Shown in pieces: positions 1 to 64,000 of a DNA stretch of 64,000 nt. Source of the DNA: Podarcis gaigeae (taxonomy: Eukaryota). The notes beneath the pieces were generated by a model. It had not been told where the DNA came from and searched no databases. It saw nothing but the letters and a program-made list of their open reading frames with translations. The DNA is taken from the NCBI GenBank assembly GCA_964106915.2, contig OZ066919.1; one strand, 5' to 3'. The translations under genes and the position numbers were made by a program. How positions within the stretch are numbered: the first letter of the stretch is position 1; every line of letters starts with the position of its first letter.

Positions 1-1
1 C

Positions 2-3
<2 letters not shown>

Positions 4-45
<42 letters not shown>

Positions 46-925
46 TATTATTTATTATTTGTACCCCGCCCATCTGGCTGGGTTTCCCCAGCCACTCTGG
101 GCGCCTTCCAACAAAGATAAAAGATACACTAAAATGTCACATATTAAAAACTTCCCTGAACAGGGCTGCCTTCAGATGTCTTCTGAATGTCAGGTAGATG
201 TTTATCGCTTTGACATCTGATGGGAGGGTGTTCCACAGGGTGGGCGCCACTACCGAGAAGGCCCTCTGCCTGGTTCCCTGTAACTTGGCCTCTCGCAGTG
301 AGGGAACCGCCAGAAGGCCCTCGGAGCTGGACCTCAGTGTCCGGGCAGAACGATGGGGGAGGAGACGCTCCTTCAGGTATACTGGACCGAGGCCGTTTAG
401 GGCTTTAAAGGTCAGCACCAACACTTTGAATTGTGCTCGGAAACGTACTGGGAGCCAATGTAGGTCTTTCAAGACCGGTGTTATATGGTCTCGGCGGCTG
501 CTCCCAGTCACCAGTCTAGCTGCCGCATTCTGGATTAGTTGTAGTTTCCGGGTCACCTTCAAAGGTAGCCCCACGTAGAGCGCATTGCAGTAGTCCAAGC
601 GGGAGATAACCAGAGCATGTACCACTCTGGCGAGACAGTCTGCAGGCAGATAGGGTCTCAGCCTGCGTACCAGATGGAGCTGGTAAACAGCTGCCCTGGA
701 CACAGATTTGATCTGTGCCTCCATGGACAGCTGTGAGTCCAAAATGACTCCCAGGCTGCGCACCTGGTCCTTCAGGGGCAGAGTTACCCCATTCAGGACC
801 AGGGAATCCTCCACACCTGCCCGCCTCCTGTCCCCCAAAAACAGTACTTCTGTCTTGTCAGGATTCAACCTCAATCTGTTAGCTGCCATCCATCCTCCAA
901 CCGCTTCCAGACACTCACACAGGAC
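4..925 (-). mobile_element. 5'-truncated young L2-clade LINE (C-terminal part of ORF2, 3' stem-loop, TTA/TAA microsatellite tail) in an EIF2D intron
   Basis: Uninterrupted ORF 137..889 with L2-type motifs LNPDKTE, SRLDYCNAL, LQLIQNAAARL, HITPVLKDLHWLP, RAFSVVAPTLWN; CpGs retained; 3' hairpin ggctggg-tttc-cccagcc near 76-93; (TAA)n at 4-46. Confidence 0.9.
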
Positions 926-1338
926 CTAAATAAGCCAGTTCTTAAACTCTGAGTTAATAGGTAATTCTGGAGACATCACAGCAGTAGTTTGCATTAATCA
1001 CCCAGGCTGTGGCTAGAATCCTGGTTTCTTAACTGTCAAACATGTTCACTTACAAAGTTATCCCTTGCTAAATCCACATTTTAAAACTGAGCCAAGGTAT
1101 TGTTTGCATCAGCTGTTAGAAACTCACTACTTTACTGTCAAGTCCATAAATACAGAACACTTTTCTAAAATAAATTGCCTTTTCTTGTCAAACTCCATTG
1201 CTACAGTTTAGTTTCTCCTTATTCAGAAAAAGGTGTAATGTTTCTACCATTGCTCCAGTCTTCCACCATTTGAGTCATACTATTACATCACTGCTAGAGA
1301 AGAAACAAGCCCAACGATAATGCCTGCATGGCAAAGCC

Positions 1339-1532
1339 CAGGGGTTGCCAAACCTTTTGGGCCCATAGGCACATTTGCAAAGTGGAAAAGCTTCTGTGGC
1401 ACCACAGCTAAGCTCACACAGCAACCTTCTCTCTTGGGTACAGTAGAATGCTTCCTTCAAGCCTAATGTCAGCAGGCGAAGGATGTGGGTGCCAGGGAAG
1501 GCGTCTGTGGGCATATATGTTGGCAACTCCTG
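1339..1532. mobile_element. hAT-like MITE remnant
   Basis: Terminal inverted repeats caggggttgccaa ... ttggcaactcctg. Confidence 0.55.
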
Positions 1533-3134
1533 GCATAACCGCTTTGACCACTGCAGGCCTAATTAGGACTCTTGTGCCTTTTAAGACGTGCACCATATCA
1601 GGGAAACAATTAGCAAGCAATGCTTTCATTTTCTCTCGACTGCTGCAACAGGGAAGGGCACACCTTTTTGAAACCTCTCCTTGATGCTCACTTGTTGAAG
1701 GCACTGAAGAGTTTTTGGCAATCCCAACCACTTTCCTTCCGTAATTGTTTATCGTATCCAGAGCAACACAGTTCATTACCACTATAGTCACCATTGCCTC
1801 TGGAAGGGCCCACCCACTTGACCTGTGGCTGCATTGTCAGCAGACCTGTAGATACTGAAGTGATAGGAATGGGCAAGGATGCAGAGGAATGGCAAAGGAA
1901 AGGGGAGGAGAATGGGGAGGTGCTTGATGGGACTGGTGGGGCTTACAGGCCCGTCCTGCTCTGTCCCCTTCCTACCCCACACACAAGTCCCACTCCAACT
2001 CCTCTTAAAAATTTGGACTGGCTGTGCTTACCTGTCCTCTCTGCCTGCCGCTGCCCATGCTCGCTTTGCCAGCCTCCCTCCAACTTCCACCAGAAGTGGT
2101 GACGCTCTGGTGGTAATGAAGATGCACTGCAGCCCGTCGTCTCCCTTCTCCTTGGGGACCATGTCTGGGCTCCGCTCCTTGCTGCTGGGCTGCTGGGCTT
2201 CGTTCCCTCGGGGGGGTTCCACACTGTCTCCTCCCCCGCCCATCTATGATGTCACATACACATAGCATTGTGAAGCTCGCATTTTACAGTATCTTTTACA
2301 AGGTCTCATTTGTGTGCCCCCTTGGTAGATTGGACGGCGAGGTTCCTTCTGTTATCTGCTGGAACAGGCAGGGCTGTGCCTTTCCTCTGTCACAATGGGC
2401 ACTTGTGATGTCGAGAAGGCTTGGCAGAGTGTGTGGGGGCGGGTGGGCTTTAGTTTAGGTCTACATAGGAACTTAGCCCAAAGAGACACCTAAGACTTTG
2501 GATCATTTCTCCACGCTTTCTCTCCTCCAGGGATTGGCTTCTTTGGAGGCCAGGTCTAGGGTGCTCTGTTTGGCTTGCTTTAGAATTATTCAGAGAACTT
2601 TCAGAAGGACTGCCATTGTCCCTGGCCAGTATCAGATTGACCTGGGTACGTGCAATGCAATTCCTTGGGGTGGGGAACCTCAGGTCCAGGGGGCCAGATG
2701 CAGCCGCCCACATCTGTCTGTTTAACCCTTGGAATGCTCCCCAAGTCACATCCTCCACTGGTCATGATTCACACTATTTCTTCTTTCCTGGCTGGAATGC
2801 CTCTTGCTTATCTGGATGGAGGATTGAGATGGGTGCACAAGCGTATGTAGCCTACTCTACAAAGGTACAATTTCCACCCACTTTTGCCTCAGACCCCACC
2901 TACCCCTGGGAAGTTGCCTTTGGAAGAAACTGTGGCCCACAAGCTGAAAAACAGTTTCCAACTGCCTTTCCTTTTGCACAATGTACCTGGCACTCCTATT
3001 TCCTTGCATGGCTCCTCTGTGCATATTAGAACACATGCAGAGATACTCACTCTAAGCTATCAGTTATCTTCCTTTGCTGCTAATAAAGTTGGGGTTGTGC
3101 GCTAATTCTCTTCCCTGGGTCTTCCGTGGCTTTA

Positions 3135-3337
3135 TGTATTTATTACATTTATATATCGCCTTTATCTTTCAAGGATCTCAAAGGTTTTCTTCATCCTTCA
3201 CCTGTGAAGTAGCTTAGGCTAAGAGATGGTGACTGACCCAAGGTCACCCAGTGAGCTTCATGGCTGAGTGGGGATTCGAACCCTGCTTTCCCAGTTCCTA
3301 GTCCAACACACTAACCATTATGCCACACTGGCTCTCA
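3135..3337 (-). mobile_element. tRNA-derived SINE (MIR/CORE-like squamate family)
   Basis: Reverse complement gives a tRNA-like head (tggcataatggttag ... ggttcgaatccc) and the tgaccttggg core; same family as 58771-58999. Confidence 0.7.
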
Positions 3338-3695
3338 TGGTGGAAGCCCTGCAGCATAGAGTAGGATGGGAGGCCAGGTCAAGACACCATATTGTGCCAC
3401 AGCATTCCACTATTGAACACTAGGTTGCTGCTGGAGCATATGGCTTCAAGATGATGATCTGTTCTGTGGACCATCTTGAAGCAGAGGCAGAAATGTGCTT
3501 CCACTTTGTGTAAGCAAATGTGTTGAGGGATTTTGCACTGTGTTATTGCAATGAGAGGAATGGTCTTGGGTGCCTATGTCCTAGGAGATGACAAGGACGC
3601 AACACTATACTCATTTGTCTCTCAGTCATGAACGGGAATAGCCGTCATGATGAAATGGTAATAAACTCTGTGAAATATTTTGCTTTGATTTTCAG

Positions 3696-3857
3696 CATTA
3701 GGTCTTTTGTAGTACCTATTGAAATAGCAGCATCTGAATTGTCTGTCCAGGATAGCAGAAGTGGTGATGGAGAACAGCCGTACCACTGTCCTGAAATCAT
3801 ACCACTCTATGGCATCTCATCCAAAATGGCTCCCTTATTCCAAGAGTCTGGATATAA
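3696..3857 (+). CDS. EIF2D: EIF2D internal coding exon (IRSFVVPIEIAASELSVQDSRSGDGEQPYHCPEIIPLYGISSKMAPLFQESGYK)
   Basis: ttcag| acceptor, |gtaagt donor, 162 bp; matches recalled human ITSFV...EQPYHPPDIKPLY...LFQESGHK. Confidence 0.92.
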
Positions 3858-4231
3858 GTAAGTAATATAAGAAAATGAACCACTTGACTTGTTCCCTACG
3901 TTGTTGTTCTTGTTGTTGCTTGCAGAACATGATGGGCCAAGGAAGTCCTTAAAGGGGTGTGTGAGTGTGTAGCAGACTTCAGAGTGAATGGCCGGCCCGG
4001 CAGAAAAATAAATGAATCTAAAAACACAAATGTTTCTGGGTGTTGAGTTCAATAGTTTGGTTTGGTTGGACCATTTCTCCTGTATGGTGGTAGTGGTGTT
4101 CTAAACGAAGGGAACAGCTTCCTTACTGGAGTGTTTCCCCCACTTAAAATAGCCAATTTGCAAAAGCTGATCATTTGCTTTTCCTTCCGAAGTGCAACCT
4201 AGCAAGTAACAAAGATTCAATTTTCCTCCAG

Positions 4232-4321
4232 GAAAGGCGACACCCTGTCCAGCAGTGAAGTGAGAAATGCTGTTATCAACTATGTGAAGCTTAATGAGTT
4301 GGTTGACGAAACAAACAAAAA
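4232..4321 (+). CDS. EIF2D: EIF2D coding exon, SWIB/MDM2-like domain (KGDTLSSSEVRNAVINYVKLNELVDETNK)
   Basis: ccag| and |gtatgt, 90 bp, phase-compatible with neighbours; human KGSFLEGSEVRTIVINYAKKNDLVDADNK. Confidence 0.93.
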
Positions 4322-4657
4322 GTATGTAAAACCCCAAAGCTTGTTTAGTCGGGAGATCGCAACACTACTCTCCTTGCTCTGTACTGATAGCGAGAGATAG
4401 CTGCAGCCATGATTTTGCACAGGAGTTTCCTGTGCTCATGGTTCACCATTACAGCGCTAAGTCAAAACATGTGGGAAATGCTACTAGAAAGGGCAAACAC
4501 TCTTTCCTATCACAAGTCCCTTTATGCCAAGTATGAACACTCAGGTCAGATGGACCATGTCCTGGTCCCTCTCTTATTTACCTCTGCAGTTTAGATGGGC
4601 CCAAGTGCAGGGTTGATTGTGCTCAAATGTATGTCCAACCTCAACAAGTGTTTGTGT

Positions 4658-4661
<4 letters not shown>

Positions 4662-4698
<37 letters not shown>
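4662..4698. repeat. (CA)n microsatellite
   Basis: Read directly. Confidence 0.95.
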
Positions 4699-4699
<1 letters not shown>

Positions 4700-4769
4700 C
4701 CTGTGCAGGTGTATCCCATATATTTTGCCTAATAGAATTTTAAACTAGTGGTCATTTTCCTGATTTATT

Positions 4770-5120
4770 TTGTTATTTATTTCATAGAATGTATACACCA
4801 CTTGATTAAAACTCCCCCACCCCATTCAGGAAAACAATAGTTTAACAAGAAGTTTAAATACTAAAACCAGTTAGGATTCCTATCAACTTTCTAAGCATCT
4901 AGGTAGGCTTGCCTAAACAAGAATGTTTTTTAGCTGGTGCTGAAAAGAACGCAGTGAAGGCACCTGCTTGATATCAATAGGCAGGGAGTTCCAAATTGTA
5001 GGTGCTGCCACTAAACGATCAAGTTCTTACACACATGGAGTGCGTATTATGTGGCATCTGTAGAGTGCCAATTCCGCCAATCGAAGCAGTCGAGAGGGCA
5101 CATGTAGGGTAAGCTAATCT
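4770..5120 (-). mobile_element. Old L2-like LINE 3' fragment
   Basis: ggcagggagttccaaattgtaggtgctgccactaaa reverses to FSGSTYNLELP, a degenerate version of the FSVAAPxLWNSLP region; A-rich tail to the left. Confidence 0.5.
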
Positions 5121-5632
5121 CATGGATAATTTAGGAGTGCCACAAGATTAAAGACATCTTAGTTGATTAATCATATCACTTTTTTTTAGTGATATGATTC
5201 TGTAGGTTGATCTGTTAGCTTAATCATTAAAAGTTTTGATTAGCTAAACAGGTGACCTTTGATTAACTGGGCAAAGAATTTTTAAACATTAAATTATCTT
5301 TAAGAGAGGTACATGGAAAAAAAGAACTTGACAAGCAACATATTCAGACATAATCTACAAGCAAAGATGACATGCTGTTTTATATAACCCCTTCTCAAGT
5401 TTTCAGCAGTCAAGTAAGGTTTTTAGCATCCAACTTACCACATAATAGTGCAAGTGCAGTGTGACTTTTGGAAATCCTTTTTGTACCTTTTAACAACAAA
5501 GTGCTAAAGAGACAAACATGATCTTTATAATCTGTAGAGTGTTACACATTCTTGATGTTGGTGCATTTCCAGTTCAGGTGATGAGTGATCACGCTGAGGA
5601 CAGACTTTTAAATCTGCCTTCCTTTGTTACAG

Positions 5633-5728
5633 CTTTATAAAGGTGGATCCTATCTTGTGTGATTGTCTGTTGGACAAATCTGAGCAGAATGAAATTTCAA
5701 AGCTCACATGGGACAATCTCCTGACCAG
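5633..5728 (+). CDS. EIF2D: EIF2D coding exon (FIKVDPILCDCLLDKSEQNEISKLTWDNLLTR)
   Basis: tacag| and |gtgagg, 96 bp; human LVRLDPILCDCILEKNEQHTVMKLPWDSLLTR. Confidence 0.94.
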
Positions 5729-6939
5729 GTGAGGGGGGAGTGATTCCCACTGCTGCTTCATATACTTGCCTCAGTATTTCCTATAATGCAGGCCACTATG
5801 TATTATGGTATCTTTAATGTTTGCAAAAGGAGGTTAAGCCCAAACCATTCAAAGGTTAAAATTGTCACTAAGGTCTTGTGCTGTGTTGCTTTGTGTTATG
5901 CAAGCGGACTGGAATTTTATGACACAGTAGCCTGATTTGCACATCATGGTAAGCCATAGATTATGGATTACTGCATGCTGTTCAGTGACCCCTTGCCTTT
6001 CTCCACTCACTCTGCAGCCAAGAGAGAAGCATACTGCACAGCTTGGCTTAGTGCTTGGGTGAGGAACATCAGGCATCGGGGCCAAATGTAGCCCTGAGGA
6101 CTCCAGAGCACACCCTCTCTCCTTCAGCCACACCCTTCACTGTTGCTCCATTGCACACTCAAGTGTTTTTGCTTGGCTGGAACATGTCCTTGAATGCTGA
6201 TAGTGCCTTTGGCTTGCGTGGATGCCGAGGGTATGCAAGTGTCTGTATAAACCATGCAAAAATGAAATGTGCACTTATTTCTCTGACTCTGCCCACAATT
6301 GGCCCATGGCCCAGAAGGGAGTGGGCCGCTCAGGTTCCCCCCACACCTTCTGCTTAGTGTTCCATGCGAACCAACACTTGCAGTTTCTCTCCCCAAACAA
6401 ATGACGAGCCACAGACCAAGAACCAACCTTGGCTTCCTAGGGACAGAAGCTAAACCCTGAGTCTTGGTTCACTGGTAATGCTAAGCCTCGCCTCACAGTT
6501 TGTTTTTCCTGGCTCCAGGTGGGTCAGAATAAAGTGGGATCAAGTGAGCAGCTGCTTGCTCTGGTAAGCCATGGTTTATAATTTGCTTCCCATGATGTGC
6601 AGGCATGGCCACCGTAAAAGTAAACACAACAAGCTTGGCTTCTTTGGGGCCTTCTAAAACTCCCCATTCTCTTCTGTTACTTTGAGGATCATAATATTTT
6701 ATTTTTAAAAAGTCTTTGGAATTAGGAGAGGTACAAAGATAATAATGTAACTATGTCTGTCTGGCAGTGTCGTCTGTTAAAAATCACAAAAACCTTTTAA
6801 GACATAATATTGATTGTACTTTATTTCCCAGAATAATCCTGTTACAGAATAGCATCATGTATCACATAGATGAAGGCTGCTAGATGAAGTATAATTAATT
6901 CCTGTCGGTCTCCCTATGGTTGTCTAGTATACAGCCTAC

Positions 6940-7180
6940 ACATGGGATGCAAATCAGCCTCCCATCATTATTAACTTTCAGAGGGAATTTTAAAACCAAC
7001 CTTTCACCCAGGCATTTGATGGCTGAAGAATACTGCTCCTGGCAGTTGTCTATAACAGTTCTTTCTTACATTCTTAAGTTAACTGTAACTGTTTTTAGAA
7101 TGCTTTAAAAAAATGATGGATGTGATTCCCACCCTGGGCTCCATTGGGAAGAATAATTTAAACTCAATAAATAAATAAAA
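6940..7180 (+). mobile_element. Old L2-like LINE 3' end
   Basis: ttcagaggga...ttaaaaccaacctttcacccaggcattt motif, then ccaccctgggctcc and an (AATA)n tail. Confidence 0.45.
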
Positions 7181-7331
7181 CCCTGAGGTGAATAAAGGCA
7201 AGCTGTATCAGATTGAGTCTTTGAATAGATGTTCTTGGTACTTAAGTATAGCAGGAATAGCTAAGCCAGAAAGCTGCCATCCCTCTGTGCTGTCCTGGAT
7301 AAGCTTAATCTTAGCGCTGCTTTTGTGGCAG

Positions 7332-7452
7332 GTGTCTGGATAAACTACAGCCCTTCCATCAGGTGACTTTTTTTGGACATGACCCCATCGTGAGGAAAGG
7401 AAACAATGATCCCATTGATATAAACATAGCACAAAGATCGTGCAATAAAAAG
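7332..7452 (+). CDS. EIF2D: EIF2D coding exon (CLDKLQPFHQVTFFGHDPIVRKGNNDPIDINIAQRSCNKK), start of SUI1 domain
   Basis: ggcag| and |gtaagg, 121 bp; human CLEKLQPAYQVTLPGQEPIVKKGRICPIDITLAQRASNKK. Confidence 0.94.
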
Positions 7453-8109
7453 GTAAGGGCAAGGAGAGAAGTAGTCTTCTGTGGAAACATCCAAACTGTG
7501 CTGCCTTTTTTTTTTATGTCTGCCTTTTGAAATGTTTTATAATACTGCACTATCTTTTGAAAGTTTGTCCACTGAAAACACCATTTCCAGAGCAGTCTCC
7601 TAGCCCTGTTATGCAGAGAGAGGAAAATAAAGAGGCTGAGCCCATGATCCTACTTTTTGGGCATGGAGAGCAGGGAAGGCTGTTTATAACTACCAGAGCT
7701 GCAGTTATTGCCCCAGAAAACAATTGACAACTGGGCTAGCATGTGCCGCCTGTACAGGTGAGCATTCCTGGGCTTAAGTCATAGCCCTACCTCCTCTCTG
7801 AACCCCTGGGTATCAGGTAGGAGGTCCAGATGTTACACTGACACCTTACAATGCCACTGGTGCATGGTTTGTAATTTATTTCAACAACCCGGGGGTGAAG
7901 AGGGCAAGGCGGAGAAGGCCAGATCAGGAGATAAACTGAAGTTCTCTGTTTAGAGCTTATCTGATATCTGTTGGCCCTAGTTCAGAAGGATAGTAGGAAG
8001 CACCTACTGGCAGCTGAGTCTGATATACATTGCACAGAGACTTCTGAAAGTGTGTCACCAATGTGCTACTCCGGGAAGATGGAAGGCACATGTTGTAGAC
8101 CTAAGGGAG

Positions 8110-8312
8110 GAACAATAGCTTGAGTGCAGCACATGTTTCACATGCAAAAAGTCTTAAGGTTCAATCTCTGGCACCTCCAGAGGAGAGGATCAGATAGCAG
8201 GTGATGGGCAAGATCTCCGAGTGAGGTACTAGAGAGCTGCCCACAGTCAGAGTAGATGCTACTGACCTGGATAGAGTAATAGTCTGAAGCGATAGAAGGC
8301 AACTTAATATGA
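8110..8312 (+). mobile_element. Old tRNA-derived SINE
   Basis: tRNA-like head (atagcttgag ... ggttcaatctctggcacctcca) followed by a typical reptile SINE body. Confidence 0.5.
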
Positions 8313-8469
8313 GTGTTGCCCTCATGGATCTGTATCCCTGTTCCAGAGGAGCAGCCAAGCAGGTGCAGTAGAAGCTGCTAAAACAGACTGGGGCAGAGCT
8401 GCATGGAAGTGTACCTGGGTCATTAGCAGCTTTTTGTTCCCTGTGTGTGCATACTAATTACTAATACTA

Positions 8470-8652
8470 ATTTCATTTGTACCTCATCTGACTGGATTGC
8501 CCCAGCCACTCTGGGTGGCTTCCAACAAATATTAAAGCATAATAAAACATCAGACATAAAAAACCTCCCAATACAGGGCTGCCTTCAGAAGTCTTCTAAA
8601 AGGTGTATACTTATTTATCTCCTTGACATCTGATGGGAGGGAGTTCCACAGG
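8470..8652 (-). mobile_element. Short 3' fragment of the L2 family at 4-925
   Basis: Aligns by eye to 60-238 (cccagccactctggg, cagggctgccttcaga, tgacatctgatgggaggg). Confidence 0.8.
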
Positions 8653-8665
8653 AATAATAGTTTTA

Positions 8666-8927
8666 TTATGTATTTTTCGCTCTATAAGACGCACCAGACC
8701 ACAAGACGCACCAAGTTTTTGGAGGAGGAAAACAAGAAAAAAATATTCTGAATCTCAGAAGCCAGAATAGCAAGAGGGATCGCTGCGCAGTGAAAGCAGC
8801 AATCCCTCTTGCTGTTCTGGCTTCTGTGATAGCTGCGCAGCCGGCTTCCACTCCATAAGACGCACACACATTTCCCCTTACTTTTTAGGAGGGAAAAAGT
8901 GAGTCTTATAGAGCAAAAAATATGGTA
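8666..8927. mobile_element. Tc1/mariner (pogo/Tigger-like) MITE with internal hairpin
   Basis: TIRs gtatttttcgctctataagac / gtcttatagagcaaaaaatatggta; internal inverted repeat cagaagccagaatagcaagagggat / atccctcttgctgttctggcttctg. Confidence 0.8.
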
Positions 8928-9837
8928 ATTGTGTGTGTGTAGACCTGAACTAATTGCAGCTCACAGATGCAGCGTTATGGCTTGAAGGTGGTGGTCCAGG
9001 GTGTTGATGGTATCCGACATGCTTGGGTGCAAGACCCTAGGAATAAACCAACCCAATACAAAGTTGTCAATTTTTTCAGGTAGAGATGATTAATTCAGCC
9101 CAGTACTATACATGATTCAGCCAGGGGTTGGGAGTCAGAAGAGGTGCAATGGGCCCTTGCACTGTTTTAACATTGGCATTTCTTTTGCCTTTCTCTGAAG
9201 GAATGCAAAGTAGTTTTCATTTATATTAGTGTTTCAAAACGTAGTCAGCTGGTGGTGCTGTCTTCAAACCCCAGGGGCAGAAGCTAGCATGCCTTTGGGT
9301 AAGGAAGTCCTGAAGTAGCCTCAGAGAAGGGTTGGTTGGTTGGTTGTGGGGTGGTCTCCATAGGAGCTTCCTGGCCTGGGCCTTTTGCTTTTGCCCTAAT
9401 GGGTGATGTGTGAATCTGACCAGGCCACTGGCTAGCATTTATCCCCACCCCCAGCTTTCCTAATTAACATCCCTTCCTCCTAAGCTCCTAGGGCAAAACA
9501 TTAAGATTTGGTCTGTTGCTACACTGTTTCCCCACCACCACCAACCAGGATGAACCTTGATAGTGTTACCCCAGTGCTTCAGTTAGTCGCTTGCTTTTAT
9601 GTATGCCTTTCACTTAAATCACATAGGTTGTGCAATATGCTTGCTGTCAAACATGCACTGCTTCTATTCATTTCCAAGCATAGGTATTATTAATATGCAC
9701 AGGCCAAGGCCCTATGAAAATAACTTTGCTGATACCACATAGCCTGTAAGAATGTACGAAAGTAAAATTGCACACTAATGATTGAGCATTGTATATTAGT
9801 GCAACCAAGTAATACCATCTTTCCTTTCGGTTGGCAG

Positions 9838-10012
9838 GTAACCATAATTAAGAATCTTGAGCTGTATGGGCTAGACCCACAGGCTGTTGCCAACTTTCTC
9901 CAGCTAAAAGTTCAGGCGAGTGCCACTGTCACCACACTTCCGGGGGCAAAGGACAGAGCCCAGGTCCAGGTCCAAGGCAATCAGATCCACCACCTTGCTA
10001 AGCTGCTGGTGG
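9838..10012 (+). CDS. EIF2D: EIF2D penultimate exon, SUI1 domain (VTIIKNLELYGLDPQAVANFLQLKVQASATVTTLPGAKDRAQVQVQGNQIHHLAKLLV)
   Basis: ggcag| and |gtaagt, 175 bp; human VTVVRNLEAYGLDPYSVAAILQQRCQASTTVNPAPGAKDSLQVQIQGNQVHHL. Confidence 0.96.
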
Positions 10013-10606
10013 GTAAGTATCTTTAGCAGGGGTAGGGAACCTGCCAGGGCAACACACCAGTGGTGGGTGGAGTCAGAGGAAGAGCAATGCACATTAGGCT
10101 ATATTCCAGCAATGCAAAAGCCAGATGTTGGGACATGTGCATGCACACACACACGGTCTCCATTCAGGCTCAGAAGAGGCGTCATCACAAGGTGACATAC
10201 CAGCCAGGCAAAGCACTGATGGAAGGTGTAGCTTAGGGGAAGGGCTAAGGCCCAGCATGCAAAGTCTGGCTGCCAGGCCTGAAGTTCTCCACCCCTAATC
10301 CATGGCAAACTCATAACCTCATTTATTATGTTTTGAAGGTTTAGTCACTTATTAGATTAACAGTGCCATCCTAGGAATATCTTCCCAGGAGCATATCCTA
10401 TTGAATTCAATAGTGCTTTACTTGCAGCCTAAATTGATTTTACAATATTCTGATCAGTTTCTAAGATGTGCTCTTCTGAGGAGGAGGCTGTTGGAAAACA
10501 GTTATACATAAACTAAAAAGCAAAGTGCTATTTTCCCTTCAGAGTTATTTTATTCATGTGTAACCTTATGCAGATTGAATTCAGTGGCTAATTAGGGCTG
10601 CCACAT

Positions 10607-10702
10607 TACCGTATTTACACAGATTTAATGCACCATCAAATCTAATTTTCATGACGTAATTTGTCCAAAAATGGTGTGCATTACATTCGAGTAAATACAG
10701 CA
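10607..10702. mobile_element. Very short Tc1/mariner-type MITE
   Basis: taccgtatttac ... gtaaatacagca TIRs about 96 bp apart. Confidence 0.55.
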
Positions 10703-10882
10703 AGTGCAATGTCTTCCTATGTATATTTATTCATAATTAAAAATGTACTCCTGTGCATTTTTAATTAAGTAAGGCGAGTGCTTTAGAATTTTCAGAGCAC
10801 ATTACTCTTTTAGTAAGAGTCCTATTGTGTTAAGCTTTTGAGCTCTCAAATACAGATTGATTACATGTTGACTTTGTTCCAG

Positions 10883-10953
10883 AGGACTACCAGATACCTC
10901 GCAAATACATCAAGGGTCTTGAGATGGCACCAAAGATGGGCCGGAAGAAGTAG
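10883..10953 (+). CDS. EIF2D: EIF2D last coding exon (EDYQIPRKYIKGLEMAPKMGRKK*)
   Basis: ttccag| acceptor, phase matches previous exon, TAG at 10951-10953; human EYQLPRKHIQGLEKALKPGKKK*. Confidence 0.95.
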
Positions 10954-11054
10954 CCAGGTATGAAGATCAAAGTCAGAACTTTGTTATTTATAAATATTTT
11001 ATTAAGATAAATGACTAATTCAGCTGCCTTACCTATAAAATAATGGAATTTATA

Positions 11055-11060
11055 AATAAA
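11055..11060 (+). terminator. EIF2D: Candidate EIF2D polyadenylation signal AATAAA
   Basis: First AATAAA I found downstream of the stop codon, about 100 nt after it. Confidence 0.55.
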
Positions 11061-11430
11061 ACTTTTCCCAATAACCTTTGCTGGACTATCTCCATAGCTT
11101 GTTGTGGAACACCTCAGCATGTTTGCTGAGCACTGTTCTAGTGCCAATAGGTCCAAATGTAAACTACTGGGTATCCACTGAAGATTGTGGGGTTGGTTTT
11201 CTTTTTCTTTTTTACAGGACTCAAAAGAATAGTGAGGTACAGTTTCTACCCCTCCCATGATTGTGGATTTTGTTCTCTCCCTCAGCAACCCTCCCCAAAC
11301 GCTTTTACCTGCTTAAACCGAGGTACCACTGTAGTAGCCTTCTTTGTTTACACACTGCAGTACCACCGCATACCACAGGAGGGCATGAAGAACACAAACC
11401 AACTCAACTCCTTGCTTCATCAGAGGCTGT

Positions 11431-11436
11431 TTTATT
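11431..11436 (-). terminator. RASSF5: Candidate RASSF5 polyadenylation signal AATAAA (3' UTR about 2.1 kb)
   Basis: tttatt on +, at the end of a repeat-poor, U-rich (on -) stretch following the RASSF5 stop. Confidence 0.45.
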
Positions 11437-13566
11437 TTCGATAGCTTCTCTTAACACAATTTTGTATCGCATGAACAGATTTCTTTAGGAGCTTAAAAAA
11501 AAAAAAAAGCTGGAAGGAAGGTGACATTTTCAACAAAATGTCATAGGGTTGAAACAGTAGTAAAAATAAATTACCAGCATGGCAAAAATGTTATTTACTT
11601 TACCACGTAAGCTTTTCACTAATTCCGTTCTTTACAGACTGTACATGTTTTACAATTGACCCATTTCGAAAGAAAAAAAAGTTACACACGTACAGATGAT
11701 GCAGGCAACACAGTATACTAACAAAGGCACTGCCAGCAGTAGTCTGCGCTTCTTAAGGTAGGGCCTCCTCTAACTCCTCTCTCTAAGGCGTCTGCTCTGC
11801 CACCGCTGAAGTGGTTAAGCTTTCTCTCAAAATCCAAGTTCCCTGGTGGTTTCCCCCCCCTTCTCCTCTTAATGCCCCTTAGCTATATATAATCTTTTAA
11901 AGAAACAAAACAAAAATAATGCCTGCCTGTTTTTGCAGGTGGCTTAGTCAGCAGCATTCACATAAATTGCATAAGAAGCCATGCCTTCTATTAAAAATGT
12001 TCAAGACATGCTGTTATGGGATGGGGGTGAGGGGAGCAGGGAAAGGGAGAGTGCCATTATTGAAAAGCAGTTCTTAAAAAAATAAAAATAAAACATGACA
12101 TTATATATATTTATATATACTCAACATTCCTAGGGAGAAGTAGTCAGTGACTTACAAAGACTGTTTCCTGTTCTTGTCTCTTGGTGATGGCGCAGGAGGC
12201 TGACATCCTGGGGTCCCTCCTCAGTGTGCCAGGCCAACAGTTTTAACAGCGCTTAGGAAGAGTTTTGAGTGCTCTCTCGCCTGGGTTCAATAGTTGCATG
12301 TGCTTATCTGGATCTGTGTCTTGCTTTCCTTGTGCTGTGCTAATACATCTTGTACAGCAGTATTAGAGACTGGGTAACTGTCTATGGGGGAGCTGTGGTG
12401 GTGGACTTCCTGAAGATAACTTTGGAGGTACCTGAGAGCTCTGTGCCCTTTCAGCTGCGGTGTAGAACCTCTGCACTCAGCCCTGAAAAACAAACAAATC
12501 TTCCTTCCTTTGACTTCCCAAAGACAGCTTTGCTCCGAACAACGTCATAGAGGGTAGCCAGGTTCTGAAAACGTAGATGTGGGCCTTCTGGTGTTATGAA
12601 ACAGTTTTGCAATGCAAATGACATAGAGAATCAATTCCATTTTTTTAAGTGCTGGGATATGAGCCCCAAATTGGCTCATTAGCAGACCTGCACCCTGGTC
12701 CCAGTTCCTACTGGGTAAGAGAAAACTGTATACTGGAAGGAAGGGCTCTAAGTTGAAAATATTAGGCTGGAAGCATAAACAAGAAAACAACCCTGAAGTA
12801 TTGCCAAAACAAAAATAAAACTGACCTTATTTTCCTGTGTGAAAATATAAACTCTTTTGCTCAAAGGCCAAAGCACTCTAAAGCTCATCAAAACCTGCTC
12901 TACTTCTACAGATTTCTTGACATCTCGTTCATTCATTCTCTTCATTCTGTGCAAGTCTGTTTGGCATCCTCTACAGTGTCCACATGTACCAGAGCAATAA
13001 CCCTCCCATGTGATTAAATTACTACAGAGAACACGTTCAACTCACTTCTGCCACACATACATAAATCCACGTGGAAAGGTACTGGGATGGCAGGAGAAGA
13101 AAAGAAGGTAGTACAATTGAAGACAAGGCATCTTCCACTGCTTGTGTGAACTACTAGCTCATCCTTAAGCTAGCCTCAAAGAGGAAAGATTTCAAAACTA
13201 GTTTGTAGGGTCAAACTCACACTGAAATACATTGAGAAGGGGAGGGGGTGGTTATACCTTAAGCAACACAATTCCTTGGATATTCAGCATTCACTGCAAA
13301 GTTTCCTGCCTATTCTGTTCTGTACAAGCAGGGGAGATGGGAAGAAGCAGTGTTCATTTTTGGTTTCTGGAGGGTCAGTGGATTGGAACATTTAATTTCC
13401 TGTTCTATAGTTGCCAGTTCTGAGCACACACCATGGACTACAACCAATTGAAAAAGTGTCCTGAGGAAAAAAAGGTTTTGGTTGGGTGGGGTTTCTTTCC
13501 ATTTTTTAAATAATATATAATTTTTTTGAAATTTAGTTTATCCCTAGCCACACTTCCAAGTTCAGG

Positions 13567-13719
13567 TTATCCAGGCTTCCCATTTGCTTCTTTCAAGGCC
13601 TCATGCAGTCTTTGTTTAAACCTGTCATACTTTTTCTGCACTTGCTGGATTTTCTCTTTTTCTTCCCTTTCTAGTATCACCAGGAAATTCTGTAGCTCTG
13701 GAATAGAGAAGTCATCCCA
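13567..13719 (-). CDS. RASSF5: RASSF5 last coding exon, SARAH domain (WDDFSIPELQNFLVILEREEKEKIQQVQKKYDRFKQRLHEALKEANGKPG*)
   Basis: cacag| acceptor, TAA at 13569-13567; human WDAFSIPELQNFLTILEKEEQDKIQQVQKKYDKFRQKLEEALRESQGKPG*. Confidence 0.96.
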   Translation of the reverse strand, partial: WDDFSIPELQNFLVILEREEKEKIQQVQKKYDRFKQRLHEALKEANGKPG

Positions 13720-15729
13720 CTGTGGAGAAAAGGCACACACACAAACTTTAGATTGGCAGACAGAAAATGCACATTATTCCAAGTCTGTGGGTAGATGCTA
13801 GATGTGACCTGACTAACTGACATGATTTTCTGCAGGAAAAACCCACAAAATAACTCATCCTCCCCAGTCTTTCATTTTACCTCATTTGCTACACTGAAAC
13901 CTTCAGGCCCAGAAAGTAGAAGCCTCCCACAGGAAAAATTACAGTCCCTATATAATTTTCCCAACTTGGCTTTCCACCACAAAAAAGAGTTCCAATATGC
14001 TTAAGGGGTGGCTTTCTAGAATAGAGTTTGCTAGGTTTTATCGATCGCCCTTTAATTCAATAGCTGCAGTTCAAAAAGGTTCAGAGAGTGGCCCAGTTCT
14101 TGCAATCAATTCCTCACTTAATAAGCCACACTATGCACTAACTGCTTGTGGGTGCTCAGGACTCTTGCTTCTCCCTTCGTGTAGTTTAATATCCTGGCTT
14201 CCTTATAAGACATTAATCATAGCTTCCCCTTACATGTGAGCCCTGAAATGATGGTTAAGAGCTGAATCCTGGCTTGATTTGCTGCTCCCTTGCAGGGAGG
14301 ATTGATGGGGCTGTGTGGAGGTGAACAGCGCTTGTTCATATCCTGACTTGCTAAGCCAGGTGGTGGTATAAAAAAAAAAAAATCCAGGTGCCCAAACTTC
14401 ACAATTTTGCACAGTTCAAAGGGTGAATTCTCCAAAGATTTTTTCAAAAAAATAAAACCCAAGTTCAAAGAATGGGTTGGGGAATAATTCTGAAAACACA
14501 GCAGTTCAAGGCAAAAATCCCAAGCGATGGTTGTTTCCCTTTCAAAGACACCACCCAACCCACTTTTCAGCTTTGGAGTATTAAAAGTGGTTTGGGGCTT
14601 CAGTGACGGCATGTTTTGAACTAGAGACACGGCAAAATAAAGTAAAAAAGAAGCAATGTATATATGCGCCCCTTTAAATCACAGTCACCATCCAGAGATT
14701 GAGTGAAATGTGTAAATACCTGAGATTCTTGAGATATTATGACCCTAAGAAAAAACCCATTCTGTGCATGAATTTCATGCATGTTCTGGGTCTACAGAAC
14801 ATGATGCCCGCAGGTAGAAATGGGGAACCTGTGGGCCTTGAGATAAACATTGCCTGATCATTGTCTGGCTGGCTGGGACTGATGGGACTCCCAACAACAG
14901 CCACAGCTTCTCCATTCTTGCCAAAAGAGGAAGAATAAAGAGAGAAGGTAACTCTTTAAGGTGTTGAAGACCTGAGGCTTCCAGTCAGATCAGGTTTCTA
15001 AGCAAGTGTACTTTACGGGGAATCCTTCCTCCTCTAAGAACTTCCATTTTGCCAGCAAACTGTATTTTGAAAAGCAGCTTATGGCAGAGTTCTGGAAGGC
15101 ATGCCTATTCTTAATTTTGAAGTTGTTTCTCGTGCTCAACAGAAAAAGGAGATAGTGTAATTCCATACTTTAGCCCAGTCCTCTAGTTTAAAAACACAGT
15201 GGAATTATCTGTTTGCTATATTGCTGTCTCTGTGCATCCAGAGGATGTGAGGGTAGGGTGAGAGTGGAGAAAGCATGTATTTAGGTAATCTATGGATGCA
15301 AATGACTAATCTGCAATATTGCACCAAGCTTATCTACCTTTTGAAGATTTACCATATGCTCCCTCTTCTTAAACTTTAGAAAACAAGCATTTTAAGGATT
15401 ATGGCTCAGAACTCTGCAAAGAGGCTGACTTGTTTCAGGTACAGTCAAACTTTAAAGAAAGCCAAGTGTAAACAATAAAGAAAGGGGAATCAAATGTAGC
15501 CTTAAAAGACTCCTGGCTCAAGGAGCCTTTTATTTGCCTCTATTCCTTCCATCTTCAAATGCTGGCACCGAATAATCCGTATCGTCAGTAACAAAGAAGG
15601 GAACCACAAGAGCAGGAAGTGTGCTTTTTCCACCCACTGCAAATGGCTGCTTGTGCGATGGGACTGCCTGCTTTCTGAGAGCAGAACGTGTTTGTGCAGG
15701 TTCGAAAGGCAAGCAGCTTCCAGACTTAC

Positions 15730-15845
15730 CTCAACTTCCCCTGTTTCGTTTTCCTTCAACACAAAACTGAGAATGTCTGTGTCAGGACCTGCTAGTAGCC
15801 GGAGGTACAAAGGGTACTCTGTTACCGAGAGCTTCTGGGATAGAA
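15730..15845 (-). CDS. RASSF5: RASSF5 coding exon, end of RA domain (VLSQKLSVTEYPLYLRLLAGPDTDILSFVLKENETGEVE)
   Basis: ctgcag| and |gtaagt, 116 bp, phase-compatible. Confidence 0.96.
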
Positions 15846-16605
15846 CTGCAGAGGGGACAAAAACATGAGAGAATCACCTGAGGCCTTTGAAAAGGAGGGC
15901 ACATATTTCAACTATTAAAAAAAAGCCCTCCCACACCTCTCCATGTTGTAAAGGCCCACAGAACGTCAAGGAGAGGACAGAAAGAAAGAAAAAAAAGGCT
16001 GCAGCATCCAAGTGATGTTTTGCAGTTCTTTCCCTCCCTTTCCCAAAAGAGTGGCTAGCTGTGAACCACTACAGTATTTCATAAACATTTATTTTAAATT
16101 CTACAGAACTGAGGGTTAGCGCCAGCCATTTACAGTATATCCCTCAAGGAAATCTGTAACAGGGCAGATCAGTAACACTTCTAGATGACTCAAAGACAAA
16201 CTACAAGCATCCAGTTGTATCCATTTGAGTCATAATTTCTCCATAGCCTTCTACTACAACTACCTGGGACCATTCTGTAAAAGTGTGGGGGGGGGTACTC
16301 TAAGCACAAATGGGGCTTACAGAGCAACCTTCCCCAAACTCTGTCCTCCAAATAATTTAGACTACACAGCTCAATGGTTGGGGTAGTGGACGTTGCAGCC
16401 CAGAACACCTGGATCTCACCAGATCAGGGGAGGCAGCTCTGGACTTTACCATTATAAACATAAACAGTTTTGAAACAAAGAGATAGAAACAGGCTAGCAT
16501 CATCTTCATCATTTTATTTGTATGCCGCCTTCCCACAGTTAAAGTTAAGCTTAAGGCAGCTTACAACATAAAAAGATTTACAGAATTACAAACATAACAA
16601 ATGTA

Positions 16606-16667
16606 GCCGCCCAGAGTGGCTGGGGAAGCCCAGCCAGATGGGCGGGGTATAAATAATAAATTATTAT
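16606..16667 (+). mobile_element. About 60-bp extreme 3' end of the L2 family at 4-925
   Basis: gccgcccagagtggctggggaagcccagccagatgggcggggtataaataataaatt is the reverse complement of roughly 50-105. Confidence 0.8.
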
Positions 16668-16979
16668 AGCTATAAACAAAAAATGAAACACATTAATGAG
16701 TGCACAACCAAACTGAACGACTTCCATATAAAGCATATGATCTAAAGATACATTTTTTTTTAGTATCAACTGCAGCAACAAAAAAACTCCTAAACAAACC
16801 CAAACTCAAGAAACTGTTCAGCAGCCTCAGCTTTTGTTGCTGGAGTGAGTCAGGGCCCTGCGCTCCCAGGCCAGGTGGGAGAAGGTGGAGAGCAGGACTC
16901 AGCCAAGAAGCAAGCAGCTCTTCTTTGAAGCCTGATCACTTTATTCTTATTACTGTCTCAAAAGGGAACACTATCTCAC

Positions 16980-17277
16980 CTTGACCATCTTTCTGCATCT
17001 GCTTGAAAAGTGCAAATTTCTGTGGGTTGTCCACCACCATAAATTTCTTCAGAAGTCCTTGGATCACCTCACTCACGGTGGTGCTGCTGCTGATGTGCAA
17101 CTGTTTGATGGCATCCAGTGGCAGGTAGAAGGATGTTCTCTTCTCTGTCATGTTGGCCATGTTGACCTCCTTGAGGGCATCGTAGATGGACTGCGGCCTG
17201 ATCCCTGCTGGCACCGTCACAGGCCGGCGAAGTTTCAGGTGAACTTTGATGAAGCCTGTGTAAGTGCCGTCATCATT
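16980..17277 (-). CDS. RASSF5: RASSF5 coding exon, Ras-association domain (NDDGTYTGFIKVHLKLRRPVTVPAGIRPQSIYDA...KFMVVDNPQKFALFKQMQKDGQ)
   Basis: atcag| and |gtgaga, 298 bp; near-identical to the recalled human RA domain. Confidence 0.97.
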
Positions 17278-19934
17278 CTGATGAAATTAAAATGAAGGTT
17301 GAAAAGATGTTAAAAAGCAGGGTTGGTGGCATTTATTTTGTTTGCTGAATTTTTTGAAATATGGGACACAGGAATTATTTCCATAAAAGCTAACAGAAAG
17401 CTTTCAGAGCCATTCACTGACTATTGACAGAAACAACTGAATGGGAAACCTTCAGTACTGATGGGCCGAGCTAGTGCAGTCGCTTTGAAGGCTCACTTCC
17501 CTCAGGAAAAGCACACATAGGCTGCCTGCACAACTGGGAAGAGGAGTTTGTCAGAGATGAGTTTTATCTTAAAGGATGTTGGCTTAGTGTTACATGTGAA
17601 ACAGAACCTGGTTTAAAACAAAATGGTAGTTTAATAAGCTCTTAGCTTTTTGATGCTATGATGCTATGTGCAAATGAAGACAGACTCTCTAGATCGAGGA
17701 GAAGGGTATATGTAGGGTCTAGAGACCAGAGGAGCATGAAAGAACTGAGACAAATGGAGTGAACCAAGGAATACAGCAGGGTTGGAGAGCCTATGGACTT
17801 TCAGGTGCTCCTGAACTACAATTCCCATCATCCCGGGGGAGCCACAGTTTCTCCCCAACCCTGGAATATCGGGTTATTAAGTCTTCTGACTTTATTCTTT
17901 TAAATTCTGCCACTTATGGCTTCTATTATTCCTGCAGTCTTGTGACCTGACAAATATTATGGAGCAACAAGGGCCAGGACACAGGATGGTAAGAGACAAG
18001 AGTGAGCATCACTTACTGACTTGCACTAGCAATGACTCCTAGTCATTCTCTGGGGGCATTCTAAACCACAAGCAAGGCTTAGCAAGGCACAGTCATTGTT
18101 GAAAGACTCACAGGCCAACATGAGTTGGGTGAAAAAGCCATCCCCTTTCCTTTGTCTGAATTCTGAACGGGCCTTCTCTTTGTGTATCTGCAGAGTTTAG
18201 GCTGTTGTTTCTCCAAATGAGAACATAACCAAGAATGCCAACTGAAAGCAAATTATCAAAGGTCTTGGTACCTTGGATGGTAAATTTCCTGTGATGGAAA
18301 AAAATGAACACTTCTGCTTCCATATGGGTATGAGATCTGGGGCAGCTGCTGAACCACAGTGGGAGGTGGCTGGGCTGTGTTAATCTTGACTCATCTGGGC
18401 TAGAACAATAGAGCTATTTGTGGAAAATCATTTGCTGTAGTGGCTACAGAATGCTTCAGTTGAAGATTCAAAATTAGCTACAGAACAGTTTTGCCCAGCT
18501 GCTATATGGCTCACACCAATTACACTGCAGGTTCACAAAATAAGCTCTGAAGGAGTTCTGCTGATGGGGAGATCTATCCAAATCCTGAATTCAAAGAGTG
18601 TCTGTCCTTTGGACTTGCTGCTTAAAAGAGGCACGTCCCAAGTTATTTTCCTTACCATAAGACCTGTGCACAATTACTAGAGCCAATGGTGAAATCCCAT
18701 GCTGCCCATCTATTAGTGAAAGAGACTTCCCTTTGTCTCTCCTGCCCCCACTGCAGACTCCACCCATGAGGCAAGGTGGGGCAACCACATCAGGTGGCAA
18801 GATCCACTGGGGCAGCAGATCCAGCCTCCAAGGAATGCATTGCCCGCTGCTGCCACTGTAATGGCACCAACAACTGTGGCATGCTCCTTGGAGACCAGAT
18901 CTGCCATCTCCTCAGCAGCCTACCCCCCATGCTGCATCTACAGTGGCCTCTTGCTGATTTAGAGGCACTGCTGGCCTCCCACCCTTGTTCCCAATATAGA
19001 TGTTTATTCCTCCCCTGTTCCTTCCCTGGCCCAGGGGGTCACTTACTTCTCCTTCCCTGGCCCAGGGGGTGGGGATGATGACACCATTTTGAGGTTCAGC
19101 TCAGGGGCCAAAATGCCTTGGGCTGGCCCCAACTCCTATGCACCCTCAAAAATCTGCTCCAGAAGTTGTTTTGATATGAAAGATGGTCAACCAAAAGACT
19201 GAACAGATTGATGGCAGCAGCTGTACTGCTCAGGATGTTATATATCCGTTTGGCTGGGATGTTATGTCAGCTTTGCTATATTGATCAGTTCCGGTAAGCA
19301 CAGCAGCATCCATGAAGTAATGTACAATCTAAACGCAATCATGCACATCGACCAACACGGTGTGAAAGGAATTGATACAGACTGGAGCTCAAGTACTCTA
19401 CCTCTGAAAAGCAGAGTTGTGATAAGTGTGAACGTTGCTTCTTTTTTCCATTTACTCCTTGTGAAGCCCTGGTCCATTCTTAATGAACTTATTGATTATG
19501 AATCATTGAGCTATGCTGTACTCTCATAATAAGACTACCCAAAAGATAGGGTCGGATAGAGGTAAAAATCAATACTTTTTATATTTTGTCTTGGTGGTCA
19601 GCTCTATAAAGCATCAGCTGTGGATGAGTTCCTCCCCACACATCGCCACAGGAGTTAGGTGGCCACCCCAGTTGGGGAAACGGCAACTCTCAGAAGTCAG
19701 AGTTTCATTTGTTGTATGTGTTATTGGTGGACAAAAAAAGTGTACATTTCCCCAATGAGTACAAGGGGCATGAGGTAGAGATTGGTTCACCTTTGAACTT
19801 GGGAATACCTCCACTACAATGGCCACAGGGGGCAAAAGAAGACCAGCTTCAATATACTGTTTTGTAGCTTGCATGACAAGAGCCTACACTACTGTCCTAA
19901 AAGTAATAAGTAATACAGAAAATGCAGTACATAC

Positions 19935-20054
19935 CAGCTTCATCAGCAAGCAGTTGTTGACTTTTGAGTTGTAAATGTCAATCTTCTCCTTCAACTCTTG
20001 GACAGTAGGAGCTTTAGGTTTTTCTTCTTTTTCTTCCACTGGTTTTGTTACATT
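19935..20054 (-). CDS. RASSF5: RASSF5 first shared coding exon (NVTKPVEEKEEKPKAPTVQELKEKIDIYNSKVNNCLLMKL)
   Basis: ttctag| and |gtatgt, 120 bp, phase 0/0; human NVCKPVEETQRPPTLQEIKQKIDSYNTREKNCLGMKL. Confidence 0.94.
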
Positions 20055-20803
20055 CTAGAACACCAACAAAACAGAACACTTCAGTTGGCTCATGCAGCTT
20101 TTGACATGATCCTACTACATCCCGCTTCATTTTGTATGTTTTATTCTTATTTATTGCTTTTTAAAATTAAATTTATATCCTGCCCACCCTCCCAAAGGAA
20201 CCTAGGATGGCAAGCAATAAAGCAATATTACACCTTAAACAAAACCCCAATATAGATGCAGATTGTTCTTACATGCCTACACATTATTTATCACCATCAT
20301 GCTGCTGTAGTAGCAGCAGCTTTTCTAGTAGCAACATTAACCATTTCTAAAATGCCTAAGCTTTGTTAAGTTCAACAAACAGGTTAAAAGTAAGATATGT
20401 ACATGAATGGGAACTCCTTCCCCAGGTGATAACCAAAAAGAAGATCATGAGGGGAGAGAATGACCTTGGCTGTTAGGGGTGGGTGTGTTCACTGTATGAA
20501 ATCCCTTCCAATTTCTCCACCAACGGAATAAACACAATTCAGTACTTAAATCATGTTAAGTTACTTTTGCAAAGCTGTTAAAAAAAATTTTTTGCATGTC
20601 ACTCAAACTTGAGTGTTTAACTTGTTGGCTGATGGGTGGTGGTTGTTTTTTGCAGAATTTTGAAAGGAGGGGCAAAGGACGTTGCCATACAAGCTCTTAA
20701 ACGAACACAAACACATCTATATGTAGTTACCCAATAACATATTGACCTCCCCCCCCCCCATCAGAACTTTCTATGACATATAATGCATTGCAATTTTTGT
20801 TAG

Positions 20804-23800
20804 AAAAGTGGTCCAGAGTACAGAAATGCCTTCTGAGCTTCCACCTCTATTGGGGCACCTGCAGAGGACATCAGAGCATGTGATATATTCCCAAAGTGGT
20901 TGGAGAAGAAGCACACCATTCCCTCAGCATAGTGTTCAGCATCTTTCATGGAGGACATGCCAATCAATGTCAATTAGTCATTATAGCTAAGCGGAGCCTC
21001 CACATCCTGACTCTATGTATCACTGAATACCAGATGCTGAGAAACAACAGTGGGACAAGGCTCCCCAAAGGCATCTTCTGAGGAACACTCAGTTATTCTG
21101 GTGGGACTCTTCTGAACAGTTAAACAGAATGGTTCTTAGTGTGACATTCTGGTTTCATCTAGCCTGTAAGAACCATTATCCCACTGAGCCATTTACTGTG
21201 ACAATATAAGTCTTATACGATACATGAGAGGTTGCTTTTTGAGCAGTCGATGATAACAACAGAATCGTTGTTGCAGATCTGATAAGTGGACATTTCAGTG
21301 ATGCATTGATTCAACCTGCTCTGGGATCTTGCCTATTCCCCAAATGGGAAAAGCAGAAAACCAACATAGATGTTGCTCATAGCCTTTTTCAGAGGCCCCA
21401 AGGTGGTTACTGCCCAGCACACTTTTCCTGTACATTTTACACTGTTAAATGTATATCTGTGGCACAGGAGGACTTAGCAGACCTGCTTAGCAGCACAAAT
21501 TCAATCCAGAGGGCTTGTAGGACTTGTTCCATGTGTATAATACTCAACAGAAGTGCCCCTCCCCCCCCAAGTGGGTGGGAGATGCTGATTGCAAGTGGAA
21601 GGGAACTGGCACTGTTCAAGGCAGAAAGGGTATCAGACTGTTTTAACTGGAAAAGACCAAAATAAGAACCAGTGAAATGAGTTAGAGTAGCCAAGTATGC
21701 TAATTTACAGAGCAGAGTCTTCAGTTTGCTGAGTTTGGCTTAATGATAAAGAAGACAAGAAAGGAGAGCAGGTGCTCCGAAGGTCCCCTTCACTAGTTAA
21801 CACCTAGACAGCAGGTGAAGGATGATGCAGGTCACCTACACTTCACACTATGGTGAGCTGCATTTTATTTCTATTTAAGTTACAATGATACCATCTAAAT
21901 TTGCTTGCATATATACAAATCTGCACGCTATACAAGTCAGTGTCCTCTTTTTTTGGTGAGATCATTCCTATGGGGTGATGCCTAAGTTGCCACCTGAGCT
22001 TGCATAGGGGAAATATATTCCCCAGAGGTGAGTAAAGCACATAGTAAGTTTTTTTTAAAGGAGATACTTCACTGCATTTGATGTAAAGGCAGCATTGCTA
22101 AGACTTCTCAAGCAACGCCATATAGAACGCAGCCTTTCACACACTAAATGAGAGTCCCCACTGTCAATGATGGAAGCCACAGAAGTATTCTTTACAGAAT
22201 GTGGATAGTGTTGGGCAGAGCAAGCTCAATAAACTTTGCTGCCTGTGCCAAAAGACATGTCCACACCAATTCTGTGTGGCGCTGAAGGGATGGAACATGG
22301 ACAGCAGGCAAGTTTAGGGGTGGAAGACAGGCCATTGGGCACACACAGCTCTGTCTTCCAAAGAGAGGAATGACCAAGGGACTGCCAAATTGCCATGCAG
22401 CATCTATCACCTGAGGAGGGTGCCTCATTCTGCCTAAGGATAGGGCTGGCCCTGCAGTTGGTTAGAGAACCCACTCTATTTGGATTTCAGCACCGATTCT
22501 TAGAACCGTGAGCCAAACTACTACAGTAAAGACAAGTCTGATGAGCTTTCACTACAGAAAACCCCTCTTAAGGGCCATGGGCATCTCCAGACTCTGGATG
22601 AGGTAGAAATTTTGTGCTTTGTTTCATTTGGTTTGAAGGACTCACTGCAGAAATCAAGAGCCTTCATTTCACAGAAGGATTGATAATTTTTATCACTATG
22701 CAATTTATCAGAGAAATTGCGGATAGTCATTTCTCCCGGCAGTGATAGTGCTTTTGCATGGGAGGCAAAACAAACCTGATAACCTCAGTCCACACAGGAA
22801 GTATGCTCATCGTAGCTGCTGCAAACAGTCTAGCACAAGAGTAGTTGATGTGGTGCCCTCTAAATGCTGCTCAACTACAATCCCCACACTCCCTGAGTGC
22901 TGTTGCTCCCTGAGTCCCATGCTGTTGGGACTGGTGGGCGCTGGAGTCCAACAACATCTAGAGGGCAAGACATTGGCCACCACTCATCTAAGCATAATCA
23001 CTGTAGATAGCAGAGCAACTGTGGTACAAAGCAATAATATTATTGATACCTAGTTGATTCCTCTGCATAAAACGTACAATACCATTTTATAGTTTAATTG
23101 TTGTTAGCTGCCCTGCTGGGCACTAGAAGAGCAGGTTATAAATTTTAGCTTATTTTATCTTGTTTATTAAACAAACACATAAATGTTTTGTAAGATAATC
23201 ACTGAGGAAAGCATAATTTGAAAGCACCCAAATATATCGTTCTGCTCCCAGTCAAGCCTAGGCTACAGGAAGCTAGAGATAATAACCACTGTGTTATAGT
23301 TTGGAAGAAATCGATGTACAGAGAAGTTCTAGGGTCGTAAGTCAGTCAGTGGAAGACTAGGAAAAGAAGTAATGATTCATGACTTTGCTCAAATTAGTGC
23401 AGCAATTTAAAAACCCTGTCCTACCTGCAAGTTCATTTTTGCAACACAGAATGCAACTTAAAGCCACAAGTAACTTTAAACTCCACAGCAGTATTTAATA
23501 TACGAATGTGCATTCTCCATGCAAATAATACATGTACAAATCTCCCTGCCAACTGCAAAAATTGCAGGAAGTATTAACAACCTGGATGCTTCCTAACCAA
23601 TCACTTTTCTCACAGTCACAAAAGGAATTAGATCAATGAATGTACAGCCTGAATGAGCAATTACTGCATGCAGGAAACACACAGAGAGGCAAAGGCTCTT
23701 CTCTCTCATTTCAATGTATTTTTCAAGGAAGCCAAATCAGAAAATAGAGGAGGATTCCCAAGTGGGGCCTTATGCAAATCCACCCATTAATCTTTCCATG

Positions 23801-26500
23801 CAATCAAACACACCAGTAATCAAGACCTGTCACAGACAGGGACACCAAAGAGAAATGCAATTAGGAGCTTTGGAGAATTTAGAAGGGAAATAAACAACTT
23901 TAGATACACAGTAGAGATATGGAGGCAAGTCATTAAATGAACAATGTGCAGTGTGTCACCAGAGTGATGGAACTGCAGGTGCTAAATAATCAAACTATTA
24001 ATGCATTTGATTTTTCCATCAATACTGGGGACAATGCCACTCCATGAGGGTAAGTGGCCCAGCCTTACCTCCTCCAATGAAATCAATAAACTCACAATGA
24101 CTTACATGAGCTGGAGTGTAACCAATATAACCTGTTGAAAAACTGAGGCAAAGAAGGGGAGAATGGTTATCAAATCCTCTTAATGTCAGAGGCCTCAGCA
24201 TGTGAAGCGACCCTGCCACGGGAGCCACCAACCGTAAGGACAGTTCCTAACAACCCTTCCCTGTGGGGATGCTGAGTTGGGCAGGGCATAGACTACCAAC
24301 CCATGCTCAGCCAATGAAAACACTCCCAGCAGCAGTGTGAGTGCCCAACCATCGTGTCATGGATTCCATTCTGGGGCTTGGAAAGAAAAACACAGCTTGC
24401 CAGAGGAGGAGCACATAGCCGTGGGAGAAGGTAAGCAGATGGGTTTTATCTTTAATAGATTACAGAATGGTTTACTTTGACCTTTCTGGACTAGAGCTCC
24501 CATATTTCCTGATCATTAGTATGCTGGGTGGGGCTGCGTTTGAGTCCAGCACCACTGGAAGGGTCACAGGTTAGCATCCCTGCTCTACAGTTACAGGACT
24601 GCTTTACAGTGACTGGGATCGATTCACCAGGGTTTCACTCTGGTGTCTTTTCCAGACTCACCTGGATATGTGGCAGATTTAAACTGGGACTTTCTGCAGA
24701 GAAAGTAGGTCCAAAAACCAAAAAAGCATCAAAGAAACCAAAGCAATAACTTGTCTATGCCACTGTCAAATAAAAGCAACTTGATTTTTGTGGATAATTG
24801 TCTTGATAACTCTCTGACTTCTCTCTGCCAACACAGTTGCTAGGCTATCACCTGGGTTACTTAAAGGTATTTATAAGTCTATCATTCCCAGATTGGGTTT
24901 AGAACTAATTACCAGTAATTCATAATCTCACAACTGAGTTTGGAAGAAACCACCAAATGCATAGGTTTCTTTATAAAAAACAGCTTTGAGTTTAAAACAA
25001 CAACAACACACTTCAGTTCTTTATACTAGTCTAGTGGGCAGCCATATGGACTTGGTGTTCTTCCCTGTTGCATGTCCTTAATAGTAAATTCAGCTTCTTA
25101 CTCTTGCAACCATGCTGGAGACTCAATATTTGCTTCTACTCCTGGAGAGGTAGCTGTGCTGTCCAGAGCAGGAGAAACAACAAAGAGGCCTGTGGTATCT
25201 TAAAGACTCAACAGGTTTATTATGGAATAAATTTCCTGGACTAAAATCCACTCTAGTCCATGAAAGCTTATGCCATAATGAAGCTATTAACTTTTATGTT
25301 GCCACAAGCATCTTAACTGGCTCTTGGTTTGTTTGTTTTTAAATAGACTATACAAAACTGATGTTCACACACCATTGCTTCAGGAACAGCAATGGGAAAC
25401 TTGTCCTCTGTTGCTGGACTGCAACTTCCATTGTTCTTAATGGCTGTCCATGCTGGCTGAAGTTGGAGTCCAACAACATGTGGAGGGTCACAGGTTCCCT
25501 ATTCCTATGTTTCCCAAATTTGGGTCTCCAGCAATTTTTGGACCATCCTTGACCACTGGTCCTGCTAGCTAGGTGGGAGTTGTAGTCCAAAAACAGATGG
25601 AGACCCAAATTTGGGAAATCTAGACAGCAGGACAAATCCAAGAAAGATTGCTGCAAAAAAGGTGCACATTTTAAGCTCCTAACCCTCCTCTCAGTAATAA
25701 AATATTATTTTGCAGACGGAAATCTGGGACAGAAGAAAAAGCAAACTGCCCAAGTGCCCAAAGAACTGGAAGATGAACAGGAAGGCTGCAAGCCCACTAG
25801 GAAGGTCTCACAATCTCCTGGGTCCCAATACAGTGCCTTATCAAGTACTCCATCATTCTTATGAGCAAAAACTAAGAGAGAGGGAACACTGCATCCTACT
25901 ATGAGGTGAGATTTACAGAAGCACCTTAAACTATGACCCCTTTGCATGTGTCTGCTCAAAGCAAACAGAAACATACCAACAGGGACATGATGATAAGGAG
26001 ACAGGCATAAAATTATATCAAGGTGTGTGCATCTGAATGTAATTGTGTTCAAAGCAAAGTCTACTTCCTCTTCACCTTCACTAAAATGTCAGCCATGCTG
26101 TAGGAGTATAAGATTGTGTTATGCCCCACACTGTTGATGGATTCTTCTAGTGAAATAAATTTCTTGAGAGACCAAGCTCCTAAAATTACAAACAGATGAA
26201 TGTTTGAAGTTGTCTGTAATCTGATTGCCCCTTTTGCCATAGGTAGAAGATGCAAACCTCAATGCTACAGATGTCACCTCAAAAGAAACCCTGCTCATAA
26301 AAAGCAACAAAGACAAGGAACTGCAGGATGAATGCTTTATTCTTAGAAAGGGCAATGACCTATTATTAAAAGACCATCCCAGTCCCGGAGCTCATAAGAC
26401 TAAGAGTCGGCAAGCTGTAGATAATACAGGAATGCCTCAAGATAAAGATGATATTTCTTTCAAATTGGAGTCATGGAAAGGACCAGTTTTACAGCAGTGA
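20804..26500 (+). pseudogene. Possible decayed, unidentified multi-exon gene antisense to RASSF5 (candidate exons ~20804-24430, 25716-25905, 26243-26500)
   Basis: Canonical splice sites and several long protein-like + frames broken by stops and frameshifts; no homologue recognised. Confidence 0.3.
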
Positions 26501-26884
26501 TTGGCATACTGCAGCTCACTTTTCATGGGTGAAAGAATAGAAAAGCTTCATCTCTAGTACAGATCTTAATGGTTCAAATACATTAGCAATCGTAGCAGTC
26601 CTCGTACAGTTAGTTTTTACAGTACTGATTCCAGAGAAAAAGGAAACCAAAATGAGCAGTTCCGTTGAACTGAATTCTGCTGGTGTGTTTAAGTCTTTTA
26701 GTTACCCAGAATCCTCCATGAGGCATGATGCTAGACATGTTATTACCAGAACCGTTTACAGGGTGCATTAAATATATCTCAAAAAAATTCTGCATCACAA
26801 AAGCTCAATTCTGTAGCATGTGCAAATATCTATTTGTTTACTTTGAATAGTTTGTTATGTTTCTGCTATTTACAGAAAAAGGGA

Positions 26885-27125
26885 AAGTCAAATTGGACGG
26901 CTTTAAAAGAGGAGTGGATAATTCATGGAGGATAAGACTGTCAACGGATAGCCTTGGAGGCAGTGTGCTTCTGAATACCAGTTGCTGGAAATCGTGGGAC
27001 AGGAGAGTGCTCTTGCGCTTGGGTCTTGTTGCAGGTTTCCCACTAAGAGGCCACTGTGAGAACAGGATGCTGGACTAAGATGCGCCATTGGCCTCATGCA
27101 GCAGCTTCTCCTTATGTTATTATGC
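26885..27125 (+). mobile_element. CR1 LINE 3' end
   Basis: LDGFKRGVDNSW-type ORF2 terminus, then ggccactgtgagaacaggatgctggacta 3' UTR and ttatgtt tail. Confidence 0.75.
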
Positions 27126-28903
27126 AACAGCTCTGATGCCATGCTCCATATGCACTGGAAAGTCGGTCAAGCTTCTTGAAATTTCACAGGTTTCTTAGGA
27201 TTGGAAAATTGATTTTTGGGGGTGAATTCTGAAATTCTTCAGAATATGAAATTGTGCTCCTAGTACCAAATGTCACCCTTGCACAGTGCAGTCACAGAAC
27301 ATACAAAACCCTGAACGTTTTTGTATTTCTCATTTTCTAGCATCAGTATGCTAGTAGGTTGTTATACTGGTGAGCACATTAATCTTCAAAAGGGCAGCGT
27401 GTTCTATAAATAACAGTATCACTTTGTTTCCAGTGACTGGACCTAGAGCTTCTAATATGTTCTATGCAGTCTGTAGTGTTAATGAGGAGGCACAAGACGG
27501 GTGCTGATGACTGACCTGTTCTTTAGGCACAAAGGTCCACAGCACCCCTCCCTCAGCCAAACTGGACCCCCTGGACTGGTCCATGGGCCAGAGGTTTCCC
27601 ACTACTCTGTTAAGAGTTTTGGTCTCATCTACTTCTTGTACACTTGGCGCGTCACAGAAGTCCACAAAAACAGTCATCTGGCTTTTTAGCCAGGCTCCAT
27701 TTATTCATTTTTTCCATCAACTCCCTCCCCATAAGATCCATTTCATACTTTCTCCATAGCACAGCACAAAGGACAGAAATCGCTGCCTCTCCCTCAATCC
27801 CTCTGTGACTGCCAGAAGGTTTGAGGGAGAGGTGGAGTCTTATCTCATTTGTACTGTTTGGAGAAGATAACTGCTGTTACTTAGCTTCTCCAAGTCACAG
27901 TGCAAATTTCCCTTTTGTCCCAATTTTGCTACTGGTAGAACAGGTTATGCGGGGGTTTTACGTGAGAAGTAACTAGGTCTCTGGGCACATGCAAAGGTGG
28001 CTCTATCATACCCTCTTCAGCTTTCAGGTGGTTGGTAGTATTTGTCTTCAGGCGGGTCCACTTTGTGCATAGGGACTGTAGGGAAATGAGGACAAAGTAC
28101 ATGTGTAACTTACAAAGTATATTCATAGGACAGAAGGAAAACAAATCTAACTGCTTAGTCAAACGTGATGCTGGAAAACTAAGAGCTGATACGGCACGCA
28201 TCTTTCTGCTGTGATTCAATGTGGCTTGTTATTTCGTCTTTATATTAACATTTTAATTATCTTTACACAACATTGACAAATAAGACAGAAAGAAAATCTG
28301 CAGAGATTGTATATGCTTCCTTAGTAGTACGTTTTAAACTTACAGTTCAGAACCTACATCAACAAACAGAAAAGGGCTAGTGGCAAGATTTACTCCTCCA
28401 GCAATGGATCTACAGTTTAGACCCAGTTCTTGAAGGGAACAGGGGCACTACTGCTTCATTTAATAAGGCACTATTTCATGACAGGAGCTCACACCATCAG
28501 GCCATCAAATAATAATTGATTCCAACAGGACTTGATAAATCAGTGCCCCCCAGTCTTTAATTTCTGTCTCCCAAACATTATTCAGCAGTGAGGTGACTAA
28601 GCACAATTCCATTCATACTCTCTTTTCTATTGGACAGCAAAGTTACGCTCACCTCTTGCTTATTCCATTTACCATTTTCTTTGTAATGTGTGTCTACATC
28701 CTGTCTGAGGCTACCACCCCCTCATTTTAAGTACTGAAAAACACCACAGCTGTGACTATGAAGAATAACAGAATGAGACGCTAGAAATGCATTTGCTTGC
28801 CAGGATTCATGGCTCTAGGCATTACTTGGTGGAAATGACACAGGTTGCTTCCAGTGATGCTGCAAAGGGATGATTTAGATCCATTTTTTCTGTATGTGCA
28901 GAT

Positions 28904-29080
28904 CACATAAGAACAGCCTATTGGATTAGGCCAGTAATCTAGTCCAGCATCCTGTTGTCACAGTGGCCAGCAGATACTCAAAGGAAGCCTGCAAACGGGA
29001 CCTATGGTCAACAGCACTCTTTTCGCTTGTGGTTCCCAGAAACTGGTATGCCGAGGCACATTGCCTCAAACAGTGGAGGC
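28904..29080 (-). mobile_element. CR1 LINE 3' UTR fragment
   Basis: cataagaacagcc ... tctagtccagcatcctgttgtcacagtggcc. Confidence 0.65.
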
Positions 29081-29694
29081 ACTTTAGCCTCCAAAATTTG
29101 TCTAATCAATGCCAGTGGGTGGTTCTTAAGAAATTATTTCCTTGTTGTGTGTTCCCTTTCATTCCATCACTGCCTTATCCATTCCTGGCATGCATGCATG
29201 CATGCATTTTTCTACCTCTATGTGCACACCTTTCAAAAAATTAACTGAAAGTGTGTAAGAGAAAACATTAGCTGCCTGTAGATCACGTTTTACTATGGGC
29301 AAAATGGATGTCTTTTGGGGACAACATCTATTTCCACTTGTTGGTTTTAAAAATAATAACACCAAAGTCTTGTGCAAGGCCACAAGCTTTTGCTAAAAAG
29401 TATTGTGCAAGACCTCTGTATTATTATTTTTAATGTAATGGTGCTTGGACTAAGATGACCATCTTGAAGGTAATCCCCCACAGGTGTTGAGATTTTGAGA
29501 GGCTAGCTCCTCCAAACTGGATTGTTATTCTGACATGCCTTCAGCATGGGACAACTGATGAAACTATGCATCCTTGTATAGACTGGGCCACCAGAAATAA
29601 CTCTTGTCACTGCTACTGTACATGCTCCTTAGCATTTCTTCTTTTGGGGTGGGTGTCAGATGTGTGTTATCATTTTGGTGAGTGGTCTCTAATG

Positions 29695-29849
29695 CACTGG
29701 TGGAGGAAGAGGTGTGGGGGGGGGAGCGTCCCGCCCCTGGCAGCATGATCCTGGTGGGGTGCCATCGCAGCTGCCTCCTGGGCAGCGTGTCCCACCCCCG
29801 CCTGCTCTCCGTCCCCCCCCCAGTGCCGGAGCATGAAGCTCCACCCCTG
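29695..29849 (-). mobile_element. GC-rich hAT MITE with perfect 8-bp TSD
   Basis: ctctaatg at 29687-29694 and 29850-29857; ends cactggtgg / ccacccctg. Confidence 0.8.
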
Positions 29850-30003
29850 CTCTAATGCCACACCCCTACTCCTGCTTCCTCCTCACCTGAGCACAACTAC
29901 GCCATTTTGTTTTTACTTAAGAGATCTTATTCAGTAAGAAGAGACCCATATTTTTAAAAAATTAAATTATGTGCTGGAACTTCTATGATAACAGTATCAG
30001 GAG

Positions 30004-30140
30004 CAGTGCTTTTTTAAAAAAAGAAAAGAAAAAAGGTGCTAGTACTCGCCATGAAGTTGTTACAGAATTTGCCACATATTATCATTAGAAAAAAGGTGCC
30101 GGTAATGAGTAGCACTGAGTACCCCCAGAAAAAAGCATTG
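30004..30140. mobile_element. hAT-like MITE (family of 41707-41830)
   Basis: TIRs cagtgcttttt / aaaaagcattg; shared internal aaaaaaggtgcc motif. Confidence 0.65.
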
Positions 30141-30157
30141 ATCATGCTTTTTTCAAA

Positions 30158-30344
30158 CAGTGATGGAGCTTCAGGTGGAGAGCAGGTAGGGGCGGGGCTG
30201 GTGGGCATCCCAGGGGTGTGGCACACCGCCTGTGGGGGCGTAGCGCCCAGCGCAGGTGGGGGTCAACCGCGATGGCACCCCACCAGGATTGTGCTGCCGG
30301 GGGCGGTGCGTTCCCCCCCCCGCACTCCTCTTCCTCTGCCAGTG
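30158..30344 (+). mobile_element. GC-rich hAT MITE, inverted relative to 29695-29849
   Basis: gcgatggcaccccaccaggat is the reverse complement of atcctggtggggtgccatcgc; ends cagtgatgg / ctgccagtg. Confidence 0.75.
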
Positions 30345-31539
30345 GGTACAAAAACATGCATACACAAGCAGCACTGATGCCACAACAACCATCCATCTGG
30401 AAGCAGCCTTTACCTGTTCTCTTCAGGCCATGTCTGAAAATTATTATCACCTGTAGATCTCAGGGCAGTTCACGACATAAAATTACAATATAAAAACACT
30501 ATATATGTCATTTCCTGGACCACAGATTACCATCTATGACTTGCTCATTTAAGTGGAAGTGCTACAACAGAACCACATTACAGAACATCCCACAAAACAT
30601 GGTCTGCAATGACTTTTAAAACGGTTTCAATGCTGGTATATGACAGAAAAAACAAATGACATGGTCTGTCCTGCTAATCTCCATCTTCCTAGTATTTCCT
30701 GCATTTTGTGGCAGATTTCTGTACAGAAGGCCACATGATTTAGTGGCTAGGGTATCTGAATGCGGAGAGCCCAAGTTCAAATCTCTATGTTGTCATGAAA
30801 TTCATTGGACAGCCCTGGGACAGTCACTATCTTAGCCTGCAAGGACACATTTTCTAGCAGGAAACGACGTGTATGAAGTGCTCCAAAGCAGTTATTTTCC
30901 TTCATTTACTCTCCTTAGGAGAATTCAGTTACAATTCCCTCATTAATTCCCTTGCCTTCCAATTCATATACTTTAGTGACAGTCCCATAAGACTCCCTAT
31001 TATAAAATTATTTCCATTATATTTATCACAGCAGTATTGAATTAGCTTATAAATATAACCCTCACAACTCCTGTTCAAGTAGGTAAGTCCCCATTTTAAA
31101 GAGGAAAAATAATCCCCACAATTAGTGCAATATTTGCTGCTGAAAGCTTTATAAACACTGCAGGCAGCGGACTGGATCATGCAAAGAAGGGACTTTTAAC
31201 ACAATGCAACTCATGCAGCTCTGCTATAAAATGGACGTTCTAGATTTCCTCATCTTGACTGTGTTCTCTAGAACTGCTTCTTTCCACACTGTCACTCATG
31301 GCACACTTGGGTTCCTAACCTTAGTTTCTACCAGTAACAAGCAGAATCTGCTGTAAACTCATGGTCTGATTTCGCATTATGTAGGCACCAAGTCACACAG
31401 TGCCTATTCTATCCAGAAAATAAGCCTCTTCCAGACATTTAAAAAGGCTGAAGTGAACATGTGGAGAGGGAAACAGCAGCACAATAGCAGGTTCCTCCTC
31501 ACATTCATAGATATATGTGTGGACAGTCATGATACATAG

Positions 31540-31679
31540 CAGAGGTGCCACCTCCCTGGGGCCCTGGGTGCCCGAGCAGCCACAAAATTCCCCATGAAGG
31601 GGCAGGGCACCCGAAAATTTTGGTGCCAGGGCCATGGCCCCGGGCACCCATGGTCACAGGGCCAAGCTGGCACTCCTAG
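31540..31679. mobile_element. hAT-like MITE remnant
   Basis: cagaggtgcca ... tggcactccta terminal inverted repeats, GC-rich body. Confidence 0.5.
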
Positions 31680-32690
31680 TATGTACAATGTATCAAAACA
31701 CATTCTAATAAATAAACATATTCCCCTCACTCCGCTGCACACATTAATTTTAGCCCTTCTAATCATTAGAAGCTTTTGCACATCCTTAATAAATTGTAAA
31801 CCCAACCTAAAACAGCAAGAATTCATTTTGATTCTAGACAACACTACAGCAGATTACATACAGAAAACAAGAGGCATAGGGATGTCAAGAAGATGTCACC
31901 TTGTTATTAAAGGGGGGGGTTCATGCAGGTTTTAACCAATACATGCCCAAGATCAATTTAAAAATGCTTGCAAGATTGCTTTGCCTCAGAATACAAGGCA
32001 GTAACTGACCAGTTAACAGACAAATCCATTTCCTTTCTCAGACATTTTAAATTTAGCACTACATTTTGCCACTGAACAAATATGAGTTTTAGCAGTCCTA
32101 GCACTTCCCAGAGGGTCATTCAGCAAGTCACCTTGCATGTGGTGTGGAATTAATTTGTTCTTATTGCACCTCCGTGCTTAGTGACAGATGGTTCAACTGT
32201 TCCATTGCCAGCAAACAATGTAAATATACACAGAAAAGAATTGACCTGTGTTGGAAACTGATCTGTCACCCAGCAAGGATGTCACCATAATTCTGAGTTG
32301 GAGCATCAGGGAGCTGCCAACCAAGCATCATCCTGCAAATAGCCCATGGTAAGAAATAAAAGAAAATAACAGGTATACATGAGGGGGGGGGGGATCTGTT
32401 TGTTCACAGCAATTCAGGCTCTAAGGTGCATTAGAAAATAATCTCCCTTGGTTTGCAATCAGAGACAGAATTTAAGTTGCCATTTCCATTAAGCATTTAA
32501 GAGAGCTTGCAATTGGACATATTCAAGATTATTGCAAAGGGTGCATTTCTTGTCATTATCCTGGAGGCAGCTTCTGTGGCCCAATAAGTACTTTAAATGA
32601 GAGTTTAATGAGAGAACTTTTCCAGTCCAAGGGTGCTTCCACACCCATTGTTCATTCACTATTTTATGAGGCACCTACCCAACTTTAAGT

Positions 32691-33045
32691 GGGACGCGGG
32701 TGGTGCTGTGGTGTAAACCACTGAGCCTAGGACTTGCTGATCAAAAGGTCAGTGGTTCGAATCCCCGCAATGGGGTGAGCTCCCTTTGCTCGGTCCCTGC
32801 TCCTGCCCACCTAGCAGTTCAAAAACACATCAAAGTACAAGTAGATAAATAGGTACCACTTCGGTGGGAAGGTAAAAGGCGTTTCCGTGTGCTGCTCTGG
32901 TATTGCCAGAAGCAGCTTAGTCATGTTGGCCATATGACCCAGAAAACTGTCTGCGGACAAAAGTCGGCTCCCTTGGCCAGTAAAGTGAGATGAGTGCCGC
33001 AACCCCAGAGTCATTCGCGACTAGACTTAACTGTCAGGGGTCCTT
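32691..33045 (+). mobile_element. Full-length Sauria SINE with 13-bp TSD
   Basis: gggacgcgggtgg head, B box ggttcgaatccc, caggggtccttt end; tacccaactttaa at 32676-32688 and 33046-33058. Confidence 0.9.
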
Positions 33046-33321
33046 TACCCAACTTTAATTTGTTAAAATATATTTATTCAGACTATTTTCACCCTACCCT
33101 TATGATGTATACAGAAGATAAAAATTCAAAAATAAAATCAAAAGCCAATAATACTTAAACAGCAGTGACAATTCTCCAGAGCCTTGGTATATTTATCTAT
33201 TTATTGCCAGACTATAAAAAGTAATCTTGACTCCCCATGCCAATCATCAGATGTGTGGGTCACTCTGAGCAGCCTTTGCAGGTGTGTTCAAAAACTCTGA
33301 TCATGAAAACAAAGAAGCATC

Positions 33322-34132
33322 TTCCTTTCCCCCTGCGCACAAAGGTAGCCTTCAACTGCAGGCTGATTTACTGTTTTCTGTTATTGGGGACTGTGCTTGA
33401 TTTTGTTTGTGAGAACTTCCAGGTCACCCACACCCAACCCTGCTCCTTCCAAACAATTAATGTTATTCTTTTATTTCTTGTGGTCTGGATATCGATCTGC
33501 AGAGCCACTTTGTAGTGGTCAAATCTTCGGCAAGCTTGCAATCCTGATGGTAGAAATTGAGCATCCAAAACAGATTCAATTCAAATTTGTTTTGTTTTTG
33601 TACTCTTGTAACTTGTACACATATCCTAATCCAGGGACAGCTTGTAAAAAATGTTTTCGGTTTTGTTTCACTTGGTAGTCTGTCACCAATGGCTGAAGGT
33701 TTTTTTCTTCCTTAGGCAATATATTTAAATGCTTGTGTACTGGCGAACTGTAGTTCTGTTTCTTTTATCACACTTCTCGTTTTTTGCCTTTATGGCTCTA
33801 AGTTGCTGTTTTCTTAAACTTTCTAGAGACTTGAGCAAACTTTCATTAACACCAAGGGCTGGTATCTCTTGTTCTTCTTCTAAATTGTTCAGAAAGTTAA
33901 GAGAGTTCATCCATCCAAATGTTTATTGAAGATGCAGAAACAGAATGGAGTAACTTTCTTTGGACAGTAAAAATATTTGTGGCGGTATCAGTGAGGTTCT
34001 TCCCTTCCTTGAGCACCAATTTAATGAACTTGTTGGGTTTTTCCAGCTCAGCCTCATGGGCTTGGATCCTTTCCTGGAATCAGGGGGTTTCCCCAGGTAG
34101 CAACTGCTAAACTTCCAGGGCTGCAGCCACAC
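33322..34132 (-). pseudogene. ARHGAP10: Processed pseudogene (retrocopy) of ARHGAP10/GRAF2, BAR domain to start of PH domain
   Basis: Colinear, intronless segments WLQPWKFSSCYL / FQERIQAHEAELEKPNKFIKLVLKEGKNL / NFLNNLEEEQEIPALGVNESLLKSLESLRKQQLRAIK / QVKQNRKHF / YVYKLQE / FYHQDCKLAED / DHYKVALQIDIQTTRN / NKIKHSPQ / EGYLCAQ match recalled human ARHGAP10 residues ~1-278; ATG changed to GTG, plus stops and frameshifts. Confidence 0.88.
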
Positions 34133-35296
34133 GGCTGAGATGGCAGCTACAACAGGGCAAGCTGCACTACACTCTTCATTTCAGCAGCATGCCTGCCTCC
34201 TCCTCCTGATCAGAGTGAGTCCCAGCAGCAGCTCACCAAAGCAAAACAAGGGGCAGAGCAGCCTTTTCAAAGCACACCATGGGACCTGGGCAGCTTTTGT
34301 GCCAAGAAGCACACCAAGGAGGGAATGAGGAAAATGAGGTCGCTGAAGAAATCCACCACCAGCTGGGCAGTCAGTCTGAGCACCCATGAAACTCAGTACA
34401 GTACACACGTACCAGACCTTATGAACCTACTGTACTTTGATCCCCAACAGAAAAAGCGTGCCTGTTTTCATATCACTGTTAAAAGGTACACTGCATTAAT
34501 CCCATCTACTTCCCTAGTCTTTGTGTAGGTACTTGGGTCATTGTCACATACACAGTATGTTGTTGGCTGGGTCCTCTCTCCTCATGCACACATTAAAAAC
34601 CTGAGGGCTCCTTCTTTTAGCATCTTGGTGCAAATGGAACTGATCATAGTATTACTCCTTTTTAGTAGATACTGACAAAGAGATTACCAAGACAATGTTT
34701 GTTAACAGCTCATTTCATCCTGTCACTCTGAAAACAGGAAGTGTGGCAATCTTGTAAGGGTAACAGCTTCTGCTTTTAATGTAACCTAAAGTGCAGCAAA
34801 AAGCTTGCCTGCGGGTCCCTGAGCAAACACACAAAGAATGAGAAACTACAGAGAGTTGATTTTACTGCTTTCTTAAATGGCAATCCTCCGTTTGATGGAC
34901 TGAGTGTGTACCACACACATGACAAACAGGCCTTCCTTTATGTGGGATACAATGGTCTGGTTTTTACAGTTTAGTTTTGCCTGCGGCTTTTTCCTTTCTT
35001 TTTAATGGGCACAATTTTCATTTACGTTCCCTATCCTGCAATCCTAACGTCTCACCTGCTACCCACCCTGTAATTTCTATAACCCACTTACTGCTGGTTA
35101 AAGTGCCCTATCTTCCTCAACTATATGCAGACAGCTAGTATGGTTGTTTAGTAGTTATAGCTCTGGACATCGATAAAGGAGACGTGGATTCTTTCCCCTA
35201 CAAAACCTAATGGGGGAAAGATGGATGTCAGCCTGACCTCCTTATAGAAGGGAGAGAACAAAAAGCTGAAACACGAAAAAAAAATCTAGGCAGTTT

Positions 35297-35311
35297 TGAG
35301 TCAGTGAGTCA
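35297..35311. promoter_or_regulatory. Tandem AP-1 consensus sites (TGAGTCA-g-TGAGTCA)
   Basis: Two perfect TGAGTCA motifs 1 bp apart in non-repeat intronic DNA. Confidence 0.35.
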
Positions 35312-37309
35312 CACATCACTGGGCTGTTATGAGAGTAATTTTTGATGGTTTGAGATCTCCTAACAGAAAAAAAAGACTGGCAGGTATGAAGGGCAAAATC
35401 AGACTAGAACTACTGAAAATAAGCACACCACAGAGGGGGAGATCAAACTCCAATTTTCAGCGAATACTTGAAATATTCTATTAAGAAACTCTAGTGATGA
35501 CCATGACATTGCCAATACCATGCTCCATAAACACAGGATGTGGGTATACGATGGGACACCTGCTCTGTTTGTTGCACAAGACCGCCTCCTCCATCAGGAA
35601 AGGGGTCATTCAGCTTTGCATGTATGAAGTTCAATCCCCATATAGGACCTCATATTAAATGCAGAGAAAAGAACTGTCCCAGAAATCAGAGAGAATCATA
35701 GATTACCATTAGACAGACCAAAAAGTCTGACTCTTACAATAGTAGGCCAATTCCTTTATGCTATATTCTTCTATCTATCTCAATTGGAAATGCAGCCTAG
35801 TGACACCGGGAGTCCCTCCTCAGGAAAGGAATATTTGCAGGGAAACAAAATGGTTTGTGTATTTTGAGGATGAGGCTGTGAAATCGAGCAGTGCATTACA
35901 CTAAAATTTCAGCATGTTACACCAAAAATATACTTAGCTTAACACACTAGTGAGTTTCCTAGTTCTTCTTACATTTTCTGATTTTGCTATTTTCATGCAC
36001 ATCTCAAGGAGGCAGCCCTCATATTTTACTGTTGTACCCCTGCTATTAATAGCCAAAAACTAAAACAGGATGTCATTAGCACCTGCTCTGCAAACTCTGG
36101 CATGAGAAAGGCTGCTTGCTTTTGCACAATGCCCCTCACTCCAGGCACAGGAATAGGGCTGAAATAAAATCCTTGCTCCTAGTGAGTCTGAAACATTTGC
36201 CATGTTTAAACAATCCAGTTGTATTAGTTTCTGTCAGAGAAACCATTCTCCCTGGAACTTTCAGCAACAAAATGGATTGAGGAGATAAGAGGCCATAGTT
36301 ACCAGTACCTCTACTCTCCACCACAGCAGATACATGTATATTTGAGGTTGGTGAAATAAATCTAGGTACAAATCTTCAGTTGTATAATGGACCTATAATT
36401 TCCTGAGAAAAACAGAAACTGGTGCACACAGTTGGGTTTCAGCCAGCCAGCCAACAGCCCAGTGCAGCTACCTTTCCGGTTACAAAAAGAGAGGAAGGGA
36501 CAAAGCAATGAAATTGACAAACAGAAAAAGTTGGGGCATTTTGTCCTTCCCACCTGAAATCTGACAGGCCTGATCCTTTGTGGAGAATTACAGTATACCA
36601 GAAAAAATAATGCTATTTGGATGGAATGCAACAAAGTTATAGGCAGCAGATGACCAGATGAGCCTCTAATTGAAATAAATGGAAAGCACAAAACATGAAT
36701 GCAACCGAAAGGAATGGAAACAAAATGAAAGACTTAAAATGAGTGCGAAAATGAAAGAAAAAATATTGCACACCCCTGTCATCAAGAAAGTTCAAAGATA
36801 CTGTATCTTGATTTAAGAATGGAAGGATATGTGAGAAAACTTAGGGCAACTATCTGTGAGAAAGAGTGTGTATGTGATTATATTTTAGTTTCAATACAGT
36901 AATCTGCATAATTCCCCCCCAGTCTTACTGGTAGAAAAAGTCCTGCTGGGAAATTCCCAGCCATATAAGAGACAAATTTGTATCTAGAGGGCAGGATCAG
37001 GGGAAATCACACGATAAAGCTTTTCAAGTGATTAAACCTGTTCATTGCACATCAGTTACTCTTCTACTTCTATCATCATACTATATACAACATCTTAGCT
37101 TTGTGAAGGGATGCTACCACCAATCTGTCTTCTTCCTCCTAAGGAGCTACACTTCTGAGCTTCAACACTTATGTAGCAAGTCGAAATCTTGTTTTATTGA
37201 AACTAGTTTTATTTGAAAAAAGTGATAGTTGATAAATCAACTAGATTTAAAATATGAGAAACATTTAAAGTTTTATTTAAAGTATTTTCAGTAAAATATA
37301 CCAGCACAA

Positions 37310-37311
<2 letters not shown>

Positions 37312-37349
<38 letters not shown>
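37312..37349. repeat. (GT)n microsatellite
   Basis: Read directly. Confidence 0.95.
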
Positions 37350-37350
<1 letters not shown>

Positions 37351-39932
37351 ATGTGTTAAACACTTCAGTTCTGATCATTACAGCCCCTCTGATTTGTCAA
37401 GACAGAGGCCATCTGATTCAAAACAATGGAAATGGTAATTCTGGATATATAGACTTGACATCTTAAGACGACATGGCCTCAATTTGGGAATATAACACCT
37501 AGCATCACTCATCTACAGCAAATTCTAAATTTCTTAATATTCCACCATCCGTGATCTAGAATTGCCACCTTGGCTACTGTATCCTTTGACTCACATCGGA
37601 GCAGATAAAGAAGACAGGAGCCAAGACGTTATGCATTAAGACGTCAGTATCTCTGTTACGTTAACATTAATGTGTGTATTTCAAATAATGTCTCTGAACC
37701 CCAGCCACAGCAAGGAACTGTCCTCTGTGGAGAGAGCAGGACAGGGGCTCATTAGGGCGCAACACAACAACCCTGGTTAAGGTCTGTGTTCCCAGCATTC
37801 TTGATATGTATAATTCCATTACATCCACCCTGCACCCACCCAAAAGCAAATACATGGCATGATAAGAACAAAACAGCACAAACATGCAATGTGCATTATC
37901 ACTCTGGGATACTCATGGTTTTGACATATGTAGTTCATGGCCTAGTTAGCCATAGGAGCTTCTTAACCGAAGTATAGCACTTATGTAAAAAGCCATAAAT
38001 TCATGATATGAGTTATTAAGAGTGGTTGATTGGAAAATATGAGCTATAGTGATTACTGAAGCATGGGACTAACAAATTGAATGGCTAGGAAGTTAACACC
38101 CAGGACTGCATTTTTTGTGTGATTAGTAAGCCTTTAACATTTTCAAAGCCTTATCCCATAGTGATCATGGCTATCAGCTAACTGACTGAGATTATGATTG
38201 TTGCAAACCATTTGGAAACTTAGTGGTTTTAGGGTTGTTTTTAAAAAGATGTACAAACATTCACAGTAAACATATGGGCTGCATGCTGTTACAGCAAATC
38301 ACCTGCTTGCCCCCCTCCCAATGGACACAAACTTATTTAGTGGTCAGTGAAAGGGCTTGCTGTGGTATATGCCAATCCTGTGTTTAAGGGATCCATAAAC
38401 AGGGTAAAAAGGAACTTTTAACAAACACAGAGGCACTTAGTGTCCCATGGCTCACCTCCCACTTCTAGAGCTTGCTTAGCATAAAGACTAATCAATACAG
38501 GCATATTTGTTTACTTTCAGTTATTTACAGCAAACTGATGTATTGACCTCCCATTTTCAGCTCAGCATTCTGCCAGAAGCTGAAGGGAATGAAGAAACAC
38601 GCTGTAGCTTAAAACTTTATTGCAACTTTGACTGTCCAGACATGGCAGCTCACAATGGCCAAGTTAGTCTTCCTATGTGCTGTGCCGATAGACAGGTGGC
38701 CAACACAGGCAGAACTGCCACGTGTGGAAAAGAGATATGCTGAATGAATTTATCCAAACTCCAAATAGGTTTCATGCAGATTATACCCTGGTACTTTTCA
38801 GGCCAGAAAAGTGATGGTTTTGCAAGGTTGCTACTGAAGCATCTGCAATTTCAACGCATTTGTGATCTTCCTACATGATCACTGACAGTCATGAACATAT
38901 CACAAAGAGGCCTATGTGCTAAACTGCTTGGGAACTTTGCTTCAAGACAAATTGGCTGGGTAAATGGCACCATTATTTTAATGCAAATGAGCTTGCACCC
39001 TTGTATCATCATGCTTCAACTAGTTTAAAGTGACACTGAACAAAGAAACTATTAATCTGTGTAAACTGCCCAACATTAAGTCGTGTTGCCTCATATTTTA
39101 ACCATGCTGCACATCTTTATGAAACAGAAGCTCATCTGTATCCACATTATGCTCTAGTGTGAACATTATGAAGTTATAGTTTGTTGAATCTGAAATTGCT
39201 TGTTCTTTTTTTTTTATATAAGCCAAGATGGGGAGAGTGGGGGAGCCAAACACACAAGTCACACAAGTCATAAAAGATTCAGCCAATGGCTAAGAAAAAC
39301 TGTTTATTCTTTTCCCCACAGCAGCTGTGTAGTTTATTTATATAAAGATCCAATGTTATCTCCCTCCCATTGCTGTTCTTCCAAAAGTATGTGGGGGAAG
39401 AAGATCTGAAACATAGCAATTAGATGTATTGGAGATTCAAAAATAGTTGTTTGCTTGGGGGCTGACTTTTCTGGAACTAAAGGAAGCCACCCAACAGGAT
39501 CAAGCAAGCTATCTATCTTGACAGGATGAGAAGGGAGGGAAAAGCCCTACTTGTAGTTCAAATAGTGAGTGAAAATTTGACTATTCTTCCCATTAGTTCA
39601 GCAGAAGGATATTGAATGGTTTGAGCAAAGGTGGAGGGCAGCCACACTGCGACTATGTGACAAAATAAAGATGAATGGAAATGGAAAGAACCGGGTGAAT
39701 GAATGAAGGAGGGGGACAGAAGTGAAGGAAGAGAAAGGGTGTCCTCACCCGCTTTGCCTTCAGACTAGACCACTGGCAGTAGTTATGTGGCCCCCAATCA
39801 TTTTTACTTGAAAGAATTCCCACAACTCCCAACTGTGTTGCCTACTACTGGAAAAAGGATTTTTGCTCTAGGCCAAAAGCCACACATCTAAAATTAGAGT
39901 TGTCTGGAATCAGTAGGCACAGACTTAGCTTG

Positions 39933-39933
<1 letters not shown>

Positions 39934-39968
<35 letters not shown>
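39934..39968. repeat. (CA)n microsatellite
   Basis: Read directly. Confidence 0.95.
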
Positions 39969-39970
<2 letters not shown>

Positions 39971-41344
39971 CACTAACTTTGATAATTTAATTTTTGTGAA
40001 AGCTGCCACATGCTTTGACAAGGAAATGGACAGAGATGACAGTTTATTGGTGAAAGTCATAAGATTCACCTCAACCTTTAGTTTAACCAAACCCAACTCT
40101 GCTCCAGCAGAATTACTACTCCTGAAGAGGACTGACAGATCTTTCAGAAATACTATTATTCAAGCTTTTATTGCTACTTAACTTGCATAAGACGCAGACC
40201 AAGTATTATTTGAGATAGAAATGAAGGGTCAGTGTTTAGCCCACTATTAATTTTTCTAATGTACTTGATCTCAAAACACTGGAGAGCCTAGGTCCCTTTA
40301 CTTCACCTGTATATTGTTTCCTACATTATGTTCTTTACGAAACACTCTATTGCCATTTTGTCTACAATGCTGCCTGTATCATCTTTGGAATTTTGTCCCA
40401 CAAATTAACTATATCAGAATGTAAAAAGAACCACCTTGGATCAGACCAAAGACCTACCTAATTCATTTCCCTCTTTCCCTCAATAGTCACACAGAAGCCT
40501 GTGGAAAGCACAGTAGCCCTCTCTGACATGCTTCCTTTGATCCTTGAGGTAGTATATATCTATTATGGATGAGAAGAAGACATCCAACTGGAGATGTTGG
40601 ACTCTCTAGGCATTATTTTGAGAAGTAAACATATTGATCAGGTTGATGGACAAAGGGGAAAGCTGTCAGCAGAGCCATTATTGTAGAATACTCAAGCACC
40701 ACAACAAAACTGATAGCATTAGTTCTTTTTTTAAAATGAAGATCCCTCTTACTGATTTCAAAACCAGTAGACATTGTTTCCATAAAATGTGGTGCTCTGT
40801 CTTTGGAAGTGGAGAAGACACTTTATGTAACCATGCATTTTCCTTTTGTATGGCTTGGCAGAACCAAGCTTTGTTTGGAACAAATTTCATGCTGCAACTC
40901 TTAATAGTGGGTGTCTCCTCAAAATACCTGGGCTCTGAGGTGACTCATTGATATGCCTCCTGTGGCAAATCTGCACGAAGGGCATTGTTGTCTAGAATGC
41001 CTGAAGAAGATTTCAAACACCACCCTAGAAAACTTATGTACAGACATGCACAGTTACGAAACCCTCATACACTGCACCCAGCCTTCAACATCTTCTTATA
41101 AACATTGAACTTAATGGGATTTAGTCAGAGAGGTTAAGGTGCATACTTCCGCCAAAAAAGGTCTATGAAAGCCCATTTCCTTTCAGTGAACATTCAATCA
41201 AAATACTATTGTGGGGAAAGCGACCACCAAATTACTTTCTGCTGAAATACTGTAGTACCATAGAATAAAACAGATTTCTGTTAACTTTGCTATTGGGTTG
41301 TTGTTTTTTCACATGGAAAGGAGGCTTCAGATTTCCATTTTAAC

Positions 41345-41364
41345 AAGAAGAAGAAGAAGAAGAA

Positions 41365-41395
<31 letters not shown>

Positions 41396-41628
41396 TTGGA
41401 CTTGATATTCCACCTTTCACTCCCCTTAATGACTCTCAAAGTGGCTACCAATCTCCTTTTCCCTTCCTCCCCCACAACAAACACTCTGTGAGGTGAGTGA
41501 GGCTGAGAGACTTCAGAGATGTGTGACTAGCCCAAGGTCACCCAGCAGCTGCATGTGGAGGAGCAGGGAAGCGAACCCAGTTCACCAGATTACGAGTCCA
41601 CTGCTCTTAACCACTACACCACGCTGGA
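41345..41628 (-). mobile_element. tRNA-derived squamate SINE (Squam3-like) with (CTA)n/(CTT)n tail
   Basis: Reverse complement: ccagcgtggtgtagtggttaagagcag ... gggttcgcttccc ... tgaccttgggctagtcac; microsatellite tail at 41345-41395. Confidence 0.8.
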
Positions 41629-41706
41629 TCCACTACACATGAATTTAATTATTTCACAGAAAGAAGAACATATTTTATGGGGCCTCTAGTTCTAAATGCT
41701 ACTTTT

Positions 41707-41830
41707 CAGTGCTTTTTTTCTAGAAAAAAAGGTGCCAGAAATCAACATGAACGCCTTATAATGGCGAAGGCACCCACCTGATAGGTGCCGGAACTGAGTT
41801 CTGCTGAGTTCCAGCTGGAAAAAAGCCCTG
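41707..41830. mobile_element. hAT MITE with perfect 8-bp TSD
   Basis: ctactttt at 41699-41706 and 41831-41838; TIRs cagtgcttttt / aaaaagccctg. Confidence 0.85.
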
Positions 41831-42072
41831 CTACTTTTAAATGCTAAGAAACCCTTTTTGCCTCCAATAATTATTGTGGATTAAGCTCTGGAGAGTACAT
41901 CTGTGTTCAACCCATCAGGTATAGTTTAGATACTTGGATTAGTATATTCCTTTACAAACGAAAAATGAGTAACACCCAGAGTTCATTCACCCGTTCTAGA
42001 TCAGTCATACCCATTATCTCTTTTAAATACCAAAACTTAGTTTGTGAACCGCCAAGTTGGCATTTTACATTA

Positions 42073-42314
42073 CAGTGGTACCTTGGGTTAAGTACTTAAT
42101 TTGTTCCAGAGGTCCGTTCTTAACCTGAAACTGTTCTTAACCTGAAGCACCACTTTAGCTAGCGGGGCCTCCCGCTGCTGCCGCGCCACTGGAGCACGAT
42201 TTCTGTTCTCATCCTGAAGCAAAGTTCTTAACCCGAGGTACTATTTCTGGGTTAGCGGAGTCTGTAACCTGAAGTGTATGTAACCTGAAGCGTATGTAAC
42301 CCGAGGTACCACTG
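42073..42314. mobile_element. Tc1/mariner (Tigger-like) MITE with TA TSD
   Basis: ta|cagtggtaccttgggtta ... taacccgaggtaccactg|ta; internal taacctgaag repeats. Confidence 0.9.
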
Positions 42315-45300
42315 TACCATATTCTTTCAAAATGCTACTTCAGACTTTCTGGATTTCATAATCATATTAAAGCAAAGTGGGACCCAGAAGGTCACTAAAT
42401 TCTTTGCCATATCTGGACCTCAATGTTATACTCTCAAAGGACTTAATGTTTAGGGACATGTTTCAAGACAAATCCTCTTGGCACAGTAAACAAATACTTT
42501 GCAACAGAGATGCATTAAGGCTAATTGTCTTGACTGCTGTTCAGTCAGCTGGTTCATGAATGCTAGGAGCACTTAGTTGTTTGCACTTCTCCTAATCTGC
42601 TACAATAAATTCTTTTGCCCTAACAAAAGATGAAGAGAAAGGGGGGGAGGGGTATGTCATAACAGAGATATTTTGGGGGTGGGGGGGCAGGGAGAGGGCT
42701 AGGAAATATGAGCTGTTCCCAACATTCTCTGTTTGCTGGTACAAGTGCTCATGCACTAGCAAACAGGTGAGTTTTAATGCAATAGTTGCACTAACAGAAT
42801 CTTGTTGCACAACAGATTGTGCAACTAAGTCATCAGCAACCTGCTCATGCATTCACTTGCGCAACAACATTCTACTGATGCAAACAAATGTACCACTAAA
42901 GGAAGCATAAGAGAAGCCATGGAAGCCTAGTAAGAAACTAGTTTTATGAAAGGATGTTTTGAGATGGTGTTAGACTGCCAGCATGTCTCATAGTCAAAGC
43001 CACCATTTCCCTCCCACTCATGCCTATTTCCTCTGGATTAGCAACCCAGGGGCTCTTTGGAATTCCTCAGTGGGCTGAATTGGACTCTGAAACCTTCTAT
43101 TGCCAACCACTGCTTTAGAACAACTGTGAGGTACGTTTGTTCATTCAAGTCTCCGATAATCAGAGTTTCGATAACGTAAGCTACCTTATCTCAATTTTGT
43201 CTACTGTTCCTGACTTGGCTCATAAAGCAATATGCTTCAGAACTGCAATTTATAAACCAGATTCACAAAAGCAGCTCCCTTGATGACCACTACACTGCAG
43301 TTTAAAATATTTTTCCAGACAATGTTGCATTGTTATTGGTAGAATCCACTAGAAATTAAATGGAAAAATTACTCTAACTGTCTGCTCAGAATTTAGCTCC
43401 AGGCTCAGAACTTTGGTGCATGGCGTTGTAAATATTTTAAATAATTCAGGAACATGCCTGCAGGGACATATACAAGCAGCAGAGAAAGACTAAAGAAACA
43501 CTGCCTGCTAATGGATATTACAGTGGGCGTTAGAAACTCCAGGTTCCAATTCCAGGCCTCTTTAGCTTTAAGTGCTTTTCACAGCAACATGTGCAACATG
43601 CGCAATGTCTTGAAAGCCCCTTTCTAGCCAGGAAGACTTACTGGGCTATGGAAATTTCCAAAATCAAACTAAGGAAAACTGCACTATTGCTCTAGGCAAC
43701 AACTGAGAAAAAGCAACATACAGCAAATTGTCATCACCTCCACCTCATTAAGACCATTTTTAATTGTCATGCTAAAGCTTATAGATTGTGCACTTCCTTG
43801 ATTACTTTCAGAAGTGGCCAATGGGATGGAATATGGGTGGGGAAGCACACAATGCAATATCATCACAACATGGGGAAGTGATACCACGTTACAGGGAGGA
43901 CTTGGGGTGAGCTTGCCCTTTTAAGCAAGAGCATTCCTACATCACCCACAATGCACCGTTCTAAGCTAAATTAGGCTGGCTGTTCAGCAAGACTGGCTTG
44001 TACTCCTAGCTGCCAAGGTCACTCCCAAGTGTGCAGGTCTTCAACTGGTAGATCACAGTCATAATGAGGCTTCAACCGAATTGCGTTCAGTGGCGCCACA
44101 ACAATTCTTTGGAGATCGTCCTAAGTATTGGTGTTGGGGGAAATTGGATGGGTTTTTTTGGTAAGGATTTTTACTCTAAGTGCCTGTCCACAGTAAAACC
44201 AGTGTAGCGTATCTGATGCCTTAGTATACCAGAAGGTAGGTAGACAACAACTCATTGGTGGTCCACTGCTCATATGCACCTGACCAACTAGTACCTGCTG
44301 GTGGCTGGAATTCTTTCCAAAAGATGTTGCACTAGATGGAACTAGACCTAATCAATCAAGGATGAGAGTGAGACAGATTAGTTCTACAATTTTTATACTG
44401 CTTAGGTCTATATACTGGACTCTATATGATGAACACATTGGACCAGTTGAGACCCCCATGCTAAATGCCATATTCCTGTTGCATGAGACTGCCCATGCAG
44501 AAAGAACTAGAAGAAATGGAGCAGGACTGAAAAAGCACCTGGATTTTTGCTCACCTGTAACTCAGTACAGAGAATCATTAGATAAATTAAAAATGAGGTT
44601 AGTAACCATAGCAATTATCACAAGGGTTTTTTCTGCTCTGACAAAAAAGTATAGGATAACATGCAAATGTCTTAACCGAATTCTCCCATTTCATTCCACG
44701 TTGTCAAATGTCATGGACACCACTGCAAAGTGAAGGTAAGATGTTGCTGGCTAGGGCAAAGTCAACAGCCATCTTTCCCCTCCTGCCCCCATTACATGTT
44801 GATTAACATTGTTATTGCGTATACTATTCTTGCAAAACATTCCAATAAGGAACTTGGCATTCTTGAATACACTCAAATTCACTGAGACTACAGCAGGTTG
44901 ACAACTTAATGAAAACCCCATTCACAAAACCAAGTTCTAAACGGGGGACTAGTCACAATGTAAGCAGAGTGCACCCATTCAGTATAATTGTGTAAATCGT
45001 GATAACAGAATTGTACCAGCCTTCCTCAGCCTGGTGACCTCCAAGTGTTGCTAGTCTACCATCATCCCTGACAATTGGCCATGCTGGCTGGGGCAGATGG
45101 AAGTTGCAGGGCCCCAGACTGGAGAAGACCCCAACTAGTATGAAATTCCATTGCAATACTCTCTCAGCTAAAATGAAAAATCAGACCCATTAATACTACA
45201 GCACTCACTAAGCATACTGATTACAGAATAGTGGAAATCTTAGTCCTATATTCAGTCTCCAAACCTAACATTCTTATGGGAAACTGAACGAACTAACCAC

Positions 45301-45335
45301 TACCTTCAGGTTTAAAATGAGCACTATTATTGATT

Positions 45336-45625
45336 TTGACCAAACTGCGGGAGGCAGTAGAAGACAAGAGTGCCTGGCATGCTCTGGTCCATGGGGTCAC
45401 AAAGAGTCGGACACGACTAAACAACAACAATTGATTTGCAGGAGGCAGTGGAAGACAGGAGTGCCTGGTGCTCTGGTCCATGGGGTCACGAAGAGTCGGA
45501 CACGACTAAACAACAACAATTGATTTGCAGGAGGCAGTGGAAGACAGGAGTGCCTGGTGCTCTGGTCCATGGGGTCACGAAGAGTCGGACACGACTAAAC
45601 AACTAAACAACAACAACAACAACAC
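45336..45625 (+). mobile_element. Three tandem copies (89-bp period) of a BovB/RTE LINE 3' terminus with (CAA)n tails
   Basis: gcctgg..tgctctggtccatggggtcac(a/g)aagagtcggacacgact occurs three times; matches the BovB 3' end. Confidence 0.85.
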
Positions 45626-46214
45626 TGATTTGCAGATGCAAGAAAGCCTCTCCTCTGCACATTTGAGGTGTTTTAACTTTTAAGTTATCTGCTGCGAATT
45701 TAAGAGCAAGCCAGGAAGTCAGCCTGCCTGCAGTATTACATGGTACCATAGCAACACTGCTAGAAATATCAACATAGCAAACATTTTCAAACAGGGGGAG
45801 AATGGTTTGAATGATGTTGTTCTGTGTACCATTGGACCCCTCATGTTAAGGTTAACTCCTTATTTTTTCAGATTAAATTCCCTATTTTTTCCAGATTAAA
45901 TATTGTTTAATTCCTCTCCCCACCCTCACAGTTTTGCCAGATCAGGATTTCTTCAGTTCCTTTCCTCCTCCACATATTTGATTAGTTACCTGTCTCAACA
46001 AGCTCCTGTGTGAAATAACTCACTAGAACATGCTAATTGACTCATCTTTCTGGCAACATGAGGCATTTGCTGGAAAACACACACATTTTTTCTGTATCTG
46101 GTCTCACACTATGGTGCCAAATACTATCAGACTGGAGCTATGGAGTTTTGGCTCAGTAGTTGGCATCCATCTGTCACAGGAGACAATGGAGGAATGAGTC
46201 TTTGGGGTGAGGTT

Positions 46215-46287
46215 AATATTATAATATAATTAATATAATATAATATAATATAATATAATATAATATAATATAATATAATATAATATA
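46215..46287. repeat. (TAATA)n pentanucleotide microsatellite
   Basis: Read directly. Confidence 0.95.
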
Positions 46288-46373
46288 GGGGTGGTTTGCA
46301 CATCACACTAAGCCAAAGTATGGTTTAGAAGGACTGAACAAATGATCTTGCTAAGCCACAGTTTGGCTTAGTG

Positions 46374-46755
46374 TAGGGGTTCCCAAACTGTTGTTTGTGG
46401 GCCACTGGTGGTCTGTGAACTTCACTCAGGTGGTCCATGGCTGCCTGTGAAGAGCAGTGGATATGGCAGCTGCTCCATTGTTCTATGAACCCAATGGTCC
46501 ATCCACAAGGTGACCAAAAATGACTTGAGGGGTAGAGGGAAAGGAGCAGAGAGGGGGCTTAGGTACAGGAAAGACAGAGCGAAAGGAAGTAAACAAATAC
46601 TGTAAAAGCAAACAAAAGAAGCAATGCAAATAGAATTATATAGCTTCTAGCACAGTGAATTGCTACAATAGACAGAAAAATATTTAAATTGTCCACCAAA
46701 ACCCTCAGCAATTTTCAAGTGGTCCATGGGGGGGGGGGGAGTTTAGGAACCACTG
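46374..46755. mobile_element. hAT-Charlie-like MITE with 8-bp TSD, nested in an older palindromic element (~46293-46780)
   Basis: gcttagtg at 46366-46373 and 46756-46763; TIRs taggggttcccaaact / agtttaggaaccactg. Confidence 0.8.
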
Positions 46756-48849
46756 GCTTAGTGTGCCATGTGTGAACCAGGCTACTAAGTTAGAGTTTAA
46801 TTCTCAACAGCTGCAGGTTGGTCTGTGTCAGTGTTTTAATTCTGATTATTTTTTTGGCGATGTTAGTGCTATATTTGGTTATATTTATTTATGGGATGCA
46901 TTTTGTTGTTTTATTCTTTATTGTACATTGTCCTATGCTCCCTTGAGAGGAATTCAATAAATAAATATTAAAAATTCACAAGCCTTATACATTCTTGTCC
47001 TAGCAGGTAAATTATTTTTTGAATCTGGCCTCTGTTTACAACAGATTCATAAATTGTTGATTTATTTTAAAACAGAAATTGATACAATTGCAGCCATAGA
47101 CCAGGGTTGTTGAGGAACCATTGCCCTTAGTCTGCTCAGAAGGCTGCACTGGAATGTGGACCAACAGTTTTCCACTAAGATTAAAGTTCCCAACGTCTGT
47201 TTTAGGAGCTCATAATAATTGCTGGAAGAAAAAAGTCAACAGAAGGAAAACTAAAAGTAAGATGACGGGATGAGAGGAACATAAAAGTTAGCTATAAAGT
47301 ACCTGCAAATTAAAAATCTCATAAATAAATGGACACACAGAGAGAGAAAGAGAGTTGATCTATATAAAGTATCATATATAACATTACGGTTTGGTCAAGA
47401 AGCATCATATAACCCTTAGTACATCAGTCTGTGTTAGAAGATTCAGTACCATAATCCTATGCATCTCCGAATTACAGTCCCTATTGAATTTCATTATAAG
47501 ACAGAGCACCACACAACCACCCACAACAAGAGACCTTAGTATTAGGTTGCAGGTTCAATTTCACTGTAACATACATCCCCGGTGATTAGTCTGCATTTGG
47601 AGAGACAAAAGGGTCAAGTGCTAGGAAAGCCAACATGATTTCCCCAGCACAGTTCTGTTGAAATAATGAGAGGTTACAGATCTTTGAAAATTTGCATCCC
47701 CCATATATACAGCTTTTTCCTTTCTTCTCAAAAGTCTCCTGTATGCAGAACCTCCCCAAACAAAGCTGGTGCTCTTGGCATTCTGTATGTCTCTACAAGA
47801 GTTGTACAAAGGCCATATTTAAAGGCTGCACCTGTTTCCCCCCTCCAATAACAATCCCAGAAGATTCTTGGAGGTGCAGGAAAAACTCCATCCACACCGA
47901 GAGACCCATGTTTAACCAAACAGCTTGCATTTAAAACCTGGAGTCAGGGAGAATTTAGTTTATGTGATTCACAATTGTGGCAGAAATAGGAAAAGCTTCC
48001 TATTTGTTACATACAATATGCAATTATTCTCACCCTTCCTACCATAAGCAATCAGCTTCATTCAGCAATCAGCAGGAGGTTCTTAAGGTGATCAAGTGCT
48101 TTTGAGATTATCAATTACCCTTTTGTAAATCATCTGCTCTTTTACCCTATTAGGACATGATTTGTTCCTAAATCCTTTTTACCATAATTTGACATTCACT
48201 TCCTTAAGAATGCTGGGTGCTGCAAGGGGCAAGTTACTCCCACTGTTCAGTACATGCCATGCCCGTCATTCTGTTAAACCTTCCAACAATAATCCGTGCC
48301 AAAAGTAATCATACAGTTTTAACAGTCCCTCTAATGGTGACGGCAACAATTTCTTAAAAGTCTTAAATTATACTCTCCAGCCACCCAAAAGCCAGGGGAG
48401 GGAGAAGCTAGCTACTTACAATTCCCATTAAATGCAATGTGATGCTACGCAAAGATAGCAAGGAATAATTTATCAAGAATGCCAGTTCCCACAACACAGG
48501 AATTCGGGGAGTGCGAGGGGGGTTATAGAAAATATGCCATGATGACCTCTGTTTGTAACAGAAAATGTCATTATTAGTAAAGAAAGTTAGAAGTGAGTAA
48601 GTACTTCACTTACAATATGTTCAGCATACTTCTGGAATAGAATAGAGAATGAACCAACCTTTATAATCTAGTGGAACTCATTGTCACAGGATGACACTGA
48701 GAAGATCTTGACTTTTCCACATGACACAAATACATGTGAAAAGTGTTCAAAAGCATAAGACAGGGGGTGGGCAATCTTTATGTCCTCTGCATTCATTGTC
48801 ATGCACACACAGACACACATCCTCACTCGCAGGTGCACAAACACACATA

Positions 48850-49500
48850 TTCACTTACATTTGCGAGAGTAGTTTCAGTGGAGTGCAAAGGGTGAAAACC
48901 AGATTAGCGGCAGATTAAGAAGTTGGCTGGAGGAGAGAAAATTGAAACGGTAGACTCCAGGGGTTTGAAGGCAAAGGTAGTTGCAAGATGGCACATTAGT
49001 TGGAGAGGGAAGATGGGTTTGAGGTGGTTTGTATGTTAAGAACATGAAGACAATGGCATACTTAAATGCAATGTGGAAGGAGTCACAAGAGAGACAATGG
49101 TTGATTATGTAAAGGAAGGGAGGGATAATGGTGAGGAGGAAGATGGCAATCAGGAAATGGAAAACAGAATCAAGGTGGGATGTTGAGGCATTAGATGAGC
49201 ACATGGGCCAGTCAGTTCCTCAAGTGAGACAAAGGGGGAGGAAAGGAAGAGGAAGATGGAGGAGAAGGGGCAATTTGCAGAGCGGAATGGAGGAAGAGAG
49301 ATCACAGCATATGGTTTCAATTTTAGAACTGTAGGAGATGGCAACGTCTTGGACAGAGAGCGCAATGTAGAGAAGAAGTGGGACAGACCTTGGCAGATCA
49401 TCAAATGATAGAGAAGAGGCCCTGAGGATTCCTAGAAGTGGGGAGAGTCAGAGAAATACAGCTGTGTTGTTTGGCTAGGTAGATGGCAGATGAGGAGAGC
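48850..49500 (-). mobile_element. Ancient L2 LINE fragment (N-terminal part of the RT domain)
   Basis: Degenerate IIPPFLYIINHCLSCDSFHIAFKYAIV and SGFHPLHSTETTLANV, corresponding to L2 ILPFLTHIINxSLxxGxFPxAFKHAxV and QSGFRPLHSTETAL. Confidence 0.75.
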
Positions 49501-50519
49501 ATGGATCTGTAGCTAGCTCTTACATTCTCCTCCAAAGGTGTTCAGCTGCATGATAACATGAATGAAGATATTATGGTTTATTTATATACCACCTTTTGGA
49601 CTGAAGGCCGTCAAAGCAGCAAACAGAATATTAATACAATATTGAATGGAGGCAGGGAGCTTTGCTCTGAACGCTAGTCTGTAGCCCAGAATCTGGACAC
49701 AGCTTTGGATGCTTAAGGCCTGGACCTCAGAGATGCTCTTCAGTTTCTCAAGAAGCCAAATACTCAATTTTATCTATCAAATGTTGTAGACTGGTACATC
49801 TTAGAAAAGAACAGAACCTACTGTTGGAATACTGCTGGGAAGACAGGCAGGCATCAGGCAGGCCCCCAGCTGGCTCCAGCCACTGGCCGGCAGCCGGTCT
49901 CCCTTGGAACAGCATCAAACAGCGACACGAGCCTCAGATACGTTTAGAGACCCGGGCACGCTCTGTCAGCAGAGTGTGTAAATCATCTCACAGCAGAAGA
50001 GGCAGACAGAGAGATGTGTAAGCATAACGTACAGCATTTTATTCAGCGTAGTTCAGGAACAGAGGAACATGTCAGCTTCCCTTCGTCTCCAGCAAAACAG
50101 CAGTAACACAAAAGCTATATACAAACGGAAGTTCCCAGCAGACTGTGCTGGAAGTAAACAGGCTTGTGACACACAACGGTCATGTCTGTACCCTTTTAAG
50201 GTGGAACAGAACTATATCCTAACACCTACAACCCCATCTACTTCTTCATTTGTACACAATTACATTTGAATCTACCTGCTTAGGATTGCAGCTGGGACAC
50301 AGCCAGATACAGGAATTGCCCATGAGCACAATGCTGCAACTCATGGCACTGCATTGCCACCAGGGTTGAAGCATGGATCAGGCACTGGTACAGCAACATG
50401 GAAGACCTTCCACTCTACTTGTCTATTCATACCAGCATAAGCTCAAAAAACTTGTCTTGTTGCTTTCCAGAGATATTTCTCTTAGGTTGGCCATCAAGCA
50501 GAGCAAGGAATAAACTATA

Positions 50520-50887
50520 GGGTCGCGGGTGGTGCTGTGGTCTAAACCACTGAGCCTAGGGCTTGCTGATTGGAAGGTCATGATTCGAATCCCTGTGAAG
50601 GGGTGAGCTCCCATCGCTTGGTCTAATCTCCTGCCAACCTAGCAGTTTGAAAGCACGTCAAAGTGCAAGTAGATAAATAGGTACCGCTCTGGCAGGAAGG
50701 TAAACGGCGTTTCCATGCACTGCTCTGGTTTCGCCAGAAGCAGCTTAGTCATGCTGGCCAAATGACCCAGAAAACTGTCTGCGGACAAATGTTGGCTCCC
50801 TCAGCCAGTAAAACGAGATGAGCGCCACAACCCCAGAGTCATTCACGACTGGGCTTAACTGTCAGGGGTCCTTTACCTTTACCTTTA
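50520..50887 (+). mobile_element. Sauria SINE
   Basis: Colinear with 32691-33045; (ACCTTT)n tail. Confidence 0.9.
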
Positions 50888-52586
50888 AGCTTGTTGATAC
50901 ATACTGAACGGTCATAGAAGGTATGCCATGAAGCTCAGGAAAATACAGTCTAGGTCTAACTGACCTTCCCCCAAACTTGACTTTTCAGTTTTTCAGCAAT
51001 TCTCACACAAAACAGAATGCAAATAGTTCATTGTATCAGTGAAAGAGAGAAACCAACCCCCATGTTCCAGGCTTAAGTCCAAAGTCACTAATGATTTCAG
51101 AATTTCTTAAATGGAGGCAAATTATCCCACATAATGGACTGTGAGTTATCTGTGTGCTCTTGCACCCTCCTCTGAAGCATCTGGTGCTAGCTGTCATTTC
51201 AGAAAGAGGAAATTTTGGCTAGATAGGCCAACTCATTGATATTGTCTGGCTGTTTCTACATTTCTAGCCTCCACACAAAAAGAAAGGAACAACATGTGCA
51301 CTGGAGTAGAAACATATAGAAGATTTTGATCTTTTAGATTGCCTACAGACATGACTCAGTCAAAGCCTTTTTTAAAAGGAAAAATGGCAGCAGATGAGGC
51401 AGGTTATTAAACTAACCTAAAGAAAAATCCCTTCTGGTTCACAGGAAATCCAAAGAGAATAGTTGGGTGGGGGGAGGAAAGAAGCAGAAAAGAGGAGACT
51501 GTGGCCTGCACTGTGGAACAGCACCAAACCACGTGGCAAGAATAGATCTGTAAAGTATGCTTGCAACGCTTTTTAGAAAGATGAGCCCCAAACAATTATT
51601 CTTTCTGGCACCAAAAGGGCACAAAAATCAATTGAAATACATTTCTCCACAGACAGAAGCAGACGACCACTGAGGTATGACATCACTTCCTCCTCTAGAG
51701 CTAAAAGCAGCTTTAGGCTCAAACTTCTATGCAAGGGATTTCACCCGATGCTTGTTTTACACTGATCCAAATCTTTCAATGCTTTAGGGTTCCTTTTCCG
51801 GTGCAAAATTAGACTCCTGCCTAAAATGTCTTTCCCTTAGACAAACCTAGCTTACTGGTGAACCAACGTAGCACAGAAACAATCCTTTCTGTGGGGGTGA
51901 CTTCCCTCTTACTGCTTCAGAGTTATCAACCCTGATCCTGCTTCAGTGCCTCGGTCACCATGTAATGATAATGAAGGGGAAGGAGAGGGTCACTGTGGGC
52001 AGAAGAACCTGTTTACTTCCTTTTTATAAAAGCAAACAAGCTTGGAGAAGTTCACTCTGGTACTGGAGGGACAAGAGCCAACTGCCCAGGTTAAAATGGG
52101 CTTGTAAAGATGTGAAAATATTCTTGAAATCAGGGACATTGTTGTGCGCAAGAGTGTAGCCCTACTGCTATCTTTTCCTTAAAAAAATAAGTGACTACAT
52201 GAGCACTCGTGTGGCTAAGCAAAGTTTCAAATCTGCACCAGGATAGAAAAGTATCATGGACACTATCCAGAATATAGCTGGGAATGTTACACTGATGTGG
52301 ATGGGTGTGCATGTATAATTTGTCATAACAGCATGGATCTGAGCCGACACTTAAATTTTCCATGGTACAATTTATCATAATTTGCAAAACTAGTTTTAAT
52401 CATGATGGGGCATGAAAGGTAGGGGTGGAATATGCCAAGGCAAGGAAGTCTCTATTACCTCCAAGTCCTTGAAATCATATCATAAACACAAATATATTGA
52501 TAGAATTTGAACAACTGCAAATATGTGCCTAATCTTCATATTGTTTCATATTCTCTTTTGGAATGGATATAGTCCTGAGAGTAACA

Positions 52587-53064
52587 CAGGCTTCCCCTCA
52601 CTTATGCGGGGATTATGTTCTGGGCCATTGTGCGCCTAAGTAAAATTGCATAAAGTGGGGAGCACCCTCTAAAATGCCTCTAAATGCCTATTTCCCCCAG
52701 CTCTCCAGCTTTAACACCTGCTCCCTCACCAATTGGTACCAAAATATCTAGAGTTGAAGCTCTGGGACCAACTGGAGGAGGCATGGGAAAGCGGTGGCAG
52801 TGGTTGCGCTACCTTGCTCATCACCTATTAGGCAGGGAGGCTGAGTAGCTTAAAGAAAGCCTCACTGCACCTCAGGTGTCTTTGGTCATCCGCCCTCAGC
52901 GACATCCTCTTTGGGCTCCAGAGAGTCTCCTTTCAAGCTACAAGGACTCTTCAGCTCTCTCCCACCATTTCCTGGCATGATTCTATTTATTTATTTTCCA
53001 GCACGATGCCTATATGTGGTAGCATGCAAGTAGAACACGCCTAAGTGGGGGAGGAGTGCTTGTA
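52587..53064. mobile_element. Degenerate Tigger-like non-autonomous DNA transposon
   Basis: caggcttcccctcacttatgcg ... cgcctaagtgggggaggagtgcttgta inverted ends. Confidence 0.45.
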
Positions 53065-53139
53065 TAAGGCTGGACGGTATATGGTTGTTGACCTCTTGCT
53101 AAAAGCCTAAGCCTGAAAGTCTAAGCCTCAGGGTGAAAG

Positions 53140-53425
53140 TCCAGAGGGAGGCAACACGAGAAAGGGCCTTCTCTGCAGTGGCTCCCCATCTGTGGAACGC
53201 TCTCCCCAGGGAAGTTCACTTGTTGCCTTCACTACCTTTAGGCACCAGGCAAAAATGTTCCTTTTGAACCAGGCCTTTGGGTGATCCGATTTACATCCCC
53301 ATACTCTTTTAAAATGTGGCTCTTTGGAGGGGGGTATTATTGGGTTACTGCTTTTATTTTAATTTTATAATTTTAATTTTATATACTGTAATCTGTTTAT
53401 GTGAACCGCTGAGAGACCTCCGGGA
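53140..53425 (+). mobile_element. L2 LINE 3' fragment
   Basis: Encodes RAFSAVAPHLWNALPREV; T-rich 3' UTR ending gtgaaccgctgagagacc. Confidence 0.75.
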
Positions 53426-54637
53426 CTGACACAGGTGCTAGGACCCAAAAGACACAATCCTGAATCATCCCAAAACCCACCTTCTTGTAACTTTTTCCCT
53501 CTTTCTTTTTTTGCTTTTCTCCTAGCTCCCCCCCCCCCCCGCGCAACAAAAAAGCTTGAGTTCTGCAAAGTGTTCATTTCTCAAAATTATGAATATTTAT
53601 GACTACCAGCTAAACAGCTTCAGCATTTACTTTGACTGTTCTACCCAGTAACTATAAGCCATTACTTCTGGAAAGTTCTGAGCACTTAATCCTCAGAGTA
53701 AGTGATCTCGCTCAATGCATGTGTGCAAAGAAACCCATTAATTTCACAACTGTCCCCTTTTCCTCATACATGCGTAAAAACCACCGTGTTTTAACTGTCA
53801 CACATACTAATTTGCTGCTGCATACGTTCAGGAAATATGCAGATTACAACACGGGAAGCTGGATTTATATTGCTCTTTTTGTGGCAATTTTAAATCTCCA
53901 TGATTTAAACTGAATCCACCCTGCTAAGCCTTCATTTAGTCATTACAGTCACTGCAAATACATTGCATGGTAGAAGCAAAAAGGGCAAGATCAGCTTAAT
54001 TCATTTTATTTTGTTGTAGCCTCATAATTCTAAAACCCATGTAAAACCAGAGAAGCAGACAAATTTTCCCCCATATTAGGTTTATATGACTATATGGAGC
54101 AATGGAATATGCCCATCAGCTCTGAGAATCATAATTACATGTATATGCAAGTTAGCCAACAGTCTCTGACTCATTATATCCATACTAGGATAAAAATCCT
54201 CCAAGCAATAATGCATTTTTTTTAATTAAGCAAAACACAGGCACAGTCTCACTAGACTTAATGCGCTGATGATACAGTTCAATGTCATTCATTCAGTTTA
54301 GCAGCCGATCTCACACACCCTTTGAGAAGGTAGATGTTCAGAAATATTACATGTGAAGGACAACTACAGGGTCTCTGTGAGACTGCTGTTCCCTGAATGT
54401 CAGAGCTAACAGGTGTCAAAGTCAAGCACTTGGGCGACTATGAAGGGATCAGAGTTTGAAAGACGGAAATGACATAAAGATAAGCTTTCAAGCCATTGCA
54501 ACTGAGCAAGGCTACCCATGCACTGCAAATGAACGAATGCCTCTAGAATATCATTAAATGCTGATAGCTAGAAATAGGTTTTGCATACAGATTCTTAAGG
54601 GGGGGGGGTGCTACAGAATTGCCATACAGCTCGTTAC

Positions 54638-54757
54638 CTTTGCGGCAAATTTGCTCTGAGCGCTCCTAAATAAGGTGGTCCTGGCTGTGAAAAAACAGTC
54701 CTCCAAGTCTTCATCCAAACTACAGTAGCCACTGCTCATGCTGTTGTCGACCGTCAT
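54638..54757 (-). CDS. RASSF5: RASSF5 isoform C (NORE1B/RAPL) first coding exon (MTVDNSMSSGYCSLDEDLEDCFFTARTTLFRSAQSKFAAK)
   Basis: ATG at 54757, |gtaacg donor in phase 0; human MTVDSSMSSGYCSLDEELEDCFFTAKTTFFRNAQSKHLSK. Confidence 0.96.
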
Positions 54758-55400
54758 CCGAGAGGGGATCCCTGGTCCTGGGCGCACGTGAAGCCCTCCA
54801 GTGAGCCAGAGAGCCAGGTAACCATCGGATTCTCCGCTCACTGCGGCAGCAGCGCTGTTTCCCAATCCAGTTCCAGGCAAACACAGCAGCAGCAGCAGCA
54901 AGCAAGCAAGCACGGCTTCAGCCTCTCCAGCTCCCACTTGCCATGCTTTGCAACAGTTTTCCTCTGCTGAGCAAACCCGGTGACGTCTCCTTTAAGGGAG
55001 AAACGAGCCTTGCTGGGGATCACCTCTCCTCTCTTCAGCCACCAACCTCCCTTCTCGGACTAAGCATTGCCAGAAGTGGAGAGGGTGGTGCCAGACCCGA
55101 AGGGGCTTCTCTGCTGCTGCTGCTGCTGGTGGTGGTGGTGGCGGCGGCTGCTCACAAACTCATTCCCCACCCGTGGCTTGATTCTCCTGCCTGCAGCCCA
55201 CGGAGGCTGGTTGCGAGAACGGCATCACCTCCCTCCTTCTCCCCCACCCCTTCCTGCTTGCTTTCTGTCGAGCAGAGTTGAGCCACTTCCTCTTGCAAGA
55301 TTTCTCACGCAGTTTCTGCAGCGGGTTCTTAACGGGGAGGCTGTCAGCATCTCAGCTGATTTTGATTGGCACCGTTTGAGACACACACACACACAGAGAA
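54758..55400 (-). promoter_or_regulatory. RASSF5: Internal promoter and 5' UTR region of RASSF5C
   Basis: Local CpG/GC enrichment without recognisable TEs, CRE-like TGACGTCT at 54981-54988, short (CTG)n/(GGT)n runs, directly upstream of the first exon. Confidence 0.6.
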
Positions 55401-56549
55401 GTCGATTTACACCATCAGGGGAGGAGACAGCCTGCTCCTAGCTCCTCAGTGTCCATAACAACATTCACAAAAGGTAGGGACAGAGATGAGAACAGCTGAT
55501 TAAAAATATATCACTTAACCAACCTCCAATGCACTGCTCTCCAGGTGCATATTCTTTGGTAATTTAATGCATTCCTTATCTTGCACGAAAGCTGTCCAAA
55601 ACCAACCTCATCCATTTCATCTTTGCCCAGAAACTGCTTTAACTAGTTTTGGTAAAAACAAACAAACCTTACAGTGGTAAAAGCTAGGAATGGTCATGGG
55701 GTGTGGTGATGCAGAGCAAGGCTACTTAGAAGTCTACAAACAGCACCTCCCATTCACTTTTAAAAGTAGAAGTTAAACATCTATTGGAGATTTAAAAACA
55801 AAATACTAATCTCTAGAGACACAATATGCCACCTGTCATGATGGTGCTTCTACACTCAGTCCCAGCCCTGAAAACTAACCAGTTGGATTGGTGCAAAATG
55901 AGAGAGAGATGGATAGATTCCCCTAGCAACACTCCAGTGAAGGAACCAGCCAGTGCCTCTTGTGTTCTGCAGCTAATTTTAGAACAGTCAGGATGATTTT
56001 TCAGCATAGCTGGCACAAAAAGAAATCGCAGTTTTGATCATAACCTTAGCAATCGCCATTCATCAGGTTAGACTTTTCCATTTGTCACCTATTGCTCTGT
56101 TAGAGGCACTTGAAGCACAGTTCTTTTGAGCATAAGTCAGAAAGCCCAGAATATTTTACTGCCTTTGATTTCTCAAGGCTAGGCTGAAGTCCTGCTCTCA
56201 ACTACCTTCCTTCCTTCAGCATCTGAGCCACCAGGTTAACTGTCTCCAAGAATACTGGCATGTGCTTTGAAACAAAAGCCTACCCCGCTGCCCACCCCCA
56301 CCCCCAAATTCTCCACAGGCCACCTGTCCAGTTACATAAGTTCAGTATGCGCCTTCCTTTGCAAAAACAGCATTTTAAAATGTGTCTGCGGTCACTCTCC
56401 ACACATAAGCACACTCCCTCCGCACAACCTGCCATGCTCCTCCTTTCCCACTTGTTTGCTTCCACACCCAACACCTAATAATGCTGTCAAAGGGAAAGAT
56501 AAGTCTCCCAGTGCAGCAGGGTTAGCTGCCACTTCTCACTCCTGTTTAA

Positions 56550-56904
56550 AGGTAAAGGTAAAGGGACCCCTGACCATTAGGTCCAGTCGTGGCCAGCTCT
56601 GGGGTTGCGGCGCTCATCTCGCTTTATTGGCCGAGGGAGCCAGCGTACAGCTTCTGGGTCATGTGGCCAGCATGAGTAAGCCGCTTCTGGCGAACCAGAG
56701 CAGCGCACAGAAATGTCGTTTACCTTCCCGTCAGAGCGGTACCTATTTATCTACTTGCACTTTGACGTGCTTTTGAACTGCTAGGTGGGCAGGAGCAGGG
56801 ACCGAGCAACGGGAGCTCACCCCGTCGGGCGGATTCGAACTGCCAACCTTCTGATCGGCAAGTCCTAGGCTCTGTGATTTAACCCACAGCACAACCCGCG
56901 TCCC
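56550..56904 (-). mobile_element. Young Sauria SINE with 13-bp TSD
   Basis: cactcctgtttaa at 56537-56549 and 56905-56917; (AAAGGT)n tail; many CpGs retained. Confidence 0.92.
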
Positions 56905-58272
56905 CACTCCTGTTTAAGGAAAGCCAAATACAGCTCCCAGATTTGCTGCCATGGAGCTACCCATGCCCTCCCCCTCCACCTTCATGCCAGGCGGGTCCCA
57001 GTATCCTGAACTTAGTGCTTGGATGCACTCTAAAGGACTAAAAGCACTCTCTCCCATTCTTTAACTTCCCTAAGAAATTATGCTTACAATATTTATGAAA
57101 TATAATCTCATTTTCAAAAGCCGTTTTGAAAATCTAAGGAGTCTTAACACAAAGCCTTCTATAGGATCTACACAGTTACCACAAGTGGAGGCTGATGCAT
57201 AGGGAAATGGAGCACTGTCCTGCCAAACTCAGCCTGCCCCCAACCAGCCCCCATCTGCCTGCCTCCTTATTTGCAACCAGCCCAGTGGGTGACAATGGAT
57301 GCCAGCCTCCTCTTCCTCCTCAAGCTCACTGTTGCCCATGTAGAACTCAACAGGGAGGAGGATGGGGACAAAACCAGAATGAGTTAGCTCTATCTATCAT
57401 TGGCTCCAGCTTCACTTGCTATTGCCTCTGGCACCACCTGCTGTTGGTCTCCCTGCCTTCCACCCTATTAGTCCGAATGGTCACCAGCCTCCACTGGCCA
57501 CCACTTCACAGCTAAACCTTCTTGCTCAGAGAGCAGATGTAAAAATGTTCTTCAGCATCTTGCAATATTATGGTTCTCCTTTGACAACCAACAAGAACCT
57601 GTGTACTAAAGCAAGACACACCAGGGCACAAAAATCAGCAAGTCTTGTACACATTGATGGGATAGCAGTGGCTATACAGGAAATAAATGCTGAATTGATG
57701 GTTGACAGCTCAATTAAAAAGTCTTAGTTTATACTGTGCAGCTTCTTTTTAAAAAGGCATGTGGAATAGGGTAAAAAATGCAATGACCAGTATCATGACG
57801 CCATTAAACTAAATCTATGGTAATGCTATATTTGGACTACTCCATTAAGTAGTGAAGTTTAACTGCCTTGGGGTCCAAGAATCTACAAACAGCCATATTT
57901 TCCCAAATAAACCTGCATACAGGTTGAAGCTTCTTCAGAGGCCTTTCTTTGAGCGGTGCCACCTTCAGAAGTTAGACTTTGATCCTTTTCAATAGCAGTG
58001 CCCAAGCCATAGAACACCCCCCCCCCACAAAGATGTATCTGCTGGGTTGCCTTCCCTGCAATCTCTAGGTGCCAGGCAAAACCCATCATGCCCTTCCATA
58101 TCGTTAGCTGTAAGTAATGTTTGTGACTCTTGTTGCCTTCGCTGCTTATCAGATTTCGCTTGGTTTTACAAGTTGATCTCCCCTGCCTCAGATTGTATAA
58201 TTAGTTTATCTTTCATATTTCTATCTTTCAGTTTTTCCATTTTGTATTGTAAGCTGAACTGAAGCTACATCT

Positions 58273-58690
58273 AAGAACATAAGGAGAGCCCTGCTGGGTA
58301 AGGGTCAAAGCCTATCTAGTTCAGCATCCCGTTTCTGACAATGGCCAAATAGATACCTATGGGAAGCCTGCAAGCAGGGCATGATGTTTGTTTCCCAGGA
58401 CCAGGTATTCAGAGCCATGCTCAGTGGCGAATCTGCATGCTCCGCTACTGGGAGAGGAGAACAGGCGTGGGCATGGCATGCATCATGAGGGCATGGCACG
58501 CTGCCTGTGGGGGTGTGGTGTCCGGCGCTTGGGGGTGCGTGACGCGTATCTGGGGAGGGGGGCCACTGCGATGGCACCCTACCGGAATAGTGATACTGGG
58601 GGCGGTCCGCTCCACCCGCATCTCCATTCCTCCGCCAGTGGCCATGCTGCCACTGATTCTGGAGGTAGTATACTTCCTGTTTTCAATATT
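58273..58690 (-). mobile_element. CR1 3' UTR fragment interrupted by a hAT MITE
   Basis: aagaacataaggagagccctgctgg ... ctagttcagcatcc; resumes after 58648 (ctgccactgattctggagg). Confidence 0.6.
58422..58640 (+). mobile_element. GC-rich hAT MITE (family of 29695/30158) with perfect 8-bp TSD
   Basis: gccatgct at 58414-58421 and 58641-58648; ends cagtggcg / cgccagtg. Confidence 0.85.
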
Positions 58691-58770
58691 TTAAGCTGTC
58701 CTGGTGTTTGTTAACTGAATAGCAGTAGATTTGGGATAGGCAGAATAAAGTTCTTCTCCATATATAATAA

Positions 58771-58999
58771 GAGCCAGTGTGGTGTAATGGTTAGAGTGCT
58801 GGACTTTGACTTAAGAGGCCAGGGTTTGAATCAGCCTCATGAAGCTCATTGTGTGACCTTGGGCCAGTCACTATTTCTCAGCCTAACCTAACTCAAAGGG
58901 TTGTTGTGAAGATAAAAGAGAGGGGAGAACCACGTACATTGCCTTGAACTCCTTGGAAGAAAATGTGGAATATAAAATTTAATAAACATACAAATAAAA
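58771..58999 (+). mobile_element. tRNA-derived SINE (MIR/CORE-like squamate family)
   Basis: gagccagtgtggtgtaatggttagagtgctggac head, tgaccttgggccagtcac core, A-rich tail. Confidence 0.75.
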
Positions 59000-59101
59000 T
59001 GCATAACTAATACATGTAAATCACTGCCCCAAGATGCGGAGAGGACTATGGAATCAACCCCTATTTGGGCATTCACCTGACTGCACTCCCACATGGGCAG
59101 G

Positions 59102-59287
59102 CAGGGGTGCCAACTTGAAGAAAACATTGTGAGGGCTCAAGTTAGCCCTGCCCTGCATAATTGATCACACAGTGCTCACACATCATCTGAATGGGAATGC
59201 CCATCAACTTTGTGAAGGCCCAACCCCCTGAAATATTTTACTGTGGGAACCAAAGCCCCCACAACCCCTAGGAGTTGGCTCCTATGT
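59102..59287. mobile_element. hAT-like MITE
   Basis: caggggtgccaact ... agttggctcctatg inverted ends. Confidence 0.55.
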
Positions 59288-61726
59288 TGGCAGGGTTGTC
59301 AAATGTGTGGGGAGTCTCTGCACACAGAACAGATTCCTTGCTTCAGACTTTCAAAACGAGGATGGTAGCAGAGCTAGGTCACTGGCGATGCAATGGCAGG
59401 AGTCGGGCCAGCTGCTCTCATGGTCGATATGATTGCACTCATAGGGAACATAATGCCTGTAAAGTGTGTCATGTAGTTTTTTATGGGGATTAAATATAAT
59501 TGACTGAGGTATATCAAAGGCTATGATAGCTAAAGAAACTGTCCTTGTTCTGGGTCAGTGTACCTCTGAATACCTGGGGACAGTGGAAGAAGGCTGCTGA
59601 CTTTATGCCCCTGCTTGTGGGCTTTCTGGAAGCATTTAGCTGAGCACTGTAGGCGGCAGGATACTTGAGTAGATAGATGGAGCCATGACCTGATCCACTT
59701 CTTACATTATTAACTGCAGACTTTTATCTACAAAACTGGGCTAGGTGTGAAGCTGGAACGTGCTATGACAGTAAAATATCACTGGTGGAGATGCAAGGAA
59801 CTTCTATAGGGTTTCTTTTTCAAAAGAGGAAGCTTGTATTGTTGTTGTTTTTTAAAAAAACTTAAATAAGTTATTAGATGACCAGATAAGGACACACACA
59901 GTATTTAAGCAAAACTTTATGTAGAGATTTCTAGAATGCTCAAGTTGACAAGAATGGCACAGCTTGCAAACTTGCACAAGCTTGTCATCATCCTTGGAGC
60001 AGCCTGGTTTCTCATGTTCTCAGCCTTGCATCAACAGAAACTCATCAGCTGCAAAACATCCACTTCTCCCATACACAATTTGCATTGTTGTTATTATTTC
60101 TAGCTAGCAATCCCAACCTGCCGCTCCTGCATTTACAAGTGCTTGCTTTGGATGGGATGTCCCAACCACTTTGCCAGCTCAGCAACACTAAAACAATGAC
60201 ATTACTCCGGGGCTGCACTTTATTTCTTCAAAACAAGCTTTATATTTATGATATGTCTTATTTATTTATATCTTTAACTTGCTCTTCAGCAAAAAGCTCC
60301 CAGAGTGGCTTACATACCATTAACAAACACAAGACAGTCCCTATTTGCTGGCTCCCAATCTGAAAGACATATGACACAAGAGGGAAAAGTGATGGGGAGG
60401 GAAGAGTGCAAGGGGAAGAAGTTCAGGAGCAGGAGCCCAGTGGAGATAGTCTGTCAGCAGAGCTGATGGAATGGGCCCTGCTTCCCATCACTAACACAAC
60501 CTGCTATAATAGCTGCTACCCGGTGATAATGCCATCCACTGCTGCATGATTAGTCATTGTTGCTGACAGAGGCCCCACCTTGTCCAAGCAAGGTTTCCAC
60601 TTTTCCCCATTCAACCGCAGCCTTGGAGTGACTTTCTACAGATCAAAATCAGATTAGGGTCATCAGTTTTAATGCTGGCACTTCAATCACCGCCACCTTC
60701 TATTAGTTTGCTACACCCAAGAGAAAACTGAAGATGCTGATCAGGTGTATGTGGCACGTTAACTGAAGTTTGACAGCCCACGTCCTTTCCAAATTAGTCA
60801 GAGTTGGTCATCTTTCCAAGCCTCCTGAGAAATCACTTTATAACTCCACATCTTAAGACCAGAACAGCAAGCAGGTGACTGTAGGTGTTTCAAAATGACC
60901 CAAGCTAGAAGTTAAAAATATCTAAAGTAAAGACTTTTATTCAAGCCAGAACATGAAAGCATGGGCATTTAGCAATTAAATAAAACATATTTCTCGCTAA
61001 ATGCAGCTGTCAATGTAGAATGGTATGAGTCATAGCTACTGAAGTAGAGGATGAAGGTCCATGATCCAAATTAAGCTTCTCACTTTGGCAAAGTCAAGAC
61101 GCAATATGAGCAATATTCAGATGTGACTAACTGTGTGGATCAGACCTAGATGCATGGACTGTACAAATGCAAGCCTTTAATCTATACATACCGCCATCAG
61201 CTGAGGCAGCAAGGGGTCCTGCTCCACACCACATGTAGCCAGAACACAGAATGATGTGTGAGTAAGGCTGGGAAAGTCACAGATCAAGGTGAAGATGCCC
61301 TGGTAGCTTTAAAATCTGCTGTGTGCATATAAAGCTAAATAAAGACCTGCCAAGTTTGACAGGAAGGAGAGGGAAGACAATACCCAGCTTTCCCTCCTAT
61401 TCCTCCCTCTACCCCACATGCATTTGCCTTAGGACAGTGGAGGAAGTGGGGCTAGACTGGATTTTTTTCAGACCTGTCCCTCATTCTTTCAAACTTAACC
61501 CATCTACCAAACCCTGAGAAGTGGGTTAGAAACACCGGCTGTGTATGCTTTATGGCAATGATTACCAGCTTAAAACACAGCTGTGCCATTCTATACTCGA
61601 TTTGGATTGAAGATGCAATATTTCATAAGTAACAACAGGATAGATATGGATTATCTGCATGCACTCTGCTTCCCAAACCAGCAGTGGGAGTGCACTGGGT
61701 GCAGAGGAAGCGAAAGCATGTGCAAA

Positions 61727-61729
<3 letters not shown>

Positions 61730-61778
<49 letters not shown>

Positions 61779-61826
61779 TTGTTTATACCCCACCCATCTG
61801 GCTGGGTTCCCCCAGCCACTCTGGGC
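61730..61826 (-). mobile_element. About 50-bp 3' end of the L2 family at 4-925 with expanded (ATA)n tail
   Basis: cccatctggctgggttcccccagccactctgggc next to (TAT)n at 61730-61777. Confidence 0.8.
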
Positions 61827-62589
61827 ACAGCCACTCTTTCCTCCCAAACTAGCATTTGGAGATGCTATGCTCTTGTAGCCCCCTACAGAGCAAGGAAAAA
61901 AAATCAAACCAAAGAGTCGGGACAGGAGCTTTATCATCTCAATATGTACATGGGGGAATCACCCATTTTAAAACACCCCTATTTCCCAGAATGGCCCAAG
62001 CTAGCACATGTTGGAGAAAGCCTCTGGTCAAACCATTTCCCTGACCATCACAATCTTGACTTGGGGGTGCTTTCAGTCAGGGAATCCCATGCAGGCAAGT
62101 CTTGAAGGGGCTGGTGTGGGACTCAGGATTGCTGCAGGATTCCCAAGAGGTGGCTGCAGGCCAAAGTGCCCTTTTCAGGGTAAGCTTCTTGATATACGCT
62201 TTGGTTACCTCTAGGCTTGACAAGTGAATGTGCCCTTTGTGAGGTTTGTTGCCTTTGAAAGCTTCTCTGAAAAGTTAATTAGCTCAAAGTGCATCTGATC
62301 TGTTAATTACCAGAAAAAGCCAAAGCGAGCATATTATGCCAGTTCTAAAACAGTTAAGCTGGCTCCCCATTCACTTCAAGACACATTATTTAAAAAATAA
62401 AAATCCCTCAAGGAAGTTCATCTCCCTTACCAGCCTTTGAACAGAGTCAATGGAGATCCAAACCCCACTCATTGTCTAAGGTTAGGCTATGGGCAAAAAG
62501 GAATATGGCCTTCTCAGGGACAGTTCTGCTCTCACCTATTGAATCTGTTTAAAATGTTCCTGTTCCAAAAGCTAGTTTCCCCTACCCAA

Positions 62590-62590
<1 letters not shown>

Positions 62591-62648
<58 letters not shown>

Positions 62649-62681
62649 TCCTTCCTTCCTTCCTTCCTTCTTTCCTTCTTT
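62591..62681. repeat. (TTTC)n/(TTCC)n compound microsatellite
   Basis: Read directly. Confidence 0.95.
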
Positions 62682-63775
62682 CCAAAATGCAACTGAACAG
62701 GCTGCAGTCTGATGTGGAAAATATGAATAGATTTCTTCACCTTACTTAAAATTGTCCCTGTCCAAAATGTGAAAGCAGGGGATGGACTAGGCCAGGAAGC
62801 AGCATTCATGCCAGATGATTTTAAGGATAAACATCAACAGAGAGGAATGAGTAAAAACAAAACAAAAACCCTCTCTTCTACATAAAGGTCTTCTGCTTCA
62901 GACTGTGGCCTCCAAAGCTTCCTCCAGGGAATACATATGCAGATCAACTCCACAGCTAATTGGGCCAAGAATGACATACCTATATGACTGGATACTGGAC
63001 AAGAGAGAGATGTTTCAGGAAGTCATTTTTAATGGACAAAACACCTGACTGCCTTAAAACCCTCACAGTGTAGACCTAGATAGTTTTAGATAACAATTCA
63101 CCATTTCAGAAGTGTATGCTTCCCACAATTAGAAAATCTGAATATGCCAACATGTTTAATGTGCACTGCCTGCCTTTCTCTCTCACACAAGTTTTCTTGA
63201 ATGCAAGCAGCTCCATTTTGTAAGATGAGCTGTGTGAAGCACACATTTCTGTCAGAACAGCTGTGCAGAATTTGGCAAAGGCCATTTGAAGACAGTGCTG
63301 TAATGGGAATACACCATGAGAAGCTAACTCAAAACTAAATTAAGGCTTAAAATGTGTTACTTTGCTTTCATTTCCAAACATCCAGGTTGGTAAATCTATG
63401 AAACAGTGCTGGAACATGACTAATATTATTTCTCCATGAAAGTATATCAAGGTTGTAGCTAATCCATCTTTAAATTTTAATTGCAACAAAAACATGAGAA
63501 AAACAGCAGACAAAATGCTTAAAAAGGTGACAGCTTTCAAAGACATCATATTTTGGCAAGAGTGTATGAACATCAATGACCTCTACAATTTGCAAAAGGC
63601 TACACAATTCATGTCATGGTGGGATATTAGAAAGAGCATGTTAGCCCAATTGCAGTGCTTCACAAAGACAGTATGGTTAGTACACTAGAGTCACATGTAC
63701 ACCAACCATCTTATGGGACAGTGTATCCCAACTACAAGCCATATTAAGATATGAGGGTGAGGCAACAACTATAGC

Positions 63776-63912
63776 AGGGGTGGGGAACCTGGGGCCCATC
63801 AGACTTCGCTGGTCCACATCTTCCACCATCCCTCTTCATTGCCCAAGCTGGCCAAGGGTCATGGGCGCTGCCATCCAAACGCACCCGAAGGGCCACAGGT
63901 TCAGCACTCCTG
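63776..63912. mobile_element. Short hAT-Charlie-like MITE; relatives near 14810-14920, 16320-16435, 17775-17862, 22835-22985, 25390-25620, 45015-45135
   Basis: caggggtggggaacct ... aggttcagcactcctg ends; shared actacaactcccatca-type core among relatives. Confidence 0.6.
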
Positions 63913-64000
63913 AGCAATATGAAATACCCAAACACTCACAGCAAGAGAGCCAAGCTGTTAAGAGCCACATAATACTGCAGAAGGCAAAACAACCCTTCCC

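Follow-up and report, generated by a model that had tools for sequence, protein, structure and literature searches.

Introduction

Which RNA was copied, and by which enzyme, when a retrocopy retains the 5' part of its parental transcript, lacks the 3' part, and recurs elsewhere in the same genome with the same end? This question is raised by a copy of ARHGAP10 (GRAF2) on contig OZ066919.1 of the lizard Podarcis gaigeae (assembly GCA_964106915.2), within a 64,000-nt stretch which was analysed as a whole and is referred to below as the window. Coordinates of all features, including related insertions elsewhere in the genome, are collected in Table 1.

Table 1. Features of the ARHGAP10 retrocopy, its sister insertions and the host gene (plain numbers are window positions; C numbers are genomic contigs; + numbers are positions in the parental intron)
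Feature	Position	Strand	Detail or basis
Decayed ARHGAP10 5' UTR copy	34133..34322	-	firm block 34322-34157 = parent -217..-68
Copy of exons 1-8 (BAR domain and first PH residues)	33326..34132	-	alignment; Pfam domain limits
Exon junctions in the copy	near 33977, 33915, 33860, 33788, 33684, 33572, 33482	-	alignment
Copy of intron 8 +1..+255, exon-8 donor unspliced	33063..33325	-	significant to about +200
AATAAA near the end of homology	33073..33078	-	sequence; aligned to parent ATTAAA at +240
Second AATAAA	starts 33205	-	sequence
Younger SINE at the 3' end of the copy	32676..33058	-	8 relatives, 75-88%, within 160 kb spanning the parental locus
Candidate L2 3' arm plus (AAT)n tail, decayed, beyond the SINE	32645..32675	-	suggestive only
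Sister insertion	C1:32975537		intron 8 +79..+323; 202/241 (84%)
Sister insertion	C25:8611816		spliced 7/8 junction, exon 8, intron to +288; 264/346 (76%)
Probable sister insertion	C2:93678856		about +228..+314; score 2219 vs <=2041 in 1228 controls
Intron-13 insertion	C1:579389-581009 (L079:4889-6509)	+	exons 12/13 spliced, then intron 13
Intron-13 insertion	C16:88140228-88139443 (L083)	-	intron 13 only, 195/228
RASSF5 upstream coding exon	54638..54757	-	ORF, exon reading
RASSF5 next exon downstream of the copy	19935..20054	-	translation and splice sites
RASSF5 RA-domain exon	16980..17277	-	Pfam RA; PDB 3DDC, E 1e-53
RASSF5 last coding exon	13567..13719	-	PDB 4OH8, 4LGD, 2YMY

Parentage and decay of the window copy

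A DNA search of the animal's own genome with positions 33300-34300 returned six matches, namely the window itself and five colinear, exon-sized pieces, all within one gene (G000:C19:42.46-42.51 Mb) whose exon 1 is 100% identical to proteins named ARHGAP10 from lizards and a turtle. Exons 1-8 of this parent were mapped, all with AG/GT ends, and spliced together (832 nt) they match the minus strand of window positions 34132-33326, with 595 of 766 aligned bases identical (77.7%; K2P 0.27). The parental introns 1-7, which measure 98-32,039 nt, are absent at all seven junctions, where the following 60 nt of the copy score 1397-3537 against the next exon versus 473-912 against the intron start. With the copy on C15 and the intron-bearing parent on C19, the duplication is dispersed. 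Residues common to copy and parent, and differing from a paralogue, outnumber the reverse class by 50:3, 40:2 and 36:0 for the three paralogues in the same genome, and in a tree the copy falls inside the ARHGAP10 clade, which is split from the paralogues at support 100. The paralogue on C2 is ARHGAP26 (210/215 with a named snake protein); those on C33 and C8 are presumably OPHN1 and ARHGAP42, respectively.

In the parental frame the copy carries 17 indels, 15 of them frameshifting, together with three stops, and GTG replaces the parental ATG at 34132. Values of dN (0.23) and dS (0.44) against the parent stand at about 1:2, which is the ratio anticipated when drift at replacement sites is confined to the copy, one dead on arrival. 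Taken alone, and as judged from its sequence, the window copy is an ordinary dead processed pseudogene, probably inert, for which no function is predicted. The preliminary description had proposed an intronless, non-coding, minus-strand retrocopy of ARHGAP10, rather than of ARHGAP26, OPHN1 or ARHGAP42, with a GTG start, stops and frameshifts, and each of these statements is borne out. Its start at 34132 stands; its end at 33322 does not, as the copy runs on into intron 8 to about 33063, a read-through which that description overlooked.

Upstream of the coding part, positions 34322-34157 align with the parental 5' UTR, with 95/146 identical and a score of 2453, above the maxima of 1629 among 300 shuffles and 1970 among 157 other chunks. 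The wider interval 34133-34400, earlier described as CpG-decayed and as possible parental 5' UTR, is indeed depleted (one CpG versus 19 expected); the assignment to the 5' UTR holds for 34322-34157, and homology at 34323-34400 is not significant. As to age, among 21 named ARHGAP10 proteins Y165 of the copy is common only to Podarcis, Zootoca and the amphisbaenian Rhineura, and the copy retains two ancestral glutamines, Q169, which is replaced by V in Podarcis and Zootoca, and Q258, replaced by L in these two and in one gecko. These residues would place the insertion after Y165 arose and before the lacertine ancestor, with an older bound that is soft because Y165 is one base change and because teiids and other lacertid subfamilies lie outside the sample. 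Placement of the copy by tree within squamates is weak (support 61 only). The window insertion may serve as a presence/absence marker for the lacertid stem.

Read-through into intron 8

After exon 8, the next 60 nt of the copy score 2138 against parental intron 8 and 673 against exon 9, and alignment to the intron extends from +3 to +255 (162/243, score 5541; best of 188 control chunks 1962). The intronic part from +102 alone exceeds all 686 controls, and that from +132 all but one of 789; the last 60 nt, from +200, are not significant alone. As the alignments read, the exon-8 donor is ignored and some 255 nt of intron 8 are copied, and we regard the presence of an ARHGAP10 retrocopy with intron-8 read-through as very nearly certain. 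Since the copy continues into intron 8, its template was not a full mRNA, and because the donor is ignored the 5' part is retained and the 3' part lost, the reverse of the usual retrocopy. The template would have been an RNA from which introns 1-7 had been removed, and whose end lay in intron 8 or which was copied from a point inside that intron. Rfam returned no family in 621 nt around the exon-8 donor.

The 3' end of the window copy is blurred by a younger SINE, which we take to be a Sauria SINE, with one arm of a 13-bp direct repeat on either side (33058-33046 and 32688-32676). Alignment beyond the SINE recovers no homology to intron 8 or exon 9. The AATAAA near the end of homology scores 947 when placed on the parental hexamer at +240 and 812 at +300, against a null 95th percentile of 919. 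No poly(A) is visible at this end, and the best target-site duplication (TSD) scores 17, equalled or beaten by 160 of 312 controls; age may erase both features. A degenerate TSD candidate (near 34440 versus 33058) was rejected as no better than chance. By its insertion the copy has placed sense AATAAA hexamers, at 33205 and 33078 on the minus strand, inside the RASSF5 intron.

Sister insertions from introns 8 and 13

A genome search with exon 8 plus the start of intron 8 uncovered further insertions of this type, two firm and one probable, which have staggered 5' ends and one 3' end. The C25:8611816 copy reaches about +312 when aligned to the C1:32975537 copy, and the 3' ends of the intron-8 sisters converge at about +312..+323, within an (AAT)n tract; neither the C1:32975537 nor the C25 copies carry AATAAA at the 3' end. 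The match at C2:93678856 may be an ordinary L2 end instead of an ARHGAP10 copy. Flanks of the sister loci show no relation among themselves or with the window. C25:9679489 shares its flanks with C25:8611816, all remaining flank pairs being at noise, so the two C25 hits represent one insertion that was duplicated as DNA, and are counted once. The C25 copies (8.61 and 9.68 Mb) lie in duplicated DNA beside an exon, presumably of a V2R vomeronasal receptor, and could date duplications in that cluster.

A second family runs into intron 13. Its C1:579389 member was exposed by a protein search (best 58 of 178 candidates scored), and the C16 member was added by DNA search. Their 5' flanks are unrelated, and the C16 copy is nearer to the parent (85.5%) than to the C1:579389 copy (about 75%). 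Beyond the parental match a further stretch of about 550 nt is common to the two, finishes at the same point in both, and is missing from today's parent, which has probably lost it. The tail in which both end would, on this basis, have originated in intron 13, the present parent being without it. The C1:579389 copy is interrupted by an insertion of ~690 nt. Of three non-parent protein matches that were fetched, one is this C1:579389 copy and two match RhoGAP exons at about 52-55%; among the 40 DNA matches listed, neither of these two aligns with parental exons. In all, ARHGAP10 accounts for at least five, and perhaps six, insertions from two introns (8 and 13).

None of the five sister ends (5/5) bears poly(A), the longest A-run being 3-4 with none above 4, and none of the five has a TSD above chance, which age may explain: the copies are 15-30% diverged, and poly(A) and TSDs decay. 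Two of the five are 84-85% identical to the parent. A search with the canonical last exon plus 1.5 kb of 3' UTR gave a single match, the parent itself, a negative that is weak because such searches score only the best candidates. In searches for copies with whole introns repeats dominate, and with the best 40 of 2782 and the best 40 of 10443 candidates scored these searches are uninformative.

LINE tails at the sister ends

The window holds a LINE ORF (137-925) which we take to belong to the L2 clade; Pfam gave no hit on it. Downstream of genomic hits to this ORF the sequence comprises a T-rich segment, a stem whose loop varies, and a repeat rich in A and T. A general tail profile was built from 12 tails that follow the ORF elsewhere (18 were found, and the dominant young family was thinned). 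It scores 21.7 and 17.6 on the ends of the intron-13 pair, against a best of 2.4 in 1269 reversed chunks. On the intron-8 family it performs poorly, with -1.7 at the C1:32975537 end and no hit on parental +200..+325, on the C2 and C25 copies, or on the window copy; parental intron 8 at +290..+415 scores 5.6. A four-copy profile also gave no hit at the 3' end of the window copy, where the SINE occupies the site.

A 29-mer from the C1:32975537 end occurs at four other loci (control 0). Three of these were read, and all have the same 5' arm upstream; the fourth, partly N, was left out. One of the three lies immediately behind the end of a LINE ORF2 of the same orientation. A subfamily profile built from five ends, namely the three 29-mer loci and two local ends, scores 15.2 on each of the C1:32975537 and C2 copies, a value reached by 0 of 1437 control chunks, and for C1:32975537 partly circular because its motif picked three of the five members. 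This profile misses the parental and C25 versions, and scores -2.4 on the candidate arm beyond the SINE in the window, matched by 63 of 1437 control chunks. A single ORF-linked tail (L066), compared pairwise, is significant only for C2, at about the 99th percentile. Taken together, these comparisons indicate that the intron-13 pair ends in an L2 LINE tail, and that the C1 and C2 intron-8 siblings end in the tail of an L2 subfamily.

Two further observations concern parental intron 8. At +320..+360 (L012:3220-3260), after the (AAT)n tract, lies a second short L2-like stem fragment, which matches an L2-type end in L066 at 80% across 36 nt. The copies lack this fragment, which was perhaps inserted later. 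The parental allele has an apparent micro-inversion of ~8-10 nt (L012:3282-3292) directly before the +300 AATAAA, as judged against the sister copies and the RNA-like contigs.

A possible short RNA

The copy presents the features of fossil intronic polyadenylation: upstream introns spliced, donor unused, and an end near a poly(A) signal. The RNA form that it records is not among the annotated proteins retrieved. In one study, RNA-like contigs of three runs stop at +321, +334 and +350, with exons 5-8 uncovered there, and a contig of another study covers intron +1..+141 at depth 2.1, versus 21.4 for the spliced form, with only 24 exon bases and no bridging; run X5 holds the spliced form only. 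Raw reads over the exon 8-9 joint number 3, 5 and 0 in X21, X23 and X24, which is shallow for the short form. These contigs are guessed to be RNA, none of the listed holders being on record as such, are shallow, and come from runs chosen for holding the stretch; uncovered contig parts count as no evidence, and no poly(A) loose end is listed. Their agreement with an RNA that ends just past the parental AATAAA at +300 falls short of even a weak hint.

Read-through would encode a BAR-only protein of 341 aa with a 64-aa intronic tail. A conserved, functional tail peptide was considered and rejected, as hits to exon 8 plus the tail cover 34-57% of the query, essentially exon 8, and the tail alone as query gave a single hit without an aligned stretch. 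A functional BAR-only isoform or retrogene was likewise rejected, for the tail is not conserved, the frame is broken, and identity in the intron (66.7%) is close to the neutral expectation of 66.5% from synonymous sites. GRAF2 BAR-PH fragments act as dominant negatives in cells (excerpt of PMC7199855). One Logan record (P0137) is a mammal-type ARHGAP10 fragment in which exons 7 and 8 are spliced and followed by a tail like the genomic read-through in P0139; on this single record, lizards may not be alone in reading through into intron 8. In some annotated Podarcis isoforms of ARHGAP10 (P0096), unlike in P0162, the last exon is translated in a different frame and the SH3 end is lost (L018:5592-5848), probably a matter of annotation.

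Mechanism and competing explanations

We favour, with a probability of roughly 55%, copying of ARHGAP10 RNA by an L2 enzyme primed on an intronic L2 tail, over intronic polyadenylation followed by L1 copying and over incidental internal priming. In outline, an ARHGAP10 RNA devoid of introns 1-7 and running on into intron 8 would serve as template; the handle would be the 3' tail of an old L2 element, present in sense orientation at about +245..+315 in intron 8; and an L2 LINE reverse transcriptase would prime on this tail in half-spliced or intron-terminated RNA. The template was probably intron-terminated, not nascent, and would have been present in the germ line; the tail also offers AATAAA-like signals. 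That the window copy once reached the L2 tail is an assumption, and the L2 step is borrowed from its sisters. The read-through, its recurrence, the LINE-tail ends, the lack of poly(A) and TSDs at the sister ends, and the failure to recover copies of the canonical 3' end among the best-scoring candidates all speak for this route. Against it, firm homology of the window copy stops at +255, the 5' arm, without a demonstrable tail, and the general profile misses the element at +245..+315. A decayed remnant might not be bound at all, because L2 recognition in zebrafish is strict for the cognate loop. The contig ends, lying past those of the copies and just after the +300 AATAAA, fit polyadenylation too.

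Indeed, polyadenylation within the intron could have produced a short BAR-only mRNA that L1 copied by way of its poly(A), the L2 remnant having supplied nothing except the poly(A) signal. This explanation, which we consider possible yet distinctly less probable, predicts a shared 3' end and draws on the only two canonical hexamers in the 1655 nt of intron 8, at +240 and +300, on the AATAAA at 33078 in the window copy, and on the contigs of both studies described above. Retrocopy numbers in non-mammalian chordates, moreover, track LINE1, in an analysis to which the lizard did not belong, and retrocopies outside mammals are attributed mainly to L1 (excerpt of PMC3136929). It fits poorly with five of five sister ends lacking poly(A) and TSDs, given that two remain so close to the parent, and with copies that stop within the (AAT)n tract instead of 15-30 nt past a hexamer. 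The missing AATAAA at the ends of the C1:32975537 and C25 copies, and the failure to recover any full-length 3'-end copy, also count against it, and the contigs it invokes are shallow, selected, and only guessed to be RNA. The L2 route and intronic polyadenylation may both hold in part, if the tail ends the transcript and also binds the enzyme.

Neither a short isoform nor a trans-acting L2 is needed if internal priming took place on a tract rich in A and T in nascent, part-spliced pre-mRNA, whether by L1 or in break repair, such that the L2 identity is incidental. The most A-rich 20-mers of intron 8 do lie at +226, +292 and +297, and the missing poly(A) would be accounted for, but 12 A in 20 is a modest content, the ends of both copy families coincide with a LINE tail, and priming by L1 should leave TSDs, of which none is seen; we consider this account unlikely. 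Still more improbable, to the point of being nearly dismissed, is a longer RNA retaining intron 8 whose copy was later shortened by deletion, or a template switch from L2 RNA. The blurred, SINE-bearing 3' end of the window copy would allow this, but independent insertions have the same end, which largely refutes it, and no homology to intron 8 or exon 9 resumes beyond the SINE; a template switch is unneeded because the tail sequence sits in the parental intron itself.

Relation to known systems

Under L2 priming, ARHGAP10 would be the passenger of an enzyme with hallmarks of its own: L1 insertions carry poly(A) and TSDs, and L2 insertions start from the 3' simple repeat and have TSDs of 1-9 bp (excerpt of PMC4476161). 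The copies resemble L1-made processed pseudogenes in being intronless, in their 5'-truncated sisters and in neutral decay (excerpts of PMC5470649 and PMC4476161), and differ from them in that the 3' two-thirds of the mRNA are absent, the intron start is kept, and the sisters are without poly(A) or TSD. They also resemble stringent L2 LINE/SINE pairs, as a non-LINE RNA would move in trans via a LINE 3' end: L2 ORF2 binds its cognate 3' stem-loop, strictly so in zebrafish (excerpt of PMC4176376), and Anolis SINE2 is listed with LINE2 as its partner (excerpt of PMC3747384). By contrast with a SINE, what is carried for ARHGAP10 is a spliced transcript of the host, and its tail is a relic within an intron. 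The U6-L2 and U6-AnolisSINE2 chimeras likewise join a host RNA to a downstream L2-type tail, and also come from a lizard (excerpt of PMC4476161), but in ARHGAP10 the tail lies in the gene's own intron and recurs at one place, and no switch is required.

The parallel with alternative transcripts is also instructive, as the copy preserves an RNA form absent from the annotated proteins retrieved. Shemesh in 2006 and Zhang in 2014 reportedly described retrocopies as fossils of alternative transcripts and intron-containing retrocopies. The ARHGAP10 set departs from such fossils in comprising several independent copies, with two intronic end points, each at a LINE tail.

More broadly, it is tentatively proposed, at somewhat less than even odds, that in L2-rich squamate genomes old sense L2 3' ends within introns act as handles for repeated reverse transcription of spliced host RNAs by a stringent LINE. 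If so, there would be a class of tail-less, 3'-incomplete retrocopies which would be undercounted by pipelines that rely on L1 hallmarks or on mRNA 3' ends; one such pipeline demands a junction-spanning alignment from the mRNA 3' end (excerpt of PMC13320880). L2 is held to recognise only its own tail (excerpt of PMC4176376), and the ARHGAP10 set points to a second route of gene duplication in reptiles, which could yield domain-truncated copies (here, BAR only). This route of retroposition is little described, and directly testable. A literature search from which subscription journals were largely absent found no paper on an ARHGAP10 retrocopy or on its intronic polyadenylation, or on retrocopies of intronically polyadenylated RNAs; titles and abstract openings, covering few subscription journals, contained none that concerns the locus or treats L2 tails in introns as handles.

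Host gene and remainder of the window

Five RASSF5 exons were read in the window, all on the minus strand and two of them backed by PDB and Pfam matches, and the copy lies in the intron between 54638 and 20054. Its earlier placement within a RASSF5 intron, in the same sense as the gene, is thereby confirmed, and from this position the copy is predicted to be carried in RASSF5 pre-mRNA. The exon at 54638..54757 we take to be the first exon of the short RASSF5 isoform, and that at 19935..20054 is also assumed to belong to RASSF5. At the edge of the window, positions 1-925 (minus strand) hold a young LINE fragment with the open, 262-codon end of an ORF and a full tail; its protein is 93.5% identical to that of a copy within intron 1 of ARHGAP10. 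Nearby, at 1414-1836 (minus strand), lies an exon-like ORF fragment of 140 codons, without a Pfam hit, which presumably represents an EIF2D-like exon of the gene next to RASSF5.
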